Source: Blepharisma stoltei ATCC 30299 (Eukaryota > Protista > Ciliophora). From it: a stretch of 64,000 nucleotides of DNA. Of the stretch, positions 1-64,000 are shown one piece after another. Position 1 is the stretch's first letter. Each line of letters begins with the position of its first letter. The stretch lies in contig CBFDEM010000002.1 in the NCBI GenBank assembly GCA_965603825.1, forward strand, positions 784,677 through 848,676, in the 5' to 3' direction. The notes under the pieces were generated by a model, which saw nothing but the letters and a program-made list of their open reading frames with translations, searched no databases and was not told where the DNA came from. Made by a program: the position numbers and the translations under genes.

Positions 1-404
1 ACTATGAGATCTTGATAAGGAAAACAGAGCTCGAAAAATCCGGGCTAATTTAGCGGCACAGAGAGGCTATCCTTTCTCTCACCCAGATCGTCTTTTATTA
101 GGTGAGTTAAACTTGGGAGGCTCAGCAATACCTAGGACATCTCACTAGACCAATTAGACAGCTTCCTATTGTGATACCAGCATTTTGTCTTAGGCTTTGA
201 GTTTCTGATTTGGCCTCAAAATGAGAAGGAATTTAAATTTCTAAGTCACCCTGAATAGACGTTTTTTATGTTGACCTTTCTAATTCCAGATAATAAGAGA
301 AGATCTTTGTTAGAAGTAGCGACAAGTGCAGGACTGTGTGCAGAACTGGTTGAAAAGCGATCAGCGTTAATAGAAGCGTGGCCTACACTATAATTAATTA
401 ATGC
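1..404. mobile_element. Unidentified insertion or foreign sequence interrupting the ABCG gene (candidate retroelement or retained IES)
   Basis: No ABC homology and more GC-rich than intergenic DNA. The junction has TAATTAATTAA (391-401) and a TAATGC-TAATGC duplication (399-410). The far end lies outside the window. Confidence 0.35.
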
Positions 405-962
405 TAATGCATTTCCAATTAAATTGTCTGCTATTTTTGCTATGTTTAGATCGCTAAGAATCTCTTCTACTTTTGCTAATCTTTCTTTAGCATTTCCAGG
501 ACATCTCAAAGCTGCATAGAACATTAAGCAGTCCCTTGGGGTTAGAACTGGTAATAAAATATCATCTTGAGTCACATAAGCTGCATATTTACTTATGCTG
601 ATCTCTTTTGTGTCTTTTCCATTAGCTGTAATCGTCCCAGTTCTTTCTGTCTGGCCTGCACTTGTTACCCTATTTGCCAAAATATTCAAAAGCGAGGTCT
701 TCCCTGACCCAGATGAGCCCATAATCGCTAAAAACTCCCCAGGATTTGCATGCCCAGACACGCTTTTCAAAATCTGTATAGTTTTCCCTTTAGTAGACGC
801 ATAATAATTTATATTTTCCCATGATAGTTTCACATATCTGCCAATGTGATCTTCAGCTTTTAAAGGAGTTTTTAGGCTCTGCTCACTATTTTGACTATCA
901 GAATTCACATATTCTCTTGGAGTCTCTTCACTATCTCTTGAATAAATTTTATTATCAATCAT
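405..962 (-). CDS. ABCG (White-like) transporter, 5' part only; homology stops abruptly near 405
   Basis: ILKSVSGHANPGEFLAIMGSSGSGKTSLL (Walker A), AYVTQDD (Q-loop) and IADNLIGNAL are present. The SGG signature, Walker B and TM domain do not follow; the frame ends at TAG 132-134. Confidence 0.85.
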
Positions 963-1523
963 TATAATGCCATTTTGAATAGTGGCTGGTCCTTTTATAC
1001 ATGTGAGTACGTCATAAGAAATTTGTTTACGTCATAGAATATTTTTGTCATATCTTTGGGGAAATAATAATTGATATAACTCTTATATAAGTGCTAGGCA
1101 CTGGGGATCTTTAATTTATTGTGTTCTATGGGGTTGCTTATTACTAGCATTAAATTCTTATGGGTAAATAAGGTGTTTATAATGTTAAATTCCTATATAA
1201 GACTATGGGCTATACTAAGCGTGCCTTATATGGATTTTATGCTAGAAAAGACCTTTATAGTTATGTATTCATATATAGTGTTTTTGAAATTTTTAGTGCA
1301 CATCAATTAGATTTTGACACTTATAAAACAATCAATAATAAAAGCATAATAAATTTTAAATCTTATTCAGTCGCTTAATAAAGCCTTTTTAAGTATCTAT
1401 AGCCTCTTATGAAAGTTTTTAAAAAAAGATGATACGATTAAGCATCATCTTAAAAATGGATTTTCTTTTGTCTTAAAATTCGAGACTGTTCTATTAAAAT
1501 TTCAGTTTTTTAAATCATCCCAA

Positions 1524-2822
1524 ATGGCCCTCAGACCATTTCAAGCTTCTTATTACTCAAATTCCGGTTTCTTAAACCAGCCCAGAAACAACGCAAACCT
1601 CCCTCCTGCAGGCCTTATTATCTCAATCCCAGACGAAGGTGCCGAATCCTGCATAAAGCCCTCCCCTCCCCGTACCTCAACTCCCCCAAATATAAAAAAA
1701 TTCCGAATAAGCTTCAATGAAGAGCCTGGTGCTAAACAAATTCACTATGGAATTGCTGATGATCCTCTCCCTCCAACAAATTTCACATATGGCAAAAAAA
1801 CCCACAGCTCTGACCACGTCCATGACGTAATTAAGCCAAATACTCTCCAAGGCCTCACAGAATTTGCTAATAAATTAAAAGAAGACAAATATGCTTCAAG
1901 CAAAAGAGAACCGTTAGGAAAATCTATGCTGAGAAATTATCAAATGCCAAGCGCTGTAAATGACCCTAATTTTAAATTTGGGGTAAAAACAGTTAACAGT
2001 GAAAGTGCTTATTCAGTGATTTTTCCAAATAATGAGAAAAATACTGAAAATGATGAGGTGAGGAGGCTATATTATAAGTCTCATGGGGTAACTGAAGCGG
2101 GGGAGCAGATAAAAAGGGATTATAGATGGCCAGTTGATAAATATGAGCATAGATTTGGCCTTCCTGACCCTAAGCAGCTTAATGGGGCTGCAATTTCATT
2201 GCAGCCTGAATGCTATGGGAGTTCTCACCCGAAAACTGTCATTGTACAGAAAGCCGTAGAAGATTTTAGGGCAACCACACATGAAGGACTTGGAAGACCT
2301 CGAAACTTAGGCCAAGGAAAGCCGAATCTGCCTGAAGACCATGCTTTTGGGGCTTCAATTCATAGAAGAAATGAATGGACTGCTAAACAATGTATACATG
2401 GGCAGCCTAATGAAAGAGAAGTACAGCCTGATCCAGATTTAGGGAAAACTAATAGGTTTGGGTTTCGAAATATTGTAAAGGAAGGAGATGAAGACAGACA
2501 ATTTGGCGTCCCTACAATCAGGAATGATATACCTAAAAAAGCATTTAAATCAGTAGCAGACCCAAATAATTATGGAGACGAAGCTTCAGCTGTGCAGCTG
2601 CTTTACCCTGATTTTTGGCTTCGATATGGGATCTCTCCAGATGAATTCAAAAGAGAAAGGCCTAAAGAAGAAATCAAAGACTTATTCGAATCTGCTGGTC
2701 TAGAAATAAAACGTGGGAAATTTGAAGCAGTCTCTTCAAAAGCAATCCAATTTTATAAATCTCTGTCTTTAGAATCCTTTATACACGCTTTAAGGTGGTA
2801 TGAGTCTCAAGGACTATTTTAA
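1524..2822 (+). CDS. EFHB: EFHB/CFAP21-like ciliary microtubule inner protein
   Basis: Motifs QPDPDLGK, FGVPTIRNDIP and SVADPNNYGDE are typical of EFHB; ATG to TAA. Confidence 0.75.
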   Translation: MALRPFQASYYSNSGFLNQPRNNANLPPAGLIISIPDEGAESCIKPSPPRTSTPPNIKKFRISFNEEPGAKQIHYGIADDPLPPTNFTYGKKTHSSDHVHDVIKPNTLQGLTEFANKLKEDKYASSKREPLGKSMLRNYQMPSAVNDPNFKFGVKTVNSESAYSVIFPNNEKNTENDEVRRLYYKSHGVTEAGEQIKRDYRWPVDKYEHRFGLPDPKQLNGAAISLQPECYGSSHPKTVIVQKAVEDFRATTHEGLGRPRNLGQGKPNLPEDHAFGASIHRRNEWTAKQCIHGQPNEREVQPDPDLGKTNRFGFRNIVKEGDEDRQFGVPTIRNDIPKKAFKSVADPNNYGDEASAVQLLYPDFWLRYGISPDEFKRERPKEEIKDLFESAGLEIKRGKFEAVSSKAIQFYKSLSLESFIHALRWYESQGLF

Positions 2823-2846
2823 CTATTATAAGTTTCTATTATAAAA

Positions 2847-3548
2847 ATGTCATATGATACTGCTATCACTATATTTTCGCCCGATGGACATCTATTTCAA
2901 GTAGAATACGCAATGGAAGCAGTCCGCAAAGGCCGCTGTGCAGTTGGTGTTCAAGGGGTAGACTGCATAGTCCTCGCAGTTGAAAGAAAAGCTGCAGCAA
3001 AACTTCAAGACACCAGGACAGTCAAAAAAATCCACATTCTTGATGAAGGAATTGCATTAGCGTTCGCAGGACTTACAGCAGACGCCAGAGTCCTATGTGA
3101 CAAAGCCAGGGTAGAATGCCAAAGTTTCAGACTTACAATGGAAGACCCACCCTCAGCGGAATATATTGCAAGACATATAGCAAGGACACAACAAGAATAC
3201 ACCCAAAAAGGAGGAGTCAGGCCTTATGGAGTTTCCACTTTAGTCGTAGGATTTGGAAGGGCTGGAGAGCCTAAACTATTTATGACTGAGCCATCTGGAA
3301 GCTTTAGTGCTTGGAAAGCTCAAGCGATTGGGAAAAATTCGAAAAATGTGGTGGAATTTTTAGAGAAAAATTACCAGGAAAATTTGTCAATGGATTTAAC
3401 GTTAAAATTAGCTATTAAAGGACTACTGGAGGTGGTAGAAAGCGGAAGCAGGAATATTGAGGTAGCAGTAATGCAAAGGGCAGGGCTACAGATGTTGGAG
3501 GACGAAGTGGTGCAGAAATTGATATCAGAAATTGAAGCTGAAGCTTAA
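2847..3548 (+). CDS. PSMA7: 20S proteasome subunit alpha-4 (alpha type-7)
   Basis: [46 protein letters not shown]. Confidence 0.95.
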
Positions 3549-3574
3549 TAAGTTAGGATTATTCGAAAATTTTA

Positions 3575-4606
3575 TTACAAGAATTTAGAATTCATGTAGT
3601 TGCTGATTATTTCATTTTGGAATTTTTTAGGGAGGATATCGCCTTTGTACTTCCAGACTCGCTTGCTGCGGAGTTTGCAGCCGACAAAATAAGAAGTATC
3701 TCATCGGTCCTTTTTTAGTTTTTCTAGTGATTTTGTATCATATAAATTTTTCATAGCTTCTTTTCTCATAGCTTTTTCTCTATTTATATGCTCACTTATA
3801 GGCAGCTGTTCTAGCTCATTTTCTAATGAAGACTCTTCATATTTATTTATCGCCTTCACAAGTATTTTTACCTCTTCATTCGGTTTTAGTCCTTTTGATG
3901 ACGATTTTGGGACTTTTGGAGTCTCAAAATGATTAAATTCTAAGCAAGAAGAAATAATTTCATTTATATGGACAAGCTGAGGAGATGAACAATTTGTGTT
4001 AGGATTCGAAGCATTTGCTGCTGTTATATGTTTTGGGGATGACTTGCTTTCAGATATCATAAAATACCTTTGCTTTAGGTGTGAAGATGACCGATATTTA
4101 TTCGGAGATTCTCGAGACCTAACTGGACTTATTGATCGTGAATCTGGTCAAGGCGACAACCCACCTGGCTGATGTGGGCTACATGTTAGTACAGAATCAT
4201 TCATGTTCCTTATTTCATTTCTATTCGCAATCGTAGATTGCGACCTATCAGTCAGCCCTCTATAAACTTTTTTTAAATATCTCGGCGATTTTAAATATTT
4301 ACTCTGCGTAACAAACTCTTTTCAAATTTTTTCTCTTTTCTGCGACTGCGATTTTACTGTTTTTGACCGAATTTTAAATTTCTCCTTCGGAGAAATTTCT
4401 TTTAACGAACAATGTAATTTTGCTATTAAATCTTCTCGTTCTTTGTCAAAGCTTTTTTGCATAAGATTCATTTCTTCGACAGCGCGATCGTAATTTCTAG
4501 GTGGGCAATGCAGCTTTCGTTGGCTGGCTCCTCTTAGTTCTAGTCTTTTTCTTAAACTGTTCATAATCTTTTCATGTGATTTTTCGTTTATCACTGGCAG
4601 ATCCAT
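3575..4606 (-). CDS. Hypothetical protein (~343 aa), joined through UGA=Trp
   Basis: ORF-track pieces 4322-4606 and 3701-4060 are in one frame, separated only by TGA; first TAA at 3575-3577. The start codon is uncertain. Confidence 0.7.
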
Positions 4607-4610
4607 AATA

Positions 4611-4964
4611 TTAATTATCTTTTGATATTATATAAACTCCAATTATCATCAGCAAAGCTCCTAAACCCCATGTAAGAGACAGGTATTCTGAGTAGACCAG
4701 GTAGCCGAAAACAGCAGAACTCATATAATTGCAGGTAAAATTGATGACAGTCGCTTTTGAAGCGCCAAGGTCTTTTAAGCTCTGCATGAAAAATTTGATC
4801 ATCAAAGAGTTTAATACCAGCATAATGATTATGCAAGCTATTTTTAAGGACAATTCTTCATAGTATAAAAACTCGCCCCAGTAAAATGACTGAAACCCAA
4901 ATTTCCCAAACGCTCCAGCTGTGGCTGCAAACACTCCTGCTAAGATGCTTGAAGTAATTTTCAT
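4611..4964 (-). CDS. TMEM42-like small DMT/EamA-fold membrane protein
   Basis: 117 aa with four hydrophobic helices; AGVFAATAGAFGK and C-terminal FGYLVYSEYLSLTWGLGALLMIIG. Confidence 0.7.
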   Translation of the reverse strand: MKITSSILAGVFAATAGAFGKFGFQSFYWGEFLYYEELSLKIACIIIMLVLNSLMIKFFMQSLKDLGASKATVINFTCNYMSSAVFGYLVYSEYLSLTWGLGALLMIIGVYIISKDN

Positions 4965-5066
4965 TTATAGCATAGATAAATTGTCATGAAAATATTTTTT
5001 CTATATAATAAAAAATCTGGTGTTGTAAATAATTTAATATTAGATATAGATATTCCAATGCGAAAA

Positions 5067-5882
5067 TTAAAAGCTGTCACTATCGTTTTCTTCTTCTGCT
5101 TCATATGCTTCTTCTTCGTTTTCTTCTTCGCTTTCTTCTTCGCTTTCTTCTTCATTTTCTTCTTCCTCTTCACTGCTTGAGTACGCAACCATTGTTTTTC
5201 TGCCTTTAAACCACACTTCTTTCATTTTCTTTTCCTTTTTCACCCCTTCTATTTTCGGTATTTCAATTTCCTCAATTTTTCCATTAACTTTTGGCTTAGG
5301 GACATCTTCATCAGGTATTACTTTTATATCATCAAAATTTGGTATTGGCACTCCTGGTGCGACTTCTTTTCATTCTTCTTCCTCTTCATTTCCTTTAGCT
5401 TGAAACAAAAAATTCCCATCCCCAAGCGACACTTGGAAATGCATGACCCCTTCATCTAAATTTTCTTCATTAAAATCCATATCAGGCAAAAACTCTTTAA
5501 CTCTAGTCCTTATTTTAGTAAAAGTGTCTTTTAATGAGTGCTTTAGAATGCAAAATCCACTAGGTGTTATCTCTTCTCCTGTAATTGAAATTGATTTTTG
5601 GACTGTAAAATCGACATTTGAAGTGTCAAGATAATTCTTATTTTCACGATTTGTAGATAATAATTCTGTTGCTGTCATTTCTTCAATGGTAGATTTAATT
5701 AAATTTTGGGGAATTTTGATTTCTGCTTTTGCGGGAACTAATTTATTTTGACGTGAACAGTGAATGTGGGTTCATCTCTTGCGGAGTTCGTCTTGAGACT
5801 TTCCAAGCTCTCTAGCGATTTTTTGGAAGTCAAATTTATATTTTATAACTAAATCTGATAGCCTTTTGTCTAGCGCCTCCAT
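5067..5882 (-). CDS. Myb/SANT-like N-terminal domain protein with acidic C-terminal tail (~271 aa)
   Basis: ATG at 5882. KYKFDFQKIARELGKSQDELRKR[TGA=W]THIH matches Myb helices 2-3. In frame with pieces 5370-5678 and 5067-5351. Confidence 0.7.
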
Positions 5883-5896
5883 GAATTAATTTATAA

Positions 5897-7654
5897 TTAT
5901 TTTTTAGGCTTTACCACAGTTTTTTTACGAGATTTTTTGTGGTTTTTAGATCTTTTAGGAGGGTCATAAAAAATTTCAGCTGATAAATCTACAGAAAACT
6001 CAACACCTTCGGTTGGCTGAGTTGCTGCGATTTCGTTTTCTGTTGTTTCTTCTTTGTCTTCTTCAAAATCATTTACAGGTTTAGCAAGATTATTAATTGG
6101 GTCTTTTTTAAGCCTGGTATCACCTTTCCCAAGAATTTTTTTTTCTGCTGAAATTATTCTTTCCCATTGAAGTCTAGATTTTTCAGCTTTTTCAACTAAA
6201 CTTTTCATAGTGGCTTTATCAGTATAAAGCTTCAGTATAGGTTTGGGAGGAAGCTTATCTTGTAAATAAATTTTTTTGCCTGTAATTCATTCTTCCATAT
6301 CCCTTTCAATTACACTCGATAAAAATTCTTTAGTTATTTTATCGACTTTTTGGTGATAGCTTTTGGACTCCGAAGCATACATAATTAAATGATTTCTTAA
6401 AAATTCCTTTATAAAATGATTCCTTACTAAAGGAGGCACCCATGACCTTGTCCCTCCATGAACTTGTATATATTTCGTATGCAGTTCTTTTTCAATTCTT
6501 TGCCACAATTTTTTAAGTGCTTTTAATTTTGCTTTTCTTATTATATAGGCATCTTTTCATATTTTTTGTACTAATTTTATTTTTCCTCTCCAATAAAATA
6601 TTAAGCTGAAAATTTTTTTACTAAACATCATCCTATCAATAATTTCACAGACCATTTTGGCTTCTCTATGGCCTTTGTTCTGGGTGCGATTTCTTATATA
6701 AGGAACAAGCAATCTCTTTATGGTTTCCATTGCTTTTTGTATTTTTTGGGTTTTCATGCGTCTAGAGATTCTTCCTATAGACTTAGAGACGGTTCGAAAT
6801 AAAGAGTTTAGCCTTGTTTTATTTTTTTGTGTTTTTATTTTTTTTGAAAATCTGCACTGCAGAGATGTACAAATCCCTATTGATACTGCAATAACAAGCC
6901 AAGCCTTCCCTATTATATCATAGTCTTTTTTATACTTAAATTGCTCAAATCTTTTTTGTTTTTCTAAATATTTATTCTTAATTTCTTCATGTTTTTTCTC
7001 ATCTAAAAATTTTTTGACTTTTCGTATCTGATATTCCCTTTCTTTTTTTTCTTTAAATTTATCTGATAAAAGATTTTTGAATTCTTCTGGGGTGAATTTT
7101 GAGAGGTTTTTGTTTTTTTTGATTAATTTGTTTATTTGGACTCTTCTAGACTCACTAAGATAGAGAGATTTTGGGTACAAGACGTCGGCTCTTTCTTCGT
7201 CAGTAGAAGTAAATCTTGGTGTAGGGGAAAATCTGAAAGATGGGCCAGATGTTGGAGTATTTGAAACATAGCTTCCTGGTCCCAATTTTTTTTCATGGCA
7301 TAATCCTTCGCTGAGGACTCTTAATTTTTGATTATTGTTCCCAACAGCTGGATTTTTAAGTTGAGCTTTCAGATTGTGCCATTCTGGGGTTTTTGTGCTT
7401 AGATAGTTAATAACGCTGTCAAGATCTTTAAAGGTTTTTGGCTTGAAGTCTTTGGAGTTATTTTTTCGTGTATGCTTTTCTTTCCTTCTTAGAAGACTCA
7501 TTTGGCGATGATGGAATAATGTAGGAGTTCTTGATTTCGGCCTAGCTATTTCAGGAGTATCTAGCCCAGTTTCGCTATCTCCAAAGCTTGTGTATATTTT
7601 TTCATCAAAGCTATAATCAATTCGGCTTAAATTGAATTTTCTATCTTCAAGCAT
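5897..7654 (-). CDS. Hypothetical basic protein (~585 aa) with one PGPGSY-like motif, joined through two TGAs
   Basis: Pieces 6557-7654, 6287-6508 and 5897-6208 are one frame with only TGA between them; LGPGSY motif. Confidence 0.7.
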
Positions 7655-7786
7655 TTTTCATAATTAAATATTCATTTTTCTTATTATATTTCCAATACAA
7701 AAATTTACCATCTCTAGAAAATTACAGTAAACTTAATTCTTAATTCTCAATACTCCAAAATGTTATCCAATCCAATAACATAAATA

Positions 7787-9148
7787 ATGGCAGTCTCAAG
7801 AGACAGGTTGATGGCTTATTCAATAGTCTTTAACGTCCATCCCGAAGCATATTCCAGTCTTTCTATCTATATGAAGCCAAATGTCCATCAAATAGAAGCT
7901 GCAGGCTCCATAGGCCGTGGACAATCTGATATCTACACCTCATTTATGGTAAGCAATCTTGACGAGCAGCGCAGAAGAATTGCAGAAGACCCAATTCCAA
8001 TATATCGCACCTTATTTTCTCTATTAGACTGTACAAGTGACGATGAAATTTTTGCACAAAGTCTTTTGGCGACAATTGATGGAATCATCCAAGATGACAG
8101 TCGACAAGTTTTAAGCCTAATTCAGCTGGCGACAGGCAGGGAGACCTTTAATGTTATCAATTTATTGGTGAGATTTGCAAGTACTTATAAAACAATTCCT
8201 ATTATTGTAGGGGCTGCTAGTCATATTCTTTCCACAATACTAGGAGAACTTATATTAAGAAATCGTGAAAACCCTGGAGACTATGTAACTCAAGCTTCAA
8301 GACTGGTGGATTCTTTAATAAACCAAGGCATGGAAAGCACTTTACCTTTAGAAGAAGCCACTTATTGTTTTTTACCTCTTTTTAAGATTGATGCAGTTAG
8401 AAGAGAATTTTTAAGGACAGGCGGCTTAAGGACTATTCTTGTTCCTTTGCTTGACCAAAAATCAGGGATCCATCAGCCTATTTATGCAGCGATTTGTTGC
8501 TTATGGATGATCTCTTTTGATGAAGACTCTTATGAGTTTTTTATAAGAAGTGACTATAATTTAATTGGAAAAATCATAAAAGAGCTTAGAAGAACAGATA
8601 AAGAAAAAGTCATCAGAGTTGCCTTAGGCATTTTAAAAAATTTATCAGCTGGTGAAGGGACTGTAGAAATTATGATTGAAAATAAGCTAGTCGAAATAAT
8701 AGATAATTTATCAAAAAGAATATTAAAAGATCCAGATGTTACAGAATTAGTCAAGGATCTTGGAGACATTTTAGTCAGCAATGTAAAGCTATTTTCATCG
8801 TTTGATAAATGGCTTAAAGAAGTAGAAAGAGGAGACTTAGTGCCTGGAGTAACCCACACTGAAGCTTTTTGGAAGGAAAATGCAAAACATTTGGAAAATG
8901 ACAGTTTTGGGCCGGTGAAAAAACTTGTCCAGCTGCTGAATTCAGAAAGTGTACAGACTGTAGCTTTGGCACTTGCAGATATTGGAGAGTTTGCGAGATT
9001 CCATCCATATGGAAAAACAGTTGCTAGCAAGTTAGGAGCAAAAATCAAGGCGATGGAGCTGATGCAAAATCCTAATAAAGATGTGAATGGAGCAGCTTTG
9101 CTTTGTATCCAGAAAATTATGATACAGAATTGGCAAAGCATTTCGTAA
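7787..9148 (+). CDS. ATP6V1H: V-type ATPase subunit H
   Basis: CCLWMISF, KEKVIRVAL, HTEAFWKENA, DIGEFARFHPYGK, ALLCIQKIM. Confidence 0.93.
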   Translation: MAVSRDRLMAYSIVFNVHPEAYSSLSIYMKPNVHQIEAAGSIGRGQSDIYTSFMVSNLDEQRRRIAEDPIPIYRTLFSLLDCTSDDEIFAQSLLATIDGIIQDDSRQVLSLIQLATGRETFNVINLLVRFASTYKTIPIIVGAASHILSTILGELILRNRENPGDYVTQASRLVDSLINQGMESTLPLEEATYCFLPLFKIDAVRREFLRTGGLRTILVPLLDQKSGIHQPIYAAICCLWMISFDEDSYEFFIRSDYNLIGKIIKELRRTDKEKVIRVALGILKNLSAGEGTVEIMIENKLVEIIDNLSKRILKDPDVTELVKDLGDILVSNVKLFSSFDKWLKEVERGDLVPGVTHTEAFWKENAKHLENDSFGPVKKLVQLLNSESVQTVALALADIGEFARFHPYGKTVASKLGAKIKAMELMQNPNKDVNGAALLCIQKIMIQNWQSIS

Positions 9149-9536
9149 AAAAATAGATTAATAGACTTTAATTAAATAGAGAAATTGTTATCATTACTCT
9201 GTCCATTAGATAATATTTTGAAATAAAATTTAAGACTTTTTAATAAAATTTTTATAAAATTTATTTCATCATTTACTCAAATTTCTTTTAATTAAAACTG
9301 TTTAATGATTTATTTTACAAATAAATACTTATGGGGTGGCATTGCTTTGGCTTCAAAGCATTCAGTATCTCTAATCTCCTTCTCTATAAAAATGACGAAT
9401 AATTGAATTTTAATTGCTTATAAATTTAATAAATTTATTATAAACCGGATTTGGGTCTCTGATGAAAAATTTACATTTATAAGCCTAATAATACAGATAA
9501 ATAAGGCTAGCTAAATCTAGTTAAAGGTATATAAAG

Positions 9537-10934
9537 TTATGTAGCATTAGAATCAAGTGTTGCAGTTGTATCACGCATTACTTTGCTAAGAGCCCGTTTA
9601 AACGATAGTCTCTCTCTATAATTAAAGTTCAGCATATCATACAAAAGTTCTCTCAGTCAAGGCAATCTCACATTGCTCAGTACTTTTTCTCTATTTATAG
9701 GATTTTCGTTAAACCTAGAAATGTCATCAAATGTTTCGCATTGATAAAGTACTAGCCCAAGTGAAAAAACGTCAGCTCGCTCAGGCCTATACTTGGCTTT
9801 CCCTTCTCCGTTTATATAAGCCTTCCTTAGTTCTGGAGCCATATAGCCTACAGTTCCTATCACATCATGCACTCCAGTTGCCGAATAAGTCCTTTCAATA
9901 GTTTCCCTGATTCCTGACACGTTAAAATCTGCAATTTTTCACTGTCCGTCCTTTGTAATTAAAATATTATCAGGCTTTATATCTTGATGGTAAATTTTAT
10001 GGTTCACCAAGCTTTGAAAAGCCTCTAATAAGTCAAGAGCAATAGAACCTAATTCCTCTGGAGTAAATTTCGTATTTTGATCCTTTCTTGATTTTATTAG
10101 GTCAGAAAGACTGTGCTGGCAATATTCCATGACAATATTTGAGCAGTATTTTATAACGTTGTTTTCTATTACCTCGTCACAAAAACATCCATAAAAATCT
10201 AGGAAAAATCGACTTGTTCCTGAGAGTTTATGTAAAATGCCTACTTCTTTTTGAAATTTTTTTAAACTTTTATACCCACCTTGCTCTTTATAAGTTTTTA
10301 TGACTGCAGCAATTTGTTTTCCTTTCCACATGATTTTGCATTGATTAACATTAAGCTCACTTCTCACAAAAATAGGAGGACCCATGATGATTTGGCTTCT
10401 TTGAGTTATATAAACAGGCTGGTTTGGAACTGGCTCAGTAGGAACTGGGAAAAGTTCATTTAATTTTTTTAATTTTTCTTGAGTCTTTTCTTCAGCTATC
10501 TCCAATTGGTTAATAATTTTCAGAATTTCTCTGCTTGTATCAGGGTCTTGAACAACCGTTTCTCCTTTGAATGCTTTAATTTTTTTGACATCATTTACGT
10601 CTTCAATCCATCTCAAAGCATATTCGATTATAACATTTTTGATTTCTCCAACTGGAATCTCTAGCTTCTGCAATTCCAATAAGTTTTGCAAATTAAGCAA
10701 AATTTGGTCTTTTTGATCACTGATGCTATTTTTATATAATCCTGGCCTGACCTTAATTGAAATTAAACTTATTAGTTCATCTATGTTGATTCTGTATTTA
10801 TAATGATAATCTTTTGCTTGTTTGGCCAATTGTATTCACTCTTCAAAGGTTTCTGCATTGTTAATGGCTTTACTAATTTTTGAGATTTCTCGTTCATACG
10901 TTTGTGATGATTGTTCAGCTAAATAAGAATCCAT
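9537..10934 (-). CDS. Atypical protein kinase, tandem copy 1 (shorter N-terminus)
   Basis: ATG 10934 to TAA 9537 with in-frame TGAs; HQDIKPDN, ADFN, GTVGYMAPE, DVFSLG. Confidence 0.88.
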
Positions 10935-11190
10935 TATAGAACTATCATATATATGAATTACAATATAAATAAAGAAGTTGATTTTTATTAGCACCTATTA
11001 TTATACTCATTTGATTCATAGAAACCAGAGAAGATAGATATAAAATATTTATTGCTTTCCTCAACTCGAAAAATTTGTAGAAACAAATGAATTATAAATG
11101 CTAAGCTAAAGCCGATTAATAAAATCTCATAAAATTATATAGAAGGTGACAAATTTTTAAGGCATATTTAAAGAAAAGAATTAAATCAAG

Positions 11191-12885
11191 CTATTTCGCT
11201 TTATGATCGAGTGGCATCGTGGTATCATGCGCTACTTTTTTAAGTGCCCTTCTAAACGATAGTCTGTCTTTATATTCAAAGCACAGCATATCATACAAAA
11301 GCTCTCTCAGCCAAGGCAATGTCACATTCTGCAGCACTTTTTCTCGATTTTTAGAATCTTCATTAAATCTTGCAATATTATCAAATGTCGCCAATTGATA
11401 AAATATTAACCCAAGTGAAAAAACGTCAGCTCGCTCAGGCCTATACTTGGCTTTTCCAATTCCATGTATCATAGCATACCTTAACTCTGGAGCCATATAG
11501 CTGGCAGTTCCTATTACATCATGTACTCCAGTTGCCGCATAAGTGTTCTCAATAGTTTCCCTGATTCCTGACACATTAAAATCTGCAATTTTTAATTGTC
11601 CTTCCTTCGTAATTAAAATATTATCAGGCTTTATATCTTGATGATAAATTTTATGGTTCACCAAGCTTAGAAAAGCCTCTAACAAGTCAAGAACAATAGA
11701 ATTTAGTTCGGTTGGAGTAAAATTATTATTTTGGCTTGCTCTTGATTTTATTAATTCAGTAAGACTGTACGGACAGTATTCCATAACGACATTTGAGCAG
11801 TATTTTATAACGTTGTTTTCTACTATTTCGTCATAAAAAGAGCCATAGAATTCTAAGAAAAATCGACTTGTGCCTGAAAGTTTTTGTAAAATTTCTACTT
11901 CTTTTCGAAGTTTTTCAGCACTTTTATACCCATCTTGCTCTTTATAAGTTTTTATTACTGCATCAGTTTGTTTTCCTTTCCACATGATTCTGCATTGGTT
12001 AACATTTAACTCACTTCTAACAAAAATAGCAGGGCCCATGGCGATTTGGCTTCTTTGAGTTATAGGCCGGCTTTGCTCTTCAACAACTGGCTCAGCAAAA
12101 ATTGGGAAAAGTTCATTTAATAGCTTAATTCTATCTTGAAGCTTTTCATCGGTTACTTCTAGCTGATTAACAATATCTAGAATTTTTTTGCTTGTATCAG
12201 GGTCTGGAATAACTGGTTCTCCTTTAAATGCTTTAAATTTTTTTATATCATTTATATCTTCAACCCATTTCAGCGCATAATCAATCACAATGTTATCAGC
12301 CTCTCCAGCTGGAACTCCCAACTTTTTTACAATTAACAAATTTTCCAAATTTTTTAAAATCTCATCTTTATTACTTGTCGAGCATTTTTCATAGAGTTTT
12401 ACCTTTGCTCTTATAGATACTAAATTTATGACATAGTTTATGTCAGTTCCGAACATGTCATGAAAAGCTTTCGCATGCTTAGCCCATTCTAAGATTTCTG
12501 GAAAAGTTTCAGACACATTGACTCCTTCGCTTATTTTTGCAATTGCCCGATCGTTGGCTTTAGGGCAAATTATGTTGCAACTCTGAGCCAGATAACCAAG
12601 ATTGTCTAAAATATGAGAAGCCAATTCTGGAGTAATTTTAGGGTCTTGCGGGTTTTCTGTGGTGACTGGAAGCTGAAGAATGGAATATGCATAGCAAGCG
12701 CTTCATAGTTTCCATAAATCAACACCTTGGTTTAAAGCAACTTCTTGAGAAAAGCCATTGTACAAGGACACCAGGTCATTATATGAAAATCTATAGTTTT
12801 TTCGGATTAGCTCTTTTGCGGAATCACCTTGGACGTCTCTGTAGGTATTCGCAATATCGACGATTGAGCTAAAGAGGTCGACCAT
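11191..12885 (-). CDS. Atypical protein kinase, tandem copy 2
   Basis: 12703-12885 joins 11191-12624 in frame through a TGA; HQDIKPDN, ADFN, GTASYMAPE. Confidence 0.9.
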
Positions 12886-13426
12886 ATAATTGTAGAGTGA
12901 TTAAACATTAAGCTTAATTTGTGTATAATCTGATATAATTTTGCTTATATGAGGGAAATACAGAATTATCGAAATAAATTTCATTAGGGTATTTTCTATA
13001 AAGTTGTTTTTATTTGGATTATTAAACTATTCGGAAGATTGTGGAAAAAAATATTTGGAATAGCAAAAAATTAAATGCTAAGCGTGCTGTTGTAATAATA
13101 AGAATGGTAATCATTATAAAAAAATTTAATTATAGAGACTTGATAATAAGACTGAATTTAAAAGTAATTTTAAAGAAAAAGCTGATTATTAATAATAAAT
13201 TTGATCGCAAATATAAAGCTGCTATAGCAATCTAAAAATCAACCCTTCTCTGAGGTTTTTTTTCTTATTCTACCTTTTATAAAATTATGCACAACGAATA
13301 TGGTCAGAATCTATATAAGTTTTTATGACAATTTTACCTATTTTTATTATCATCTCTGGAGATGGAGTAGTTAAATTTTCAAATTATTAAGCTGATTATT
13401 TCATCATTGTTAATTTATTTGAATTA

Positions 13427-15133
13427 TTAAGAGAGCGGCTCTGTTGAGTATCTTTTCATATGCTTCAAAATCCTCCTAAACGAAGGCCTTTTCTTATATT
13501 CAAAATCAAGCATCTCATATATAAGTTTTTGCAGCCAAGGCAGCTTTACATCTTTCCTCACTTTTTCCCTGTTATTTTTATCATCGTTAAATCTTGAAAT
13601 GCTTTTAAATGTTGCACATAGATAAAATACAAGCCCAAGTGAAAAAACATCAGATCGCTCAGGCCTGTACTTTTCTACTGATTTACCATTTATCCAAGCT
13701 TTTTTTAGCTCTGGGGCCATAAAGCTTGTTGTTCCTAAAACATCATGCTCTTCAGTAGGCATACAAGTATTTTCTATTACTTCAACGACGCCAGATATAT
13801 TGAAATCACCGATTTTTAATTGTCCATCTTTTGACACTAGTATATTGTCTGGCTTAATATCTCTATGGTAAATTCTTAAATTAACTAAACTTTTAAAAGC
13901 TTCGAGCAAGTCAAGGCAAATTTTGTAAAGCTCTTCTTCAGAAAATATTAGGCCTTTGCTTTTTCTTGCTTTAATTATATCAGCTAGAGAGTTTGGGCAA
14001 TATTCCATTAAAACGCTATAGCAGAACTTTTCGGTATTATTTTCAATTACTTTATCAATAAAGCTGCCATAATAGTCTAGAAAAAATCAACCCCTGCCTG
14101 AGGTCATGCTTAATATTTCTACTTCTTTTTTGAATCTCTCACGGTATTTATTGGAATTTTTATCTTCTTTATAAGTTTTTATAGCTGCAATAATTTCTTG
14201 ACCATACCAATTTAGTTTACATTCGTAAACACTTATATCATTATGCTTAAAAATCGCATTTCCCATTACTATTTGACTTCTATGAGTAATTAAAGCAGGA
14301 CTAGGCTCATCCAGCTCTTTAATTTCCTCAACTGCCGGGACATATTGGTCTGGAAAAATTTCATCTAAATTTTTGATTTTTTCTTGATATTTTTCTTCAC
14401 TTAATTCCAATTTTTTAATCACTCTCAGCATTTTTCTACTTGTATCTGGGTCTGGATTTACCTTCTCTCCTCGAAACTCTTTAAATTTTTTTAAATCATT
14501 TACATCATCAATCCATGCTAACGCATAATCAACCACAATATTTTGTACATCGTCACCTGAAATTTCCAGGTTTTTTAATTCCAATAAATTTTCTAAATTT
14601 TTTAAAATTATATCTTTGTTGTCTGAGCTGGAATTTTTATAAAATTCTGTTTTTGATTTAATAGAAATTAAGTTTATGACATAGTCAATCCCAGTTCCTA
14701 GTTGTTTGCTAATATCTTTTGCAAGTCTAGCCCATTCTATCATTTCTTCAATAGATTCAGCATTATTTATAGCCTCACTGATTCTTGAAACAAGCCGTTC
14801 ATTGGCTTTTGGGAACGGCTGATTATATTGAGTAGCTAGATATAAAAGATGTTCAAAAGCCTGAGGCGCTAATTTTGAATTAAATGAAGGATTTTCAGAG
14901 TTTTCTTTGACAAAAGGAAGCGTAAGAATTGCATTTGCATAGCAAGCACGCCACAATTTTCACAAATCAACATTTGGGTTATTTTCAGAATCCTGGATGA
15001 GACCATTGTATAGATTTATCAGATCGCTGTAGGAAGAACTGCTGTTTTTACGGATGAGCTCATTTGCAGAATCCCCTCGAACTTTTCCATAAGTTTTTGA
15101 TATCTCGTCAATTGAGATTAAGAGGTCAACCAT
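13427..15133 (-). CDS. Atypical protein kinase, tandem copy 3
   Basis: ATG 15133 (MVDL start as in copy 2), TGAs near 14960 and at 14087; HRDIKPDN, GDFN, GTTSFMAPE. Confidence 0.88.
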
Positions 15134-15545
15134 AATAATTGTAGAGAGATTACAAATGAAGATAAATTTTGATATTTTTTTGGATTATATTGAAATGAAT
15201 ATTTTAATTAAATTAATTATTACTATTTGGCTTGAATCATTAATTATATCTTTTATAAAGAATGCACTGAATAAATCAGATTTGGCATTTCTATTATTTA
15301 AAAATAGATATAATTCTCTAGGAGGTATACCAAATCTGAGGGAAAAACCTATATAAGTAGCAAAAAGTATTCAATGCATATAAAAATCTTTATAAATCAA
15401 AATATTTGGTCTCTTAATAGGAAAAATTGGATCTTCATTTATTTAATTAATTAAATTACTTTAACTACCACACCATTTAATGCATATCAGTCTGCCATCA
15501 TTTCTTTGAAATTTGGAATTAGTTTATATTAAAAGTAATAATATA

Positions 15546-16121
15546 ATGTCATATGATTATCTAATCAAAGGGATGTTAATCGGAGACTCTCAAGTTGGAA
15601 AGTCAAATTTACTTCTGAGATATGCTGAGAATAATTTCAGAGAAGAGTACAATGCGACAATAGGCGTTGAATTTGGAACGAAAATTAAAAATATCAATGA
15701 ACTAGCGATAAAATTTCAATTGTGGGATACATCTGGCCAAGAATCATTCAGATCGATTACTAGATCCTACTATAGAGCTGTTGCAGCAGCATTCATAGTT
15801 TACGACGTCACAAGTAGAGGGAGCTTTGAACATCTGACCAATTGGGTTTCTGAAGCAATGGCAAATGCTCCTAGAACTGTCGTAGCAGCCTTGGTTGGAA
15901 ATAAAATTGATAGAGAAGAGGAAAGAAAAGTTTTATTTGAAGAAGGCCAAAAATTTGCAAATGATCACCAAATGATTTATTTGGAAACTTCAGCTAAAAC
16001 TGGATGGAATGTTGACAATGTGTTTAATTTTGTTGCTGCAGAAATTTTGGCCAGGATCAGAAATGGGCAGATCGATGTAGAGGATGCAAGCAATGGGATT
16101 AAAATCTCAAGGCAAAAATAA
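15546..16121 (+). CDS. Rab2-like small GTPase
   Basis: GDSQVGKS, TIGVEFG, WDTSGQESFRSITRSYYR, NKID, ETSAK; the C-terminus has no Cys. Confidence 0.9.
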   Translation: MSYDYLIKGMLIGDSQVGKSNLLLRYAENNFREEYNATIGVEFGTKIKNINELAIKFQLWDTSGQESFRSITRSYYRAVAAAFIVYDVTSRGSFEHLTNWVSEAMANAPRTVVAALVGNKIDREEERKVLFEEGQKFANDHQMIYLETSAKTGWNVDNVFNFVAAEILARIRNGQIDVEDASNGIKISRQK

Positions 16122-16405
16122 TAAATACTAATAAAAGTTTGAAACATAGGGAAAATTAGAATGCTTCTAAATTCAAAAATAATTGTAAAATTAAGCAAAT
16201 AAAGAATGATTTTCTATTTTCAGTTGGAGTTATAATGTTAAGCTAGGAAAATTATTCTAAAAATAGCTTTATGACTTAGCTTCCTTTTTGCCTCGAGCAT
16301 AGTAATTTATTATATAAACTTATGAAATAGCCAAGTCTTATCCTTTCTCATCAATTCCATGAATATTTTTAAAGAAACTTAAACTAAATTTTATAATTTT
16401 ATTTA

Positions 16406-16960
16406 TTAAAATCCCAAAACAGCATGAAGCTGCCTTAATATCAATTTTAGTGCCAACTTTGAAATATAGCCGTTGAAGTCTCTTTCAATTGCTTGAATAT
16501 CACTCATAGGTATCCCAGTCTCTTCCTCATCACTTCTTCTATAATGAGCTGACATAGAAATTCTTAAATTAGGCGCATGTGAAAAAATCCATATTAAAAC
16601 CCTTTGATCATAATTTTCCAAAACTTTTCTGCAGAATTTTTCATACTCTTTCCAATGAAATGATACTGTTTTCTTTATCAAAATGGAGGCTATAATTAAG
16701 AATTCCTCTAGGCTATTGATTTTCTGCTTGTTACAAGCCCGAAGTAATAAGTCTAGTAGCTTTATTTGGATAAAATCGAGATGGAAAGTATTTGAAACTT
16801 TAAAAAGCGTACTGTAAAATTCGTTATTATTCTCACGAAGATAGGCGGAATTAGAAATACAAACCCGATTTATAAGCTGAGGCTGCTTATAATTGGATTT
16901 ATTAACGTATTTTAACTCGAATAGCTTCAAAGTGCTAACCTTTTTTGCCTTTTTCACCAT
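16406..16960 (-). CDS. Hypothetical protein
   Basis: ~184-aa open frame from ATG 16960 to TAA; no recognisable motif. Confidence 0.5.
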   Translation of the reverse strand: MVKKAKKVSTLKLFELKYVNKSNYKQPQLINRVCISNSAYLRENNNEFYSTLFKVSNTFHLDFIQIKLLDLLLRACNKQKINSLEEFLIIASILIKKTVSFHWKEYEKFCRKVLENYDQRVLIWIFSHAPNLRISMSAHYRRSDEEETGIPMSDIQAIERDFNGYISKLALKLILRQLHAVLGF

Positions 16961-18032
16961 ATATCTAATATTTGACAATGATCAATGATGGCATTTTTAT
17001 TGATTTTAATTTTAGGAATTTATAAAGCATTTTACAAAATTAAATAAGAAAAGGAATAGTTGTCAGAATAAAATAAAAAATTTTATAGCTATTTTTAAAA
17101 TGATCAGAAGCCTAATAAACAATTAATTAGTAAAATAAAATGACTGGAAAATAAGGAATTTTTTATTATGGTTACAATAAAAAAGCTCAGATTCAAAGCT
17201 TAAAGAGCCAATAAGCTTAAATTGATAAGAATAATGCTAGATCGTTATTTCAGAAACCCTAAAAGCTATCGGTGATATTATCTTGCAAAGTGTAACTGTT
17301 TTTCACACTAAGAAAAATTTTAAATGTATAATTTCAGATTATTTTAATTTTAACGTTTAGCAATTTTTTTTTTAATTCTGATTTTATCAAATTATTATTT
17401 CATTTACGCTAACTTAATTAATTATTGCCAAATCAAGGTACCAATAAAATAAGCTATTATATTTTATTTATCCCCATTCTCACATCACCCACCCAGGTTT
17501 TATTTCTTGTTTCCTTGCTTATCTTGCCCATCAAATATCAGATACCACTGACTTCGATAGACTGTTCTTCAAAGTCACCTTGATTTCCTCAGCTCTTCTT
17601 CAGGCTCTCAATAAAACCAACGTCAATCCACCTGGCACGGAAATGCCTAGTCTCACAAGCCCATCATGAGTCCCTCTTTAAAAATTTCATTGACTAAGAC
17701 ATAATCCAAACTGCTGCTTAAAGTGGACTCTTGCTTTGGATAAATTTGTGGATGAACCTGAAGCTTATGATTAAATTTGGAATTTCGTTTCTTGAGCAGA
17801 AAATTTGATTTTTAATATCAAAAAATATGAAAAGCATAATAAAGCTTTCCCAGATATATCAGTTTCTATTAATCAAAATAGTGTTTAATTAATACGAAAT
17901 AATTAAAAGAAATGATATATATAAAGGAAATAAATAAAGACGCTGAACAATAAACTTCTAATGATATTAACAAACTTAACTTTATTTTTAATTACTGTTC
18001 AAATTGAATTACCAGTAATATTTATCCTTAAA

Positions 18033-19319
18033 ATGAGTAAATATACACTAAAAGACCTTCTGATTAAAAAATCAGGGAAATTCGAAACAAGCACTTCAGA
18101 ATCAATTTTTAATGAATGAAGGTCATGCGAGCTATTATCTGGATTTTTTAGCTTAATAGGACTTGCAGCCGCTACTTTTGATTATGAATTTAGTTACTCT
18201 TTTGACCGGACTCATGACAATTGCGCAGAAAAACTAGACCGAGTTGAATATTTCCGAGAAATGATTTGTGTTACCACTTTTGCTTCCTTCTTTTTCCTTG
18301 TTCAAAGAGATAGCAAAAAGGCTCTATTAGATAAATACTTAATGAAGCAGGAACCGGAATATAAAGTTACAATATGAAATTTTCCAGTAATTTTAAAAAG
18401 GAAAATTAAAAATACCTTTAGTTTTAGCAGAATTATTGAGCTTTTTCTGCTATTTATTTTTCCATATCCTTATGTGAATGCGCCGGTTTATATGCCATAT
18501 CGACATAACTATGAAATTATAAATATCTGCTATAATCTTTCAGAACTTTTATATATTTTTATGATAGTGAGACTAATTTTTGTATATAGAGCTATTATCA
18601 ATTATACTCCCTATCAAAATCATTTAGCAAGAACTTTCTGCTTAAATCATAACGCCAAATCAAATGTAAGATTTGTATTTAAATGCTTAGTAGCTCTACA
18701 TCCTCTAGTAGTAATTTTATTTTTGCTATTGATTCCTTCTGTAATTATATGTGGCTGTTTAATGAGAATTGTGGAGAGGCCTTTAATTGATCTTTCTCAT
18801 CAAGATTTTCATAACCCATTAAGTGGGATCTGGTGCATGTTTTCTTCAATGTCTAGTGTAGGTTTTGGGGATCTTTATCCTATTAGCTATTTAGGCAGAA
18901 TTATGGCTGTTTTAGGCTACTGCCTCGGCACAATTTTTCTATCTCTTATCATATTAGTTATTCAAAAAAACTCAAATTTCACGACTAATGAGACAAAATC
19001 ATTTTCTTCTATTTATAAAACTAAAGCAGCAGCGGAAACTATACAAGCTGGCCTGGTTTATTTTGGATTAAAAAATAAATATGGTAAAAATCATCAATTT
19101 ACTAAGAAATCATATGGAATTTTACGTGAAAAAATAATAAAAGTTAAAAAAAATAGAGAAAATATTTTCAAAATGGGTGGGGCTGGAGACGAATTTTTAT
19201 CAGCGATAAAAGAAAAAGTGGAAAAACTAACAGACCATTTAGATAAAGTCGAAAAACTGTGTGAGAAAATTATTAATAATAGAAAATTTCAAAAATTCCT
19301 TGAAGAAGAAAGAAAATAA
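18033..19319 (+). CDS. Small-conductance Ca2+-activated-like (SK-type) potassium channel
   Basis: ATG 18033 is in frame with the ORF-track piece through two TGAs; RIVERP, pore SSVGFGDLYPISYLGR, C-terminal coiled coil. Confidence 0.88.
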
Positions 19320-19347
19320 TAATTATATATTTAATTAAATTTCACTT

Positions 19348-20454
19348 TTAACCAAATATTAATAAAATCGCTGAAATTGCCAATATAATCGCTCCACTAG
19401 CACTAGAATTTAAACTGACATTTGTAGGGAATAGCCCAAGCTGGTTTACACAAGCATCAATAGCCTCAGATTCATATAAAGTCCAATATGTAGCTTGATC
19501 ACTCATCGACGTCAAATACTCTTGCTCACTACTAGAAAGTGAGCTGCAATTAAATAACTCTGTAAAATTATCAGTATGTGAAAACCTCCCTGAACAGTCA
19601 GAGCTACTGTATTGAAGCTTAGGGAAAACTTGATCCCAAAAGCCAATTACATTTCCAAAGCTTCCGCAATATCCTGCACTATTATCAACTCCTCCACATT
19701 GACACCAATCTGTAGCTGCAGTTACCCCATCTGAAGCATAAACATATTTACATTGTTCGCCTAAGTTACATTTAAACGGAGATGACAAGGCCTGAGTGCT
19801 ATTATCTGTATATATCAAAATCCCATCACATTTTCCATTTCTCTGAAAATCTGACTTACAAAACATTTTATCAGAAACCGATGAATTTATGTCTTTTGTA
19901 AAAAGCTTGGTACATGTAGAATTATTGCAGCCGTATCCAATAGGGCATTCATTATTAACAGTACATGCATCGCCACTAGACAGAAGGCTTGCACAAGTCC
20001 TAGAGCTTGTAGAATTCGTACCATTCCCAGACGTAAAATTTTTGCAAAAATAGCCAGGCTGACATTCTTCATCAGCTGTACAATTGGCACCATTTGCAAG
20101 TCCTTTGCAAATTCCACTGCTGCAGCTACCACTTACACAGTTAGAATCAGTGCAGCAGGATTTTCCTGTTAAAGTTGTGGAATTTGCTGAGCAGTCCCTT
20201 GTGGAGGTCACTTGAGCTGGTTTTGCTTCACAAGTGGCTGAGGTTCAGTTTCCAGTTGTGGAGGAAAATTGGTCGTTGTCAGAGCATGAGCTGTTTGAGG
20301 AGGAGCAGGGGGTTACCACGACTGTGTTATTATTGGAATAAACTGATATACATTGATTATTTGTACCTGTGCCGCAGGTGATTTTGCTGCAGGATTGATA
20401 TTCTAAGCCAAAAGTGACTGTAGAAAGGATGAGGAAGGCTAGGCTTGATTTCAT
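19348..20454 (-). CDS. Cysteine-rich secreted, probably GPI-anchored surface protein
   Basis: Signal peptide MKSSLAFLILSTVTFG joins the body through TGA 20245; repeated C-x4-EC-x2-G-x2-C modules; hydrophobic C-terminal tail after SSAS. Confidence 0.85.
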
Positions 20455-21807
20455 ATTTATTATAGATACTGGTTTGGAAACTTTGTTAATGGAAAAAAAG
20501 AGCCTGATCGGAAAGGGATGATTTTCAAAATGGAGAGGAAAAATTGGAAATTATTATTGATGGAAAAGGGTATTATATGATGTCTTGGAGGATGCAAAAG
20601 ATATGAGAAAAGAAGAATTAATAGGTATAGGAATAGAAATTGAGGTAATTATAGTATAAAACTACTTTCATAAAAGTAGAATATTTTTTTACAATTAATA
20701 AACAAGACTCTCTTTTAAAACTTTAATTAGTTTCTGATGGCCGAGGAAAACCTTTTGCTGGTGTTGTTCTATCAATACGAACATGAAAAATTATTTTTCA
20801 ACTAAAAGGATACTGAGCTTGAAAAATCGGATTTTTTTCTTAATGGTTTGGCTTAGACTCATAGTTTGTAAAAAATTAATATATCCTTGAGAACCAGATG
20901 AGAATATCGCCATTTATTTAAACAATTTTTTAATTTATAATTAAAATTTTTATAGCTTTTATTGATACCATTATTAATTGTTCTATTTTTCGAAGCCAGC
21001 GTGGCTATGTAATGCCAATTGTACCATTAAGAAGAACTTTAAACAATTTTATTCTTCTTAGTTTAGATTTTATTTTTCTACCAGAAAACTACCATTTTAC
21101 TATTTTCCAAGAGCCATTATTTATTTTTATTATATTTAATGTAAAAAATAAATTTTAAGCTCCTCGAGCAAATATAAATTCTTTTTATATGAGATATAAA
21201 ACTGAGACAAAAATTAACTAATTTCCAAAAAAGAAATTTTTTGATTTTTGAAATTAGATATCCTAATTTCTTTTCTAATTTTTCCAATTTTTAAGCTTAA
21301 TAAGCCTACTTAGGAAGAATTTACAGTGTGAAGAAGGATTCTGCTACGGCATGAGTCTTTCTAGTGTTGAATCTATGAAGCATTGGAGTTGAAATGCAGA
21401 TAAAGACATGATGAAAATGAGGAGTCAGGGAGACTTAGATGGATTTTTTTATATAACCGAAGTTAGAGATCCAGTGGATTCCAGGGAAAATATGATTTAG
21501 ATAGCATATATGGATGCGAAAGTAGGTGATCCATTTAAAAAAAGATTTCTCCTAAATATAGATAAACTTGGAGATCTGATGGAGTTTTGTTGTTGCTGTG
21601 AGTTTTTGCTTGTGGAGGTGATTAGGCTTTTGCTTTGTGGAAAGATGTGAACAATTGATTAAAAAGAGAGAATTCCTGGTATGGCCGGCTGAAATATTTT
21701 TGCTCGCTCATATAAGGGGATTTAGCAATTTATTTGTTAAAAACTTCATTATAAGCTGATAAAAATCATTTGATTACGATATTTACTGCAATCAGGTTGA
21801 TGTAAAA

Positions 21808-22710
21808 ATGGAAAAATCAATTCATCAAGGAGACATAGGGCCCACAATATATAAATCTCGATCTCAATATGGCTTTAGGACCCACCCTACAAAATTTAAT
21901 TCATGCCCCAATGGAAGTTTAGAAAACACTTCTAGTTATGCAATACCTTCCCTAAAAGGATCAAAAATTGGGAAGAAAGCCATCTTAAGTCATAGAACCT
22001 CAGTAAAAGTTTCAAAACCAATAGGAAATATTTCATATAATCTTAATAAAGGAAATTCCTCAACAGAGCCTTCTAAGCCAAAACGTGTCCCATATAGCAT
22101 AATCCATATGAACGACTTCATAAGATCCTACTCATCAAAAAGTGTCCTTGCATTAACCCGAAAAAGATCTAAATGCAACACAAGCATTCCTTTAGGAAAA
22201 ACCCAAACCCAGCCTATTTACAATTTTTCAAACCAATCTTTATTTGGCTTAAAAGATCATTTTATTCCTTTATTTTCATGCACAACTTTGCCAATGAACC
22301 CAAAAAATGAGTTTTCTAGGTCAATTTCCCCAATTCCAAATTTGGATGGGAAAAATGGCTCAAAAGTTAACGAAATTAAGCTGGATTTTAAAGGATATGA
22401 TGCAAAAAGTGATATAAAAGTAGAAGGAGAATTAAAGCAGGATTGCAGTATTGATAAATCTGATCCAGATTTAATCAGTGAGCAGAATATAGAAAAATAT
22501 GCAGAAATTGATTTAAAATTCCCTAATAATGAAAAACTTAGAAGAGCTATTAAGGGAATTTCCTCAAAGAGGATAATTTCAAGACCAAAAACATCTTCAA
22601 TGGACTTGCGGAGACCGAGTACTCGCCGAAGAAGTGTAGCTACTAATTATGGAGATGCTGAGAGTGACGAGCTTACAGGATGGGATAATCTTAATATTCG
22701 ATTAATGTAA
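21808..22710 (+). CDS. Hypothetical low-complexity Ser/Lys-rich protein
   Basis: 300-aa ATG-TAA frame with no known motif. Confidence 0.6.
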   Translation: MEKSIHQGDIGPTIYKSRSQYGFRTHPTKFNSCPNGSLENTSSYAIPSLKGSKIGKKAILSHRTSVKVSKPIGNISYNLNKGNSSTEPSKPKRVPYSIIHMNDFIRSYSSKSVLALTRKRSKCNTSIPLGKTQTQPIYNFSNQSLFGLKDHFIPLFSCTTLPMNPKNEFSRSISPIPNLDGKNGSKVNEIKLDFKGYDAKSDIKVEGELKQDCSIDKSDPDLISEQNIEKYAEIDLKFPNNEKLRRAIKGISSKRIISRPKTSSMDLRRPSTRRRSVATNYGDAESDELTGWDNLNIRLM

Positions 22711-22871
22711 GTTTGCAAGGTTTTATAGATTATTTCGTTAGGAATATTGAGATTTATTTGTCTCCCCAGTATTTAACCTTTATTATGTAACTTGGCATGA
22801 TAAATTTAGTCCTTATAGTAAATATACCCTATTATCAGCTAATGCTTTTAAATCAATTTTTAATTGATAAT

Positions 22872-23567
22872 ATGGAATATTTTCTAAATAGTAGTGGGCT
22901 AGACTGTCTTGCAGCTATGCTATAAAGAATCTAGACATTAGAAAATTTTACATTATTTGCCACACTTTTCTTTCAGAAATATTTTTCCGCTTTGAAATTC
23001 TTATTCAATCATTACAAACTAAATTTTCAGATTTTATTTTACTAAACAAGGAAATATTGAAGGGAGCTTTTCATTTGCAAAGTTCTATAGAGATGCTGGA
23101 GACATCAATGATACTGTAAACTTCTTAATTTTTCAAGGCTACCAAGTAGAAGGTATTATCGCAATCTTTAAAAGTGAAAATGATACATTAATTTATTCTG
23201 CGCTCTATGGAAAAATCAACAAAAATGATTGTATTCGCTCCTCAGTTTGCCAGCTTATTTAAAAAAACCTATAAAATTATTCAAATACATGAAATCTTGT
23301 GCTCAACGTATGGAGGCTCATATAAATGGGCAAGAGAAATGCTTGAAGACATAATGAAAGTGGATATGAAATACCTATTGTGAAAATACTAAAGGAGATA
23401 TTTATATAATTCATAGGGATGAAGAATATTTGCTGACCATGCTGAGGCACTAGATTTTGCTTGAGAATTGAAAAACAAATGTAAAGGGGTTTTATTTTGC
23501 ATTCTGATCGTTTTTTTAACAGAAGATTTAGATGAAGTGGCTCAAAATATTCTTGATGGTGATTAAT
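22872..23567 (+). pseudogene. Alpha/beta-hydrolase paralog, frameshifted pseudogene
   Basis: Remnants MEYFLNSSGLRL, RDAGDINDTV, LIYSALYG and DLDEVAQ lie in different frames; the end coordinate is approximate. Confidence 0.8.
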
Positions 23568-24219
23568 GATAAAATATTAATATAGTTATAAATAATATTT
23601 AGAAAAAATTAATTATATTTTAGAATTTGGTATATAGCAAATTTTGTATCAAGTCGTCTTTGCAAATATTAAGAAGATTTATTATGAAATATCAATTAAT
23701 AAAATTTAATGATGATAGTAATTAAGGGTAGAAGCTTTTCAATAGCTTTTAATAGCTAAACTAGCCTATTTGATACTATGGTAAATTTGTAACGCAACAT
23801 TTTAAAATATAGGGATGGGAAGATATAGCTATCAATGAATATGATGATAGCTATTCAATTTAAAAACTATCCAATAGAAAGTACAAAATAAACAGCATGA
23901 TTTTCAAATTAAAATTCATATTTGCCTAATATTTAATTTACCTTAAAATAATCATACTCAAAATTAATTAAGCGGTTTAATTTTTTTTTATTCTTACCAT
24001 TTTCAATAATACTTAAAATAAGTTAAATAATAAAGTCTTTTATTCTAACGGAATATTTTAACAATTATTATTCCATAAATATATCAAATAAATAGCTCAT
24101 CATTTTTTGACATTTATAAAACTCAATAAATATACTGTTCCTTTATCGAGAATTTTATTTTGAGAATAAAGATACTACCGATGTTGTCTTATTTAATCAT
24201 TCGAGCTTTAACTTATAAA

Positions 24220-24948
24220 ATGGATCATTTTACCAATCGAAATGGGCTGCGACTATCCTATAGTTTATCAATAAAAAACCAAAATGATAGAAAAATCTAT
24301 ATCATTTGTCAATGATTTTTTTCAGATGTTTTATTTAGCTATGACTTTCTCTGTGAATTTATTCAAGTAAACACTTTTAGATTATGTTTAAAAGGCTGTG
24401 GAAATAGTGAAGGAGAGTATTCATATGGAGGATTTGAACAAGACGCTGCTGATATTGATGATGCTGTGAAATTTTTAGATTCTGAAGGCTACATTGTGGA
24501 TGGGATAATCGGATTTGGTAAAGGAGCAAATGATGCTATTATTTATTCTGCATTGTATGGTGGCGTCAAAAAAATTATTGCTTTAGCTCCGATTATTTAT
24601 GCGACTAATTGCTGTATGCCACAGTTTTTTCAAGACAGCATTGATGAAATCCAAAAAACTGGTGAAGTCAGGCATCATTATTTAGGAAAAGAAATAAGAT
24701 TTACAGAAGAAATGCTCGACGAGTTAATGAACCTAGACATGGATTACTATTCAGATAAAATAAAAGGAGATATTTATTTAATACATGGAGACGCTGATGA
24801 AAAAGTTCCGCTTTCAGATGCATTAGAATATGCTAGTGATTTAAAAGAAAAATGCAAAGGATTTTTCACTTTAAATTGTGATCATTTCTTTACAACTGAA
24901 CTCGATGAAGTTGTTGAAATAATCCATAAAATAATAGAGAGCTCGTAG
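24220..24948 (+). CDS. Alpha/beta-hydrolase-fold protein, nucleophile Ser replaced (GFGKG)
   Basis: ATG 24220; CQ[TGA]FF aligns with CQWFF in paralogs; GCGNSEG, HGDADEKVP, CDHFF. Confidence 0.88.
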
Positions 24949-25170
24949 TATAAGCTAGTATTATATCACTTTTTTCAGGCAATATAATAAATAATTGTTT
25001 TTAAAGAAATTATTTAAAATTTATGCATTCAAATTGTTTTAAAAAGTAGTAAAATTGTATAAAAATTTAGTGAGTTGACTTTTAAACTCAATAATTAGTA
25101 ATTTTGAATTTAAAATATTTAATATGTAGTATTATAATAAGGAAACTTTATGCATCTTATTTGTATCCAA

Positions 25171-25436
25171 GCTCTAGAAAAGGAATACAGATTTACCTCA
25201 AAAATACTTGATGAATGTATGAGCTTGATATGGATTACTATTCTGATAAATTAAGGCGATATTTATATAATGTATGGAGCTGATGATGACAAAGTCGCTA
25301 TTTCAGATGCATTAGAATACGCTAGTGGATTAAAAGAAAAATGAAACGAATCTTCAAGGTAAATAACTGTAGTCATTTCTTTGCAACAGAAATGGATAAG
25401 GTTGTTGAGATAATCCATAAAATAATAGAGAGCTAA
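25171..25436 (+). pseudogene. 3' fragment of an alpha/beta-hydrolase paralog
   Basis: KEYRFTS, MDYYSDK and VVEIIHKIIES-TAA with frameshifts and no 5' half. Confidence 0.8.
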
Positions 25437-26050
25437 CGGTAAACTGCATAATAGGATTTTAATGTTATATTAAGTCTATTTAATAATATTACAGAAGTAA
25501 TAGGCTATAATAAAACAGAAGTTAATTCATATTTTATATGAGTATTAATGGAATAGTTGTGATCTGTTAAAAATGCCCTTTTAAAGTCTACTCAAACTTT
25601 ATCAACCAATATAAAATGTTTTCCTTTGAATTTATTTAAAAAATATTTTTATTTTAGACTGAGCACATTCAACTGTACCCATAGTCGTTTAACTGAAATT
25701 GAGAAATCTGGCTGATTATCTGAAACTTAGACCAAAAGCACCTAGAGTTTATATTTGAACTTACCATAGAAGGGAATTAAAATATAATTAATTTCATGAT
25801 TTTATTTTTGAACTATCTAAAAATTAATTTATTTAGAACTTAAATGTCCAATAAAATTAACAATAATTTATTGATTTTAGCCAGTGTTTCAGCTTAGCCT
25901 TCCTAATGCTATAAAGACTTTTTTTATTAGCCAGCCCTTCTTAAGCTGAAATTTGAATTTGGATTTAAATTAAAAACTTCATATGTAAATCTAGTTCTGC
26001 ATGTCTAATAAGCAAAGATTAAATCTAATTAAATTCTGCTGCCTTATAAT

Positions 26051-26779
26051 ATGGATTACTTTATCAACCGGAATGGGCTACAGTTATCATATAGTCTATC
26101 AATAAAAAACCAAAATGACAGAAAAATCTGTCTCATTTGTCAATGGTTTTTTACCGAAGTTTTGTTTAATTATGATTTTCTTATCGAATTTTTAGAAGCA
26201 AATACATTTAAATTTTTTGTCCAAGGCTGTGGAAATAGCGAAGGAGAGTACTCATATGGTGGACATGAAAGGGACGCTGGAGATATTGATGATGCTGTGA
26301 AATTCTTGGTTTCCCAAGGCTACGAAGTACAAGCAGTTATTGGACACGCAAAAGCCGCAAATGAGGCTATTATTTATTCAGCACTCTATGGAGATGTCAA
26401 AAAGATAATCGCTCTAGCTCCTTCAGTTGAAATGAGAACTTTTAAATGGCCAGGTTTTTTCTATGAAAGTGTTGGAAAAATTCAGAATTCTGGGGAAGTC
26501 AGGCATACAGTTCTTGGAAAGGAATACAGATTTACAGAAGAAATGCTCAATGAAATAATGAGTCTTGATATGAATAATTATTGCGAAAAAATAAAAGGAG
26601 ATATTTACATAATCCTCGGAACTGATGATGGGCATATCTCATGCTCGGATATAGCGGAATATTGCAAGGAATTAGGAGGAAAATGCAAAGGTCTTTTTAT
26701 GTTAGACAGCTCTGATCATTTCTTTACAACAGAAATGGATGAAGTTGTTGAGATAATTCATAAAATAATAGAAAGCTAA
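26051..26779 (+). CDS. Alpha/beta-hydrolase-fold protein, nucleophile Ser replaced (GHAKA)
   Basis: Intact paralog; GCGNSEG, LGTDD, SDHFF. Confidence 0.9.
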   Translation: MDYFINRNGLQLSYSLSIKNQNDRKICLICQWFFTEVLFNYDFLIEFLEANTFKFFVQGCGNSEGEYSYGGHERDAGDIDDAVKFLVSQGYEVQAVIGHAKAANEAIIYSALYGDVKKIIALAPSVEMRTFKWPGFFYESVGKIQNSGEVRHTVLGKEYRFTEEMLNEIMSLDMNNYCEKIKGDIYIILGTDDGHISCSDIAEYCKELGGKCKGLFMLDSSDHFFTTEMDEVVEIIHKIIES

Positions 26780-27480
26780 AAAATAATTTGCTAAACTATC
26801 GAGTGGTTGCTGAAAGTAAGCCTATTTCTTACCGAACGCTATTATACGGTAATGAATTCTAAGAAAAAATAATTTTATGGGATTTATGTTCTTATTAATT
26901 TGATTTTATGATAAATAAAATTACAGTTCATGACCTATACAATCGCTAATTTGTTTTTAAAAAGTAAATGTTTTTATTTAGAAATTATAGTTAAATAGTT
27001 TTTTTATTTAACTCTCTTTCTTAATTTTAACATTATTTATTAACTAAGATATTTTATAGTGCGATCACTCTTATTTTCAATACTTCTACGGAATTATTAT
27101 TATAAAATTATGTTGACCAAAGTCCTTAAATGATTTTTCTTATTAATATTATTCTCTTGAATGATTACTTTCACAGTAATTTCTGCTTGTATGATGACAT
27201 TTGATTGCTGAGACTTTTTACCTACAATATCGTAATAAAAATATCTAAAATTGAAAAATGTCTCGAGTCTTAGTAGCATTCACTGTATATGCCATAATGG
27301 GATACTGAAAATAAAATTATTAAAGCAATAAAGATTGGCAAATGTGCATTTATTGATACTTTTACAAAATAGTTCCATGTTTAAAACTATTGAAGCTGAG
27401 ATTCGTATTGGCATATAAAATCTTAAAAAATTCGTCTCACAAAATGAACTTTTTGGCTATTTAGTGCTTAATCTTATAAT

Positions 27481-28350
27481 ATGGATTATTTTACAAATCG
27501 GAGTGGGCTAAAATTATCCTATAGTTTATCAATTAAAAACCAAAATGACAGGAAAATCAATGTCATTTGTCAATGACTTCTTTCAGATGTCCTGTTTAAT
27601 TGTGACTTCCTTATTGAGTATCTAGAAGTAAATACGTTCAAATTCTTTGTGACAGGCTGTGGAAATAGTGAAGGAGAGTACTTATATGGTGGATTTGAAA
27701 GGGACGCTGGAGATATTGACGATGCTGTAAAATTCTTAGTTTCTCAAGGCTACGAAGTAGAAGCAATTATTGGTTATGCAAAAGGCGGAAACGACGCTAT
27801 TATTTATTCTGCACTATTCGGAGATGTCAAAAAAATAATAGCAATAGCTCCAGCAGTTTACATGACAACTTTTAATTTACCAGATTTTTTCCGAGAGAGT
27901 ATTGAAGAAATTCAGAAATCTGGAGAAGTCAGACATATAGTTCTTGGAAAGGAGTACAGATTTACCTCAGAAACACTAGATGAATTTATGAGCCTTGATA
28001 TGGATTACTATTGTGACAAAATAAAAGGCGATATTTATTTAATCCATGGAACTGATGACGACAAAGTCCCGTATTCAGATATAGTGGAATATTGTAAGGA
28101 ATTAGGAGAAAAATGCAAAGAACTTTTCACGTTAAATAACTGTGATCATTTCTTCACAACAGAAATGGATGAAGTTGTTGAAATAATTCATAAAATAATA
28201 GAAAGCTACCCATATATTTGTAAATTAAAATTAGACTGGATAATGAATCTATTTCTTTATATAGCAAAACTGTGTTTTGGTAAAATAGCAAGATTTGATA
28301 AAAAAAAATGCAAGGTATTTAGTTTTATTGTTTTTTTATGGTCTATATAA
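27481..28350 (+). CDS. Alpha/beta-hydrolase-fold protein (GYAKG) with C-terminal extension
   Basis: ATG 27481 in frame through CQ[TGA]; the ancestral stop position is TAC. Confidence 0.85.
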
Positions 28351-28955
28351 TTATGATTTATATATCTGATATTGCAGATTTTTATATTAATTTAAGCATT
28401 AAATAAAATCTTGGATAAATCAAAGTAATATGCATTTTTAAATCTATTAATATGATTAAATTTTATATTCCATTTTCAGCTCAAAGAAAAATACTCATCT
28501 TACTCTCCTTTGGTTATTGATATAAATCATTCGAAAACTCTGTATTTTAGTGATAATTGACTCGCTTTGTGAAGTAGCAAAAAAATGTAATATAAAAATA
28601 TTTAGAAATAATAAAATCCTCAGCCAATATCAAATAGCTTTCAATAAATTTAAGTTTTATAAAAAAATAATTAGAAATATAAACAACTTCTTTATTAGTG
28701 ATTAAAAATCATTCTTATTAGGAAAAGCGTGAACTTATTATTTTTACAACAATTAATATATTATTTGTCAGCATAAAATACCCAATAAAGTGATAAAGTC
28801 CAAATTTCATAATTTAAATGCTGGCGCTGTTAAGATTCATATTTATTTGAACTTCACTTATATACAATTTAATTGCAAAAGCCTTATTAGCCAAATAAAT
28901 TTTGCCATCAAAAAAAAGAAATCGCAATATTATAGTTTCTGTTCAAACTTATAAT

Positions 28956-29690
28956 ATGGATTTGGATTATTTTATAAATCGAAGTGGGCTGAAATTATCC
29001 TATAGCTTATCGATAAAAAACATAAATGATAGGAAAATCTATGTCATTTGCCATTGGCTTTTTTCAGATATTTTGTTTAATTGCGACTTCGTAATACGGT
29101 CTCTAGAAGTAAATATCTTCAAATTATTTGTTCAAGGCTGCGGAAATAGTGAAGGAGAATATTCTCATAGTAGATTTGAAAGGGATGCTGGAGATATTGA
29201 AGACGCTGTGAATTTTTTAAAATCTCAAGGCTATGAAGTTGATGGAATTATTGGGCATGGAAAAGGAGCAAGCGATGCTATTATTTATTCTGCACTCTAC
29301 GGAGAAGTCAAAAAAATAATAGCAATAGCTCCTGGAGTTTATGCAAAGACTTTTAATTTCCCAGAATTTTTCATGAGAAGTATTGCGGAAGCTAAGAAAT
29401 CTGGAGAGATTAGGCAGGTAATTCTTGGGAGGGAATATAGATTTACAGCAGAAATGTTTGATGAATTTATGAACCTTGATATGGATTATTATACTGACAA
29501 AATAAAAGGTGTTATTTATATAATTCATGGGAGAGATGATGAAAATGCCCCTTATTCAGATGCATTGAGATATGCTAGAGGGCTGGGAGAAAAATGTAAA
29601 GGACTTTTTACGTTAAATAGCACCGATCATTTCTTTGCTACAGAATTGGATGAGGTTGTTGAGATAATTCATGAAATAATAAATAGCTAA
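28956..29690 (+). CDS. Alpha/beta-hydrolase-fold protein, nucleophile Ser replaced (GHGKG)
   Basis: Intact paralog; HGRDD, TDHFF. Confidence 0.9.
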   Translation: MDLDYFINRSGLKLSYSLSIKNINDRKIYVICHWLFSDILFNCDFVIRSLEVNIFKLFVQGCGNSEGEYSHSRFERDAGDIEDAVNFLKSQGYEVDGIIGHGKGASDAIIYSALYGEVKKIIAIAPGVYAKTFNFPEFFMRSIAEAKKSGEIRQVILGREYRFTAEMFDEFMNLDMDYYTDKIKGVIYIIHGRDDENAPYSDALRYARGLGEKCKGLFTLNSTDHFFATELDEVVEIIHEIINS

Positions 29691-29860
29691 AAGAACGATT
29701 TTTATAATAGGGTTATTTAATATTTAGACAGTTTATAGAAAAGTTATTAGGAAATGCCGATAGAGTAAAATTAATTATAAAATACAATCTTTTCAAAATC
29801 TATTTCTATTTTGCGTTACAAATCAAATTTTTTACAAATTTTCTTTTATCCTCTTAAAAA

Positions 29861-30583
29861 ATGAGTTTCTTTACAAATCGAAATGGCTTGAGGCTATCGT
29901 ACAACTTTTCAATAAAAAATCCCCAAGATAACAAAATCTACATCGTCTGCCAATGGTTTCTCTCAGATATTTTATTTAGTTACGAATTTCTCTGCGACTT
30001 ACTAGAAGTCAATACCTTTAGATTTGATCTTACAGGCAGCGGAAACAGCGAAGGCGAAAATACCTATGCAGGCTACGTAAGAGATGCAGAAGACATTGAC
30101 GATGCTGTTAAATTTGTAGTTTCACAAGGCTACGAAGTAGAAGGAATTATAGGTCATTCTAAAGCCTCCAGTGGCGTAATTATTTATTCTGCCTTGTATG
30201 GGGAGGTTAAAAACATCATAGTATTGGCTCCTCGATTTTTAGCCTGCAATATTCCAGACTTTATTGCCGACAGCATTGAAGAAGTCCATAAGAATGGCTA
30301 CATCTTGCATACTGCTTTTGGAAAAACCTGGAGAATTACGGAAGAAATGATCCAGGAAATGATGGGTCTTGATTTAAGGTTTTATTGCCAAAGAGTGCAA
30401 GGGAATATTTATATTATTCATGGAGAAGCTGATGACAAAGTGCCTTTTTCAGAATCAATAGAGCTAGTAAAAGAATTAAAAGAAAAATGCAGAGGGTTTT
30501 TCAAGCTTAATTGTGATCATTTCTTTACAGGGGAAATTGATGAGGCGGTTGAGATTATTCATAAAATTATCGATCAGAATTAA
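29861..30583 (+). CDS. Alpha/beta-hydrolase with intact Ser-Asp-His triad (GHSKA)
   Basis: RFDLTGSGNSEG, GHSKA nucleophile elbow, HGEADDKVP, CDHFF. Confidence 0.9.
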   Translation: MSFFTNRNGLRLSYNFSIKNPQDNKIYIVCQWFLSDILFSYEFLCDLLEVNTFRFDLTGSGNSEGENTYAGYVRDAEDIDDAVKFVVSQGYEVEGIIGHSKASSGVIIYSALYGEVKNIIVLAPRFLACNIPDFIADSIEEVHKNGYILHTAFGKTWRITEEMIQEMMGLDLRFYCQRVQGNIYIIHGEADDKVPFSESIELVKELKEKCRGFFKLNCDHFFTGEIDEAVEIIHKIIDQN

Positions 30584-30662
30584 TAATTTTTAAATAAATT
30601 TTTTAAGGTTAATAAATTGGGCTTAGTTCTGATAGGAATTCTATCTTTTTGATTATAATTTT

Positions 30663-30717
30663 ATATAGAAATTGCCCGAGGATGGAAAATAGCGCCATCC
30701 TCGGGCAATTTCTATAT
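30663..30717. repeat. Perfect inverted repeat, 23-bp arms with a 9-nt loop
   Basis: ATATAGAAATTGCCCGAGGATGG (30663-30685), AAAATAGCG, CCATCCTCGGGCAATTTCTATAT (30695-30717). Confidence 0.97.
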
Positions 30718-31130
30718 CATAAGTTCGAAATTTTCATCTGATTTGCTTGTGAATGGAGACATTTAATTACTTTACAATTTTCAAATCAGACCCAAGCAGA
30801 TGCATAATTATCATTAGCCTACGATTTCTTCATAACATTTGTGAATAATTTTTTAACCATTGGATTTTCGATCCTTTACTAAAATTTCAATTCTTTAATT
30901 AAAATCTTAGCTGCATTGTCTGTATCAGTATCGAAAATAATCCCCTAAAATAAAATATCTCCCCTACATGACTTTTAAAAAAATACCTATTTATTCGCTA
31001 TTTTCTAGTAGAAATTTTTGTGCATTAATTCATATTTTATAGATTATTCATATTCTTTATATTAAATCAGCTGGCAGAAGCTCTCTTGATTAATATTTTG
31101 CTTATAAAATCTAAATTTAATAAAATACTT

Positions 31131-32120
31131 ATGTCCACCAGCAAGGAAATATATATCGCGAACTTATTCTTATATTGCCAGCTTCACAGCTCAGTAATAA
31201 AGCACAAGAAGATGACTTTTGTTATAAATCACATTGGTTCTTCACAAAAGAGGCAGAGAAAAGCCACAATTCAGGTTGTTTCAAGATATGAGCCTAAGAG
31301 TAGTGGGTATTATATTAACCTTGAAATTTTTAAAGTTATGCTGAAGATTATCCAAATGAGCCCAGCTTTAGCCGATAACAGCCAAGAAATAGGAAAAATC
31401 CTTCAATATCTCCAGCAGATCTCTGCACAAAATATCATTAATGATTTTATACAGTTATGCAATGATTTTACCAACGACGTTAGAGAAGTAAAAATACCAG
31501 TAAATAGCTCCCAAAGCTCCGTTAAAGATCAACATATGGACGTTGATCAAACTTATGGCAAGGAAGATGCTGAAGAAAATGCTAAGACAAGATGCTCCGA
31601 AGGCACATTGCAAGAAAATAGCAGGCCATCGTCTTTGGAACTTAATATTCAAGCAGGAAATTGGTATTTGGAAGAAGAAAAGAATTCTTCACAAAATAAT
31701 AAACTTCCGCCTCTTATAGAAGAAGACTTTTCGATGGTAAAAATCTGCATTTATAAAAGCGTCAAAACAAATTTTGGTGATTATATAGATAAATCTGCGC
31801 TATGAATTTCAATGAAAAGAAGAAAAAAAGAAATAAATTTGTCCAAAGAGGTAGATTATTTTCTGCCTAAAGATTCATCACCAATTGATTTATGCAGCAT
31901 AATCATAACTGCCAAACTAAAAATAAAGTATAAAGATGCTTCGACAAGAGATAGTGAGGGTTCTGAATCTGTACAGTTGGAAAGAATAAAGGTTGGAGCT
32001 ATATTAGACGATTTGCTTAATAAAGGCATTATTCGTAAAATTTATGGAGAAGAAGCTTTTCAGATCCAAAATTTAAAAAATTTTGAAGACGAGGTCAAAG
32101 GACTGAGTTGGAGAGTCTAG
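31131..32120 (+). CDS. Unknown tandem family member 1 (possible C-terminal winged helix)
   Basis: 31086-31805 and 31812-32120 join through a TGA; C-terminal KVGAILDDLLNKGII..EAFQIQN is shared with the neighbours. The start is uncertain. Confidence 0.7.
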
Positions 32121-32321
32121 AATAATAATATTGGTGGCTCTTGGAGATATTTAATTAATTATCGATTTTTATTATAAGCTTTAGACAATTTTATCTAAAA
32201 ATTTTAAGCGTTATATTTTTCTAAATTTGCAGACATCTACATTTACGAAGGCAAAACTTCCAGGAAAAGAAAAACCTTGATTTTTAGAGTAATTTTTAAA
32301 GGTCTAATAATTGTAAATTTA

Positions 32322-33233
32322 ATGGAATTGTTTGTCGACAGTCATAAACCTTATGTTGTCAATGACGAGCTTTATATAAGCCAGATATTTGAAATTTGCC
32401 TAATTGGCAATCTGAAGTCAAAATCAGAGTGGCTTAGCTTTGTAGCAAAAAATACAAGTGGAGGAGGTGAAGTACAATATAATGTTGAGATCATTCCAAA
32501 TGATAAGGCCAAAAAGAAAAGCGAGTTTTATTATTGGGACTTCGACAATTTTCTCCCTTACTTAGTCGACGTGCAGCAAGATCTTGATCATGTAAATCGA
32601 GGAGCTGCAGAAAAAATTTGGGCTTTCTTAGTTGATTTCACTGAAAATCGCCCGATCTTGAATGGCGAGGACGAGTATGAATCCATATTTGAGTCTTTTG
32701 ACGAAAACATAACTCAAAGGTTTACTGATGCTCAAAGTTCTCTAGCTTGTGAGGGAGATTTGAGTATATCATCGTCATCTTCAGAAGATAGTTTATCGAT
32801 AGGAAACTTTCTTTATGAAGATAGGGAAAAGTATTGGATTGTAAGATTCCAAATGTTCCAAGCTGCAGAAACTGATCTGAGCTGTTATATATATAAAAAT
32901 TATAATCAAACAAAAATACCTATAGCAAAAAAGAAATGCTTATCCTCAGTTGTAGAAAGATTCTTACCATTATATAATAAGATTATTGACCTAAGAAAAA
33001 TAAAAGTATCCTCAATGCTTGAGATAAAGTTGTTTAGCAGAGAAGAGCAATCAACCGAAGATTCCTGGCATGAGAGCGAGGATATTAATTGCTGCTTCTG
33101 GGAAAGACAAAAAGTCGGAGCCCTTTTTGATAGGCTATTACATTTCAAAGCCATTAAGGCAGCCAGCGGTGGTGAAGCTTTTAAAATAGAAAATTTTAAG
33201 AAATTCAACAGCATTACCTCAATTTATGGGTAA
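32322..33233 (+). CDS. Unknown tandem family member 2
   Basis: ATG 32322; IIDLRKI, STEDS, KVGALFDRLL..EAFKIENFKKF. Confidence 0.75.
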   Translation: MELFVDSHKPYVVNDELYISQIFEICLIGNLKSKSEWLSFVAKNTSGGGEVQYNVEIIPNDKAKKKSEFYYWDFDNFLPYLVDVQQDLDHVNRGAAEKIWAFLVDFTENRPILNGEDEYESIFESFDENITQRFTDAQSSLACEGDLSISSSSSEDSLSIGNFLYEDREKYWIVRFQMFQAAETDLSCYIYKNYNQTKIPIAKKKCLSSVVERFLPLYNKIIDLRKIKVSSMLEIKLFSREEQSTEDSWHESEDINCCFWERQKVGALFDRLLHFKAIKAASGGEAFKIENFKKFNSITSIYG

Positions 33234-33990
33234 TGAGTTGACCTTTAATAGCGAAATGTGAATAATTGCTATTTAAATTATTTTTAGCCTGAAGTTTATG
33301 AAATTAATTGATTGACAATTTTAGCAATATGAAAATTTTCATTCAATAAAAGGTATGCAAATTAATTGAATCAGTAAATATAAATAATGCTTTTATCAGA
33401 AATTAAAAAATGTGTAATTCAAATCACATTATGATAACAAATGGCACAATAAATTTATTATAATTAGCAATATAAAAATAAGCCATTTGAAACTATAAAT
33501 CATTTATTTTTGATAATCAATTATCGGGATTTATAATTAATAAAGTTTGCCTCTTCAATTGAATTCACAAATTTTAAGGCATTAAATCACTTTTCGTGCC
33601 ATTTCAACTTACTAGCCAAAATTAATGGTAATGTATGTATTTAAAGCAACCAGTTTTCTATTGATTGAAAGCACGGCAAAAGGCTCAATATGTTAACTTT
33701 CATCTAATTTTCCACATTAAGTTTTATTATCTGAGTTGCCCTAACCTTGCCATATATCTTGATCTCTTTATTTCAAAATAAAATTCTTGCCTCTTTCTTA
33801 ACATTCCAAAATCCAGATATTAGAAAATGTTATTACTAAAGTTGATTATTAAGAAAAATAACTAAAAAAGCCTTTCAAATATATTTTAAAATCTCATTTA
33901 ATATAGCGAAATTATGCATACAAGCAAGCGTAAGGACATATATATGAAAGCATTACAATCTAAATAAATCTAAATGCAACATTAGTTAAA

Positions 33991-34853
33991 ATGGCCTGGG
34001 CCATTGATAATACTGAGATAGATAGGGCACTAACCCAATGCTTAATTACAGATTCGGAAGAAGACGAAAAGAGGCTTAGATTTGTTGTGGAAGATGGAGA
34101 CAACGGAGATAGACAACACTATTATCTCAAAGTCTTTCCAAATAATAATGAAACTCAACGAGAAGGGTTTTTTCAATGGAGCCTAGATGAGTTCCTCAGT
34201 TACTTAAACTCAATTATGAAACTTCCCAATTCTTAAATAGAGAAAATTTAATTTTTTTCAGGAAGTTTCTTATCGAATATTCCACAACCTTACGAATGCC
34301 TTATCAGAATGCAGATTTGTTAAATGAGTATGTGGATATGCTTGACCCTAATGACCAAAGCAAAAATGAGCGCACCGATTCTAAGCAAGACAACGCTCAA
34401 CTGCTTCCTGTTTCTAGATATTCAGAAGCTCGTGAGCAAAATTGAAGCATCCAAGATTTTCTGGAAGAAGACATTTTGATTGTGAGGTTCTACAAACTCA
34501 TCAGTTTTTACACGTATATATATAAAGAAAGCTGCGGACATAAATTCCTTGTGCACCCCAAAGGTGATATATCTTCATGTGTACAAGAGTTCTTAAAATC
34601 CAATGAAATAATTGACTTGAGAAACTTAGTTGTAGACTCAGAGTGAAAAATAATAAATCTAAATAAAGATGATCCTTCAACAGCAGATTCAACGCATCAA
34701 GTTCAAAATTTAGATCGCATTTTCTGACCGAAATTGAAAATCGGCACTCTTTTACAGAAATTATTGGACAAAGAGGCAATAATTGATCATGGTAAATATT
34801 TTATAATTCGAGATTTCAAGATGTTCAAGAACGTCACCTTGATATCTTACTAG
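33991..34853 (+). pseudogene. Unknown tandem family member 3, disrupted
   Basis: Homology to member 2 (FFQWSLDEFL, IIDLRNL, STADS, KIGTL) with a premature TAA at 34234-34236 and frameshifts near 34255 and 34750. Confidence 0.7.
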
Positions 34854-34982
34854 ATATTTATATTCATGAATATTAATTCATTTAATAAAATTGATTTTTC
34901 TAACTTAAACCTAAATAAATCAATATTGCAGAAAATGAAGCAAATATCATATCAAAATTAATTTCAAATCTCTTTCTGATAA

Positions 34983-36560
34983 TTAATTAGCGAGACTAAC
35001 CTCATTAATAAAGCTTGGCTGCCCAGTCGAAGCCATGAGCCTCCACCACATATAGTTTCCTTCTAGATCCACTCTTCGCTGTCCTGGCAACGAGTTTTTT
35101 CCTTCTCTCGTCGAAATCATTAAATCAATCGGAATAAAGCAAGCCGCTCCGCCTACACATCCAACGGAAAACCCTGTAAACCCAGCAAAAGTCCCATGAA
35201 CCGCCGCCTGTGCCAATGTTGCGCACAAAACTTTGTCTCCTGAGTTAGCTGGGACCGTCCTGATCATATAAGTAGGATCAATATATTTTAATGTAATATT
35301 CATATCCCTTTCCTTACAATATTTTACTATCCCGTCCCTCAAATGTTTGCCTATATCATATAAAATCGGGTTGCCTGAGGCATCTGTCCCTGGCATTACA
35401 AGTTTTTCGTCCTTACAAGACACAGCAGCTCCTTCAGCGACCACTACAACAGCGTGTTTTTTAATTTTAAGCCTTTCCAATATATAGTTATAAACCCCAT
35501 TTGGCCCTGATAGTTCATATTCAGACTCAGGAATTAAGCAGACATTTACATTTCTATTAGCAATTGACGCTTGCATAGCAATAAACCCACTATTTCTCCC
35601 CATAAGTTTTACAAGCCCTACTCCATATTCTGCACTATTGGCTTCAATATTTGCTGAGTCAATAGCCCTTTGTGCTTCCTCTACACTCGTGTCAAACCCG
35701 AAGCTTTTATCAATGATTGGTATATCATTATCAATAGTTTTAGGAATCCCTGCAATGAAAACTGAAAGGTTTCTCCTTTCCATTTCTTCTACCATTGCAT
35801 TAATTCCTCTATGTGTCCCATCTCCTCCTATTATATAAATTTGGTTAAAACCGTGCTCTTCAATAGAGTCAGCTATTTTTTCCAAATTCCAGCCACCTCT
35901 AGAAGACTTCAAAATTGTCCCTCCAAGGGTATGAATGTCTACGACGTCGTGTGGGGTAAGCTTTTTTATGCAGCCTTCAGTATAAAATCCTTGGTAACCA
36001 TTCCAAATACCATATATTTCGGTGGTGTCGTAGTTATAGTAAAGCGACATGACGATTTCTCGGATAACCACGTTCAGGCCTGGGCAGAGACCTCCACAGG
36101 TAACGATGGCTGCTTTGACGTTTTTAGGGTTCATGATAATTTCCATTCTAGGGCTGCCTTTTAATAGTAAAATTGACCCTGCAATTGGGCAGGATTCTTC
36201 AGAAAAAGCGTTGTCAGCGACTAAGTAGCCACCAACTTTATTGAAAACTGACTCAGGGAGAAAAGCTCGGCCGGAGTTGATATCTTGTTTAACGCCAGTA
36301 CCCAAAAGTGGGTTTAAGAAGACTTTTCCTTCTGGAGGAGGCAGCATTTTGGGAGCCCTAACACCTTTTGCAGCGTCATTTTCGATTGCTTTTTGTTCGT
36401 TAAGGATTTTTTCAAGTCTTTCTATTTGACGGACTTGGGAAGTTGTCCTGCGTGTGATTCTTCTGGGCTCGTGACGAGTTTTTCTATAGTGAAGAAGGCT
36501 GATAAACCCAAGTGTGGCTGCTCCTAGGAGCAAGATTTGGTTTCACTTGTCTTTATCCAT
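34983..36560 (-). CDS. PFK: ATP-dependent 6-phosphofructokinase (plant/protist type) with N-terminal hydrophobic anchor
   Basis: TCGGLCPGLN, GGTILKSSRG, GGDGT, PKTIDND, MGRNSGFIA, YIDPTYMIR; ATG 36560 is reached through a TGA. Confidence 0.93.
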
Positions 36561-36600
36561 TATTTTATATAACCGAGATTTTTAAGAGAAAAACCAGTAA

Positions 36601-38019
<1,419 letters not shown>

Positions 38020-38026
38020 CTATTAT

Positions 38027-40321
38027 TTAGTGTTTTAAGAAGCATCTCCTCGTCATATGTGGTAAGCCTATCCTTTCATGTTTTTCCTTGATCCACTCGT
38101 CCCAGTACCCATCTTTATTATCATAATACGTAATGACGCTTGGGATGACCCCATCCGGGTTTTCATGATTCCTCTCAAACCAATTCACTCCATAATCTGG
38201 AATTTCCCAGTCATAAGTCTCAAACTTATGCCTTTTTTCTGTGATTGTTTCTCCTAGCATGCTCATCAGTTCTCTTTCTTCTTTGCTCATAGACTGAATT
38301 TTTTCCATTTCTTTTTGCTTTCTCGGCAGCGGTTTCAGTTCATTAGGATCTTTGACGACCTGTTTATCACCGCTATAATCAACCATATTTTCTCTTTCAA
38401 TAGAAGTCAGCTTGGTGACGTCAATGTCTTTTCTCCAGCGCATTTCTTCATTTTCACCAAATTCGTCTTCTTCTGATGCAGACACCTCACTTTCTTCATC
38501 AGCGAATTTTTTCTTTTTTTTGGGTTCTTCTGGCTCTCCACTAACTGATCTCTTTGTCTCTTCCTTAGGTTTTTTGGTTACTTTGGCTTCTTTGGCTTTC
38601 TTCTTTTTGCTTTTCCTCGGTTCATCCCATGGATCACCTTCTTCATCTTCATCTTCTTCTGAGCCTGGCCCATAATCCCGAGTGTCTACGTATTCATAAT
38701 CTTCGTCTTCTTCTTCTTCTTCTCCTCCTCCTTGTGGGGCGCTGGCAGCTTCTTCTTTTTTGGCTGTTTCTGCTATTTTTGATTTTTTAACACGATTTTG
38801 TTTATCTTTGGCTGGGAATTTCTTTTTTTCATCTTTTTTTGCAGTTGTGGTGGCTGCTGGGGTGGCTGCTTTGGTTTCTTTGGATTCTTCAGCTTCTTCT
38901 TCTTCTTCTTCAGGTCCTTCTGGGAGTGCCGAATCTCGGTCTTCGTCAGTATCATAAAATCTGCTTTCCCATTCTTCAATTAAGGACTTTTTGAATTCTT
39001 CAGTGTCTGAATCCCAGGCAGGGTCATAATCAACTTGTGGGTTATCAAGGTTCAAGGTTTCTTTTTTAATAAAATACTCCTGCAAGAACTTGTATTTAGT
39101 TTCGTCTCTTGGTGTCAAAAAGTTGCAGAGCTTATTTAAGAAAATTTCTTTATTTTTCCTGGACATTAAAGGGCGGCATCTGTCTAAAATTAAAGCGACA
39201 GAAACGACGAGGCGGTGCTCACGATAGTACCTAGGAAGCATTTCATAGTAATTTAAGCAGCTTGAATATGAAACTGGTTTCCATGGCTTATTGGGGGTGG
39301 GAAATTTTTCGCCTCTGTCGAATCTTTTTTTTAGTTTTAGAGATGTTTCCATTGCTGGGTAGACGTTCCACCTCTCAAGGGCCCTTGTGATATCTATATA
39401 GTTCATTGGCAATTCTTTGGGCACTGGCAAATATTCTTCGTCTTCAAGCACAGAAATTGCTGTGATGCTGTCTGGGGAAGAGGGTTTTACTATGAAGGTC
39501 TCTTCAGGATGATTCATTATATATTCATAAGGCTTGTAATGGGTTGTCATAAATGTCTTGAGTATCTCTGGGTGTGTATAGAATTTTCCGATTTGCTCTT
39601 TTAAATATATGCCTCCCATCAAGCCAAACTGCTCAAAATATTGTAAAGGCCTTGGCTGATTTTTAACGTACCACTCAGCCCAATATGAAGGGTCGTCTTC
39701 CATGTTTGGTCCAAGAATGGACCCTGGGTATTTGCGCAGATCTATTTTTGGGTCATAAATTTCCGCTAATTTGAAATACTGATTAGCAAAAACGTCCCCA
39801 TTGATCTCATCTGAAAGATATGTTCCGCGGCCTCCTCTGGTGATTTCTTCTTCTCCATCATAGCTGCCAATGGTTCTTTCCAATGATAATTGTGACTTAT
39901 GCTGACGTATCCAAGAACGGATTTCATTGCTAGACATGTGCTCCCCATGGTTTTCGATTTCTTCCCAATGAAGACCACGTGGGCCTGGCTCCAACATCTT
40001 ATCGGCGTATTTGTTCAATTCTTTAGTCCTCGATTCAAGATATTGTCTGGCTGTGTTCCATTCTTTTTCGACTGGGACCAGAACTTCAGGAAGCTTTATT
40101 TCATTGGGCTTGATAGACGCAAAATACTCGCGTGATTCATCTCGGTAGGGTGGGATGTATTCATTGTCGGCGAGCTTGATTTTTTTCTTTTTCTTTGATG
40201 AATCGACAGGGGGAATGTCGATTTTGACAGCTTGAGGCTTGAGTTTAGTGCCTAAAGATTCTAAGGTTTGTTGAGTAAAACTCGAGCTGCTTCTTTTCAA
40301 TATAAATATTGCTCTCAACAT
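38027..40321 (-). CDS. Unknown 764-aa protein, mitochondrial-type presequence and acidic/charged central tracts
   Basis: N-terminal MLRAIFILKRSSSSF; long E/K/D-rich tracts; intact frame. Confidence 0.7.
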   Translation of the reverse strand: MLRAIFILKRSSSSFTQQTLESLGTKLKPQAVKIDIPPVDSSKKKKKIKLADNEYIPPYRDESREYFASIKPNEIKLPEVLVPVEKEWNTARQYLESRTKELNKYADKMLEPGPRGLHWEEIENHGEHMSSNEIRSWIRQHKSQLSLERTIGSYDGEEEITRGGRGTYLSDEINGDVFANQYFKLAEIYDPKIDLRKYPGSILGPNMEDDPSYWAEWYVKNQPRPLQYFEQFGLMGGIYLKEQIGKFYTHPEILKTFMTTHYKPYEYIMNHPEETFIVKPSSPDSITAISVLEDEEYLPVPKELPMNYIDITRALERWNVYPAMETSLKLKKRFDRGEKFPTPNKPWKPVSYSSCLNYYEMLPRYYREHRLVVSVALILDRCRPLMSRKNKEIFLNKLCNFLTPRDETKYKFLQEYFIKKETLNLDNPQVDYDPAWDSDTEEFKKSLIEEWESRFYDTDEDRDSALPEGPEEEEEEAEESKETKAATPAATTTAKKDEKKKFPAKDKQNRVKKSKIAETAKKEEAASAPQGGGEEEEEDEDYEYVDTRDYGPGSEEDEDEEGDPWDEPRKSKKKKAKEAKVTKKPKEETKRSVSGEPEEPKKKKKFADEESEVSASEEDEFGENEEMRWRKDIDVTKLTSIERENMVDYSGDKQVVKDPNELKPLPRKQKEMEKIQSMSKEERELMSMLGETITEKRHKFETYDWEIPDYGVNWFERNHENPDGVIPSVITYYDNKDGYWDEWIKEKHERIGLPHMTRRCFLKH

Positions 40322-40368
40322 TTATATGCTTATTTAAAGAAATTCATAATGAGTTATGGTTAAATTTA

Positions 40369-43300
40369 CTATTTTTCTGAACTCTGCAGCTGTTTTAACA
40401 AGTACTGTGATTCAACTGGCCCAGTGTGCAGAATTAAATTCCTAAACAAAGAATCTTCTCTATTACCTAGCTCATAAGGAGTTCCAATTTCTTTGCAAGA
40501 CCCACTTTCCATCACAATTATAAGATCAGTATCTATAATTGTCCTCAGCCTATGAGCAATAATCAATAGTGTACTTGTTTTGAATTTTTTTCTTATTTGT
40601 GTCTGTATAAATCTATCAGTTTCTGGGTCAACATTGGCGGTGGCTTCGTCCATCATGATGATTTTATTTTTCCTTATCAAAGCTCTTGCAAGACAAACCA
40701 GCTGCTTTTGGCCTGTCGATAAATTCCCGCCTTCTCCAATCAAAGAGGTTTCTAGTCCTTTCGAAAAAGAAGACAGAAGGCTTGATAGGCGGGTTTGCTC
40801 AATAACAGAAATTATTTCTTCATCAGAATGCTCACGGAAAGGGTCAAGATTGTCACGAAAACTGGCTAGAAAAATGGTTGGGGTCTGAGGGATTACTGAC
40901 ATTTGTTTGCGCAGCTGATGAAGGCCTGATTTCATATAGTCTTGGCTGTCAATAAGAATGGTGCCGTTACAAGGGTTGACAAGGCGGAAGAGGATTTGCA
41001 TTATAGACGATTTTCCAGCTCCTGTCCTGCCGACAATGCCGACTTTTTGGCCAGGCTCGATTGTAAAACTAAGGTTTTGGAGGACGAGGGGGAAGTTTTC
41101 TTGGTATCTCATTGATAAATCTTTTATTTCGATTTTACCTTGACTTATTACAAAATTTTCATTATTTTCGAAAACTCCTTCTTCCTCTATGTTTGCGTAT
41201 TCAAGAATTCTTTGAGGAGAAGCCATCAAATTATCAGTCTCTATAAGTGTAAATACCCAGTAAGAAATATACCCAGTCGCAGATATTGATAATGAGATTG
41301 TCATAGCTGCTAGGCTTGGGTCAATATAATCTCTATAAAGCACAATAATAACCACATTAAAAATAGCTACTACAAAGGATCCTAGTTCTACGTATGACTG
41401 GTAAAACCTAAGTACCAGCCAATACCCGAGTGTCGCTTTTGAGTTCAGTGTGATTGCATTTTTCATGTCATTTATAAACTTTTTTTGAAGGTTCAATGAC
41501 CTTATAGTGATTACACCATGCACCGAAGAATTGCAGATAGACAGAATAGGACTTTTAGTGACCAGCTCAATTCTCCTTAAATCCTTTGTAATTGGTGCCA
41601 GCTTTTTGGCTAAAATTGTCACATATATAAAAAAAATCAATATGACCCCTATATTAGGTGGCGCTATGATGGCCAAAAGAATTAAGTTTCCCCATAGATA
41701 AGTTGTAGCGACAACCAGCTCAAAAGTGGTGGACGACAGCATTTCGTCCATTAATAGAGTGTCTTTAGAAAACCTATTTATCAGTCTCCCAAATGGATTT
41801 TTGTCAAAAAATGAGACTTTTGTTTTGGTTATGCTTTCTAAGCCTTCATTATGGATTCTTTTAGCACCTCTAAGCATACCATAGCCAAATAAGACTGACC
41901 TAGTAAAGGTAGCAACATAGGTGCAGCCAATTATAATGAAATAAACCCAAACATAAAAAGGATCTTTTTGGTCATCAGCGTCACATCATATTGCAAGCCA
42001 TCAGCTGACTGCTGTCATACAAGCTTGGTTGGCTAATAATAAAAAAATTGCAAGAATAAATAAAAACCAGCCAAACGCAAGCTTAAAAAATTTGTAATAA
42101 ATTTTAAAAGGGACTTTTCCAGATGCTCTTTCTTCTTCTTGTATTAATAAATTGTCTTTTTCATTTTCTTTTGTTTCTGCTTCTTTTATTTTCACTTCTC
42201 CATTTTCTGATTCTTTTTCTTTGTCGTCATTTAGCAAATGCCCAATAACGTCTTTGATTTCTTCATTTTTTTGCAATTCTTGGTAATTTCCACAGAATAC
42301 TTGGTTTCCTTCAAAAAGCACCAAAATTTTATCAGCTTCAGGAATTAAATGCACCTGATGGGTTGCGAGAATGACAGTTTTATTTTTTAGGAAATCTTTA
42401 ATACAATAATTAAAGATGTGAGTGCTTACTTCTGCATCTACAGCACTGAGAGGGTCATCTAATAAGATGATATCGCGATTGGTATAAACGGCTCTTGCTA
42501 AGCTAATTCTTGCTTTTTGGCCGCCACTTAAGGTGATTCCTCTGTCTCCTACCATGGTGTTGTCACCAAATTTGAAATTTTCGAGATCCCTCTCTAATGC
42601 GCATGCAAAAATCACTTTTCTATATAAAGATTCATCAAAGTCCAAGCCCATTAAAATATTTTCTCTTATTGTCCCTGAAATAATCCAAGGATCGCCTTCA
42701 CAATAAGAAATACTCCCATTGAACCCAATTTTTCCACTGGTTAATGAGATTTCTTGGAGTATCCCCATAAATAAACTGCTTTTTCCACAGCCAACAGGAC
42801 CTACCACAATTAAAAGGTTTCCATTTTTGAGCTTGAAATTCACATTATTTAAGGAAAATGCATTTGAATTTTGGTTCTCAATCAGCCCTTTTTCTGTTTC
42901 TAAATTATATTTATTTGTCGATTCAGCTGCTATTTTCCCTTTATTATCGCCTCATACAAAATTTGCATCTTTTACAGTAATCATATGGTTTTTTGTCAAT
43001 TTATAAATATTTTCTTCTTTATTTTTCATCAGTAAAGTATTTGTGACTCTTTTCATAAACATTGCAATCAAAAATGTCATTATAACTGCATGAAGCCCAG
43101 CTCCCGTCACAAGAACATTCGTCATCATAAAAATCGAAAGCGAGGCAAAAACAACGCCATTTTCCATTGTATTTCCTAGGTAAACGTATATCAAAAATGT
43201 GATTACTGTGCATAAGCCTACAGATCCATTCCCAAACATAGTGCTCAAAGAGTGGACTTTGAGCTTATTTATCATCTGTTTTATTTCTGCTGATCTTTCT

Positions 43301-44175
43301 TCAAAAATTAAATTTAAGTATGGATGCTCCCAGCCATAAAGCTTGACAATTCTTATCCCTTCTATTAAATTAGATATCATTTTTACTCTTCGGTCGCTAT
43401 GAAATGCTGCTTTTCCTCTGAATTTTCCAGTTATAGAGCCAGCTATCATAATTATAGGTAAATGAAAAACTAAAATAATCAAGCCGATAATGCCAGCTGG
43501 CCCAAGTAAAATACCAATAATGATAAAAGCTCCGATAAAAAAGGTAGGAATTGACAATGAATAGATGAATAGTAATAGACCATCCAAAAAGTCTACTTCA
43601 GATGCTATTACATTTGATATATTTCCTCGGGCGTTACCTTTCGTCATAACTAAGTTCGATGTGCTTAGAACCTTTCTATAAACAAGTGTTGGAATTATCC
43701 ATTTCAGTCTCAAACTTTGCAAATTAATACGAAAAAATGCTAAATTGTTTAAAAAATATGCAATAAGTGAGACTGCTGCAAATGCAAGCACATATAGTGC
43801 TCCAGCATAGGAATCATAGCTGCTGTCTTTAATGAATCTGATTAAAAATATCACTAAAATGGCTTGGATAAGTCCGAGATTCCAGCTGATAATTCCTGGT
43901 AAGCAGCTTTTTAATATATCTCAGCCAACCACTCTTATCACAACTTTTAAAAAACTTGGTTTTGGTCTTTTTGATTCTTTTTCTCATTCATTCTCGAAAA
44001 GTAAGACAGCTTTGTCTATTTCTACTCTTTCGGGGATTTCCAGCATATTTGTGAGACCTGGCTTGCTTAGTTTTCAGTGTCGGATTGGGTTGAAAGCTCA
44101 TGCTAAATTGAGGTCTTTGAAGATGTTGGACTTGTCGTAAGAAAAAGCCGGTGAATCCTTTACAATATCGTCCAT
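40369..44175 (-). CDS. ABCC (MRP-type) full transporter, ~1268 aa
   Basis: One frame through several TGAs; TMD1, NBD1 (GPVGCGKS, LSGGQ, LLDDP), TMD2, NBD2 (GRTGAGKS, LSTGQ, MMDEAT). Confidence 0.93.
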
Positions 44176-44522
44176 ATTAATTCTGCTAAGTTTCAGAGAT
44201 AAGCCTAATAAAATATGCTAAATTAATTAAAGAAACAATTGCTAAATAATTATGAATTTGATAGAATTTATCATTAATTTTTTTTAGTACATTTAAATCG
44301 AAAAACTCATGCAAGAACAAAAAATTAAAGCTTTTTTACCCATTTTATCACTTAAAATGTTAAAGAGGATGCTCTGTTTAAAAACGAAGAGCTCAGCTAT
44401 ATGTTTCTTTATTTAAAAATTTACTATATGTCCAACAATTATATACTGAGGTTTTATATCTGCGTTAAAATTATAATTTTTATTTTATAAAAAGCCTGAT
44501 TTTTATTGTTGAATAAATAAAA

Positions 44523-46079
44523 ATGAAAAAAGCCCTTGGCTTAGCTTTTTTATTACCTTCTATAGGAGCTGGATATTATCTATTTTCCAAAAGAACTCTT
44601 CCAGAGCCTACTGGAAAACCATATCAGGAGCTTCCAAAAGCTTCTTATGAAGACCACCCCAATAAGCATATAATCTCGAAAATCCCCAAAACAATCGGAA
44701 TTATCGGTGCCGGTATGAGCGGCCTTATAAGCGCCAAAACCTTTAGAACTCAAGGCTATGAAGTAGAAGTTATCGAAAAACGTCCAGGACCTGGAGGAGT
44801 CTGATACGAAAATTTTGATAATTCTGGCTTGCAAGGTACAAAAGATACTTATTTTTTGCCAGACTACCCTTTTCCAGATAATTACCCACCATTTCCAAGG
44901 CGTCAACAAATAAAGGACTGAATTGATGGGTTAGTTAAAAAATTCGATTTATCGCCATTAATAAAGTTCAATACAGAGGTAAAATCAGTTACACAAAATC
45001 CAGATGAAACTTGAAAATTAACATTTAAGGATGGGACGTCAAAAAATTATGATTTTCTGGTGGTTTGTTCGGGATTTAATGATATTCCAAAAATTCCTCA
45101 ATATAAAGGTCAGGAAAATTTTAAAGGAAAGATTTTACATAGCAGTGAATTTATTAATGCAAAAGTACATTGCCAAGGCAAAAAAGTTATTGTTATAGGA
45201 GCTGGAAAAAGTGCATTTGATATTATGTCAACTTCAGTTGACTATGGTGGTGAGGTGCTCGGGCTTGTAAGGAAAATCGGGTATGCATATCCAGTTAACC
45301 CAAAACCATATGGAATCCCATTTGAATTTACGACATATTCAAGGCTTGCATATCTCTGTGGAATCATATATGACCCAGAAAGCAGTTTTATTCATAAATA
45401 TTTCGGCTTCATTGAATATTTATGACTAAAATTTGTCCATCTCCAATTAAGATATGGAATAATCAAAGAGCTTGAGCCTGATGAAAAAGATTTGCACTTC
45501 TTAGAAACTGCTGGAATAAGAGATCCGCCAGTCCAAAAGAAAATTGCTGATGGGAAAATCAAACTTATGAGGGGAGAAATCGAGGAAATCAAAGAAAATG
45601 GAATAATGGTAAAAGGGAAACTTATAGAGTGTGACACCATTGTATTTGCAACAGGCTTCAAGCCAAATTATTATGTAAAACAAAAAGAAAACGACGGGTT
45701 TTGGCTATATAGAGATGTATTAGTCCCTGGAGTAAGGAATGTAGCAATTGTAGGAGCTTTTATAACAACTTACACAAATTTATGAAGTAATATACAAGCT
45801 TTATGGCTCGTCGATATTCTAAGAGGGAGTTTCAAGGTTGCTTCTATAGAAGAAATGAATAAGGACATTGACAAGAAAAAGAAAATCATGTTTAAATACT
45901 ACGAGAACTATAAAGGCGACCCAATTTATATCAGTTCTCAGCCGTTTTCACCATTTATTATTGATGAATATCTAAATGATCTCAAAATTCAAACCGTTAG
46001 AGACGATACAATGTATAAGCATTGGTTCAAAGCTTTTGATATCAATAACTATAAAACAGTCGTCACGCATCATATTTAA
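44523..46079 (+). CDS. Flavin-containing monooxygenase with N-terminal membrane anchor
   Basis: GAGMSG (FAD), GGV[TGA=W], FKGKILHSSEF (FMO motif), GAGKSA (NADPH), FATGF; four ORF-track pieces share one frame. Confidence 0.92.
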
Positions 46080-46122
46080 TTAGCAAGTTACCATAATAAT
46101 TGTGATTATATTAAATTAATTT

Positions 46123-48246
46123 TTAATTTTTTTGACTTGCAATGTAGTCTAAATAATCCATTTCACTCTGAGAAAGTGATTGCTTACAGCTAGGGCAGAT
46201 AGTAAGTGGCTTCTTTACTTTGGAAGCAAATTTTGATATGCAGTTCCAGCAAATATTCTTTTTGCATTTGGAAGAATGTTCAAAATATAATTCTTCAGTG
46301 ATAATATTTGTACAATTTATGCACCAAGGCAAATACGAATCAATATTTATGGATTGAGAGACATTCTGAGAAGGGTTTGAGTAAGGATTTTTTGTATTTT
46401 CTAAGGGTGTTAGTGGAGGAGGCTTTGAGTAAAAGCTTGGGATTTGTAGGGATTGTGATGGAAGCTCATATCTAGCTGGCTGAGGTGGAAGATTTTGATA
46501 TGTGCTTTTCGAATTTTCCATAGGTATAAATGAAGGCTGCGGGTTAAGGTTTGGCCTTTGAGGGGCTTGAGAATGAAATTCATAAGAAACTGGCTGATAG
46601 GATGAGTTTGACACTTTTTGGCTTTGATTTTGATATGTTGGAACAGACGAATTGAATGGAACCTGTGATTGATTTAGGACTTGAGCTTGTGAATTAAAAG
46701 CAGGAACTTGAGAATTCATATTTGGTAAGAATGGTCTTGGGATAACATTCACAATTTCATCTCCTTTTTGGAGATTTATCGGATTTATCGGTTTATTTAC
46801 AGCATAAAAATTAGACTGAGGATTATCTAATCTGGGCTGAGGATTTATTGGATTTATCTGATTGTTTACAGCATAAAGATTAGACTGAGGGTTATCTAAT
46901 CTGGGCGGCTGAGGATTTATTGGATTTATCTGATTGTTTCCAGCATAAAAATTAGGCAGAGGATTATCAAATTTTGATGGCTGAGGAGCGATTGGATTCT
47001 CCTGAATACTTCCAGCATAGATGTCAGGCCTAGAATTCTCTGCTTTAAATGCCTGGTTGACATTATATGTATAAAATTTTGGTAGCTTATTTCTATCGAT
47101 TTGGTTTTCTTCAGCCTGCAATGGGGCATCATACTCGTTTTTAGAAGGGAAGAAATTTGGCTTATTTATGTTTTCTTGAGGTGGAATCTTTAATTTCACC
47201 TCAGATTTCCTTAGAGGCTGGGCTTGAATATTATCATTAGGGCCAGAATCATTATATCTGGATTTCGTAGGTATTTGTAAGCTATCGTTAGGGAGATTTA
47301 CAGATGATGGACTGCTGAAGTCAGGGAATTGAATGCTATCATTAGGAAGCTTAAAAGATGCAGGATTTCCAAATTGATTTGTCGTTTTTTTGCTATCTTC
47401 TTTTTGGGCTGGCAACTTTGGAAAATTTAATGTGGTTTGTGCTAAGTGATCTGGAACTTGTGTCACATTTACTGCTGCTTCTTTATTAGGCTCTTTTTTC
47501 CCAATTATTTCAGCTTGCTCAATGTTTATAGCGACTTTTTCATTTGCCTCTTTATCAGTTTTTCTCACAGTTACATTTGGTATCTCAATATCCATATCAT
47601 CAGGGTGTTTAGGCTCCTTTGGGGTAATTTTTATAGAATCCTGATTTTTGGATTCTTCAATCCCTTCTAGGGTATCAGACTTGCTTTTCTTTTTCTCCTC
47701 TTCTAATTTTCATCTGCTTTCTTTTTCATTTTTCTTTTCTTCGTCAAATTTCCCTTTATTTTTATTTTCTTTCACTTTAGCATTACTCTTTTCTTCTTCG
47801 GCTTGGCTATCAAGCTTGGCTATTTCTTTTGCCAAAAGGATGCGATTCTTTTTCAATTCCTCAGACCAGTGGCCAAGTAGCTCTAAAACCAAAATCATTA
47901 AATCAATGGCTCTATAAATTTCAAAGAGGTCTAAGGGCTGCTGGTGCGCCCATTCGTTTCTATAGGCTTTGATGGCCTTTATAAAAGTTATATGAGATTT
48001 TTTCCCGAACTTGTTTTCATTGAATTTCATGGCTTTCGACCATAAAAGAGTCAGCAGCTGAGTCAAGTCTCAAGTCTTTAAGTCATTCATTTTAGATTTC
48101 TCAAAGCCTTTAGGACGTGCATCATAAACTTCGTTGCAATTCATTCATTTTGGTCCATGCAACTCCTCAAAGTCAATGCTAATAATTTCAGCTAATTTGT
48201 CCCGAAAAGCTATAAGGGAGTCTTGAAAAATTTGCTCCTTAGACAT
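46123..48246 (-). CDS. Swt1-like HEPN domain, coiled coil, N/P/Q-rich region and C-terminal RING-like Zn finger (~707 aa)
   Basis: ATG 48246; HGPK[W], T[W]DLTQLL and YRNEWAHQ..EIYRAIDL; joins 46123-47595 through TGA 47710; tail CINC..HSSKC..CWNC..CPSC. Confidence 0.8.
46785..47000 (-). repeat. Intragenic imperfect tandem repeats (NNQINPINPQPxLDNPQSNxYA)
   Basis: Three to four related units, visible in both DNA and protein; boundaries are approximate. Confidence 0.8.
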
Positions 48247-48520
48247 TTTCTTTAAAATATATGCAGAATTTAATTTGGGAATTAGCTTTAGGATAAAGCA
48301 TCAAAAAAATATTTATAAGTATAAATCTACTTTTTTCCTATTGAGAAAAATATTATGATTATTAAAGCTCTATTGTATTTTAATTATTCTTCAACAAAAA
48401 TATAATTCTTTTGTTAGATTCTAAGAACAGCCCTCAATATTTAAATTTCCCAAGAGAATTATTTTCATCTCCATTGGCATATTTCTTTTAAAGATATTCA
48501 TCAACTATTACTTCAAAATA

Positions 48521-49828
48521 ATGGAAACTTCATTTAAGTTAAATCCTATCAAAGCATATTCAAGCCTAAAGACTCCTCAATCAAAAGCCTCCCAGCAGCC
48601 CCCTCACGTTGATTCTGAGATTCCTCAACTCTTAGCATTAATTCAAAGTGAATCTTATGAATTAATAATTTCTAAAGATTTTGAAAACGCAATCCCAAAG
48701 CTGAAAAAACTCGAACAAATATTAGAAGCTTTAATAATCCAAGGAACCAATAGTGATTCTGACCTTATTTTAGCTACTATTCATAATATTGCTCTATGCT
48801 ACCAGAGAATAGGAGATTTAGAGAAATGTATTGCTTATCTTGAAGGGTGCCTTTTCAATGTAAACAAGTTTGGAGCGATGAATTCTTGTAATACCCTTAT
48901 GGAAGGAGAATTAAAACGGAATCTTTATAAAATAAAACTGTATGTACAGTCCTGCGCCGTTCTATCACAGCTAGAAAAACATAAAAAAGCTTTAGACAAT
49001 GCCAAAAACGCTTTGAAATTAAGTTTAACCGCAATACGCCTCACCATTCAAGCCTGCAAGGCTCAGCTAAAAAAATACAAAGCCTTAAAGCAGCGAAATT
49101 CTTTAATTACTGATGATTTAAGAAAAAGTTATAAGGTCATCTACATGTCCTATCCTGCCATTAAAGCTTTACGAAAATATTTACTGACAGGTTCTTTAAA
49201 TCACCATCAAAAAATTCGGTCAGTTTTAGGTATAAAAGACGACCCCGACTGGTTAAAAACCTTAACGATCTCTGACATTATGTTTATGCAGCCTTACACT
49301 ACTGAAGATCTCAAGCAATCTTTAGGTCTCCAAGTAGAGTTTACTAACGATTATTTATTATATAAAATTTGCTTATTAGCTGTCAGTCATTTTTGTATAT
49401 CGACTGAGCTCCGTTATATGAGCGCTTACGATGATGCTAAAAAGGCTCACAAAAAATCAGTAGAAATTCTTGAGTATTTCATTCCAGACGTGTCACCATT
49501 AAGAATTCATATAGAAGAATGCTATAAGAAAAGGTTTGGGGAAGATGAAATCATGCTAAATCAGACTGCTGATAATATTCATACGAAAAAAAGAAACTCC
49601 TCGATGCTGCCAAGTATAATAGAAAGACCCGAATCCTTATCACCGAGATTGGCAGAAAATAAAAATAAACATTTTAATGCAACTTTGAGACCTCATAGTG
49701 TACTAAGCAAAGGGAAAGTGACTGCTGAAAAAAGGAAAAACGCGACTATGAAATTAAGCGAATTAAAAAGAAAAAACAGCAATGAAGAAATAAAGCTTAA
49801 TATTTCAGCAAGGTTGGATTGAGGATAA
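48521..49828 (+). CDS. TPR-containing protein
   Basis: TIHNIALCYQRIGDLEKCIAYL and CAVLSQLEKHKKAL; ends TGA GGA TAA. Confidence 0.75.
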
Positions 49829-49869
49829 TGATTAAATTTTCCTGTTTATTATAATTCTAACAATTTAAA

Positions 49870-50544
49870 ATGGCAAGCAATGAAAATTTGCTTTATGATT
49901 CCCTTATGCTCAACCATTACAACAGCTCTTCAAAGCTTTCAGGAAAATTAAATTTTACATGGAACCAAGACCTTGTGCTCCTACAGAGAACTGATATCTC
50001 AAACTTTGCGGCCGAATCACTAAAAACAATAGACAGCAGCTTAGCAAATCTAGGTTTCGAGCCGATTGAGAAAAAAACGGAAAAAGAGAAAACCAAGAGC
50101 CCTTCAACAGAGTCTGACCTCAGTGTAAAGCTTAAAGCTTTGAGCTCCACATATAGAAGTAATAATTCACAAACCCTAAGCTCTAGCAAAAAGATGAAGG
50201 TAACTGATAGGAATTTCTTGAGTGACGAAATAAGGCAGAATAAAAAAATAGAAGAAATTCAGAATTTTATAGCAGAAAGAGAGCAGACAAGAAGAGTTCA
50301 TCTACAAAGAGCAGGATCTATAAGCAGCCAAGGGATGAGGAAAGAATTAAGGACTGCGCATAGTTTAAGAAGAATGGATCCTACAACTGTGAATTTTATA
50401 TAGAGAAATAATGTAACTACAGAAAGGCCAAACTCATCAAGCACTGTTGCTTTTGGGGCAAGAAGCCAGATGGCAAAATATTCAAACACGAATATTTTGA
50501 AAAAAATAAATGGGGGTAAAAAATATCAAAAATCTTTGTTATAA
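49870..50544 (+). CDS. Hypothetical protein with one 15-nt intron
   Basis: The frame continues for 46 codons after GTGAATTTTATATAG is removed (..STVAFGARSQ..) to TAA 50542-50544. Confidence 0.7.
50389..50403 (+). other. 15-nt spliceosomal intron
   Basis: GTGAATTTTATATAG: GT..TAG with A at position 10, matching the heterotrich tiny-intron pattern; contains an in-frame TAG. Confidence 0.8.
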
Positions 50545-51886
50545 TCCTATTGATTAGATATATATTATATACAGCAAATATAATGTAATATATAGACATT
50601 TTTAAATATTAAACTTTTATTTATTTTTAGTATGGACTAATTAATTCAATATGATTTTTGAAATTGAAAACGGTAAGATTTTCAATGAATGATATTAAAA
50701 ATTATAGTTAAAATCAAGGATTATGAGCAGGATTCCTGCTGGATAAGCAAAAGATGTATGAGAATTTTCTTAATAGATGCCCTTTTTTCTGTAATTTTCT
50801 GAAAATTGAAAAGTTTAAAACTCTTGCTGGGTTTAGCTTTATGTGAGGTAAACATAAGAAAATTTAATTGACTTTATAATTATTAAATGATACCAATTAA
50901 TCAAAAAATTGCTTTAATTCCCATTCTTATTGATTCATCAAATTAAGGCTTAAATAATATATCTTTTAAAAGAGCATTATAAATGCGGAAAGAATTAAAT
51001 AAAAAAGCATTTATGCTAATGGAAAATTAAATAAATTTTAAAAAATATTGATAAAGTGAATAGAGCTTTATCAGCAAAAAAATGGAAAAGTGCTTCAATT
51101 TTCAAATATTTAGATGAGAATGCAAGTTTAACATAACATATTCAAGCAAAAGTAGAATCTTGACACTAAAAAGAAATTCTCTGAGAGAGCTGGAACATTG
51201 AAACCACTATTAAAAGAAAAATCGTCAAAATATGCAAACATAAGTCAACAAAGAATTTAATTTAAAAATTAGGGGCACGCTTTTATTTGCTGTCGATGAA
51301 AATTTAAGTGAAGATTTACCTAAGTATACGATGCTTATGTGCAAATTATTGACTGTTATTCAGCTATAAAATTTGAATTATAATGCTTTTGAATTACCTA
51401 AACTTCAGCTTGCTTAGTATAAAAAAAATAAACTGTCATAATTATGCGAGAAGCTCTTTATTAAACTAAAGGATTATAAAAATCTTACAGTAAACTTGTT
51501 TATATAACATAATTTTCATATTAAAATGCAGTAATATGATAATCTATTAATTCCATAATTACTGAACGAAGAATTACAAATTTCGGTCAGAACCTGAAAG
51601 GAAAATTTCAAAAATTCTTAAACAGAGTATAAATAAATCCCTAAAAGTCTTCAGCCATCAAAAAGCACTCACATCATTAGGATAATTTTACCACAGCCAA
51701 CAGTCCAAAAATTCAAAAAATAACCATTAAGCCAGTATTAATATAGGCCAAACACCCCGAACCCACAAAGAGGAAGATCCAAGCTCTTCTCTCCCCACCA
51801 CATGGCGTTACAGTTTTGCTAGATTTTTAGGCTAGCTAATAATGGATAACTACATATCTTTCATACTGATGCATGTTTTATAAAAT

Positions 51887-52150
51887 ATGGGACTTTGTGT
51901 TTCTAAGAAGCCACAAAATCTAAAGTCCTATAAAGACACAAAAGTAATTTCCATAGACTCTCTAAAGATAAAAAAGCTAAAACGAAAACTGCTTAAGAAA
52001 AAGGCTGAAAAAGCTCCGAAATTAGAACTTGGAAAGAACTTACTATACCTCAGGCGACAAAAATCAAATATCAGGTCAGAAGAAACTTCTTATGATATCA
52101 ATACAAAAGCCTTCACAGAAGATAATTCCCCCGTAACAAAAGTTGAGTAA
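51887..52150 (+). CDS. Small basic protein with N-myristoylation/palmitoylation-type start
   Basis: MGLCVSKK start; 87 aa; ATG follows an A-rich context. Confidence 0.55.
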   Translation: MGLCVSKKPQNLKSYKDTKVISIDSLKIKKLKRKLLKKKAEKAPKLELGKNLLYLRRQKSNIRSEETSYDINTKAFTEDNSPVTKVE

Positions 52151-53089
52151 ATTTTAAAACTACAAAATTAATATATTTAAATAAATTAGCTTAAGGTTGA
52201 GCCTGAGTATATTTATTTTAGCTAATAAAGCTGAATGATTATTGATTTTGCAGCTTATAACTTAAAATGGGTTTAAATTTGCTAAGCGTCAACAACGAGT
52301 TTGCACCATTTTCACCATTGATTTGTCTCTATTTTAACAATGGATTATTCTTTATGGAGGGAATGTATTTTTAGGCTGAATTTTGCTTTATTTTTGAACA
52401 TCAGAATGTTTAAGCCATTCTTATAGTTTTTTTTTATTTTTCTGAACATAAAATTTGACTGATAAGAATAATTCAATTTTTAAATATAATATTAAATGAA
52501 TTTTATTTGACAAGCACTTGCCAATATTCGCTTGGATTAATTAATTTTTTTCCTGCTTAATTCGAGAAAATAAGGTACCATAATCGTTTCTTAAAGATGG
52601 AATATTACCTATAAATAACAAGAGAAAAGGATAAATAAACTAATAAATTAATGGATTTATTCTAATATAAATTGCCAAGCTCTTATAAGAGCTTGAATTC
52701 TTTGAATTTCTTATAAGAGAGTCATTATATGAAAATATAGATGACACCTGAATTAAGATAATTACTAATTGTTCTATTCAGTTTTTAGAGTTTTGATTAG
52801 CAGCAATAAATTTAATTATAGGAAATAATTTCATAAAAATATTAGTTTAGCGGAAAAATGCTAATGATAGTAAAAAGGACTTTTATACCTTTTTTCAGCT
52901 AGGCTATCAATTTTTTTAAGAAAATATTTTAAGAAGTTTAATTATAAATGATTATTATAATTCTCTCAGCATATTAAGCAGCATTCTGGCATTATTACCC
53001 TGAATCATCAATTTGTATTTAAAATAATGCGGCTTCCTTATAGCTAGATACTTAAGCTTATTTAATTACAAACACTCCATATTTTACAA

Positions 53090-54079
53090 ATGCAAGTAGA
53101 AGAACAGCAATCTTCCTTACCTTATAATGAAGTTGACAAGCTCCAAAATTATGGAATCAACGTAGCTGATATCAATAAGCTAAAAACTGCAGGGCTCTGC
53201 ACTGTTCTTGGCGTCATCATGACAACTCGAAAAGATCTTATTAATATAAAAGGTCTATCTGATGCCAAAGTCGACAAAATCCTTGAAGCTTGTACCAAGC
53301 TTGAATCCGCTCATTTTATGACAGGAAATGAGCTTCAGAGTAAGCGTCAAATGGTTTTCCGCCTCTCAACTGGCAGCTCAGCTTTGGATACTTTACTAGG
53401 TGGCGGTATAGAATCTATGTCAATAACTGAAGCTTTCGGTGAGTTTCGCTCAGGGAAAACACAAATTGGCTTAACACTCTGTGTTACCGCCCAACTCCCA
53501 AAAACTCAAGGTGGAGGAGAAGGCAAAGTTGCTTACATTGACACTGAAGGCACTTTTCGTCCTGATAGAATTGCCCAAATTGCAACCCGCTTCCAGGCAA
53601 ATCCTGAAGAAGTATTAGAAAATATCCTCTATGCCCGCGCTTATACAGTTGAGCATCAGTTTCAGCTCCTTACCTTAATTGCTGCCAAAATGACTGAAGA
53701 ACCTTTTTCCTTGCTGATAGTAGACTCAATTATGGCTCTGTTTAGGGTGGATTATTCTGGAAGAGGAGAATTAAGTGAAAGGCAGCAAGTTTTGGGGAAA
53801 ATGCTGAGCAGGATCATGAAGATTGCAGAGCAGTTTAATGTAGCGGTCTATTTGACTAACCAAGTTATGGCTGATCCTGGAGGAGGAGCAAGCTTTGTGC
53901 CAGATCCAAAAAAGCCTGTAGGTGGGCATGTGCTTGCACATGCCAGTACCACGAGATTGTACTTGAGGAAAGGAAGAGGTGAACAAAGAGTTTGTAAAAT
54001 TTTTGATTCGCCATGTCTGCCAGAAGCTGAAGCAACCTTTCAAATTGGACTTGGAGGAGTTGAAGAAGCAAGTGAATAA
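53090..54079 (+). CDS. DMC1: Meiotic recombinase DMC1
   Basis: [62 protein letters not shown]; these residues are DMC1-type rather than RAD51-type. Confidence 0.92.
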
Positions 54080-54340
54080 ATGTTTTCTAATAAATTTTTA
54101 CAAGATAGCTGCTTGAGAAATGGCTGATATAAGTAAATTAAGAAAGCTTAGTCTTTCCTATAGATTTTGCTTAATAAAACTTATCTGAATTTAGTTTATT
54201 ATATACATTGAGGAGAATTTTATACTTTATTTATAGATTTTCTTATCAATCATTATTATATAAAAATTTCTTATATCTGCAGTGATTTTATACCTAAAAT
54301 TCTAAAATTTTTTGATAAAATACAAATTAAGCTAACTTTT

Positions 54341-54652
54341 TTATTCATAAGCGTTTAATCTAAACTTATGACCCTTTGATCCAAGATAATAAGGAATTAC
54401 TGGTAGGTAAAGGATAGCCAAATACCCAACAACCTTAAATGCTCCACTGACGCCTTGATAACTTGGAACATGACGGGAAAAAAACCCATATTCGTAATCA
54501 GGTGGAGTGCCTCTGACTGTAATTCTTTGCTTTCTTCCAAGGAAGGCCCAAACAATCTTATCAGCAAGTTTAGAAAATCTTCCAGGCGTAGACCATGGCT
54601 CAGGCTCGTGGTAGTGGCCTCTAATCTTGTCCATCTTTTCTAAGTGGCTCAT
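54341..54652 (-). CDS. Small single-TM protein of unknown function
   Basis: 103 aa with a C-terminal hydrophobic helix VVGYLAILYLPVIPYYLG; coding-like composition. Confidence 0.6.
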   Translation of the reverse strand: MSHLEKMDKIRGHYHEPEPWSTPGRFSKLADKIVWAFLGRKQRITVRGTPPDYEYGFFSRHVPSYQGVSGAFKVVGYLAILYLPVIPYYLGSKGHKFRLNAYE

Positions 54653-54883
54653 CTTAAATATTATAAATGGTCTTTATGCTCATTTTCTAACAAAAATCTA
54701 ATTTCTATCAGTATGGCTAAGATTATGAACCAAATTAAGCATATTTAATAAAATATGAAAATAGAGACTTTTCTATTAAATTCGTGAAAATAAAAGCAAA
54801 TTGCTTAAAATTTATTTAAAAATATTACAATTTATCAATTTTTATATAAAATACGAAAAATTAGAAAATGCCCTCTTACATTC

Positions 54884-57800
54884 ATGAAATCTCATAATTT
54901 AAATATGAATCAAGAAGTCATATGCGAAATCTTGACTGATGCCGGGAAACAAGGAAAAATCACCCTTTTATCAGCTCTTTATAGTTACGATAAAATTCTG
55001 CAGCAACGCCAAATTGATAAACTTTCAATAGCTGGGACAAACCTGTACAAAATTCTTCTGATCTGAGGAAGAGATAAAAACAATTTGTGATGGGAAAAAT
55101 ATGATAAAGAATTCGGGAGAGATTCTGGAGCATTGAAGCTTGATGAGCTTATATCTGCAAAAAATAAAGCTGATCCGCCAAGTTTCGATGAAAAAAGCGC
55201 TTTACAATTTCTTAAAACTATAAAAGAACAAGAACAAAAGGCAGAGCAAAACTCAAAATTGTTGAGCAGCTTAAAAGAAAGCTTAAGCTTTGGGCAAAAG
55301 GATTTTGACAATGAATTAAAAAGTTTTAAAGAAACTTTGCCGAAGTTTAAAGATTTTAATGAGCAGTTAAAAAAGCCAGTCGAAAAGACTATAGATACTT
55401 CAATGTTCAGAGCTGAATTATTTGTGAAAAAAATCAGCAAATTATATTTAAAAAAATTTTGGAAAAATTGGTGACGAGATTTAGGAGGAATCACAAAATT
55501 TTATAAGGAATCCCTTCTGAAAAAAACATTTTATGCTTTAACCTCCCATGTCCACAACAGTCTTCGGTTAAAACTCCTAGCAGAAAAATCCACAAAAACC
55601 TTAGGAACCATCAAACTAAGAATGTATTTTGAAGCTTGGACACAATATAAATTATTAAACTTAAGAAAAGAATTATCGTTAAAAATCGCTGACAAAATGT
55701 TTATGAAAAAGATATGGGAAATCTGGAAAAAAGAAATGAGAAAAACAGAAATTCTGAAGACCATGAAATATACTGCAAATTTTATTCACAAACAGTGGCT
55801 GCTTAAAAAGTCATTTCTTGCTTTAGCTAGACATGTGAATAAGAGCATGAATATGAGAGTATTAGAAGATAAAGCTATAAATAAAATAAATAACTTGAAG
55901 CTTGGTGTTTATTTTACAGCTTGGCTAGAGTTCAATAAAATAAGGCTTGAAGAGAAACTTAGTGAAGAATTTTCAAAAAAGATTGCTGATAAATTTTATA
56001 TGAAAAAGATATGGAGACTATGGAAAAGGGAAATGAAAAGGGTGGAAAAGCTAAGAGAAATAAAAAAATCAGTTCATATGATACATAATCAATGGCTAAT
56101 TAAAAACTCCCTATATGGGCTAGTTTGGAATGTCAATAGAAATACCAACTTAAAAATGCTTGAAATGAAGGCCATCGAAAAAATTGAAAACATTGAACGA
56201 AAAGTTTACTTTCAATCATGGCTTGAATATAACAGAATAAAATTAATCAAAAAAATAAATGGACTAAAAGGCGATGCAATTGAGCAAAAAGCTGACAGAA
56301 AATTATTGGTAAAAACAATAGCAGGGTGAAATGAGGTTGCACAGTGGTATAAATGCACAGCAGTTTTGTCTTCTAAAAGAATTATTCCCAAAATTGTTCA
56401 ATCTTGGAAGAAATATACAAGGAAAATGAGGATGATAAAATATATTTATTCTACCTATGACGAAAAAAGTAAAAAATCATTGAAGGTAAACTCTTTTAAT
56501 AATTGGCATCAAAAATTCAAAATCCTCAATAAAAGAAGAGAAAATAAAATAATTTCTAGCAAAATGATAAGAAAAAAATTATTGAAAAAATACATCAGCC
56601 AATGAACCAAAAAATATTCAAATAAAGTCAAAAAGCATCACATTTCTCATATAGGAGCAAAATTCTTTTTTGACAAAACCTTAACTAATTATTGGCAAAT
56701 TTGGAGAAAATTGTTTTTAAAAAGAATTACAATCGAAATAAAAAGCGAGAATTATGGCAGGAGAGAGGAGACTTTAATTAGAAAAGCCATGAAAGGATGG
56801 TTTCTTGCACAGCCAATCATAAGAATTCAAAATCAAAGACTAAGAAGAATCAGAGAAGAATATGCTATTAATTTAGCGAAAAAATCAATAAAAGCATGAA
56901 GAGATAATATTGTTTATCATAAAACCAAAATACAGCTATATAATCATCTGCATAAAAGCATTGAGGTCATTAAAAAAAGACAAATTATTAAAGCTATGAA
57001 AATATATTCCGAGTGGAAAATCAAGCAAAATCAAAGAGACTCAATGCTTGTTACTCAAGTTTATAGGCTTAGAAAAGAAACAATAATGAAAAAATGATAT
57101 AATAGGGCACTTCTATTTAGCTCCTGTAGGTATTTTGAAGAAGCCATGTTTAGGTACCAAAAGCGGTGCTTTATTAAAAAATTGGCTCAAAATTTGGAAA
57201 TGCAACATTTAACGCTTGCTTATCTAGATATTCATAGAGAGCAAAATTTAATTAAAACAGTTTTTACTAACTGGCAAGGCTGGATTCTAAAGAAAAAAAG
57301 CTTAAAGTCGCGATACCTTAAATTCAAGCTGATTTCTCACAAGTACAAATTACTTAAACCTTTCGCAAGATGGAAAAGAGCTTATTTTGGTATAGCCTGT
57401 GCATTCCAAAGCAGATTTCTATATCTGAAAAACCAAGTTTTCCAATGGTGGGCAAATATTACTCAAAGAAAACACGTCGAATTGGAGATGCAAGCTGAAA
57501 TGATTGAAAAATGCAAAAATCGGGAAAAATCAAGGGTTTTTTATTCCTGGCTTTGTGCTGCGATTAAAAGGCAGCAAGCCATTTTTAATGCAAACTCACT
57601 GATGACTATTAGATTACAAAAATGGTTTGACATGTGGAGAAAAGAATTTGCGTGAAAAATGCATAAAAATGAAGCAATAAATTATATACAGAGTGCGAAC
57701 TCTTTATATAACCAGAGACGAGCACTTTTTATTTTGAAAAACAATGCTGATTATTCACAAGAAAAGAAAAACATGAATGAAAAAGCGTTTTATATGTACA

Positions 57801-60076
57801 AAATGAAGGTGGCAGGCAAAGTTATTAGCATTTGGCATGAAAATGCGAAAGAATTTTCTTCAAATAATGTGGAGGTAAATAAGATATTGGTGAAGGTTAA
57901 TAAAAGAATTATTACTGAAGCTTTCAAAAGCTGGCTTGGAGCAGTTTCTCATAAATTCAGCAAAATGAAAGCAGTGAAATGAATGGAAGCGCAATTAGGT
58001 ATTAAATCATTGAAAAATTCTATGAAAAAATGAAATAAAGAAGCCAAATCAGCTAGGGCTAAAGAAAATCTTGATAATTGCTTTGAAAAAATTTATGATA
58101 ATATTCTTAAAAAAAGGTGCCTTAAGTGTTGGATCGTGAAGTCGTCAAATAGAAAAACGCTAAAATCCAAAGAAAATGCATTAAAATCTTTATCAAATAC
58201 AAATACTCTATCAAGATGCTTAAAGAGTTGGACATCAGAAGTCAAATACAAAATTGAAACCAGCACAAAAAGAGAAAAAATAAATAAAAATTTCATAAAA
58301 AAACTCAAGTCAAAAATTCTCAAATCATGGAGGGATTTATCTGTAGACAGAAAAGTGATTATTGACAAATTAATTAAATTCAAGAAAAATTGCTCTCTTA
58401 AGCTATCCTCAAAAATATTAAAAGAAGTGCACAGCTATGCCGATAAAAAAATTATATTTAAAGAAAAATTGGGAAGCGCTTCAAATTCAATTAATAAGAG
58501 CAGAAAGTTATTTGCAATTAATAAACTCCATGAAAACGCAAATAAGAAAATAAACGCAAAAGAAATGATAAACACAGCAAATAAATTCAGAAAAATATTC
58601 CTCACGAAGAAGGCAATAATCTCATTAGCACACAATACAGAATTATCAAAATCGATTAAACTAAAAACAAGTGAATTTGTCTCATCTATTGAGTTTATAC
58701 TGAATCATTTTAAGCTACAAAATAGTTTTAGCATAGTTAAGGGAATATTTTTCAATGAAAAAGAAATGCTTGGAACTGCAGAAAAAGAATTGAAAACATG
58801 CTCACTCAGAAGGGTTATTCAAGGATGGCTTAGAGAAGCAAGAACAAAAGCAAACTTGATATTGAAAAAAGAAATTTTATTGAAAAAAAGAAATGAAAAG
58901 ATCGAAAAAGAGACATTAGAAACTTGGCAAAATATGATGAAACTAAGCTTTGCTGTCAAAAAATTCAGCTATAAATTAAAAAGAAAGAGCACCAAAAAGT
59001 TCTTCAGCAAATGGAGAAGCCAATTTAAATGTATTGAGTTTATCAAGCAAAAAAAATTCCTAATTAAATCAAAAATCTTCAAAAGTATCAAAAATTATGC
59101 AAAAACATCACATGATACAATTAAAAAACTTGAGTTTTCTGCGACAATAAAAAACACAAACTTCTCGTATGTAGTTTTTAATGCTTGGAAATCATATTAC
59201 CTCAAAAACAAAAATGCTGAAGAATTAAGGATTAAGTTTGAGTCTAAAACAGAAGACTTGGTTAAGAAAATTCTTAAATCTTGGCATGAATGGGCTCAGA
59301 AATTCAGAAAAAATATTGAAACAGCAACAGCGTTTATCAAAAAGAAAGAAAATGATATTTTAAAAAAATATTATCAAATTATTAGGACTAATTATAAACA
59401 ATTAGCCTTTAAGAGACATTTGGAAGGATTCTTATTGAGAAAAAGCATGATTTCGTGGCTGGAATTTGTGAATATTGATAAAAAATATGAGTTAATAGCA
59501 GAAGCTGCTCATGAGCAATTTTTGAAGCAGAAAACAATTGCTTTCTTTAAGAATTTGAAGCTTCTGCTGACTTTGAAGCAGAAAAAAGAAATAAATCATG
59601 AAAAAATATATTACATATTTTGCAAAAAGGCATTTAACCAATTCCGACTTGCTTTTTATGCATCAAGAGCTAGCAAAAGCAGCAAAATAAAAGCAACCCA
59701 GCACATCCACGCAATCAGAAAACTTAAAGTCTTATATTCTTGGAAGTTATGGCTTCAGCAGCGCTTTGAAGCTCATATAACAGTAGAAGAGAACATGGTC
59801 AAAGCATACGAGCATTATCATCGATCTTTAATTTCAAGAGCCTTTTATGGGTGGGATAATGAGATTTCAAGCTCTGGCGTGAAAAAGACTAGATCAATTA
59901 TGCATTCAATTTTCTCAGCATGGAAAATCGCTACAAGAGAAAGCTCTCTATTAAAGAGATATTTGAGAGAAAGCAATATCAGTGAAAGATATATGAGAAC
60001 TTCTAGAGATCACCCTGAAAGCGCTTTGGTTACTTTAAGATCCGTAAGCTCTGTAGGGAGCATTTCTTCCCAATAA
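54884..60076 (+). CDS. Large Sfi1-like repeat (centrin-binding) protein, ~1730 aa
   Basis: Eight ORF-track pieces are in one frame, separated only by TGA; repeated L-x3-F-x2-W[KR] motifs. Confidence 0.85.
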
Positions 60077-60288
60077 TTCAATTTTTAAATAATTTAATTT
60101 CTGAAATTTAATAGGCCACTTCGTCTGAGTATTATGAAAAGAGTTTATAGAGGATCTTCTTAAATTGCATAATAATTTTTGCATTTTATAATTTAAAAGA
60201 ATTTTATGATTTTGTAGATTCTTCTTCGCCCATTTTATCACAAATATTAAGGGCTTAAGTTTCAAAAATGTAGAATGCTATAATTATT

Positions 60289-62202
60289 ATGAAGGCTAAT
60301 AATATTCTCCCAGAAGCACCTAATGGTATTTACCCGAGACGTTTCAACAATGAGATACCTAATTATATACCACAAAAAAATATTAAAGAGCCTTTCCTTT
60401 CAACTCATACCGATAATCGTAAATCCACCTACAATGAGGCACCTAACAATTACCCCAATTCTGAGTCGCAAGCCCGCCCAAATCCAAATAATATTGAGCG
60501 TAAACCATCATATCCGTCAAAAAAATTAAATACTGAGCTTTTATCCAAAGAATATGAAAATCAGAAAAAAAATACATCAAAAATATCTGAAGAACCAACT
60601 CAAAAGCAGTCCCCAAAACTTAATTACCCAAGCATTTCACAAGAGCCAACTCAAAAGCAGCCCCCAAAAATTAATAACCCAAGCATTTCACAAGAGCAGC
60701 CCCCAAAAATTAATAACCCAAGCATTTCACAAGAGCAAGCTCAAAAGCAGCCCCCAAAATTTGAACTACCAAGCATTTCACAAGAACCAGCTCAAAAGCA
60801 GCCCCCAAAAATTGATAGGCCAAACATATCCGAAGACATTCCGTATGATTGTGTAGTAAATGTTGGATTAGTGAATGATATCACAGATAAAGAGGGAAAA
60901 GGCTGGCCTATTATATTCTCTAATTCATTTTATGAAACCTTAGAAGCTGAATATAAAAATCCTTCTCTAGAAGAAAATAAGGGGCCCCGTAATAGCAGCT
61001 CGAGCCTTAATGCAGAAGATAATTTCAATTCATACTGGTCTGGAGCAGTCGTTGCTATAGTCGGTCTTTACGATAAGGGTAAAACATTTGTCCTTAACAA
61101 ATTAACTGAAAGCACCCTTCCATCAAGCAAAAAAGTCCACACGGAAGGACTCTCATTCAAACACGTGACTATGGATGGCTCCACAAATATAATACTACTT
61201 GACACTGCAGGCTCTTTTTCTCCTGTAAAAATTGAAAACGAGAACTCGATCACCTTAAAAGAGCAAGCAGAAAGCTTTATTTTAGATACCGTTTTCGAGC
61301 TTTCTGATTATTTTATTTGCGTTGTCAATGATTTCACTTTTCTTGATCAAAGATTTCTTGATAAAATCACTATTTCTCTTCAAAATACCCCAAAAAACAG
61401 GTTTAAAGAAGTCATTGTAATCCATAATTTTAAAGATGTAACAGAGCAAGAAGAAATTGATGATCTATGAAAATGGCAAGTAACACAGCTTTATCCAGGG
61501 CACGGCAATGCTTCTCAGATTACAAGAGTTACAACAAATTCTGCAAACGGCGAGTTTATAGAAAAAGATGTAAAATGGTTTAAAACTGAATTTACCAGAC
61601 ATGTTTATTTAGCAAACTGCAACTCTCAGATTGGACAAGAAATAAATCCTTGGACCTTTGCTTTACTGAAAAATTGACTAAAAAGTATTTTTATCCCTGT
61701 TGATAAATCAAGCTCAGTCACTAAATCAGTAATAAATAATATCCAAGAAAAATTAAGGCACTATTATGACAGCAGTGCTTCTGTTCAGCTTGAGCATACT
61801 AATGATAGACTTAAAAAAATTATAAAATCTACATCCTCTTCCAAAGGTAGAACTACTTATCAACAGATAGAGTCCAGCCCTTTTATTATTGTAAGTCCGA
61901 ATAAATTTATGCCTTTAATAGAAATAATTGAAGACAGAGGCGAGTACAAGATTTTTATGGAAATTCCAGGGCTCTCTAAAGAAGATATAACCATCAAAAG
62001 GCATAACTTAACAACTTTCATTAACGGGATGAAGAAAAGACAAGAAGAAGGAGATAGTGCAAGAATTGTGCAGTCTCAAAGGAAGTTTGGAAATTTTGAA
62101 ATTCCTTTCAAAATTCCTGAAGAGTATAACAGAAGGTGGGATAGTTATGAAATCAAGGACGGTATTTTGACGATCACATATAAGAAGGATGTAGATGACT
62201 AA
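60289..62202 (+). CDS. Repeat region, P-loop GTPase and C-terminal HSP20/alpha-crystallin domain (~637 aa)
   Basis: GLYDKGKT (G1), HTEG (G2), LDTAG (G3), IHNFK; open through TGAs at 61468 and 61675 into MEIPGLSKEDITI..FGNFEIPF..IKDGILTITY. Confidence 0.85.
60585..60830 (+). repeat. Intragenic tandem repeat, ~48-bp unit (SISQEPxQKQPPKINNP), about 5 copies
   Basis: Repeated CCAAGCATTTCACAAGAG..CAAAAGCAGCCCCCAAAA; one copy is shortened. Confidence 0.9.
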
Positions 62203-62775
62203 AATAATAAAAATAATTATTTAAAAAGTGGAATTCAGGCCTATATATTTTTTAATTTACAAGTTTTTTTGGCTTTTTGTAGTTTTATTCAACTATTCAG
62301 CTGCAGCTTGATCAAAATAAAATAATTTTAATAATTTTTTATAGTGATCGAGATGCTGCTTAAAGGAAAAATTACTATTTTCTGATAAATAGACATAAGT
62401 TTATTTTAGCTTAAATCATTATAGAAGCAGCTATACTTTTACAGAGTATAATAAGGGTAAATTAGAAAGATTTCTATGATACCTTTTCTGAAAATAATTT
62501 ATTATTATTCTTGGCATGTTTCGCATGGGTGACAGAAGTAGTGAATGAATGTCTGAGTCTAAGAATAGTTGTGCCTTTACCTTAGCCCTACAACTTCTTT
62601 AAATATTTCTAAGTTGATTATATCACAATACAGCACAAGTATGCAGCCAGGCAGCATATGCCACAGCAGCCAACTTTCATAAAAGTGATGTTATAAAAAT
62701 TATTTATTTCCGCTTGTCATTTAACTTTTATTAGTATAACTAAGATTTTGAATAATTAGAGATAAATTCTTAGCT

Positions 62776-64000
62776 TGTTAGGGTGTTAGGGTGTTAGGGT
62801 GTTAGGGTGTTAGGGTGTTAGGGTGTTAGGGTGTTAGGGTGTTAGGGTGTTAGGGTGTTAGGGTGTTAGGGTGTTAGGGTGTTAGGGTGTTAGGGTGTTA
62901 GGGTGTTAGGGTGTTAGGGTGTTAGGGTGTTAGGGTGTTAGGGTGTTAGGGTGTTAGGGTGTTAGGGTGTTAGGGTGTTAGGGTGTTAGGGTGTTAGGGT
63001 GTTAGGGTGTTAGGGTGTTAGGGTGTTAGGGTGTTAGGGTGTTAGGGTGTTAGGGTGTTAGGGTGTTAGGGTGTTAGGGTGTTAGGGTGTTAGGGTGTTA
63101 GGGTGTTAGGGTGTTAGGGTGTTAGGGTGTTAGGGTGTTAGGGTGTTAGGGTGTTAGGGTGTTAGGGTGTTAGGGTGTTAGGGTGTTAGGGTGTTAGGGT
63201 GTTAGGGTTAGGGTGTTAGGGTGTTAGGGTGTTAGGGTGTTAGGGTGTTAGGGTGTTAGGGTGTTAGGGTGTTAGGGTGTTAGGGTGTTAGGGTGTTAGG
63301 GTGTTAGGGTGTTAGGGGTTAGGGTGTTAGGGTGTTAGGGTGTTAGGGTGTTAGGGTGTTAGGGTGTTAGGGTGTTAGGGTGTTAGGGTGTTAGGGTGTT
63401 AGGGTGTTAGGGTGTTAGGGTGTTAGGGTGTTAGGGTGTTAGGGTGTTAGGGTGTTAGGGTGTTAGGGTGTTAGGGTGTTAGGGTGTTAGGGTGTTAGGG
63501 TGTTAGGGTGTTAGGGTGTTAGGGTGTTAGGGTGTTAGGGTGTTAGGGTGTTAGGTGTTAGGGTGTTAGGGTGTTAGGGTGTTAGGGTGTTAGGGTGTTA
63601 GGGTGTTAGGGTGTTAGGGTGTTAGGGTGTTAGGGTGTTAGGGTGTTAGGGTGTTAGGGTGTTAGGGTGTTAGGGTGTTAGGGTGTTAGGGTGTTAGGGT
63701 GTTAGGGTGTTAGGGTGTTAGGGTGTTAGGGTGTTAGGGTGTTAGGGTGTTAGGGTGTTAGGGTGTTAGGGTGTTAGGGTGTTAGGGTGTTAGGGTGTTA
63801 GGGTGTTAGGGTGTTAGGGTGTTAGGGTGTTAGGGTGTTAGGGTGTTAGGGTGTTAGGGTGTTAGGGTGTTAGGGTGTTAGGGTGTTAGGGTGTTAGGGT
63901 GTTAGGGTGTTAGGGTGTTAGGGTGTTAGGGTGTTAGGGTGTTAGGGTGTTAGGGTGTTAGGGTGTTAGGGTGTTAGGGTGTTAGGGTGTTAGGGTGTTA
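62776..64000 (+). repeat. Telomere, (TGTTAGGG)n = (CCCTAACA)n
   Basis: About 1225 bp of an 8-mer, with the G-rich strand running 5'->3' toward the window end; the same unit as heterotrich telomeres. Confidence 0.98.

What the first reader, a model, noticed from the sequence alone, without database searches (positions are those of the whole stretch)
46123..48246. Hidden Swt1-like HEPN RNase / disordered repeat region / RING-like finger protein
Seen: with UGA=Trp, two unremarkable ORFs and an upstream stretch join into one ~707-aa protein. It begins MSKEQIFQDSLIAFRDKLAEIISIDFEELHGPKW..LKTWDLTQLLTLLWSKAMKF..IKAIKAYRNEWAHQQPLDLFEIYRAIDLMILVLELLG. Known: R-x4-H is the HEPN RNase active site. The pattern G-x2-W, WD-x2-LL, RNxWAHQ, YRAxD resembles the Swt1-like HEPN subfamily, common in prokaryotic conflict systems. 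Seen: ~400 aa of N/P/Q-rich low-complexity repeats and a terminal Cys-rich RING-like finger follow. Inference: an endoribonuclease coupled to a condensate-forming region and a ubiquitin ligase, possibly for RNA surveillance, antiviral defence or small-RNA-guided genome editing. I do not recognise this architecture, and standard-code annotation would split it.
Basis: partly seen in the sequence, partly recalled or inferred. Interest (0 to 1): 0.82.

Follow-up and report, generated by a model that had tools for sequence, protein, structure and literature searches.

The report
Ciliate HEPN RNase–RING finger fusion gene
This is a real, transcribed 707-residue Blepharisma gene that joins a bacterial-type Swt1-like HEPN ribonuclease domain, a very long low-complexity linker and a RING finger; the gene is already in public annotation, but this domain combination, shared by a small group of ciliate proteins, was not found described in the papers searched.

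Summary
On the minus strand, 46123-48246 is one 707-codon frame with three in-frame TGA and no TAA/TAG. The window is Blepharisma stoltei macronuclear DNA, where UGA codes Trp. Two of the TGA codons fall on Trp columns conserved in homologues.

Residues 1-125 match Pfam HEPN_Swt1 above its cut-off (44.6 bits, E 2e-11) and keep RNEWAHQ. The model's best structural match is the yeast Swt1 C-terminal domain (Z 9.2). The tail is an eight-ligand cross-brace finger. It misses every Pfam RING cut-off, but its family profile and model match only RING domains.

"Hidden" is wrong. The identical 707-aa protein is already public, and a paralogue is named "Swt1-like HEPN domain-containing protein".

All three HEPN_Swt1 genes of this genome, a Stentor coeruleus protein and about ten unnamed eukaryote-like sequences share the HEPN-RING build. 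Most have a short linker; this copy has about 480 extra residues.

The scan had already noted both paralogues on other DNA of this genome.

RNase activity, E3 activity, condensate formation and any role in genome editing are untested. Roquin and DZIP3 are known HEPN+RING proteins from other HEPN families.

I rate it a new variant of a known kind, of moderate interest.

The parts
46123..48246 (-). Whole coding sequence: 707 codons plus a TAA stop, no intron
   Evidence: frame and stops. (identical public protein P0001). (contigs tile 46105-48236 with no joints).
47872..48246 (-). Swt1-like HEPN domain, residues 1-125
   Evidence: Pfam PF18731 at 44.6 bits against a 27.5 cut-off, E 2.1e-11, profile positions 5-112 of 115. 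AlphaFold model with pLDDT 89.9, all helical. Best VIA match is 4pqz_A, the yeast Swt1 C-terminal domain, at Z 9.2, followed by many HEPN domains.
47944..47961 (-). RNEWAH (R96-x4-H101), the HEPN catalytic motif
   Evidence: Read directly from the sequence. H101 and Q102 are invariant, and R96, N97, W99 and A100 are at least 90% conserved across 37 homologues.
48145..48147 (-). In-frame TGA, codon 34, read as Trp
   Evidence: This column is Trp in at least 90% of homologues, including standard-code ones. P0001 has W here.
48070..48072 (-). In-frame TGA, codon 59, read as Trp (the W of the WD motif)
   Evidence: Most homologues have WD at this position. P0001 has W.
47710..47712 (-). In-frame TGA, codon 179, read as Trp, inside the K/E-rich stretch
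   Evidence: Contigs of three of the four runs span it (X1 record 5 at 46910-47864, X2 record 13 at 46910-48216, X4 record 26 at 46910-47841); in X3 two contigs abut there. The frame continues for 528 codons to a finger that the paralogues conserve.
47542..47871 (-). K/E-rich charged stretch, residues 126-235
   Evidence: K 22% and E 18%. Residues 129-139 are helical in the model.
46327..47541 (-). P/N/Q/S-rich low-complexity linker, residues 236-640
   Evidence: Composition. No Pfam family matches at E<=1. Other family members have only about 55-160 residues between the Rx4H motif and the finger, against 539 here.
46773..46998 (-). 72-bp tandem repeat of 3.2 copies, giving 24-residue units that each carry an N-[FL]-Y-A motif
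   Evidence: 85% matches, score 308; NFYA, NLYA and NFYA at residues 432, 456 and 479.
46177..46326 (-). RING-type finger, residues 641-690. Ligands are C642, C645, H657, C661, C666, C669, C684 and C687.
   Evidence: Six Cys are invariant across 15 family tails. The family profile matches RNF4, RNF125, TRIM21, BRCA1 and RING2 chains at E 1e-8 to 1e-5. Foldseek and VIA matches are essentially all RING or RING-like cross-brace fingers. Pfam RING models stay below cut-off.
46126..46176 (-). C-terminal helix after the finger, residues 691-707
   Evidence: Model helix at 69-82 of the 83-residue tail.

Best explanation
Shown: window 46123-48246 (minus strand) is one intron-less gene of Blepharisma stoltei, covered end to end by contigs of public runs that look like RNA-seq. 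Its 707-residue product has four parts:
- an N-terminal Swt1-like HEPN domain of the bacterial, catalytic-motif-bearing kind (RNEWAHQ intact);
- a K/E-rich helical stretch;
- about 400 residues of P/N/Q/S-rich low-complexity sequence, partly built from 24-residue repeats;
- a C-terminal eight-ligand RING finger followed by a helix.

It is the long-linker member of a small eukaryotic family, which includes three Blepharisma paralogues and a Stentor protein, in which HEPN_Swt1 is always followed by this RING.

Inferred: like other HEPN domains with Rx4H, the domain pairs with a second copy to form a metal-independent RNA-cleaving site. The RING either recruits an E2~ubiquitin to mark proteins that sit on the bound RNA, or holds two chains together. 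The protein would then couple RNA recognition or cleavage to ubiquitination, in RNA quality control or defence against foreign RNA. The expanded linker is a lineage-specific insertion and may add multivalent, low-affinity contacts.
For: One gene:
- The frame statistics are far beyond chance.
- The identical public protein exists.
- Two TGA codons lie on conserved Trp columns.
- UGA=Trp and the CCCTAACA telomere are published for B. stoltei (PMC9942806).
- Contigs cover 46105-48236 with no joints and none lie in the flanking spacer 48237-48527.

HEPN:
- Pfam match over the cut-off.
- Fold Z 9.2 to yeast Swt1, then Csm6, AbiA, AbiF, sacsin and MNT-HEPN.
- Conserved R, N, H and Q.

RING:
- Ligand pattern.
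- Profile matches to solved RING E3s.
- Fold matches.
- Conserved C-P-x-C in most members.
- An aromatic residue four positions after the sixth ligand, and K/R/N after the last ligand in many members. From general knowledge these are E2-contact positions.

Family:
- All three PF18731 loci of the genome share the build.
- So does a Stentor coeruleus protein, OMJ81891.1.
- An exhaustive profile search found only 33 hits among 1.8 billion representatives. The eukaryote-like ones form one group apart from the bacteria-like ones.
Against: - No activity was measured for either domain.
- The finger fails every Pfam RING cut-off for this protein (best 17 bits).
- The hydrophobic residue before the second ligand is not conserved in the family.
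- Some RING folds, such as IRF2BP2 and Slx1, which are among the best structural matches, are binding modules rather than ligases.
- HEPN domains in Roquin and yeast Swt1 bind RNA without cutting it.
- The four runs are only guessed to be RNA.
- Contigs give neither strand nor expression level.
- No dimer was modelled.
Confidence: 0.6

Rival explanations
1. RNA-binding E3 ligase. The HEPN domain only binds or senses RNA, as in Roquin or yeast Swt1, and the RING does the chemistry. The protein would ubiquitinate partners of particular RNAs without cutting them.
For: Roquin has a RING packed on a non-catalytic HEPN domain and is an active E3 (PMC4614863). The Roquin N-terminus appears among the fold matches at Z 6.1. 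Yeast Swt1 HEPN is inferred to be inactive (PMC3710099).
Against: Unlike those cases, R, N, H and Q of RNxWAHQ are kept across the whole family and in its bacterial relatives. Anantharaman et al. take that pattern as the mark of active versions.
Confidence: 0.2
2. RNase with a structural finger. The RING fold serves only to dimerise or dock the protein and has no ligase activity. The HEPN RNase is the sole effector.
For: The best VIA matches include non-ligase RINGs (IRF2BP2, Slx1) and dimeric RINGs with flanking helices (Rad18, RING1B/BMI1 and BRCA1). The model has a helix after the finger. HEPN RNases need dimers (general knowledge).
Against: C-P-x-C, the helix aromatic and a basic or polar residue after the last ligand are common in the family. 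Profile matches are to bona fide E3 RINGs.
Confidence: 0.15
3. Two or three separate genes, or a decaying gene. The TGA codons would be real stops, and the 118-aa and 490-aa ORFs would be independent products or remnants.
For: With the standard code the frame is split.
Against: UGA=Trp is established for this species. TGA codons 34 and 59 lie on conserved Trp columns. Both paralogues also carry in-frame TGA and show the same N-to-C domain order. A contig spans all three TGA positions. There is no TAA/TAG in 707 codons.
Confidence: 0.02

Closest known systems
Catalytically active Swt1-like HEPN domains of bacteria and a few eukaryotes (Ava_2192 group; Naegleria, dictyostelids, Daphnia) in Anantharaman et al. 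2013, PMC3710099
   Same: Same Pfam family (PF18731). The RNxWAHQ motif is kept. The nearest non-ciliate relatives in the exhaustive search are bacteria-like proteins.
   Different: The paper lists the eukaryotic copies as solos and the bacterial ones as fused to AAA+ ATPases or sited in R-M operons. Here the domain is fused to a RING. The bacteria-like relatives found here carry TM helices and a small zinc ribbon instead.
Yeast/animal SWT1 (PIN endonuclease plus C-terminal HEPN)
   Same: Best structural match of the model is 4pqz_A, the yeast Swt1 C-terminal domain: Z 9.2, rmsd 3.1, 121 residues aligned.
   Different: No PIN domain (no Pfam PIN hit at E<=1). The HEPN domain is N-terminal and single. 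The catalytic motif is present, whereas the SWT1 HEPN is described as probably inactive. Canonical SWT1 proteins were not recognised among the 33 profile hits. It is not an SWT1 orthologue.
Roquin (RC3H1/RC3H2)
   Same: RING plus HEPN in one RNA-directed protein with long low-complexity regions. Its RING is an active E3 and touches the HEPN domain (PMC4614863).
   Different: The domain order is reversed (RING first). The Roquin HEPN is split around a ROQ domain, lacks Rx4H and is followed by a CCCH finger. None of these features is found here.
DZIP3 / hRUL138
   Same: An animal family listed as HEPN fused to RING, among other domains (PMC3710099 Table 1).
   Different: It belongs to a different HEPN family; no DZIP3-type HEPN Pfam hit was listed for this protein. 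It is confined to the animal lineage and has other accessory domains.
C4C4 RING of CNOT4 and other RING E3s
   Same: Eight ligands in cross-brace spacing. Most family members are all-Cys (C-x2-C-x11-C-x2-C-x4-C-x2-C-x11-C-x2-C). NOT4 (1e4u) is among the profile matches.
   Different: The window's copy has His as its third ligand. Pfam RING models score below cut-off. No E2 partner is known.

Membership tests
HEPN superfamily | Rx4-6H motif at the start of a helix | tested here: met
   R96-N-E-W-A-H101. R is at least 90% conserved and H invariant in 37 homologues.
HEPN superfamily | Compact all-alpha bundle fold | tested here: met
   The model (pLDDT 89.9) is all helices. VIA matches to Swt1, Csm6, AbiA, AbiF, AF_0298, sacsin and MNT-HEPN at Z 5-9. 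Foldseek alone found nothing.
Pfam HEPN_Swt1 (PF18731) | Score above the curated gathering cut-off of 27.5 bits | tested here: met
   44.6 bits for residues 1-140 and 40.6 for the whole protein. The paralogues score 36.6 and 23.8 on truncated pieces and 51-52 bits read through.
HEPN RNase (function) | Metal-independent RNA cleavage by a dimer | not testable with these tools
   No assay or multimer model was available.
SWT1 orthologue | N-terminal PIN endonuclease domain with C-terminal HEPN | tested here: not met
   No PIN family at E<=1 in P0001. The HEPN domain is at the N-terminus.
RING finger | Eight Zn ligands in cross-brace spacing | tested here: met
   C-x2-C-x11-H-x3-C-x4-C-x2-C-x14-C-x2-C. 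Six Cys are invariant in 15 tails.
RING finger | Pfam RING model over its gathering cut-off | tested here: not met
   The best scores are IBR at 17.2 bits (cut-off 24.3) and zf-RING_2 at 14.4 (cut-off 27.3). The C47 paralogue reaches 24.1 on zf-RING_10 (cut-off 31).
RING finger | Profile and fold similarity to solved RING domains | tested here: met
   The family profile matches RNF4 at 1.1e-8, RNF125 at 3.6e-7 and TRIM21 at 5e-7. Foldseek probability reaches 0.96-0.98 against RINGs. VIA Z reaches 6.6, all matches RING-type.
RING E3 ligase (function) | E2 binding and ubiquitin transfer | not testable with these tools
   Only indirect evidence: C-P-x-C, an aromatic four positions after ligand 6, and Lys after ligand 8 in this protein.
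Roquin family | ROQ domain and CCCH finger | tested here: not met
   No such Pfam hits.

The most novel reading that the evidence does not exclude
Heterotrich ciliates, and some unnamed protists, carry a family in which a bacterial-type, catalytically competent HEPN RNase is hard-wired to a functional RING E3. RNA recognition or cleavage would then directly trigger ubiquitination, as a eukaryotic RNA-triggered immune or quality-control effector. The window's paralogue would have gained a prion-like linker that concentrates it in granules.
Probability: 0.2. Interest if true: 0.65.

Novelty: new variant of a known kind. Interest (0 to 1): 0.45.

Why it matters
HEPN RNases are central effectors of prokaryotic defence, for example in Cas13, Csm6, Abi systems and toxin-antitoxin pairs. 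Their eukaryotic descendants are mostly either housekeeping or inactive.

A conserved eukaryotic family that keeps the catalytic motif and adds a RING would be a simple test case for how a bacterial RNA-cutting module was wired into the ubiquitin system. RNAi by feeding is established in Stentor (general knowledge, not checked here), and Stentor has a short 219-residue orthologue, so the idea could be tested directly.

For annotation, the result shows that the RING in this family is missed by Pfam thresholds. Databases therefore list these proteins only as HEPN proteins.

Tried and rejected
- Foldseek of the HEPN model against PDB gave only noise (best E 0.98, globins). The exhaustive VIA search was needed.
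- The HEPN family profile found no solved relative by sequence (best E 0.32).
- PADLOC defence models gave nothing for the HEPN domain.
- The supplement of the genome paper holds no mention of HEPN, Swt1 or PF18731, so no published expression value for this gene was found.
- Paper searches for HEPN with ciliates, or for 'Swt1-like', returned only Anantharaman et al. 2013 as relevant.
- treekit.build was killed by the sandbox. A plain FastTree run, midpoint rooted with no support values printed, replaced it. It is only a rough guide.
- I could not name the organisms behind the metagenomic family members. GC content, stop codon use and telomere-like words in L004-L008 were uninformative.
- Pfam found nothing in the two short ORFs just upstream (45492-46076). 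The downstream 433-aa ORF shows only sub-threshold TPR matches.
- An intron search found one 16-nt GTA..AG string in the CDS. It is not a multiple of three, no contig skips it, and the public model has no intron, so I rejected it.
- Whole-protein searches used the stored public protein P0001.
- Read laying was given 3201 letters.

Full report
**Where the window comes from**

The window ends in about 150 copies of TGTTAGGG, running from 62776 to 64000. This is a permutation of the CCCTAACA telomere repeat reported for Blepharisma stoltei (PMC9942806).

The window's assembly has 41.46 Mb in 64 contigs. That matches the published 41-Mb, 64-contig macronuclear genome. One paralogue of the gene studied here is CAG9318712.1 of B. 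stoltei.

The same paper states that this species reads UGA as tryptophan and has tiny introns of 15-16 bp.

On the minus strand, 46123-48246 is a single frame of 707 sense codons.
- It has TGA at codons 34, 59 and 179 and a terminal TAA.
- From base composition, a frame this long without TAA/TAG has a probability of about 1e-17.
- None of 2000 shuffles lacked TAA/TAG, and the other five frames carry 15-43 of them.

A public protein of 707 residues (P0001; NCBI, UniRef) is identical to the frame read with Trp at each TGA. It already carries a precomputed PF18731 hit. So the gene is not hidden from current annotation.

Codon 34 falls on a column that is Trp in at least 90% of 37 homologues. Codon 59 is the W of a WD pair present in most of them, including bacteria-like sequences that use the standard code. 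This supports UGA=Trp within this very gene.

**Transcript evidence**

Four public runs from one study hold the stretch. Their type is only guessed to be RNA.
- Their contigs tile 46105-48236. None lie in the spacer 48237-48527, and they resume at 48528, where the next gene starts.
- They show no joints, insertions or deletions. Coverage confined to gene bodies fits RNA rather than DNA.
- X2 record 13 (46910-48216) crosses all three TGA codons. X1 record 5 and X4 record 26 cross 47710.
- The only contig breaks inside the gene that recur in all four runs are at the 72-bp repeats (46838-46939). There the pieces overlap by 27-30 bases, as expected of assembly at repeats.
- Contigs cannot show strand or expression level, so expression during conjugation was not assessed.

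**The N-terminal domain**

Searched as pieces between the TGA codons, the third piece alone already passes the Pfam HEPN_Swt1 cut-off (30.3 bits). Residues 1-140 of P0001 score 44.6 bits (E 2.1e-11, cut-off 27.5) over profile positions 5-112 of 115.

An AlphaFold model built on 37 homologues has mean pLDDT 89.9 and is all helical. Foldseek found nothing. An exhaustive VIA-align search of 48,161 chains ranks the yeast Swt1 C-terminal domain first (4pqz_A: Z 9.2, rmsd 3.1 Å, 121 residues). It is the only chain with Z of 8 or more.

Next come a Cas nuclease, Csm6, AbiA, AbiF, AF_0298, Roquin, sacsin, HepS and MNT-HEPN at Z 5-7.5. The tool warns that helical bundles often reach such scores. Here, though, the top match is the family predicted by sequence, and the list is dominated by HEPN domains.

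RNEWAHQ (R96-Q102) is kept. H101 and Q102 are invariant, and W34, D60, R96, N97, W99, A100, R112 and D115 are at least 90% conserved.

There is no PIN domain, so this is not an orthologue of SWT1.

**The tail**

Residues 642-687 read C-x2-C-x11-H-x3-C-x4-C-x2-C-x14-C-x2-C. For this protein every Pfam RING-like model stays under its cut-off (best: IBR 17.2, zf-RING_2 14.4). On that test alone membership fails.

Three other results support a RING:
- A profile of 15 family tails matches solved RING E3 chains almost exclusively: RNF4 at 1.1e-8, RNF125 at 3.6e-7, TRIM21 at 5e-7, then BRCA1, RING2, COP1, RBBP6 and NOT4.
- The model (pLDDT 80.9) matches Rad18, TRIM37, RING1B, COP1 and TRIM69 RINGs by Foldseek, with probability up to 0.98.
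- By VIA-align it matches PHF7, IRF2BP2, HOIP RING1, Slx1 and RNF213 at Z 5-6.6.

I therefore call it a divergent RING-type cross-brace finger.

Several features suit an E2-binding RING, judged from general knowledge of RING-E2 contacts rather than from any test here. C-P-x-C at the last ligand pair is conserved in most members. Many members have an aromatic four residues after the sixth ligand, and many have K, R or N after the last ligand (K688 here). The hydrophobic residue before the second ligand is not conserved.

**The middle**

Residues 126-235 are K/E-rich (22% and 18%). Residues 236-640 are P 15%, N 14%, Q 10% and S 10%, with aromatic residues scattered through them. A 72-bp unit repeated 3.2 times (46773-46998, 85% matches) encodes 24-residue units that each carry N-[FL]-Y-A. 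No Pfam family matches this region.

The distance from the Rx4H motif to the finger is 52-57 residues in most family members. It is 69-101 in a few, 156 in the contig-21 paralogue, and 539 here. This copy has therefore acquired about 480 extra residues. That these form condensates is a guess.

**The family**

The genome has exactly three PF18731 loci: this one, one on contig 47 (272 aa, one TGA) and one on contig 21 (325 aa, two TGA). All three have the HEPN-linker-RING build. First readers of this scan had noted HEPN-RING fusions of 819 and 978 letters elsewhere in this genome. Those lengths equal the two paralogues.

A profile search of 1.84 billion representative proteins found only 33 hits at E<=1e-3.
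- The best ones are 209-252-residue proteins with the same build.
- One cluster contains Stentor coeruleus OMJ81891.1, named by UniProt 'Swt1-like HEPN domain-containing protein'.
- The others come from unnamed metagenome, Logan and MMETSP records on gene-dense, eukaryote-like contigs. I could not name their organisms.
- The remaining hits look bacterial and often carry TM helices and a small CPxC...CPYC ribbon.

In a rough FastTree (midpoint root, no support values shown), the eukaryote-like sequences form one group apart from the bacteria-like ones. The window's protein pairs with the contig-47 paralogue, and the contig-21 paralogue sits nearer the Stentor group.

**Comparison with what is known**

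Anantharaman et al. 2013 describe catalytically active Swt1-family HEPN domains in Naegleria, dictyostelids and Daphnia. They describe these as closer to bacterial versions than to SWT1, and as solos. They predict these act as defensive endoRNases (PMC3710099). The ciliate family fits that description except that it is fused to a RING.

HEPN plus RING is known in DZIP3/hRUL138 (same paper, Table 1) and in Roquin, whose RING packs on a non-catalytic HEPN domain and is an active E3 (PMC4614863). Both involve other HEPN families and other layouts. Full-text searches found no paper describing an Swt1-like HEPN fused to a RING, or any HEPN protein of ciliates.

**Mechanism**

Shown: the gene, its reading, its coverage by contigs that look like RNA-seq, the two domain assignments, the conserved catalytic motif and the conserved fusion.

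Inferred: HEPN dimerisation and RNA cleavage, RING-E2 engagement or RING-mediated pairing, and a role in RNA surveillance or defence.

The main rivals keep the architecture but switch off one of the two activities. Nothing here links the gene to small-RNA-guided genome editing.

**Verdict**

Its claim of a hidden gene is wrong, and its functional ideas remain hypotheses. The finding is a new variant of a known kind: a known RNase domain family in a domain combination not found described in the papers searched, conserved in a small ciliate-centred family. The window's copy stands out for its linker expansion.

Noticed in passing
window 62776-64000: A telomere array of about 150 TGTTAGGG units closes the window. 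The gene studied lies about 14.5 kb from it.
   Followed up: partly
P0017, P0020, P0028, P0029, P0031 (no window coordinates): Bacteria-like relatives of the HEPN domain share a different build: HEPN_Swt1, then two predicted TM helices, then a C-terminal ECPxC...CPYC zinc ribbon. These may be membrane-anchored HEPN proteins. No neighbourhood was examined.
   Followed up: no
P0044-P0046 (no window coordinates): Proteins of about 388 residues combine HEPN_Swt1 with RNase III and a dsRNA-binding domain, according to precomputed Pfam hits. P0045 has SKTWAH where the family has RNxWAH, so its HEPN may be inactive.
   Followed up: no
L008 677-1105 and 1290-2048; L007 1337-2095: In an unnamed eukaryote-like contig, a HEPN-RING gene of the RNRVMHQ subgroup is preceded by a 142-aa gene with a weak HEPN_Swt1 hit. 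This may be a tandem duplicate without the finger.
   Followed up: no
window 48521-49822 (+): The neighbouring 433-aa ORF has only sub-threshold TPR matches. Contigs of the same runs start at 48528-48541, seven bases or more inside its predicted start.
   Followed up: partly
P0011 (no window coordinates): This is a 331-aa HEPN_Swt1 protein with an extremely Asn-rich tail and no finger, from an unnamed ENA contig. It groups with the window's protein and the contig-47 paralogue in the rough tree. It may be a solo from an AT-rich protist.
   Followed up: no
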